Shown here: piece by piece, positions 1-64,000 of the stretch
Position numbering within the stretch: position 1 is the first letter of the stretch
How the letters are laid out: each line of letters starts with the position of its first letter
Assembly: GCF_011386835.1 (NCBI RefSeq)
Contig: NC_088806.1
Span: 30,814,001 to 30,878,000 of the forward strand
Length of the DNA: 64,000 nt
Direction of reading: 5' to 3'
Source of the DNA: Chrysemys picta bellii
Lineage: Eukaryota
Translations under genes and position numbers: made by a program
The notes under the pieces: model-generated
Told to the model about the DNA's origin: nothing
The model's database searches: none
Seen by the model: the letters and a program-made list of their open reading frames with translations, nothing else

Positions 1-184
1 GCCCCCTGCCAGACTCTGTCCCCACACCAAGCTCTCTCTGCCCAGTTCTTTCCTTTGCTCTCCTCAGCTTATGTCCGTCCCATGCTGCCCCCTTGGCCCG
101 GCTCCCTGAACCCTGGCCCTAGCCTCCCGCGTCACCTCATTCCTGCTTCCGACTTGGTTCCTAGTCCCTTTCCTGTGCCCCGAA

Positions 185-530
185 ACTGCCCCTGCACCCC
201 CCTGCTCTGCCCCCAGCTGCCCCTGCACCCCACTACTCTGCCCTCCAGCTGCCCCTGCACCCCACTGCTCTGCCCCTGCACCCCACTGCTCTGCCCTCCA
301 GCTGCCCCTGCACCCCACTGCTCTGCCCCCCAGCTGCCCCTGCACCCCACTACTCTGCCCTCCAGCTGTCCCTGCACCCCACTGCTCTGCCCCTGCACCC
401 CACTGCTCTGCCCTCCAGCTGCCCCTGCACCCCACTGCTCTGCCCCCCAGCTGCCCCTGCACCCCACTACTCTGCCCTCCAGCTGTCCCTGCACTCCACT
501 GCTCTGCCCCCCAGCTGCCCCTGTAGCGCA
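185..530. repeat. C-rich minisatellite (ctgcccctgcaccccactgctctgcccc-type subunits) with a 117-bp higher-order period
   Basis: The motif cagctgcccctgcaccccactactctg recurs at 214, 331 and 448; the ORF track shows the matching 39-aa periodicity. Confidence 0.9.
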
Positions 531-607
531 CCACACACACACACACCAGCTGCCCCCCAGCTCCCCGGTGCCCCCTGCTCTGCCCCCCAGCTCCCCGCAG
601 CCCTCAC

Positions 608-730
608 CGTGCAGGGAGCCTCATAGATCGGGGCGGCCCGGGGCCCTCTCGCTCCCTCCCGGCTCCGGCGGCTCCTCGCCCGGTGGAGCCCGCACCGGCC
701 CCAGGATACAGTGTAGCCGATGACAGGTGC
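608..730 (-). other. Candidate non-coding first exon of the upstream minus-strand gene (PCSK7 by synteny)
   Basis: Minus-strand donor ACG|GTGAGG at 608/607 at the edge of the CpG island. No PCSK7 coding sequence is in the window; the 5' boundary is a guess. Confidence 0.3.
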
Positions 731-1501
731 GTCACGTCCGCCCGTCCCAGGATCCCGCCCCTAGCTCCGCAGCGGGAGGCGCGGGGTGCTCGGCCGGCCG
801 CCCCACGCCGCAGGGCCGGGAGGGGGCCAGGGGGGTCCCGCTCCCCTGCAGCGCGCCCGGGCGCCCCGGCTCTAGGGCCCACGTGGTCAGCGTTCGGGGC
901 CCCGTATCGCCCACGGGCTTCGTTCTCGGGCAGCTGTGCGGGGCTCAGGCTGGCGGCTCTCTGGGGTCTGCGGCCACCGCACGGTCGGGGGGCCCAGCTC
1001 TGGGGAGCCTGGGGGCACGCCTGGGGCGCCCCGGTCCCCTTGCTCGCCCTCCACCCAGGCGCTCGCCACCCAGGGGTGGCGGTTTTGTCCGGCTGTATTC
1101 CTGGAGGTTGCATCACCTGACATCAGCTCTAATTAAAGTTTCATCTTGAATTCCTGGAGACTCCAGGGCAATCCCAGGGGGTTGCCCCCCTCCCTCCATC
1201 CCTGCACCCAGGTCACGGCCACTCCCAGCGCCTCCCTGGGGCACTGGCCGCTCTCCCCACAGGCCTGGCCCTAGAGCCGCCAGCCCACGGCGAGGGGGGA
1301 CACCCAAGGCCCACAGGTCACCGCGGGGGAAGGGTCACTCTGGGGATGGGGTTGGGGTTGTCCCAGTGTCTTTGGACAAGACCTAATTCCCTGGTCAGAC
1401 TTGAGCTGCCACTGCCCTGTGCCACCTTCCCGGGATCAGCTCCGGGTGTGCCCGCCTGAGCTCGCTGGAAATCCCATGCTTGCAACGGCGGGTCTTCTAT
1501 C

Positions 1502-1696
1502 GGTTCCCGCCCCGGGGCGAGCTCGCTAGGCTGCCTGTAGGGTTCCCGCCCCGGGGCGAGCTCGCTAGGCTGCCTGTAGGGTTCCCGCCCCGGGGCGAGC
1601 TCGCTAGGCTGCCTGTAGGGTTCCCGCCCCGGGGCGAGCTCGCTAGGCTGCCTGTAGGGTTCCCGCCCCGGGGCGAGCTCGCTAGGGTGCCTGTAG
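1502..1696. repeat. 39-bp tandem repeat x5 (ggttcccgccccggggcgagctcgctaggctgcctgtag)
   Basis: Units start at 1502, 1541, 1580, 1619 and 1658; only the last differs, by one base. Confidence 0.97.
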
Positions 1697-1789
1697 GGTC
1701 GCTGTCAATAGCGCCCTGTGACAGGTCCCGGGCCTGCCGGAGCCGGACCCCCGGCCGCAGGGGGCGCTCTCGGGAGCGGAGCCAGCTCC

Positions 1790-1898
1790 GGCCGGCGGTG
1801 GCGCCGCCTCTTTGTCCCGCTCGCTCCGCCGGCTCCTCGGCGAGCGGCCCAGGAAGTGTCCGGCGAGGGCGCGCTGCTAGGCCTGGCTCCGGCCGCAG
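1790..1898 (+). other. RNF214: Candidate RNF214 non-coding exon 1
   Basis: CAG|GTGGGT donor at 1898/1899 in the CpG island; the next acceptor (ttaactgcag, 3440) lies 10 nt before the ATG. The start is approximate. Confidence 0.55.
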
Positions 1899-3450
1899 GT
1901 GGGTGCGCGGCCCCGGCCCGGCCTCCGTCCCCCCCTCCCCTCCCCCCCGCCCCGCTGTGGGGTCTCCCTCCCTTCTCCCCCCCGCCCCTCCTCCGCTTCC
2001 TCCTCCCCTCCCCGCCGCAGTGGGGGGTTCCCTCCCCTTCCCCCCGCCCCGGGGGAGCTCCCTCTCCGCCCCTCCGTGGGGGCTCCGCCCCCTTCCCTTC
2101 CCCTCCAGCCCCTTCCCTCCGGCGCTCCCCTCCCCCTTCTCCCCGCCCCGCGGGGCTCCCTTCCGGGCCCTCGCTCCTCCCACTCCCCCCCGTCGTGGGG
2201 GCTTCCCCCCCCCCCCGGCCTCCAATGGGGGGTGTCTGAGCAGGCTCCCCATCTTCTGCCCCAAGAGCCCCCTTCTCCCCCGCCCCCGACAGTGGCTGCT
2301 CCCGCCTGCCCCCCCTCCACCTCTGGGGCCCCCCCGGCCCCATCCAAGGAGCGGCTGCTCTGCACCATTCCCTGGGGGGCTGCCTGCCCCTTCTCCATGG
2401 TAGCTACGCGGGCCCAGCCATGCCCCAGCTCCCCGGGTTCCAGCCGGGGGGAGCCTGGTTCTGGTTTGGGTTTCGATGGCCCGGATCTCAGGGGCAGTGG
2501 CAGCTTCCAGCCTTGTCGAAATGGGTGGCGGGAGGGGTCGGTCAAGGTGCCTTAACTCATCTCTGCCTAATCACACCTTTTGTTCCGGATGTGGATGCAT
2601 TGCAACACCTTTTACCTCTCTTGACCAGCCTCGGGTGGTACTCAACCTGCCCCGCTGAGGTAAAAGGCTTTGCTGTGCATCTACACCAAGAAGGAGGTTG
2701 TGGTTAGTTAATGCTCCCTGACCCATTTTTCTAGTGTAGACAAGCTCTTAAAGGTGTGGAACTCTGTGTCTGAATTCCATGGATTCCTCCCCATACAAAT
2801 ATATAAACTTGCTTGTCAAATATCCACTGAAGAATTTCAGCTGTGATTGAGTCACATTGGACAGTCCTGTATTGTGTATATTGCATGTTCGCAAGGGTGC
2901 CATGGATCAACCCCATGGGTCTGAATATTTGGTGAAAAGGATACTGGCATCCTGCTTCATCAGCAGTTGCTTGTTTCCTCTTTCATACTTTGTGTGTGCT
3001 TGTCACTGACACCCTATTGATCTCTTTAGAAGATGATACAGTTGTAATTTTAGTGATTTTATCTTTACTCATCTGTTAACTAATGTCTGGTAATAATGAC
3101 CCGCAATGTCTGAAGATGCCGTATATAGATGTATTCACTTTAATGGATCCCAGGGATTCTGTTTTAAACAGGTTTGCCTTTGTTGTAATGTCCTATACTT
3201 TTAAAGTTATAAATAAATAGGAAATAGGAAATAAATCTCTTTAATGCTTCATGTTTGCATCTGTAAAATGGTGATAGCGATACGTTCTTTTTCCGACCCT
3301 TTGTCTTGTCTGTAGACTGTAAACTCTTTGCAGTGGGGATTCTTATGACGTGTTTGTGAAGCCCTTAGCACAAGGGGGCCCTCATATTGGCAGGGACCTC
3401 CATGTGCTTCTGTAATACTAATGATAATTTTTAACTGCAGTGAAAGGACT

Positions 3451-18801
<15,351 letters not shown>

Positions 18802-18965
18802 CAGCCACTCAAACAACGCATCTGTGTTGGAGACGTCGCTGTGAATAGGCAGGATCGGTTCTGAGATTTCTACAGTTCTATATTTATACAACCATGTATA
18901 CACATGTACATTTTTATTATATAGGTAATGTGTGTATAGAAAGTCTGTATACATACGAATTCATA

Positions 18966-18971
18966 AATAAA
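18966..18971 (+). terminator. Candidate RNF214 polyadenylation signal AATAAA
   Basis: First AATAAA after the stop, in an AU-rich 3' UTR-like stretch. Confidence 0.6.
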
Positions 18972-20747
18972 AGTATGTATATTATGCATAGATTTGATAT
19001 CGTTCCTCCTTTTCAGGTCATGTTTTATAGCCTAGCTGTCTTCATTGCTTTTGTGTCTGTCTGTCACAAGATGCTAGGCGGGCCGAGCCGCTCTGCAGTT
19101 GTTGGAACCTGGAAGGAGCAGTGGGAAATGCGGTTCTTTGGTACCACATTGGGCTGTCTGGGCCCATACCTTGCAGTGGAAGAGCTCTGCAAGCCAAGGC
19201 TCTTGAGATGAACAGCCCAATATTCAGTGCTGGCCTCTTGGGGGAAGGGGAAGCTTAGTCTAGTCATTGGAGTGCAGGGCTAGCACGTGGGCGACCTGGG
19301 CGCTCTACGCTGCCCTGCTGGGTGGTTTGGGACACGTTACTTCTCTGCCTGTTTCTCCACAGGGATCACACTGCCCTATGCACAGGGAGAGACTCTGTTC
19401 CTCGCGTGCTTAGCTCCTTGGATGAAAGCACTATCCTGATAGGGGCTGGGCCCCGTGAGCTCCAGACGTGATCCCATTTCTCTCCCACACCTGTCTAGGC
19501 CACAGCACTTCCTGCTCCAGTGGGAGAAGGCCTGGGCAGCTCACGAAATGGGTTTCCTACAGTCGTGTCACTCCGTAGTACCTCCTCCCTTAGGTTAAAA
19601 CAGGTAAACTATCTGTAGCCCAAGGGACCACGGCCGAACAGAGGGTGAACGTTGCACACGGCGTCAAAGGGTGAATGCAGTCTGGGTGGGGGGACACGGA
19701 CACAGCAGCATCCTACACAAACAGTCGCAGCCCAGCACGTGGAACTGGCCTCACTTAGTATGCTGTAGAATGGTGCTGAAGCTACCATTAAATTGGCAAT
19801 TCTCAAGCCTCCCGTGAAGTGGACAGCAGCAATGCAAGCTTCCCTCCTCCATCCTGCCAGTATCTCAACCCTGCCTTTATGGTTTGTTCAGTCTTTGGCC
19901 ACCGCTGAGCCCCCCACCGCTGGTCTGTTTGTACTGTAGACACCTTTCCCTGTGCTGAAACAGGTGTGTCTCTCGCAGGAGCCCCAGCCTGACTCACAGG
20001 TATTGCTGGCCTGGGCCGGATTTGAGATGAGGAGCCAGGCTTCCTATCTCGCTAGAGGAGCTGTTTGCAAAGCACGTCCTGCCAATATTCAAACCTTGGA
20101 ACAAACCCACCCTAGCTGAGTCGCTCGTCTTTGCTTTCTGCAGTTATGCTACTCGGGGGATTGCTGGCAACAGCAACTTCAAATATTAGTCCCAAAATCT
20201 GAGTTAATGATCATCCAGGTGTGCATGGAAATGAACTACATTATTCTGCCTAATGCTGCTGCACTGTTAAATACCTGGCCTGAGCAGCAGCCCAGGGGTT
20301 GTTGGAGAAATTAAGCAAATAATTTCAACCTCCCACTACATCTGAGAAAAGCATGAGCTGTTAGTGGCATTTGTGTTGCAGTGTAATGGGTCAGAGGTTC
20401 TCCCTCGCCCTACCCCATTCCTGGCCCGTGAGCCATCCCCACCTGTTGAGAACGTACAAAGAGGGAAATGCTGAACTGATAACTAGAACTCCGCACCCTT
20501 GTTACCCAATGCGCTTGCTTCCACCATGACCGTTGTGTCTTCCCAGGGTACCCGGGACATCTGGGCTCACTAACAACTTCAGTGCATCTCACGGAGTTCT
20601 CCACTCAAGTCAGGCACTTCTCTTACCTGCCCTAACCCTAAAGAGCCCTCAGCAGCTCAAAGCCTTCCACAACCTTCCCCCCTGTCCTTCCTTGCACTCG
20701 GAGTTGCCCCCAGACAATGAACAGGCGGTGAACACAAGGCTTTTCTG

Positions 20748-20753
20748 TTTAAT
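20748..20753 (-). terminator. Candidate BACE1 polyadenylation signal ATTAAA
   Basis: Minus-strand ATTAAA at the end of an AU-rich stretch, followed by a GU-rich segment; implies a 3' UTR of about 5.4 kb. Confidence 0.35.
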
Positions 20754-23700
20754 GTAATAATTTACTGTGTAACATTCATTATTCTTACATCGACATTAGG
20801 GTTACAGAGTATGGGCGTCTATAGTAGCCGCTAAGAGTAACTATCCCCACTCCTCGTCCCGCTCCCCAAATGGTGGGGCAGAGAGCGGGACGCACGGTGT
20901 GGTCGTCGCAGGCGCTGTTACTCTAACCCAGGGCCCATGGGACGGGAGTTCTTCAGGAGATAACGCTGGCTGCGCTGCAGCTCAGAATAACAAAGCTTTC
21001 TAGACCCAATTTGCCCCCTCTGAGCTCTTCTTCCTCCATCGGGCTGGTGTAACCAGTGATCTCTACTGATTTCAATGGGAGTTAATGGTGCCCAGCACCT
21101 CTCAGGATCTGGCCCCTGCTTTGTAGATTCTGCACAGTCCCTGCGACAAATTCAGCACTGGTGTAAGCAGCTGCAACTCCACCGAAGTCAATGGAAGTGT
21201 CACTCGCATGCAGCACGGCTGCGTTTGGCCCCCGTCAGTGAATTTCTGCACCCACACGGTCGTTTGAAAGGAGTGGTCCAAGCGGAGTGGGGTCCCGGAG
21301 GTGTTCTGGGCAGGCACTGGGGCGTGGAGGTTTCAGTTGCATAACTTCCCCCTGGGCTGGAGTCAGGCTGCTGCCTGAGTGCAGGACCAGAGCAAGTTCT
21401 GGGAACCAGATGGCACTGGTAAAAGCAAAGCCTCTGTCTCTAGTGAAGTGGGGAGACACTGGGCTGGGGAACATCTGCTACTGAACCAACTTCTGCTGCT
21501 GAGAGGACACGCGTTGGAGCCACACAGAGCTCTTCTGCAGGGCTGACCTGTCTGTAAGCTCGAAAGTGTGTCTGTCTCACCCACAGATGTTGGTGCAATA
21601 AAAGACATTACCTCACCCCCCTGTGTCTCTCTAATCCCTGGGACCAACACTGCAAACAACAGTGAAGTAGGTTGATGGTGGGGGTGGGGTGCTGCAGCTG
21701 GGCCCACAGTCAGAGTTCACTTGGCCCAGCCAGTTTGTAAGGTTTCTGGCTATGCAGTGCAGGCTTCTTAGCGAGTGATTCACTGCAGGGACTCCTTGCT
21801 GCTTTCTTTGCGGGATATTTAAGTAGAAGGGCCACCGGACTGTCCCTGCCCGTTGCTTGTCACTCTTTATGCTGTTAATTCTCTCACGCTGGCCCGGCCA
21901 GCCTGTGCTGCTGGGGAACGTTACCCAACAAGGTGATTCTTGTACCTGCCTATGTTTGCTTTTCTCCTCCACCAAGGCTCAAAGGTTGGGCCTACACTCC
22001 TTGCTCCTGCCCCTTGGAATTCCCCAGAGCTCTGTTTAGCCTTCCCTCGGGGGTCATGGCAGCAGCTCCTCTCCAATCAGCCCAGGAAAAGTAAAGTGGG
22101 GTCAGAGATTTGCTGTTGTCTGAGCCACTGACATATTGGAATCAGCTGGGGCTAGAGCTCAGGGTCAGTTACTTGTCTTCAGGGCAGAGGAGAGCCCTGC
22201 AGTCTGCCCTCCATCTTGCGCTGTCTTGCTGCCCTTGGAACTGTTCTTGCACCGTGCACGGGAAGTTTCCAGTAACACTGCTCCCACCAGCACAGCCTCT
22301 CTGGATCCCAGCTAGCAGGTGAGACGTCTCCACTGAAGAGAGGTTTTTTTCTCTACCCTCTTTAGGAGTCATGGTTCCTTCACAGTTGCAGCTGCCCCTG
22401 CACTTCCCTCGGACAATGAAGCTAGTGCAGAAGGGCAGGGTGTGGTGCTACTATTCGTGTGTGAGGTACAGCTGGGATCTGAACCCCCGCCTCCCAAGCC
22501 CCTCTGCAAAGTGACACGTTCTGCATTGCTCCCAAATGGCCCAGCTTTATCTTGTTGGGCCATTTAGTGGCACATTAAACCCCAGGTCCCCTGTAGGAAC
22601 TGCATCAACAAAGCTCTGTAACAAGCACTTCCCAGGCTGGGCAAATGTTCCTACAAACAGCTAGTTTCCTCGGTTGTCTCCTTCACTGGGCTAAAAGCTC
22701 AGGTGTTTGCGGTTGGCTGAGTGCCTTCCCCTGCCCAGGCTGCTCTGTACTTTTCAATCTCGCCATGAAGGCCTACCCATCAACCTTGTGCTGTGGCTAG
22801 GAACAGCAGTGTTACCAGTTCCCCAGGAGGAGTCGCCTGCAGGATTAAGTAGGAAGAAAAACCCACGTTGAGAAGGAACAAAGTTGCTTTTTAAAGCAAC
22901 AATTAGTACCAGAACTGAAGCACAATGTGCAGGGCCTTGATCACTGGGATTCGGGGGGGGGGGGGGTCTTCTGTAGTAGGAAAACCTCCCTGAACAGAAA
23001 GGGGGACCAGAAGCAAAACCAGCCTTGAGCGATACATTTTTTTGGGTTGCGAACCGCTGCTGTGTCCATGATCTAATTTCACCCCCACAACCCAGTGCCC
23101 CCATCCCCTTCACCAGATATATTAACCAGCAATACATCCATCACCACAAATGCCAGATCAACCAACGATCCATAAAGTACTTCCATCAGACAAACCACTG
23201 CTAAGCACCCCTGACTTGCAGCCTGGCTCCTTTGCCCACAACCAAAGCAGGGTGCTTAAAAACCCACAAACCCCCTCAGGCTGGGTTTGCAATGAACCAG
23301 GGGCTTTCAGCACTAGCATTAAAAATATAAAAATATGTATATATTGTACAGGCAAAGAAGCATTCAGTATTGGTACACTCACACACAGCACAGCCCTGCT
23401 ACGTACACCACGCTGCCCTCTGCTCGAGCACAACATCCCCGGCCCCTTTGCCATTATAAACAAGGAACATTAAGTACAACCATGTGTTTCAAACACACTA
23501 ATGATGATGATGAGGTGGCTGCTGCCCACCCCCCAAAATAACAAGCTATTTAGTGTGGTGGGCTGGGGCACTGCCTTCCCCCACTGCAGCCAGAGGCAGA
23601 TATTCCAGGAGGAGCTAATCACCTTGGATGGTTAAGTCCAGCACAGGGAAGGGGTTTTCCCCTCCGGACCAGATGCAGTATGAGGCGATCCTGTCTTGTG

Positions 23701-25329
23701 CAGCACACCTTCCATGCAGGGGCTCCTGGAGGAGGCAACCCGCAGAGGCAGCTCTGGCTTCCCTGGGGCTTTCCCAAGCAGGCCGGGTAACAGTCTGGTT
23801 TCGTGGCTTACACACCTTCCTTGGCTGCTGGTCCTGTCCCAGGGCTGGGTGCCATCCCGCCGCAGCAGAGGCTGCTGGTTCTCCCCCTGGTGCTGCAGAG
23901 CGAGGCCCGTTGAAAGCTGCTGTGTGCAGCGCTTGGCAGGAGAGTTGGGAGCCAGAGCAGGTTAGGCTCTTTCCCATGATTTGCAGCCCAGGCAGAGACA
24001 AGGGGAATGGATGGTTTGCCCTGCCCCCACTTTTCCCCAATTCACTTCCCAGGGCCAAAGAGATTGAAAAGTGGAGGAACATTGTACCCCTCCCCCATTC
24101 CTTCCCTGACCCCAGCAGGGGCTGCCAGAGCTGCCCCCCTTAGCGGCACTTCTCTTGGGGAGCGCAGGGAAGTAGCCGTTCCCTAGGAGCTGCAGGACGG
24201 GCTGGTGACTTATCCCTAGGTCAACTGGTCTAAGCTGCAACCCCTGGAGCAGAAAACCCCCTTGTAGCCTGAGGCGCCCAGACATCACTCCACCAGCCTG
24301 CAGCGAGCGACCCGTCTCCAGCCCAGGCATGGACAGCTCCCCTGGAGAGAATGCTCCTCGGCCCACCTAGGCAGACCCCGGCACTCATACCTGGGACGGC
24401 TGTCCTGCTCCCGTACGACACCATGGGATTGTGGTGGCCGCACACAGTGCTTAATCTGTGCCGGACTTGCCGGGGGCTCGGCAGTTCAGAGCCCCGGCAC
24501 CTCTGGGTTTGTCGTGTCAGTTCTGAAGGTTAAAAAAATTGCTTGAGCCTCGGCACCTCTTTCATTACCAATTAAGTACTGGCTGCACACGACAGCCTTC
24601 AACCCCCCTGTGAGGAGGGGGCTGGCCCGAGGGGGGCCCCCAGAGCCGGGTCAGTGAGGAGCAGAAGAGATGCAGGAGCCAGTTGGGGGAAGATCCGTTC
24701 TCTCTGCTCCCACTTCACCACAGCCAAGGGCCCTTGAGATGCAAGCGGGTCGAGTCCAGCTCATGCAGGCAGCCCACGGGGATGGGATGAGGGCGGGTGG
24801 GGTGGGGAGAAGGGGGCTGCAGCAAACAGGACAGCGACATGCGCGCACACAGCACTGGATGGCATGGACCCTCCTGAATGCCATTGTGTGTCTGTCGCAG
24901 CGATGCCTGGCAGGGGAAAGGGGAGCTGGGTGGTTAGGCTGACTCGCTGCTAGAGGCCAGGCTCACCGCAGGCTCCTGCGCTCTAGCTGAGAGGCCCAGT
25001 CCCTCCCGATGCCGGAGTGAAGGTGCTATTGGGTAGGTCCTTTCCAGTTCAGAGGTCTGAAAGGGGCACCTCCCAGGAGAGGAGGCCCCAAAGCTTGACC
25101 CGCCGGCATTGTACATTAGTGGCTGCCTGGGGAGGAATATCCCCTGGATTCTAAATGGCTATTTTAGAATCTACCACTGTTCACAATGTTTGAAAACCCA
25201 AACTATTGAAAATGTAATGACCATGGTTTATGTAGGCCCTACACAAAAACAATGTTTTGGGCTCCCTCTGCAGCAGCAGCGGCTAACAAGCAATGCTCAG
25301 GACCTGGGCTGATTCCTCCACGGACCTCT

Positions 25330-25690
25330 GGGGATGTGTCTACACTTGGTTGTAAACTCGGGTCTGGGGACCTGGGCTGTGCACTTGGTGTTTCCACACT
25401 GCGCTGTAAACCTGGGTTGACAGCTGCTGCACCCGCCTCTCCCAGCCGTGCTCCCGGGTCCTTGCCGCACGACACAGACCGTCTGGCTCGGGCCTGAGGC
25501 TCTGAGCCGTGTCCACACCGCAATGTAACGGGGCTTGGACCCGAGCCTCCGTAGGACGCGGACCCACCCCAGCAGGGTCCTGAGTGCTGGCTGACCTGAG
25601 TCAGACGGGGTTTGTGTGTGGACGGAAGTGGGACTTGGGCTCAAACGTGAGTCAGAGCCCGGGCTTAGAGTGTGGCATAGGCGTACCCTG
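25330..25690. mobile_element. MITE-like element (gtgtctacact-type end) in the inferred BACE1 3' UTR
   Basis: gggatgtgtctacactt left end; internal gtgtccacac and gtgtggac repeats. Confidence 0.5.
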
Positions 25691-26116
25691 GAGCACAAGG
25701 GCTGCGGTTTGGGCGAGGCCGTATCCCGAACAGGAGAGACCAAAGGGGTTTGATTCCCAGGCTCTCCGGGGCTGCTGCACGCAGAGGGGAGTTAAACAGC
25801 GAGCAAGCTTCAATGTACTCCATGGTGACCTTATAAACCTGCCGACAGGCCCAGCGTCCTGGCCTGCTGCTGAGTCTCACCCGTTGCTCCGGCGCCCACT
25901 CCCAGGGCAGAGCCAACGGCTCCAGGCAGTGTTGGCTGAGCCACTGGAGGGGGCAGGGGAAGAACAGACCCGGCTCTGGCCTGGGGCAATGGCTGGTGCT
26001 GTTTCCAGCCCCAGCCAAACTCTGTGGGCAGAGGAGCCTGTGCGGATGAGCTCAGCTCACGCTCTCCCTCCCTGCCTCCCCCGGCCAGCTGCTCCCTCGC
26101 GCCAGCAGAGCGGGTG

Positions 26117-45126
<19,010 letters not shown>

Positions 45127-46325
45127 TTGGGTGAAAGCCCTGCCCAGCTCTCCCCTGAATTTGCTGTTCCTGAAGTGATGGTGCTGTTGCTGTCGTTCTT
45201 CAAGGAAATCCGTCCCTTTGCACAGACAAAAGGTAAAAGTTTTACTCAGATAACTAAATGCTCCTTCCTAGCAAGCCAGCAGTCACCAGTAGCATCTTTG
45301 GGGCAGAGAGAATTCCAGGTTGAAAATCTATCTAGACTGGTAAATCTAAAGTAATAACCATCAAGCATCTAGGAGAGGAGAGAGGAGATTCAGTGCATAT
45401 AAGAGCCTGGAAGCAGCAGTCATGCTGGGATGATTTTTTTTCCTCCTCCTTTTGGTTAGCTGAAGCATGGGAAAATCAGACAGTCTGGTCAATTTCCAGG
45501 CTCTAGAGACAGCATTTGTCAGTCCACCATAATCTCTTCACTCTGCAATCAAGATTTGGAGGCGGAAAGACTTGTGGCTGCCGCTGTCAAAGCCAAAGGT
45601 TTTTTTCCACCAAAGATCTCTGGGAAGTGTAGTTTTCCACTTTTGCTTCCTGTTCAGGTAACGGCTAAGGCCGGTTTTGATGCCCTTTGGTGAAAAGAAA
45701 AGTCTCTCTACTATCTGGACTGGATGGTCACAATTCTGGCTTTGTAGCCTATGAATTCCAAATGAAAGAGAAGAAAAACCTTCAGGAACTCTTTCCCATA
45801 TAGATTTCACTTAACAGGGGCAGCTGAAGAAAGCTGCATAAGAAAATTAAGTTGCTGTTTGCTTGTTTAAAGTGTAAAGTTTATTTGTAACATGAATGTG
45901 TGTGCACCTTCAAGAGGGTTATGAGTATGCATGCTGAGGGATAGAGGAAGGTTCATAAGAGGGATAGAGGAAGGTGTCATAAGAAGCAAGGCTGATTTCA
46001 GGATCTGTAGTTTTTAGAGAGTCATCTGTCTATCTTATAGCAATATTACTAAACCCAACCATTCAAAGAGAGCACAAAACATGACCCAACAAATCATGAG
46101 AGACCTAAAAATTAATTTTTTTTTAAATACATTTGGGGTTCTTTTTATTTACTTTCTGGTTTCTGAGCCTTTGGAGAGTCGCTTTTTCTCTGCAACTACA
46201 AGAGCTAGAATTTTTTTTTAAGTGAAAACTGAGATTCTTGCATAACTCCATGTGCAGGGGCTACAGGGCAGCAAAGTGAAATGCACCAAGTCTAAACATA
46301 TGGGTCCTAATTCAGAAAACATGTA

Positions 46326-46604
46326 GGGCTTCTCTACTCTGGAAAGTTATGTCAGTATAATTATACCAGTATAGTTGTACTTGTACAGACATAACTGCCT
46401 GTGTGGACACTTTCTTCCATAATAAAAGTGGATATTTTCAGTTAATTTTAAACCCCTTTCCAAGCAACATAACCTAACTCGAAAAGGTCCTAAACTATAA
46501 GTGTGCGTGTCTGTGTCTCTATATGTTTACACTGTTATAACTAAAGCAGTTTAAATTCACAATGTAATTTATACGGGTAAAATTTACCTGTGTAGACAAG
46601 TCCG
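46326..46604. mobile_element. Degenerate MITE (gtgtagacaag-type end)
   Basis: agggcttctctact left end, ctgtgtagacaagtcc right end, palindromic tataattata core. Confidence 0.45.
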
Positions 46605-47422
46605 CACTCAAGGACTTAACTATACTTGCACTAGTAGTAGCTTTTATTGATTTCAATCTGGCTACTCAGATACATAAATAACTCATGTAGGATTGGTTCT
46701 CCCCCTCCCCGCCCCCCTTTTTTTAACTTTAAAGCAAAGTTACAAAAAAAGTTAACGTATATTGTACATTACTTCTTACTTATTTGGGATCAGGTTAATA
46801 TTCAAAGAACCTGGCTAAAGATTCTGGCTGGGGAGCCCTCCTCTGCTGAGTATGTTAAAAGGGGTGACCAAATTTCTAAATAAGGCTCTTAATGTTAATG
46901 GGGCTAACGTAAATACCAGGAGTTATCCAAATGGTTCCCTCTGCAGGATCAGGCCCTAAAATTAATTCCATTTTAATAATGTCAGGTAGAGGTTCTTTAA
47001 CGCTCTCTTAGTGTGGATTACAACAGTGGGCTCCAAAGTGGGTGCACGGCAGGAGGCGTGCTTTTTTGGCTTCATCAGTTTGGGTGGGAGTCCGAACGGT
47101 GTGGCAGGGGGTGCGTGCTCAAAAATTTTTTTCTGATAGGGGTGTGCGATCAAAAAAGTTAGGATATAATCCAGTGATCTCCAAACAGAGAGAAGGCCTC
47201 TGAGACATCTCCACTCCCATTAGTCACAGTTACACAAGATCTTGAAATTACATCAATTGCATACATGGAAATGTAACATTAGGAAACATATCTGTATTTT
47301 TAATGGTCTCTTTATGTGATTTAGCTGGAGAAAGTGAGGAGGAGAGCTAGGAGAATATAGCAAGCCTTCTACAGACCACAGTTTGGTGCCTACTCATCTA
47401 AAATTGTACTAACCAAGAAAGG

Positions 47423-47515
47423 CATCCGAAGAAGTGGGCTGTAGTCCACGAAAGCTTATGCTCTAATAAATTTGTTAGTCTCTAAGGTGCCACAACTACT
47501 CCTGTTCTTTTTACC
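47423..47515 (+). mobile_element. Short Penelope-like insertion with a 12-bp TSD
   Basis: aaccaagaaagg at 47411-47422 and 47516-47527; hammerhead-like motif at 47422-47461. Confidence 0.85.
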
Positions 47516-47819
47516 AACCAAGAAAGGATTTTTAATATGTTGTTTTACAGCTTTGTTTAAAAAAGTGACCCCTGGAATTCTCATGAAGTAACAATTCTGG
47601 GGGGACTGTGTCTCCTAGGGGCTTGGGGGGGGGGGGTCGGGCCCCTGTCTGTGTGTGTCATTACACTAGGTTTTGGGGGGCATCCCCTGAGTGGTGTCAT
47701 GACGCTAGTTTTGGGGGGTGACCCCTGGGGTCATGATGCCCAGTTTTGGGGGGCATGTCCCCTGTGGGCCCCGTAGTGTCACTGGCCCCGGTTTGGGGAG
47801 GGGTTCGTTATACCCAAGG

Positions 47820-48015
47820 AGGCTCATTGCGGACCACAACTCCCACAAAGCCCTGGGCCAGCTAAAGGACCCACGTGACCTTGTCCGACGCCTGCACCAA
47901 TCCAGTGCCGCCGGGCCTCCCCGGCGCCCAATCAGGCGGAGGCTGGGGCGGGCCCTGCCGTTGCTAGGCTTAGATCAAGCCCGGAAGTAGTTGCTGGCCG
48001 GTCCAGGGCAACCCC
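47820..48015 (+). promoter_or_regulatory. CEP164 promoter (CpG-rich): ZNF143-like, E-box, 2x CCAAT, GC box, RFX half-sites, ETS
   Basis: accacaactcccacaaagccctggg 47833-47857; cacgtgac 47872; ccaat near 47897 and 47927; gttgctagg 47960; ccggaagt 47981; ccagggcaac 48003. Confidence 0.8.
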
Positions 48016-48135
48016 CAGGCGTCCATGGAAGCGGAGGGTGGGGAGCCCAGGCTGGGGGCCGTCTCCCCCCGCTGGCGCTGCCCGTAGGGACCGGGGGGGT
48101 GGCCCAGGCTGGGGAGGTGCGGGGGCCCGTGGAAG
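47990..48135 (+). other. CEP164: CEP164 non-coding exon 1
   Basis: AAG|GTAAGG donor at 48135/48136 directly after the promoter; start approximate. Confidence 0.65.
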
Positions 48136-48189
48136 GTAAGGCCGCCCTGTCATGGGCGTCTGCTGTAGGGGGCGCGGGTGTGCAAGGGG

Positions 48190-48345
48190 TGGGTAAGTAA
48201 GAGGTGGGTAAGTGTGCAAGGGGGATGGCGGTGAGTAAGCGTGCAAGGGGTGGGCAAGTGTGCAAGGGGGAGTGAGGGTGGGTAAGTGTGCAAGGGACGG
48301 GTAAGTGTGCAAGGGGGAGTGGCGGTGGGGGTGAGTGTGGGCGTT
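48190..48345 (+). repeat. Degenerate gggtaagtgtgcaagggg repeat
   Basis: About 6 copies read directly. Confidence 0.85.
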
Positions 48346-48814
48346 GAATGTGCAAGTGGAGGGGGAAAGCTGGTGCAGGACTCGGTGTGAGTGGGTGTGC
48401 ACAAGCTGTACCGTGGGAATGGGGAATGCCGTGGGGGTAAGAGTTGGGAGAGTTCCTGCTGAGAGCATGTGGGGGTGCCAGGGGAGTGTGCATACGGAAA
48501 GGATGAGAGGGAGCAAGTCTGTGTGCTGCAGGCGTGAAGCCCATCCCTCATTCTGCTTTTGGCAAGGAGATCATGAAAATCCGTTTCTATGCCAGCACTC
48601 TGCCTTGTTGTTTTTAATTTCCTCATATGTGGTGGTTAATGAAGGCATTAGCCACTAATACCAAGCTGGGAACAGCATACTCATTTCATGAGTGTGGTAG
48701 GTAGCTCATGGCTTCACAATATATGTTTGTGTGGTGATATATACTGTACACACAAGCACTTTGGTACATGTACAAATTGGGATTCAATTAACTGGAATAA
48801 GTCAGCATAGACCG

Positions 48815-49020
48815 GTTTCAGAGTAGCAGCAGTGTTAGTCTGTATCAGCAAAAAGAACAGGAGTACTTGTGGCACCTTAGAGATTAACACATTTATTTGA
48901 GCATAAGCTTTCTTGGGCTACAGCCCACTTCTTGCATCTGATGAAGTGGGCTGTAGCCCACAAAAGCTTATGCTCAAATAAATTTGTTACTCTAAGGTGC
49001 CACAAGTACTCCTGTTCTTT
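48815..49020. mobile_element. Penelope-like fragment as an inverted duplication
   Basis: Arms at about 48852-48931 and 48943-49020. Confidence 0.85.
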
Positions 49021-49599
49021 CTTCTGCTGCTAAAGACTGTGTGTGAGCGAGATGACTATAAACACTAGTAAAGAAATAAGAATGGAAGCACCTTAAGCTT
49101 AAATTGTCCATATTCAGATGTTTTAGGTCACGTATGTTCAGGAGAGAATGTGGAGTAGGATTTGTGGTGCTGCTTTGATCCTGTCGTCTTGAAAATACTG
49201 CAGTCTGGGACCTAGTAGGATTAATTGCTGGTTACGTGGCTCATTTTACATAAGAGAGTTAAAAATACAGAGCTGTCTGAGGTCATTGGAAAGGGAAAGG
49301 ACAGGGAGAGCTCAATGATGGGAGCAGTGTGGTGCTAGTATTTAGAGCTGTCATTGTTAGCGTGTTGACAACATTGCCTGGTACGCTGCCTGCTCTTGAT
49401 AGTGATGATTGACCGGTACAAAGGCACACAGGAAGTGAAAGACCCACTGAACATCACAGAGAAAAAGTGGATGGTGGTTTTCCGGGGCACTAATGGTTCT
49501 TTTGTCTGGCCTTTATGTGGGGTAAAACTATGAAATAATAATCACAAATAAGTGACTGTTCATGTTTAATATTGGGGATAGTCTTCTAATAACTTTATA

Positions 49600-51690
49600 A
49601 TTGGGACACGTTATCATCGTCATGGCAAATCCAAAGGGACATAGTCTCCTTGCAGATCAAGTGCCACCTGGATCGATCTCTCCCTAGATCTTTATGGTGG
49701 TCTGGCTGGATATTCAGTTTATATCTATCTTTTGGCAATCTTACCACACCACTGAAGCTTTTGGTAACCATGGTAATTGCTAGCTGTGTAGCAGCATTAC
49801 TTGGTTCACATGCTTCATAATACATTGGTCTTCCATTCTAGTAACGTGTCTGTACCAAGAAAGCCACTGAAACCGAACCAGGGCTGATGGAGGCAGTTGC
49901 TGGGTTCAACTTCTAATATTCTCATTTCTGATGCTGTCTTGCCACTTAATGTGGAGCAGCTCACAAAGACCTTGAGAATTAAAAACCTCAGTCTGGTGTT
50001 CTTCAGCACCCCCATCTCACTGCCGTACAACAGAGCTGGTATAACCATGGTTCTATGGATCTGTGGCTTTGTGGCATGTTTGATGCCACAAGGTCCCCAC
50101 AGAGGCTGCTGAAGGGCCTGCAACATGACAGCAGTTGCCGCTATACCAATGTCCACATCGTTTGAGCACCCTCCAGCACTGTCTGTGATGCTTCACAAGG
50201 ATATGACGGTTGCCACCTGCTTGATGTCCCATCTAGACAGATTAATACTAAACGGATTGTAATTTGGAACTGGAGGTCGCTTGATGGTGATGGCCAGGGA
50301 TTAACCAGACCGCTGCTTCTTGCCCAGCTAGATCAGTGATTCACCAATCTGAGCCAACAAGGCAGTGTCATTGGCATGTCTGAAATCTCAAAACAGAAGG
50401 GTGTTTAGCTCACTGTCACCGACAGCTGGCTCCTCAAGCTTATCCATAAATGAATTGGTGCTGATATTGAGTAACGATAGCGACAGCACACAGCCTAGCC
50501 GAACTCCTGTGGAAATAGGAAACCAGGTTGTGTATCTGCCACTGACTTGAACACCGCTTTCTGTTCCTTTTATAGCGCTCTTCTATCATTGACATTATCT
50601 TCCCAGGGATTCCAAGTCATCTCATCAGATCCTGCAAACTTGCTCAATGCACTGAATCAAAGGCCTGATGGAAGTCCATAAAAAGTGCTGCACGCAGCTT
50701 ATTAAATTCATCCATCTTCTCAAAAAGCCGTCTCAAGGTGAATGACCAGGTCTGAAGCCACACTGAGTATCCTGGCCTTTGCCATGAAGTGCATTGTTGA
50801 TTAAAGACATTAATATGGAAGCGAAGACTCTCCCTGGGATTGACAAAAGTGTAATATCTCTGAGTTGCTACATATGGCCTTATCACCCTTTTTGAACAGA
50901 GTAAAAATAATGCCGCCTTCCAATTGTTGGCGGTTATGTTAGTGCTCCAGAGGGTCTGGAAGAGTCTATGCAGCCTTGGTATAACAATACTCTCACCTGT
51001 CTTCAGTGATGATAGTAGTGGTGTTACAAACTCCTGGTGCCTTCCCAGGCTTCAGCTTACAGACTGGAATCCGGATCTCTTCTTCGCTGAAAGAAGGTGG
51101 TTCTACCGGAACTCCTTCGCTCTCTTCAGGCAGTGTATAATTGAGGAACATCATGATGTGGTCTTGCAGACTCTGGCTGATGCTGCTATCCCGTTTCTTT
51201 ACTGTACCACCCTCCACTGCAGACACTGCACAGTTGCATAGAGACTGTAGAGATTGTGCCTGGTGGCAGCCAGTCCAAAACTGGCTGCCTGAGTTGACCA
51301 CCAGGATTCCTGATCTTTCTTACACAATGACTGGATGCTGTTCCAAAGTTTAACCCGTTCAGCCTCTGCTTTTGCTCATGACCAATGTACCTTTTTTCTT
51401 AGATCCAGCTGCAGTGAGCATCTCCTCACCGATCAGTGCTTGATGTTTTGAAGGGCTGTGGCCACAGCCCTGAGCTGGCAGTCATCATTCTTGGTGACTT
51501 GAAACTACTCCATTCCTTCAGTCTGTAATGTTTCAACAGCCTTGAGCAGCCCAGAACAAAAAGCCATCTGATACCTCAATTCTAAGAATAGCTTTTGGTT
51601 GAATTGGACTAATTTCAGCCCCATTAACTGGCTGTTGTAGAAGTTGGAGGTGCACATTTGTCAGCAGAAGCTGATGGTCATGTCAAGTTT
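49600..51690 (-). mobile_element. Degenerate RTE-clade LINE (reverse transcriptase remnants)
   Basis: Minus-strand ORF pieces FSEEEIRIPVCKLKPGKAPG, FTLRRLFEKMDEFNKLRAALFMDFHQAFDSV and VIPALLYGSE. Confidence 0.75.
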
Positions 51691-51710
51691 AGCGCCATCG
51701 TGAACTTGTA

Positions 51711-51850
51711 AAAAGCAACAGACTTGCATCTGAAGAAGTGAGGTTCTTACCCACGAAAGCTTATGCTCCCAATACTTCTGTTAGTCTCAAAGGTGCCACA
51801 GGACCCTCTGTTGCTTTTTACAGATTCAGACTAACACGGCTACCCCTCTG
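51711..51850 (+). mobile_element. Penelope-like insertion with a 14-bp TSD and a canonical hammerhead core
   Basis: atcgtgaacttgta at 51697-51710 and 51851-51864; motif at 51726-51766. Confidence 0.88.
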
Positions 51851-52131
51851 ATCGTGAACTTGTACATCCATGACCAATGACTACCAATGATTTTTAACAA
51901 AGACATGATCAATAACAATTCTAGAGAAACCATCTGGCCTATACCAGGGCTGCTTGCGATTCTTTGTGTGTCGGAGGAGCGAGTCAGCAATCACCATATC
52001 ATTGGCAGCTGTCCTGGTCTGTAGAACCCACTGCGCTTCCCGCTCAGGGCCCCTGTGACCCTACGAGTGCCTCAGTGCCTACTGGCAAACTCCAGTCAGG
52101 CCTGACAAAGGCACTACACCTAACACATAGT

Positions 52132-53170
52132 TGTCATGGCATTTATCGATAAAGAATGTCATATAAGGTATCTAATGAAAACGTATAGTGTACTGGCCAT
52201 TAATATCATTGTGCAGTGTGTGTAAGAACAATACAGGAGGAATTATGGATACTTACTAATATTATGCTTTAAGTCTGTAATCAAACACAGAGGAAAAACC
52301 GGTTTTCTTCCAGACAGGAGAGGATGTAGTTATCTCCCTGTCTCTAATGTTAATTAATCAGGATTAGCTAAAAACAATGGGGATAACATTCACATATTGA
52401 GGCAACAAAAAAAGCAAATGAACGTAAGGACAACATTGACAGCTTGGCACCTACACCTCAAAGAGCAACCAGCGGGGCAAGGAACGTTGTCTCAGGATAC
52501 ACTTCACAGGGTGCATTTCAAAGGTGTCCTGGCCTATAAGAAGAGGGGAAAAAGACCCGAGGTTTATCGATTTACTGAGGAAACCCTTTGTAGTGCTTAG
52601 GGGAATCATGAAAGTCTGGATCCTGGTATGTCTGAATTCCAGCAAGCACTACAGGAGAAGTTTTAGATGAGAGCCTGTTTTAGAAAAGATTAAATTGCTA
52701 GAGTTAAGTTCTAGTCTTGCAGAAACTTTTTGTTTTAACCAGATCTTTCTATTATCTTTGCTTAGTATCATCACTTGAATTTCTGTTCTTTAGTAATAAA
52801 CTTATTCTTGGTTTTACTATATGTTCTCCTCAGTGTCGTAATACGAAAGTGAGGATCCTCAGTTCACCTAGCGGGCTGGTGTGCGCACTGTCTCTTTGGA
52901 GACAGAGGATTTGGTAATTTCTGTGGGTGTCCAGTGGCGGCTGGATGCGGAAGAGGCACATTCTTCCAGGGAGTTTCTGGAACTAGGGTTCGTCAAGTGT
53001 TACCTGCAAGGCACATTCAAAGCTGGCAGAGCTTTGGAGGAGGTTGTTTGGCTGGCTAACAGGCTGGGCTGACAGGGAGCTGTCACCCAGTTTAGCTCCA
53101 GCAAGTCTCTCTCTTGGTAAGAGGGTAATGAGGTCACCTATAATTCTGGGCTCCCCAAGAAAGTGTCACA
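52132..53170 (+). mobile_element. Probable solo LTR
   Basis: TGTCA...TGTCACA ends, tataag at 52535, AATAAA at 52795; no TSD recognised. Confidence 0.55.
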
Positions 53171-53289
53171 GCCCCACATGCATACCTGCTAATTAATCTG
53201 TAATGAGTGAAATTCATTGATCTCTAGCTAAGGACATTGGTTGTGTTTTCACTACTAGGTGCAGTCAGTGTGTCCCCTTATGAATGGAC

Positions 53290-53371
53290 ATGGCAGGACC
53301 CGCTATACGCATTGGGGATCAGCTCATCCTAGAAGAAGATTATGATGAAACATACATACCCAGTGAGCAAG
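53290..53371 (+). CDS. CEP164: CEP164 first coding exon (exon starts 53259)
   Basis: gacATGg at 53290; 82 coding nt; G|GTAACT donor. Confidence 0.95.
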
Positions 53372-56300
53372 GTAACTGGCACCTGCCTTCCTCAGAGCAG
53401 AAAAATTGGGCGTTCAGATATTGCAGGAGAATGGCAAAGCAGGCAGAATGAGTGATGTTCAGTGTGTTGGAGAGTTGAAAAGGTAGCTCGTGTTAGTGAC
53501 ACTCCATCCTGCTGTCGGTAGTGCATCAGTAACAGCCCGTCTCTCAAAGAAATTCTGATCTGCCAGCAAATTCAAGCCGGAGGGGTTGCAAGGCAAATTT
53601 AGAGGTTCGTCCAGTCAGACTGGCAGTGCCCTCACTAAGAAGCGGTGCCGAGTTGGCTCTTGGTTCCATTCCCTTGCAGCCGTTGGGACTGTCACAGAGG
53701 AAACCAGCCACCTGGGGCTGAGCAAGAGAGCCGAGCTCCTTTAGGAAAACGAGGGAGGAGATGGTGTCGGCTAGTGGCTAGAGCGGGACACTGGGATTCA
53801 GGGTTCTTGGGACCTGATTGTCCTCTTCCTTACACTGGTTTTCACTGCAGTAACTCCTTTGACTTCCAGACAGTTAATTCCGATGTATGGCAGTGAAATA
53901 GTAGAATAAGGCTCCTGGTTTCCATTCCCATGGATATACCTCCGTTTGTGGCTGCCTCTGTCTCCCACCCCTGCAGAGTTCAGCCTTGCCTCGCCCATTG
54001 TAAGATGCTCCCTGGCACATAGGCTGCACAGAGCTATAGAAAACATCCCAATTCTAGTGTCTTCAATGAGAGGGTTTCCCAGCACCCCTGGGCTGTACTG
54101 AGCACAGGTTTGCACAGGAATGCACAACCTTGCTTGTCTGCCCCGCACTGTCTTCTACTGACTTTTGTTTCCTCTACTTCTGTTCTACTACAGAAATTCA
54201 GGAGTTTGCCAGGGAGATAGGAATTGACCCTGAGAATGAGCCGGAGTTGATGTGGCTGGCCAGAGAAGGCATTGTGGCTCCTTTACCTCCAGAGTGGAAA
54301 CCATGGTGAGAACTTTAAATCAGCACTATTTCAGTAGATTGCCAATCTCTCCTTGCTAATCCCTCTCTAGGTGCTTGTCAAATAAGTAGGGGAAAGTAGC
54401 CTAGTGGTTGGAGCAGGGGACTGGATATCAGGGCTCCTGGGTTTTATTCCTATCTCTGTAACAAAACCAGTTTGTGATCCTGGGTAAGTCACTTCCCCTC
54501 CATGCCTGTACATGCCCCTGTAAAATGGGGATAATACAATACCGTACTTCACTGGGGTGTGGTGATGCTTAAAGAATGGTGGCAATGCTGCCCTTGCCCT
54601 AGGGAGAGGGAAGAAGTAGTTTGGGAAATGAGCGTGATGGAAGCAGGACTGTACTGTGGGGCAGCTGCTCCCCCATCCTGTGTATTTGGGGCTTTTCTGG
54701 GGCAGCATGCTCCGTTTCTGCTATGCACCAAAGGGAGCCTATGGCCAGCGCTTGTAAAGCCCTATATGTTCCTGAGATGACAGGTTCTGTGGCCACACAC
54801 AGCAGCATTGCTGCCAGCTGTGTGTGCTGATTCGCGGGCACAGAGCTGATGCCCTGACTCTCTCCTGTCTTTGTGTTCTGTTTTCCCCACGTCAGTCAAG
54901 ATATCACTGGCGACATCTATTACTTTAACTTTTCTAATGGCCAGTCCACATGGGACCACCCTTGTGATGAACATTACAGAGAACTTGTGATCCAGGAGCG
55001 GGAGAAGCTTTCGGCTCATGGCAGCATTAAAAAGAAAGACAAGAAGAAGAAAAAAGACAAGAAGGAGAAGAAAGACAAGAAGGAGAGAGAGCCAATGAAA
55101 CCTGCTGCGGTGAGTACACCTGAGGTGCTTGTTAGGGAGGGCCAGGAGAGCCAGCCTGAGCGTAAGTGACCAGCTGCGAGTTGGTAATGGCTGCTACTTA
55201 TTGTGGTATTAGAGGCTAGAATGAATGACTGGCATGAAGTGGCTGTGGGGGGGCTGTGCAGAGGAGCAGATGGAGGCAGGCATAGCATCACTTTTCAATT
55301 ATTGTTCTTTAACTTCATTTTTTAACAACTGGGCCAAATCCCTTAGTAACCTGAGGCCAGAGGAGAAATTGGCTTGTTCAGGGAAGCAGCTACTGTCAGT
55401 TTCACCCTCAAGGTCACTAAACTCAGCACTTGGTTTTCTGTGATGCTCCCAATGACTTTATGGTCTGAGGGGCCGTGAGGTGGAAGGAAGACAGGGCTCA
55501 GTGAATGCTCCCTCCCTCCAGTCTTCCTCTGGGACTGTGGAGTTGCTATGGTTCCAGAGGGGCCCTGTGGTGGCATGAGTAGTTCAGAGCCTCCTTCCTA
55601 AATCAAGTCAAGGCTACTGCAGGGCCCAAAGTGTTTCTTGTTTTGTTTGTGCTGGCCAAGGTTTTCTAGTACATAGTTCTTCCCAATTGACTGGGCCAAG
55701 GTATCAAGATGCTCAGGTGACTTTGAGTTAGACGGGTCAGTGGCACACCCAGAATGTCTCTAGGATCCTCCTGTTTCCTAATGCTTTGCCATACCCACGT
55801 TTGATCACAGGCCCTTGCAGAACATGGGCTCAGAGCCCTGAACTCAAGCCATTCCTCTTACTTCCTGCCTTTCCAGGATGGAGTGATTGCTGTGCTTAGA
55901 TGGTGGGTGGGTGGGTTGTAGAATTTTTGGAGCAGTTTTTCTCATTGGAAGGAACAACCAATGTTATTTATGAAGTAACTGTGCACCTGTTGCTATGGTA
56001 TCTAGGCACCAGGCACAGCCTTAAAAGCAATAGATTCATCTGTTTTGCAGTTGGTTGGCAACAAGAGTAGTCATCCCAATGGCAAACCATTCCTCCCTTT
56101 TCAAATAGAGAGAACTTTCCCAGTTCAACCAGTAATTGGGTAAATGTCAGGCTGATAAGATGTGCCTTGCACCAGACCTTGAAAGCCAACAAACTCTCGG
56201 GGGTAGAATCTTCCAGGCAGGGACCTCCATGGAAAAGGCCCAAGCCTTCAATTTGAGGGACTTCTGATAGTGTTTCTTATTTCAAATGCTCCAAGTACAT

Positions 56301-59300
56301 CCTGTTCCATTTCGTGCTGTAGATGAGTGTATGTATCGGATGTTGTGTATTTTAGTTATCTGCTAATATTTATTTATTTAGGAAATGCAGCCAGAGCCAG
56401 GGATTCTTCCTTCAACATCCTTTTATCGAATGTCCTCTCCCATCCTGTCCTCTGAGTGTGCAAGTCCTGATCTAGATCAGGTTAGCCAGATTAGAAACGA
56501 GGGCTTTCTTAAGAAAGGTAAAGGAAAGACCTCTGAGAGACCACCAGAAACAAGTGACTCAAACAGACAGTTTGCAGGGACTTCACCAAATAAACTGCAG
56601 CCACTTCTCACAGCAAAGTCCAGCAGAACTCACCAGATCTTAGCTGATGTGGAGAAAATTTTAGGAAGAACACCATCTTTTAGCAAATCAGATGTAGACA
56701 ACCAGCAGGGCCAAGACAAGTCTCCAAAAATTGGAGACCAGCCTTGTCTTAGTTTTTCTGACTCGGAGTCTGAAGGTTTAGATGTTGTTAGGACAAAGTC
56801 CATTTCTTATGTGTCAAAGAAATCGTGTTCACAAGACATTGAGAATGGGAGAAGTGTCCTTGATTCCCCCGAGGTTCTGGAGGACACAGGTATGCTCTTT
56901 GTTGAGGAAAAGCTGTCTGACAACCGGAAGAAGGAGGAAATGACAGGAGAGAGTGTCTGTCAGCCTGATGACGGCTTATCAGTCAGAGAAAGATCAACAG
57001 GACCTGGTGGTGATAAAGAAAGAGTCCCAGGTTTATCACAAGCCGATGAAAATGAAGCTTTCTTGACCCCCAGTGCCCCTGACCATATTTTTTACAGCAG
57101 GAAATGTGAAATGATTCTCTTTGATGCCAGTCCCACAGAAGACCTGAGTTTGATGGAGGAGGTTGATGTTCACTGTCCCCAACGAGAGCTGAGGGCACAC
57201 AGCAGAGCAGCTGAGAGCAGAAGGAAGAGAAAACTTCAGGATCAGGCATTGAGTCAAGCCACCAAACATTGTAAGAGCAGTGAGGCTGTTGGCAAGTGTG
57301 AGAGAGAGAGCTCAAAGCAGGCAGAGTTTGTTGAGTCTGAAGGAGCAGGCCTAGAAGCAGCCCCGAGAAAAGACCTATTCGACAGCCCCCCGGCAGTTCC
57401 TGAAGTGACTGCAGATACATTACCCTACACCAGACGGGTAGACGTTTATGCTCCAGCAGGAGCTGATATTTCTGCATCAGAGCCTGTTTCTCTCTCTGCT
57501 GTACAGCACAAAGACAAGGAGAAGGCTAACGGTTTGGGGCCTGATCCTGACAGCAGTGTTACAAGCAATTCAGCTGATCATTTTGCATCACAGATTTTGG
57601 GAGAGGTTGATAACTTCTCCTGGGATCTCCAGAGCTCTCGTGAGTCTGACAGACAGACAGACCTGGTTGCTGCTGTTGCTAAAGGGCCTCTACCCACTCA
57701 CCCTTTCACAGGAACTCTCCCAACTCCCCCACAAAGCTCAGCCAATGGGAAGTCGCAGAGTGACTGTAACTCTGAGGATGAGAAGTTCTATCCGCATGTG
57801 CAGGAAAACGATCAAGTACCTAGTCAGGAACATAGCTGTGTCAGTTTTAACATGAAACTGAGTAGGTCACGTGATGCCCCTGAGAAGAACAATGAGGGCA
57901 GACAAGAAGAAACAGGAGAAGGAGAGCAAAGGACAGAGCCAGTTCCTAGAGGGCTAGAGGCAGATTTGTTCACAGAGGGTTTACAGGTTTCTCCTGGTTG
58001 GCTTTATCGGACAGCTGAGTGCCAGGAAAGCAGCAGGCTCTGTCGACAGGTGGAAGGAGAGTTGACCCAGAGTGGAAAAGTGACTGAGGATTACAGCAAA
58101 CTGGAGCTTTGTGAAGGAGCAGGCAGTAATGAGGTAGGCAGCTTAGACTTAAAAATCCCTCTGTAACAGGTCTGCTGTTCCATTATAAATGAATCTGAGG
58201 AGTTGAGAATGGGCATTTTCTCTCTGCTGAGCTAAGTTTCAGGAGAAAGGGAAATTATCTTCCTGGTGGTAGTCACATGAGCTGATGTGACAGGTATATT
58301 TGGGGGTTTATTAAAGCTTTGAGGTGCAGGATGAAAAATACCCTCCTGCTGACCTTCCTGGCATGGTAAGCTCTACATAACTTACATCCTGGATGAATTC
58401 TACAATAATACAATATTATTTCTGTCTTCTGAACTATCGAACAGGTCACACAGAGCAGTCCATGGATTGGGATTATTACATTTAATTACAAAGTCATCTC
58501 TAGGAGCATCTCCCTTATTTGTTTTCCACTTACTTTGAGGCTTCAGCTGAGATCAGGGCTCATTGTGCTAGCCACTGTCCAAACACAGAACCAGACCCTG
58601 CCCTGAAGAGTGAGCAGTCTAAATAGATAAGATAGACCAATGGTGGGAGGAAGAATGTGTCTTCATTTTACGGACAGAAGCTGAGGCACCAAGAGTGATT
58701 TGGCAAAGGTTATGTAGGGGGTATGAGCGAGCCAGGAATTAAGTTCAATGCCTTAACCACAGGGCCACCCTTTCTGTTAAATTCAGAAAAACAAAGGTTG
58801 CATGAACTTGTTTTCTCATGGAAGTTGAGCGTTAGCACAGTGCCCCTCCTCCCCAGCCTTTTGCAGGTAGGTGCTGCACAAACTTCTTTGAGCAAACCTC
58901 AGTCCTGACCTGAACACCACTGCTGTTGTCTTATGACACATCTTGATAAACTCAAACCAGGTAAATTCATGGGAGAGCAGCAAAGGTGGGATAGACTGGT
59001 GCCATCTCGGAAAGCAGTCTTCTCCCTCTTTCCCCTTCGGCCCCGCTCTTGGGAAACCAAAAGACTCCAAAGTACCCATTAAAAGTGATGCCTCCCTGCA
59101 AAGCTGACCGTGAATCCCGGGGACATGGGAGTACGCAGCAGATGCAAGCAATGCTCTCTGACTGTGTTTTGCTTTGACTATCACGGGACAAACTCTCTCT
59201 GCCCTTCATATCTTGATAAAACAATTCAATCCAAAGTATTCTTGTTTCTTTTTAGAGCTCCCACCTCTTCATTATTAGGACAATTATCCTGGGCTACAAT

Positions 59301-62300
59301 TGCCTTGTTAATTAAACAAAAATCCAGGTAGTATTTAATGTTGGATGACAGGCGCTCAAGCTGTTTTGCTCTGGCCTGCAACTGCATGTGCTTGAAGCTT
59401 GCTCTTCCTCCCCAAGAGGCAGCACAGTTGAGCATCCCCCACTGCTATAAGATGCACTAGTTTTGGGCCATGGTGCTGTCCTCCACTGCATACAGCGGGA
59501 GGTTCCTCGTCGGTGTGAAGTGTGTCCTGGGCTGGCTTGTTCTTTGTTTCATAAGTAATTGCTTCAGTTTAATAAGGACTTGCCAAATCGTGTGTTCCGA
59601 AGAAATAAAATAAAAGGTCATTGTGTGTAATGTTAATGAAGTGCTTTGCTCCCGTATTGCTGGTATCCAGCTGTGACTCCACTGAATTGCTAGCTTCGAT
59701 TTCCAATTACCAGCATGTGGTAGCACCCCCTTAGCTGATAATAACTATGACTATAAATATCAGATAAACTGCAGATTATCCTGAAAGTTTTAATTAGCTG
59801 AATGGAAGTGAGTTTTTCTTGCTGACGGACAACTAACACCCCCAGCTTCACACACACAGTTAATAGCCATCGGTAGAAAATCACTAGTTAAGCCGAGAAT
59901 GTGTAATTTTCACTATAACCATTGATTTGGCAACGGCTTGGTGGAGGAGAGAGCAGTGTGCGTTTATCTTCCTTGCCCGTCCCCCAGTGCGCTAGTGAAT
60001 TAACTGTGTTTTCAGTCTCTAATTTTGTATAAACACCGTGTACAGGAGACTGATCTCCTGACGCCCACGTGCTCTGCTGAAGAAATGCTACAGAGTGGTG
60101 CTGGGAAACCATAGGCGTGTTTGTAGCATGCATTAGTTTCACGTTTACCTTGGGCAGCGTATTGCAAGGTATGTCTTGCTGGATAAAAATTCCACTATGT
60201 AAAATAGAGGTTTGAGATGCTCTGTGGTGGTAACTCAGGTCCTTGGTGGGGGGCCTGTTTGTGTCACTGCTATATGAGAGGATTATTTTCGAGCTAGCCT
60301 AGAGTTTCTCTGCCCACCTTTACAAGTGCAATTAAACTTCGGCTCTTCTGATCAGGTCAGTTGAGTTTGGCATTTTCTCAGCTTGTCCTGTTTGATCTCA
60401 GCCCTTTATGGGACTTACATTTTGTTTAGAGATTCATAGATTCCAAGGCCAGAAGGGACCACTGTGACCATCTAGTCTGACCTCCTGCATGGCACAGGCC
60501 ACAGGACTTCCCCGAGTTAATTCCTGTTCGAGCTAGCGCAGACATTGTAGAAAATCATCTAGTTTTGCTTTAAAAATTCTCAATGACAGAGAATCCACCA
60601 CAGCCTTTGTAAGCTGTTCCAGTGGTAATTACCCTCACTGTTAAAACTGTGTATCTGATTTCCAGTCTGAATTTGTCTAGCTTCAGCTTCCAGCCCTTGG
60701 CTCTTGTTCTGCGTTTGCTGCTAGGCTGAAGAGTGCATTATCAAATATCTGTTCCTCTCGCAGGTACTTACCGACTGTATCACCCTTTAACCTTCTTTTT
60801 ATTAAGCTAAATAGATCGAGCTCCTTGAATTTCTCATGCTAAAATGTTTTCCTGTCCTTTAATAGTTTCCGTGGCTCTTCTCTGACCCCTCTAACTGGGA
60901 TGTAGGAATTATTCTCAGGGTTTTCGCTGTGCAGTAGATGGGAGACACCTCAGTAGAAATTATTAAGAGCCCCTTGGTGAAGTTCTGCAGCAGAATTGCC
61001 TGCCACAATTTTACTTCTCACCCACAGTTGTTGCTGTAGTCCCACCTGCTTATTGCAGCCTCTGTAGGGCAGGAGACTCCTTGCCATCCCAGTGAGACTG
61101 TCCTGCCTTATTCTGCTTAGAATAACAACCAGAAAATGATGAGAACCCCACCCCCTACCCCCAGCCTCCCATGGGTAATTGGAGGGTGAAGCTGCAGTTA
61201 CCCAGGTCCTACGCAATTAGTTAGTTGGGCTGCCGAGCTGTTATCACTTCACATGGGCATCCCTACTCCCCCTCTTCCTGGCCAACGGCTCGAAACTCAA
61301 CAGTGGGGCAATGCTGTCATGGGAGGAACCAGCACAGGGAAGGGTTGTTTCAAGTAACAGCAAGAGTATATTAACCCTTTTAGTTCGTTCTTATTTGAAA
61401 AGTCACGTATTGACATCTGGACAATAATTCATAATAAATGTCACTTCTTTTTCTTTGCTGAGGAAACTGAATTTGTCAGCCATGGTTTCTACTTCAGTTA
61501 TTCAGTGCTGTGCAAAGCAGCAGAGGGGTACAAGAGCGGAAATGCTGTCTGGCCTGATTTTATTAGAATAGTACGGAGGTTCTGACCACCTTCCCAGGCA
61601 TTCATATAATGTTCTTTGTGAATGTGCATCTATTACATTTCTGTATGCCAATATGGGTGTATTATATTTTATCTTCTCCCTGATGTTTTGGTGTTTCTGT
61701 GAATTTTGTGAATCAGGACAAACTCCTGGATGTTGTAAACTAAATAACTCTGTGTTCATATGGGTCATTGGATGGGCTATATGCACGAGTGAATCCACCT
61801 CTTATTCCTCACACATTTGAGTGTTGGGGTCTCGTTAGCAGCTTTCGAGCAGAGGTGGTTTAAGTGGTAGCAGGAAATGTTCAGATAGAAGTGGCTCGTT
61901 ATTTTTGTACCTACTTGCCGACTGTAAATGGCGCCTGCTCTCCTTCTCTTGATCCATCAAAGTTGTGGTCAGATACTTACCTTGTTCTTGCATGTCCTAG
62001 TCTCCAGGTTCCCTGCTAGCACCTGTCCAAGTTCCCCCGGGGAGTCTTGCTCCTTTACGTGGTGTCGTGGATGGTCCAGCCGGTGCCCTCCGTGGCTCGC
62101 TAAGCACCAGTGTGGAGATCTCCAGGGTACCCAGTCCGCTGCTCAGAGAAGGAACTCTGGTAACTCTCCCTCTTCACTGAAAGTTCAGTGTGGGATGTGT
62201 TTGTTGCAATGCGCCATGTTTTCAGGAACCTCCCCAGACAGACACATGCGTCCGACGAAGTGGGTATTCACCCTCGAAAGCTTATGCTCCAATACACCTT

Positions 62301-63840
62301 TTAGTCTCTAAGGTGACACAGGACTCTTTGTTGCTTTTCACAGATCCAGACTAACACGGCTACCCCTCTGATACTAGACACTAGACTGGTGTTTCAAAGG
62401 CAGTATCCCTGTCCCTCGTACATGGTTTTTACCCTGTCTTTGTCTGTGAAGCCATGCTTAGAAATGTGAAATACGTTTCCTGTCTCTACATTTCCCTCTC
62501 CCCCCCCCCCCTACCCCCCATGTTTGTATGAAACCTAGTCCAAAGTGGCAGTGATGCTCTCCAGCCCCCCTGCACTCAGAATGACAATGCTGGTGCATAA
62601 GAGTTGCTCCTCTCTTCCCCACCTTCTAGCTATGGAAGCTCTACATTGGTGCCCATCATTCTAGTATTTGAGCCCCCGTGTGTTAATTCTGCCAGGGAGG
62701 ATCGCGCACTCATTCACTGTGATACTAGGACAGCACAGGTGCCGTCACACTAGTGGCTGAGCAGCTGTTCCCATCTGAGGCTGAAATGAGCTGTTGGGCC
62801 TCAGTCGTGAGGGGAAACATTCACTTTGTAAAATGGCCACTGGCCCCTCATTGGTCACCACAGAGAGGGGAAAGACTAAATGGGCTACAGAGACTGAACT
62901 TCCTTTTGTTTCCCGAGAAGAGGTCCCTCCAGCAGAAAGCTGAGACGCAGGGCTCGTTTACAAGCCGTTACTGTGTGGTGGACCAGGGTGTGAATCTACA
63001 GTGCGCCAACTTGCTGTGCAGTCCTGTCCCAGGTGGACACTGCTACAGCGCACACAAATCCCGGGGGGCCACTTTCAGTGCAGTGTAGCAATGTCCATCA
63101 GGGAGGTTACTGAGTGGCAACTGGTAGGCTGTAGATGCACATGCTGGCTTGTCTCTCAATAACTTGCCATGTAGAGAAGCCCACAGTAGTGGGGGTGGGG
63201 GTGAGAAGCTTTCGTTGCCATCGGTTGTATACCTGTTGGATGGGTATAGAGATCTTGTATCCCCAGAGCTATCAATCTTACACCTTCTACCAGCATCAAA
63301 TTCATCTTAAAAAAGAAAAGAGGGAGGGGGAAGTCGGTTGCAAATCCAGCTTGATTAATTTGTATTTTCTTGGGTGGGGAGATTTTGCATATGTTTCTTT
63401 ACAGTGAGAACACCTTTGATATAATGGAAACTTTTGCCTAAAGCAGAGTTCACCCCCTTGGTAGTCAAGATATATTTGCAATGACTCTCTGCAAAATAAC
63501 CGTGTTTTAGACAGTCAAGTTAGCCTGCATAGTCCTTGACGTTCTGGGTGTTATGCTGACTGTGTGCTACTAAGCTGGTGAGAGAGTCCCTCTACAAGGG
63601 ATGGAATTGGGCTGCCATGCTTTGATATGCCTGAGTGGATGCCTGTATCCTCTTTCCTGTTTGGCTTCGTCTCGTCTAACAACCCTCATCCCCCTTTTTT
63701 TGACTTTGCAGCCTCCACAGACCCTTAAATCCACCGACTGCACTAAGAGCTTGCTGGGATCCGTGCATGAGGAAAAACCCTCCTTAAATCTCCTAGCTCT
63801 AGATGAAGGGGAAAATGAAGAGGAAGAGAGTGAGAATCAG
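53290..63840 (+). CDS. CEP164: Centrosomal protein 164 (distal appendage), 5' part; gene continues beyond the window
   Basis: Exons 53290-53371, 54194-54305, 54896-55109, 56382-58133 (large extra exon), 62001-62159 and 63712-63840; all GT-AG and phase-compatible. [21 protein letters not shown] and the WW domain ([17 protein letters not shown]...WDHP) match CEP164. Confidence 0.96.
54194..54305 (+). CDS. CEP164: CEP164 exon ([25 protein letters not shown]...)
   Basis: 112 nt, conserved peptide. Confidence 0.97.
54385..54570 (+). mobile_element. MIR/CORE-like SINE remnant
   Basis: gtagcctagtggttggagcagggg...ctgggtaagtcacttcccctc...ctgtaaaatggggataata. Confidence 0.6.
54896..55109 (+). CDS. 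CEP164: CEP164 WW-domain and Lys-rich exon
   Basis: [27 protein letters not shown]...; 214 nt. Confidence 0.97.
56382..58133 (+). CDS. CEP164: CEP164 large symmetric exon (584 codons, acidic and Ser-rich, probably disordered)
   Basis: tatttatttag acceptor in frame with ORF 56385-58166; GAG|GTAGGC donor in phase 0. Confidence 0.8.
60428..60895 (-). mobile_element. CR1 LINE 3' fragment
   Basis: gattcatagattccaaggccagaagggaccactgtgaccatctagtctgacctcc. Confidence 0.8.
62001..62159 (+). CDS. CEP164: CEP164 exon ([21 protein letters not shown]...)
   Basis: 159 nt; LAPLRG conserved. Confidence 0.92.
62246..62373 (+). mobile_element. Penelope-like terminal fragment with a hammerhead-like motif (62248-62287)
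   Basis: gcgtccgacgaagtgggtattcaccctcgaaagcttatgc...gactaacacggctacccctctgata. Confidence 0.82.
63712..63840 (+). CDS. CEP164: CEP164 exon (PPQTLKS...EEEESENQ)
   Basis: tttgcag acceptor; CAG|GTAGGA donor; 129 nt. Confidence 0.92.
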
Positions 63841-64000
63841 GTAGGAAAAGAGCTGAGAAACCTGTTAGATTCCTATGAGTGCCGTGTGTTGTTTTTGTGG
63901 GCTGTGCGTAGATCCCCTAAGGGAATCTGGGGAATAGACTCTGATAGTCCTTGCCTCATGAGGGTTTTCAGCCCAGAATGTCCTGTGGTTCAAATGCTTC

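What the first reader, a model, noticed from the sequence alone, without database searches (positions are those of the whole stretch)
56382..58133. Intact 1752-nt cassette-type exon inserting 584 aa after the CEP164 WW/Lys-rich region
Seen: an uninterrupted ORF with a phase 0 acceptor and donor, lying between two exons that I recall being directly joined in the 1460-aa human protein. It is non-repetitive, acidic and Ser-rich, with possible helical islands ([14 protein letters not shown]; [21 protein letters not shown]). An open frame this long is unlikely without selection. Established: the CEP164 N-terminus recruits TTBK2. Inference: a long spacer isoform, possibly tissue-specific, changing distal-appendage reach or adding binding sites.
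Basis: partly seen in the sequence, partly recalled or inferred. Interest (0 to 1): 0.7.

Follow-up and report, generated by a model that had tools for sequence, protein, structure and literature searches.

The report
Known long-isoform exon of CEP164
The 1752-base open frame is a real, very old coding exon of the cilium gene CEP164; gene catalogues already predict it in long isoforms of dozens of vertebrates, but I found no paper that studies it.

Summary
Window 56382-58133 is 584 open codons, bounded by ttAG|GAA and GAG|GTAGGC, with phase 0 at both ends, and it is not repetitive. The window is from a turtle.

The reading "extra exon giving a long CEP164 isoform" is supported by comparison.

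The exon is not new. Long CEP164 models of about 1.8-2.05 kaa carry it in more than 60 species: turtles, crocodilians, a swan, squamates, marsupials, mouse, carnivores, bats and non-human primates. A coelacanth model has it too.

- **Selection between two turtles:** 0 indels against 18 in the flanking introns, no stops, dN/dS about 0.45-0.57.
- **Structure:** AlphaFold2 predicts disorder, apart from one confident short helix ([12 protein letters not shown]) and one weaker helix.
- **Conserved islands:** three sequence islands hold from coelacanth or reptiles to mammals.
- **Annotation error:** NCBI calls the exon a separate "uncharacterized LOC" gene in three genomes. That looks wrong, because the open frame starts at the splice acceptor and conserved coding lies before the first ATG.

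Tissue specificity and function stay untested. Six searches found no paper on the long isoform.

The parts
54896..55109 (+). Upstream CEP164 exon: C-terminal half of the WW domain plus the Lys-rich run. It ends in phase 0 (...PMKPAA|gtgagt).
   Evidence: Pfam WW, E 2.6e-06. Sequence with cAG acceptor and GTGAGT donor. tblastn of Mauremys CEP164 X4, residues 68-143.
56382..58133 (+). The large exon: 1752 nt, 584 codons, phase 0 at both ends. It encodes a mostly disordered, acidic, Ser-rich segment.
   Evidence: It is 91% identical to residues 139-723 of Mauremys mutica CEP164 isoform X4. There are 0 indels against Chelonoidis. AlphaFold2 mean pLDDT is 40.
56360..56381 (+). Polypyrimidine tract and AG acceptor (…tttatttatttAG). 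The TAG of the acceptor is also the in-frame stop that bounds the ORF upstream.
   Evidence: The same arrangement is found in Chelonoidis, kiwi and camel.
58134..58166 (+). Splice donor GTAGGC, followed by 10 read-through codons and TAA.
   Evidence: The GTAGGC hexamer is identical in Chelonoidis and camel. In kiwi GT has changed to AT.
56394..56435 (+). Conserved block 0 ([14 protein letters not shown]), directly after the acceptor.
   Evidence: 30-species alignment, mean column conservation 0.67. In camel it lies upstream of the first ATG.
56583..56675 (+). Island 1: [31 protein letters not shown]. It contains the only confidently predicted helix, at exon residues 82-93.
   Evidence: K71, L72, P74, L75, D89, I93, L94 and G95 are invariant from coelacanth to mammals. 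AlphaFold2 helix with pLDDT about 80; again a helix, pLDDT about 75, in the context of the whole N-terminus.
56748..56774 (+). Acidic Ser cluster LSFSDSESE.
   Evidence: S126 is invariant and D127 nearly so.
57000..57017 (+). Small conserved block GPGGDK.
   Evidence: conservation 0.73. Shared by turtles, kiwi and mammals.
57561..57641 (+). Island 2: ...[23 protein letters not shown].
   Evidence: Conserved in turtles, squamates, marsupials and placentals, and recognisable in coelacanth. It is degraded in crocodilians and swan and absent in kiwi. AlphaFold2 confidence is only about 50.
57741..57803 (+). Island 3: acidic Ser run plus EDxKFYxH. In turtles the basic helix that follows it in squamates and mammals (ILQMVK.SR) is replaced.
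   Evidence: Weak helix at Mauremys residues 605-614, pLDDT about 52.
62001..62159 (+). Next CEP164 exon ([21 protein letters not shown]...REGTL), 159 nt, phase 0 at both ends.
   Evidence: AG at 61999-62000, GTAACT at 62160. The Mauremys X4 and P0105 peptides run ...GAGSNE|[10 protein letters not shown]....
58310..58315 (+). ATTAAA hexamer 177 nt past the donor. It is a possible poly(A) signal for a short read-through isoform. Not tested.

Best explanation
Window 56382-58133 is the turtle copy of a large, ancient, in-frame coding exon of CEP164. Spliced in, it links the exon ending at 55109 to the exon starting at 62001. That adds 584 residues directly after the TTBK2-docking N-terminal domain and the Lys-rich run, and turns a protein of about 1450 aa into one of about 1.9-2.0 kaa.

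The insert is an intrinsically disordered, acidic, Ser-rich linker. It carries three conserved short motifs and a conserved basic patch (RRKRK):
- KLQPL...[14 protein letters not shown], which forms a helix;
- [21 protein letters not shown];
- SESE.YSEDQKFYQH.

Shown here: the open frame, the splice signals, orthology to exons inside annotated long CEP164 isoforms from coelacanth to mammals, purifying selection, and predicted disorder.

Inferred: the islands are isoform-specific docking sites. The Ser/acidic stretches are kinase substrates of the CK1/TTBK2 or CK2 type. The insert lengthens the tether between the TTBK2-binding head and the coiled-coil anchor in the distal appendage. Inclusion is regulated by tissue or stage.
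For: Open frame, splice signals and phase.

Orthology and junctions:
- Mauremys mutica XP_044852905.1 (isoform X4, 1864 aa) holds the exon at residues 139-723, at 91% identity. Its peptides ...MKHAA|EMQPEPG and ...GAGSNE|[10 protein letters not shown] map to the window junctions.
- P0105 is 99% identical to the window over 341 aa and also runs across the donor junction.
- Long CEP164 models with the exon exist in more than 60 species, including Pelodiscus, Alligator, Cygnus, many squamates, Monodelphis and Mus musculus X5/X6. Coelacanth XP_014350805.1 joins it to the next exon.

Selection, window against Chelonoidis:
- 0 indel events in 1752 nt, against 18 in 3432 nt of intron (P about 1e-4).
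- dN/dS 0.44-0.57.
- 68 amino-acid changes against 84 +/- 4.6 expected under the intron substitution spectrum (0 of 3000 simulations as low). About 5 stops expected and none seen (P 0.007).

Splice signals: the acceptor is conserved in turtles, kiwi and camel, and the donor hexamer GTAGGC in turtles and camel.

Structure and context: disorder with one confident helix. The N-terminal domain (residues 1-109) is the TTBK2-binding module, and disordered regions are proposed to aid substrate access (PMC8752127).
Against:
- The 14 small runs that hold the exon are only guessed to be RNA.
- Overall nucleotide identity of the exon between the two turtles (93.3%) is no higher than that of its flanking introns (94.3-94.5%). 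Constraint is therefore moderate and concentrated in the reading frame and the islands.
- NCBI skips the exon in its CEP164 models for Chelonoidis, camel and kiwi.
- In archosaurs the islands are eroded, and kiwi has lost the GT donor and about 250 codons. The exon is therefore dispensable in some lineages.
- No partner, phosphosite or localisation datum supports the proposed function.
Confidence: 0.85

Rival explanations
1. The ORF is a separate single-exon gene nested in a CEP164 intron, as NCBI annotates it: 'uncharacterized protein LOC142047889' in Chelonoidis, LOC135319907 in camel, and an unnamed protein in kiwi.
For: Three RefSeq or GenBank annotations call it so. Their models read through the donor to the next stop.
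Against: - In all four genomes examined the open frame starts exactly at the tAG|GAA acceptor.
- The conserved peptide ETQPEQGLLPPSSF of camel lies upstream of its first ATG. The Met at residue 2 in turtles is Val, Thr or Pro in squamates and mammals, so there is no conserved start codon.
- The donor hexamer is conserved between turtle and camel.
- Dozens of models join the exon to CEP164 exons on both sides.
Confidence: 0.03
2. The exon mainly serves other transcript forms, which may coexist with the cassette form. One is an alternative last exon: WW domain, Lys-rich run and 584 aa plus a 10-residue tail, ended at a nearby poly(A) site. The other is a transcript that starts inside or just before the exon and gives a CEP164 without its WW domain, beginning at Met244 (window 57111).
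For: - The frame closes 10 codons past the donor, and ATTAAA lies at 58310.
- The NCBI LOC models read through the donor.
- Dermochelys X12, Caretta X9 and P0105 (99% identical to the window) start inside the exon and continue into downstream CEP164 exons.
- Thamnophis LOC116516848 is WW domain plus partial exon only.
Against: - Such models often reflect broken RNA-seq coverage rather than true transcript ends.
- The read-through tail is not conserved: turtle [10 protein letters not shown], camel VGFLESMACGPQ.
- Full-length models with both junctions dominate.
Confidence: 0.25
3. In turtles the exon is constitutive, or the major form, rather than a cassette exon. The short form is then the exception.
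For: The only Carettochelys model (1970 aa) contains it. So do Mauremys X2 and X4 and Pelodiscus X3. In squamates all listed isoforms of Rhineura, Pogona and Anolis sagrei contain it.
Against: The Chelonoidis CEP164 model of 1492 aa spans the exon without using it. Isoform numbering says nothing about abundance. No reads were available.
Confidence: 0.3
4. The frame is a relic with no present function in this lineage, kept open by chance or by slow turtle evolution.
For: Substitution rate in the exon is as high as in the flanking introns. Birds show real decay.
Against: No indel and no stop, where about 9 and about 5 are expected, and fewer amino-acid changes than in all 3000 neutral simulations. 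The frame is also open in turtles that diverged far earlier (Pelodiscus, Carettochelys) and in mammals.
Confidence: 0.04

Closest known systems
RefSeq and Ensembl predicted long CEP164 isoforms, for example Mauremys mutica XP_044852905.1 (X4, 1864 aa) and X2 (2010 aa), Mus musculus isoforms X5 and X6 (1886 and 1838 aa), and Vombatus ursinus A0A4X2MDR3
   Same: Same gene, same position after the Lys-rich run, same junction peptides and same conserved islands. The exon is 91% identical to that of Mauremys.
   Different: Nothing structural; this is the orthologous exon in another turtle. Those models are computational predictions. I found no paper that studies the isoform. A 2020 paper still calls the 1460-aa protein the largest isoform (PMC6986751).
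RPGR ORF15, a large, acidic, disordered alternative exon of a ciliary disease gene (named in PMC8037643, listed; its properties are from my own knowledge)
   Same: A long, alternatively used, low-complexity acidic coding exon in a cilium gene that is absent from the 'default' isoform.
   Different: ORF15 is a repetitive Glu/Gly-rich terminal exon formed by intron retention. The CEP164 exon is non-repetitive, internal, and carries discrete conserved motifs.
Giant alternative exons of ankyrin-G and ankyrin-B, and exon 4a of 'big tau' (from my own knowledge, not tested here)
   Same: A single very large, in-frame internal exon that inserts hundreds to thousands of disordered residues and lengthens a scaffold protein.
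   Different: Unrelated sequences. Those exons are neuron-specific with shown functions. For CEP164 neither the tissue nor the function is known.
BRCA1 exon 11 region (nearest clusters in the ESM Atlas feature search, score 0.88-0.89)
   Same: Resemblance by language-model features only: a large, fast-evolving, Ser/Glu-rich vertebrate disordered region encoded by one big exon.
   Different: The score is below the tool's 0.9 lead threshold. There is no sequence homology: the Pfam scan gave nothing and the PDB profile search gave nothing. It is a likeness of type, not kinship.

Membership tests
CEP164 long-isoform exon (as in the RefSeq XP models) | Lies between the WW/Lys-rich exon and the exon encoding ...SLAPVQ.P.G.LAPLRG | tested here: met
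   Exon map from tblastn of Mauremys X4 on the window: 54897-55109, 56382-58133, 62001 onwards. Sequences.
CEP164 long-isoform exon (as in the RefSeq XP models) | Sequence homology over the full length to the exon inside annotated long isoforms | tested here: met
   91% to Mauremys residues 139-723, and E about 1e-30 to 1e-60 to squamate, marsupial and placental models.
CEP164 long-isoform exon (as in the RefSeq XP models) | AG and GT boundaries, with a length that keeps the frame whether the exon is included or skipped | tested here: met
   ttAG|GAA and GAG|GTAGGC. The length is 1752 = 3 x 584, and both neighbouring exon edges are phase 0.
CEP164 long-isoform exon (as in the RefSeq XP models) | Spliced transcripts in this species | not testable with these tools
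The runs that hold the exon are only guessed to be RNA.
Cassette (alternatively skipped) exon | Both inclusion and skipping forms exist | tested here: inconclusive
   Inclusion models: Mauremys, mouse X5/X6 and others. Skipping models: Chelonoidis 1492 aa, camel 1482 aa and kiwi 1371 aa, all spanning the exon, and the mouse 1333-aa and human 1460-aa proteins in the literature. Both forms are annotated for mouse. For this turtle nothing was measured.
Standalone nested protein-coding gene (NCBI LOC models) | A conserved start codon ahead of all conserved coding sequence | tested here: not met
   The frame opens at the acceptor. Conserved residues precede camel's first ATG, and the Met at residue 2 is not conserved.
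Folded protein domain | A confident predicted fold, or a Pfam or PDB match | tested here: not met
   Pfam gave no hit above noise and the PDB profile search gave 0 hits. AlphaFold2 mean pLDDT was 40 and 43, with only short helices.

The most novel reading that the evidence does not exclude
The long CEP164 proteoform is a functionally distinct, regulated isoform. Its three motifs have been conserved since before tetrapods and recruit partners, or tune TTBK2 action, at distal appendages of particular cell types. Because the reference transcript lacks the exon, both cilium biology and ciliopathy variant interpretation have overlooked about 550 coding residues, as once happened with RPGR ORF15.
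Probability: 0.4. Interest if true: 0.6.

Novelty: already known. Interest (0 to 1): 0.3.

Why it matters
CEP164 is the distal-appendage protein that brings TTBK2 to the mother centriole, and it is a nephronophthisis (NPHP15) gene. Experimental work uses the 1460-aa human or 1333-aa mouse protein.

An exon of about 1.7 kb with motifs conserved from coelacanth to mammals sits right behind the TTBK2-binding head. It suggests a second proteoform that no searchable paper has examined. If that proteoform is expressed in specific ciliated tissues, it would offer new binding motifs to test. It would also add coding sequence that variant screens based on the reference transcript do not read.

For the scan itself the result is ordinary. 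The exon is already predicted in public annotation. The main practical by-product is that the 'uncharacterized LOC' genes nested in CEP164 of Chelonoidis, camel and kiwi are most likely this exon mis-called as a gene.

Tried and rejected
- **Reads.** I sent those places to no search tool afterwards. Local scripts stopped at 59700, restarted at 59850, or masked them with N.
- **Exact look-up.** Looking up the window's own 593-aa ORF in assembled contigs gave nothing on record.
- **Pfam.** The exon gave only a 13-bit noise hit to a zinc-finger family.
- **PDB.** A profile search gave 0 hits.
- **ESM Atlas.** The best hits were BRCA1 exon-11 fragments at 0.89, below the lead threshold. I treat this as likeness of type only.
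- **Unnamed hits.** Cluster names for unnamed Logan, ENA and JGI hits (P0003, P0004, P0042 and others) carried no name. Some could come from human-derived contigs, so I neither fetched nor analysed them.
- **Human locus.** I listed ape models but left them out of the alignments.
- **Literature.** Six full-text searches found no paper on a long CEP164 isoform. The CEP164 cassette exon affected by U2AF1 S34F (PMC5077151) is not identified there as this exon.
- **Joined model.** Natural database proteins (Mauremys X2 and X4) stood in for it.
- **LIR motif.** I considered an LC3-interacting motif for ...NFSWDLQ.... The spacing does not fit [WFY]xx[LIV], so I dropped the idea.
- **Other ORFs.** Other long ORFs in the window (33.2-36.9 kb and 1.5-2.4 kb) gave no Pfam family above threshold.
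Full report
**1. The observation**

The ORF list shows one outstanding open frame on the + strand, 56385..58166, 593 aa.
- It is preceded by a pyrimidine-rich tract ending in ttAG (AG at 56380-81). It is followed by GTAGGC at 58134. The frame closes 10 codons later.
- It is the longest stop-free stretch in the 64-kb window; the next longest is 418 codons. Given the exon's base composition, 584 open codons have a chance of about 5e-15.
- It is not repetitive: there are only 15-nt and 19-nt micro-repeats.
- Its product is Ser-rich (13%) and acidic, with net charge -34.

The upstream exon, 54896-55109, encodes the second half of the WW domain and the Lys-rich run, and ends in phase 0. The next exon runs 62001-62159 and begins [21 protein letters not shown].

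**2. What it is**

A word search with the exon's product gave 88% identity to an 'uncharacterized protein LOC142047889' of the tortoise Chelonoidis abingdonii. The window is therefore from a turtle. Weaker but clear matches came from kiwi, geckos, iguanians, snakes, camel and a bat. Several of these are attached to a WW domain.

An exhaustive HMMER scan of cluster representatives found the same segment inside full-length proteins. Their names settle the matter:
- Mauremys mutica 'centrosomal protein of 164 kDa isoform X4' (XP_044852905.1, 1864 aa), with the exon at residues 139-723 and 91% identity.
- CEP164 isoforms of Sphaerodactylus, Rhineura, Pogona and Anolis sagrei.
- A wombat CEP164 of 1751 aa.
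- Isoforms X4 and X7 of a leaf monkey.
- A coelacanth fragment, misnamed 'myosin-1-like', that continues into the next CEP164 exon.

Mapping Mauremys X4 back on the window gives the exon chain 53284-53370, 54160-54303, 54897-55109, 56382-58133, 62001 onwards, 63712-63840. Its junction peptides are ...MKHAA|EMQPEPG and ...GAGSNE|[10 protein letters not shown].

A second word search used the Mauremys protein with the exon as the scored region. It listed long CEP164 models (about 1.8-2.05 kaa) in more than 60 species:
- turtles: Mauremys X2 and X4, Pelodiscus X3, Carettochelys;
- crocodilians: Alligator X2, Crocodylus X1;
- a bird: Cygnus X1;
- many squamates;
- marsupials: Monodelphis, Notamacropus;
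- placentals: Mus musculus X5 and X6, hamsters, pika, bears, cats, bats, sloth, mole, manatee, mouse lemur, marmoset, macaque and great apes.

An HMM built from my alignment places the segment at about residues 130-700 in all of them. One protein, P0105, is 99% identical to the window over 341 residues and also runs across the donor junction into the next exons.

The natural Mauremys proteins served that purpose.

**3. Not a nested gene**

NCBI annotates the ORF as a separate protein-coding locus inside CEP164 in Chelonoidis, camel and kiwi, and the CEP164 models there skip it. Several facts contradict that reading:
- In all three genomes and in the window, the open frame begins exactly at the tAG|GAA acceptor, behind a pyrimidine tract.
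- In camel the conserved peptide ETQPEQGLLPPSSF... lies upstream of the first ATG.
- The Met at residue 2 of the turtle exon is Val, Thr or Pro in squamates and mammals.
- The donor hexamer GTAGGC is identical in the two turtles and in camel.

A standalone gene would not keep a splice acceptor, a splice donor and coding sequence ahead of its start codon for over 300 million years.

**4. Selection**

I compared the window with the Chelonoidis locus.
- The exon is 93.3% identical with no gap. The flanking introns are 94.3-94.5% identical with 41 and 29 gap columns.
- Counted as events, there are 0 indels in 1752 nt against 18 in 3432 nt of intron. About 9.2 are expected, so P(0) is about 1e-4.
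- dN/dS is 0.44-0.57 by four methods. Mismatches by codon position are 28, 39 and 51.
- I placed 118 substitutions at random using the intron substitution spectrum. This gives 84 +/- 4.6 amino-acid changes against 68 observed; 0 of 3000 simulations were that low. It also gives about 5 stops against none observed (P 0.007).

Constraint is therefore real but moderate, as expected for a disordered region.

The stronger argument is depth. In a 30-species alignment the blocks below stand out against poorly conserved linkers:

| Block | Exon residues | Sequence in the window |
|---|---|---|
| 0 | 5-18 | [14 protein letters not shown] |
| Island 1 | 68-98 | [31 protein letters not shown] |
| Acidic Ser cluster | 123-131 | LSFSDSESE |
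| Small block | 207-212 | GPGGDK |
| Island 2 | 394-420 | ...[23 protein letters not shown] |
| Island 3 | 454-474 | SxSxC.SEDxKFYxH |

K71, L72, P74, L75, D89, I93, L94 and G95 are invariant from coelacanth to mammals. A basic patch (RRKRK in turtles, RRRRE in mammals) is also kept in kind.

**5. Structure**

AlphaFold2 on the exon with a 15-sequence alignment gives mean pLDDT 40 and a single confident helix at residues 82-93 ([12 protein letters not shown], pLDDT about 80).

I also folded the first 763 residues of Mauremys X2 with 19 orthologues. The WW and helical head folds (pLDDT 60-78). Island 1 is again a helix (pLDDT about 75). A second, weak helix appears over island 3 (pLDDT about 52). 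Everything else is disordered.

There is no Pfam family and no PDB relative. The nearest ESM-Atlas clusters are BRCA1 exon-11 fragments at 0.89, a likeness of type below the tool's threshold.

**6. How it most likely works**

Published background: residues 1-109 of CEP164 form the TTBK2-binding module, a WW domain inserted in a three-helix bundle. Disordered regions of CEP164 and TTBK2 are proposed to help the kinase reach substrates (PMC8752127).

Shown here: the exon inserts about 580 disordered, acidic, Ser-rich residues with short conserved motifs directly behind that module.

Inferred:
- The long form carries extra docking motifs: an amphipathic helix, an acidic-aromatic motif and acidic Ser clusters.
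- It offers many candidate CK1/TTBK2-type or CK2-type phosphorylation sites.
- It lengthens the tether between the head and the coiled-coil anchor.

I could not test whether inclusion is tissue-specific.

**7. Other transcript forms**

RefSeq isoforms of Dermochelys (X12) and Caretta (X9), and P0105, begin inside the exon at the Met equivalent to window residue 244. They continue into downstream exons. This would give a CEP164 without its TTBK2-binding head.

The NCBI LOC models read through the donor, and an ATTAAA lies 177 nt past it. These may be real minor forms or artefacts of patchy RNA-seq coverage. I give them about 0.25 as additional products.

**8. Lineage differences**

In crocodilians and the swan the islands are eroded. 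Kiwi lacks about 250 codons including island 2, and its donor GT is now AT. A phase-0 GAG|GTTAGT lies 8 codons upstream.

In turtles island 3 has lost the basic helix that follows it in squamates and mammals.

No amphibian, teleost or shark protein appeared among the hits.

**9. Reads**

The look-up of sequencing runs listed 14 small runs (56-226 M letters) from five studies of two organisms. They hold 64-95% of the exon's sampled words, but are only guessed to be RNA. Four runs of about 2000 M letters look like whole-genome DNA.

No junction or tissue evidence could be obtained. I sent those places to no search tool afterwards.

**10. Novelty**

At the level of sequence databases the isoform is already predicted many times over, including for a related turtle with identical junctions.

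At the level of papers I found nothing in six full-text searches. A 2020 CEP164 paper states that the largest isoform encodes 1460 aa, with a 1455-aa alternative, and gives mouse as 1333 aa (PMC6986751).

Subscription journals are largely outside the library, so absence there is not proven.

**11. Verdict**

It is unproven for tissue specificity and function.
- The exon is already annotated, so I class it as 'already known'.
- Interest is modest (0.3). The value lies in pointing to an unstudied, deeply conserved proteoform of a ciliopathy gene, and in a recurrent annotation error (the nested 'LOC' genes).

Noticed in passing
L001:10001-11806 (Chelonoidis), L002:6001-7596 (camel), L003:6001-7002 (kiwi): NCBI annotates the CEP164 large exon as an independent 'uncharacterized protein' gene nested in CEP164, and the CEP164 model skips it. 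The frame opens at the splice acceptor and conserved coding precedes the first ATG, so these LOC genes look like mis-called exons.
   Followed up: yes
L003:~6960-7002 (kiwi); swan and crocodilian proteins P0110, P0108, P0109: The exon is decaying in archosaurs. Kiwi has lost about 250 codons including island 2, and its donor GT is AT, with a phase-0 GTTAGT 8 codons upstream. In swan and crocodilians islands 1-3 are eroded.
   Followed up: partly
window 57111 (Met244 of the exon); proteins P0105, P0106, P0107: RefSeq isoforms of two sea turtles, and a protein 99% identical to the window, start inside the exon and run on into downstream CEP164 exons. This hints at an internal transcription start that would give a CEP164 without its WW domain, or at incomplete transcript evidence.
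   Followed up: partly
window 55110-56381 and 58134-59700, compared with 53650-54850 and 59850-64000: The introns flanking the big exon are 94.3-94.5% identical to Chelonoidis. Introns further away are 88.8-91.7% identical. dS in the exon (0.10-0.13) exceeds the flanking-intron divergence (about 0.056). Raised conservation of flanking introns is typical of regulated alternative exons, but I did not test it further.
   Followed up: no
window 33272-36860 (+): There are several long ORFs (242-413 aa), partly overlapping in two frames, with no Pfam family above threshold. The only hit is a sub-threshold 20-bit match to FAP206. Probably a compositional effect; left unexplained.
   Followed up: partly
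L003:1-570 (-), kiwi: An aspartyl-protease gene (Pfam Asp, TAXi_C) lies head-to-head upstream of kiwi CEP164. This fits the BACE1-CEP164 neighbourhood that I recall from mammals.
   Followed up: no
I left it out of all later searches and alignments.
   Followed up: no
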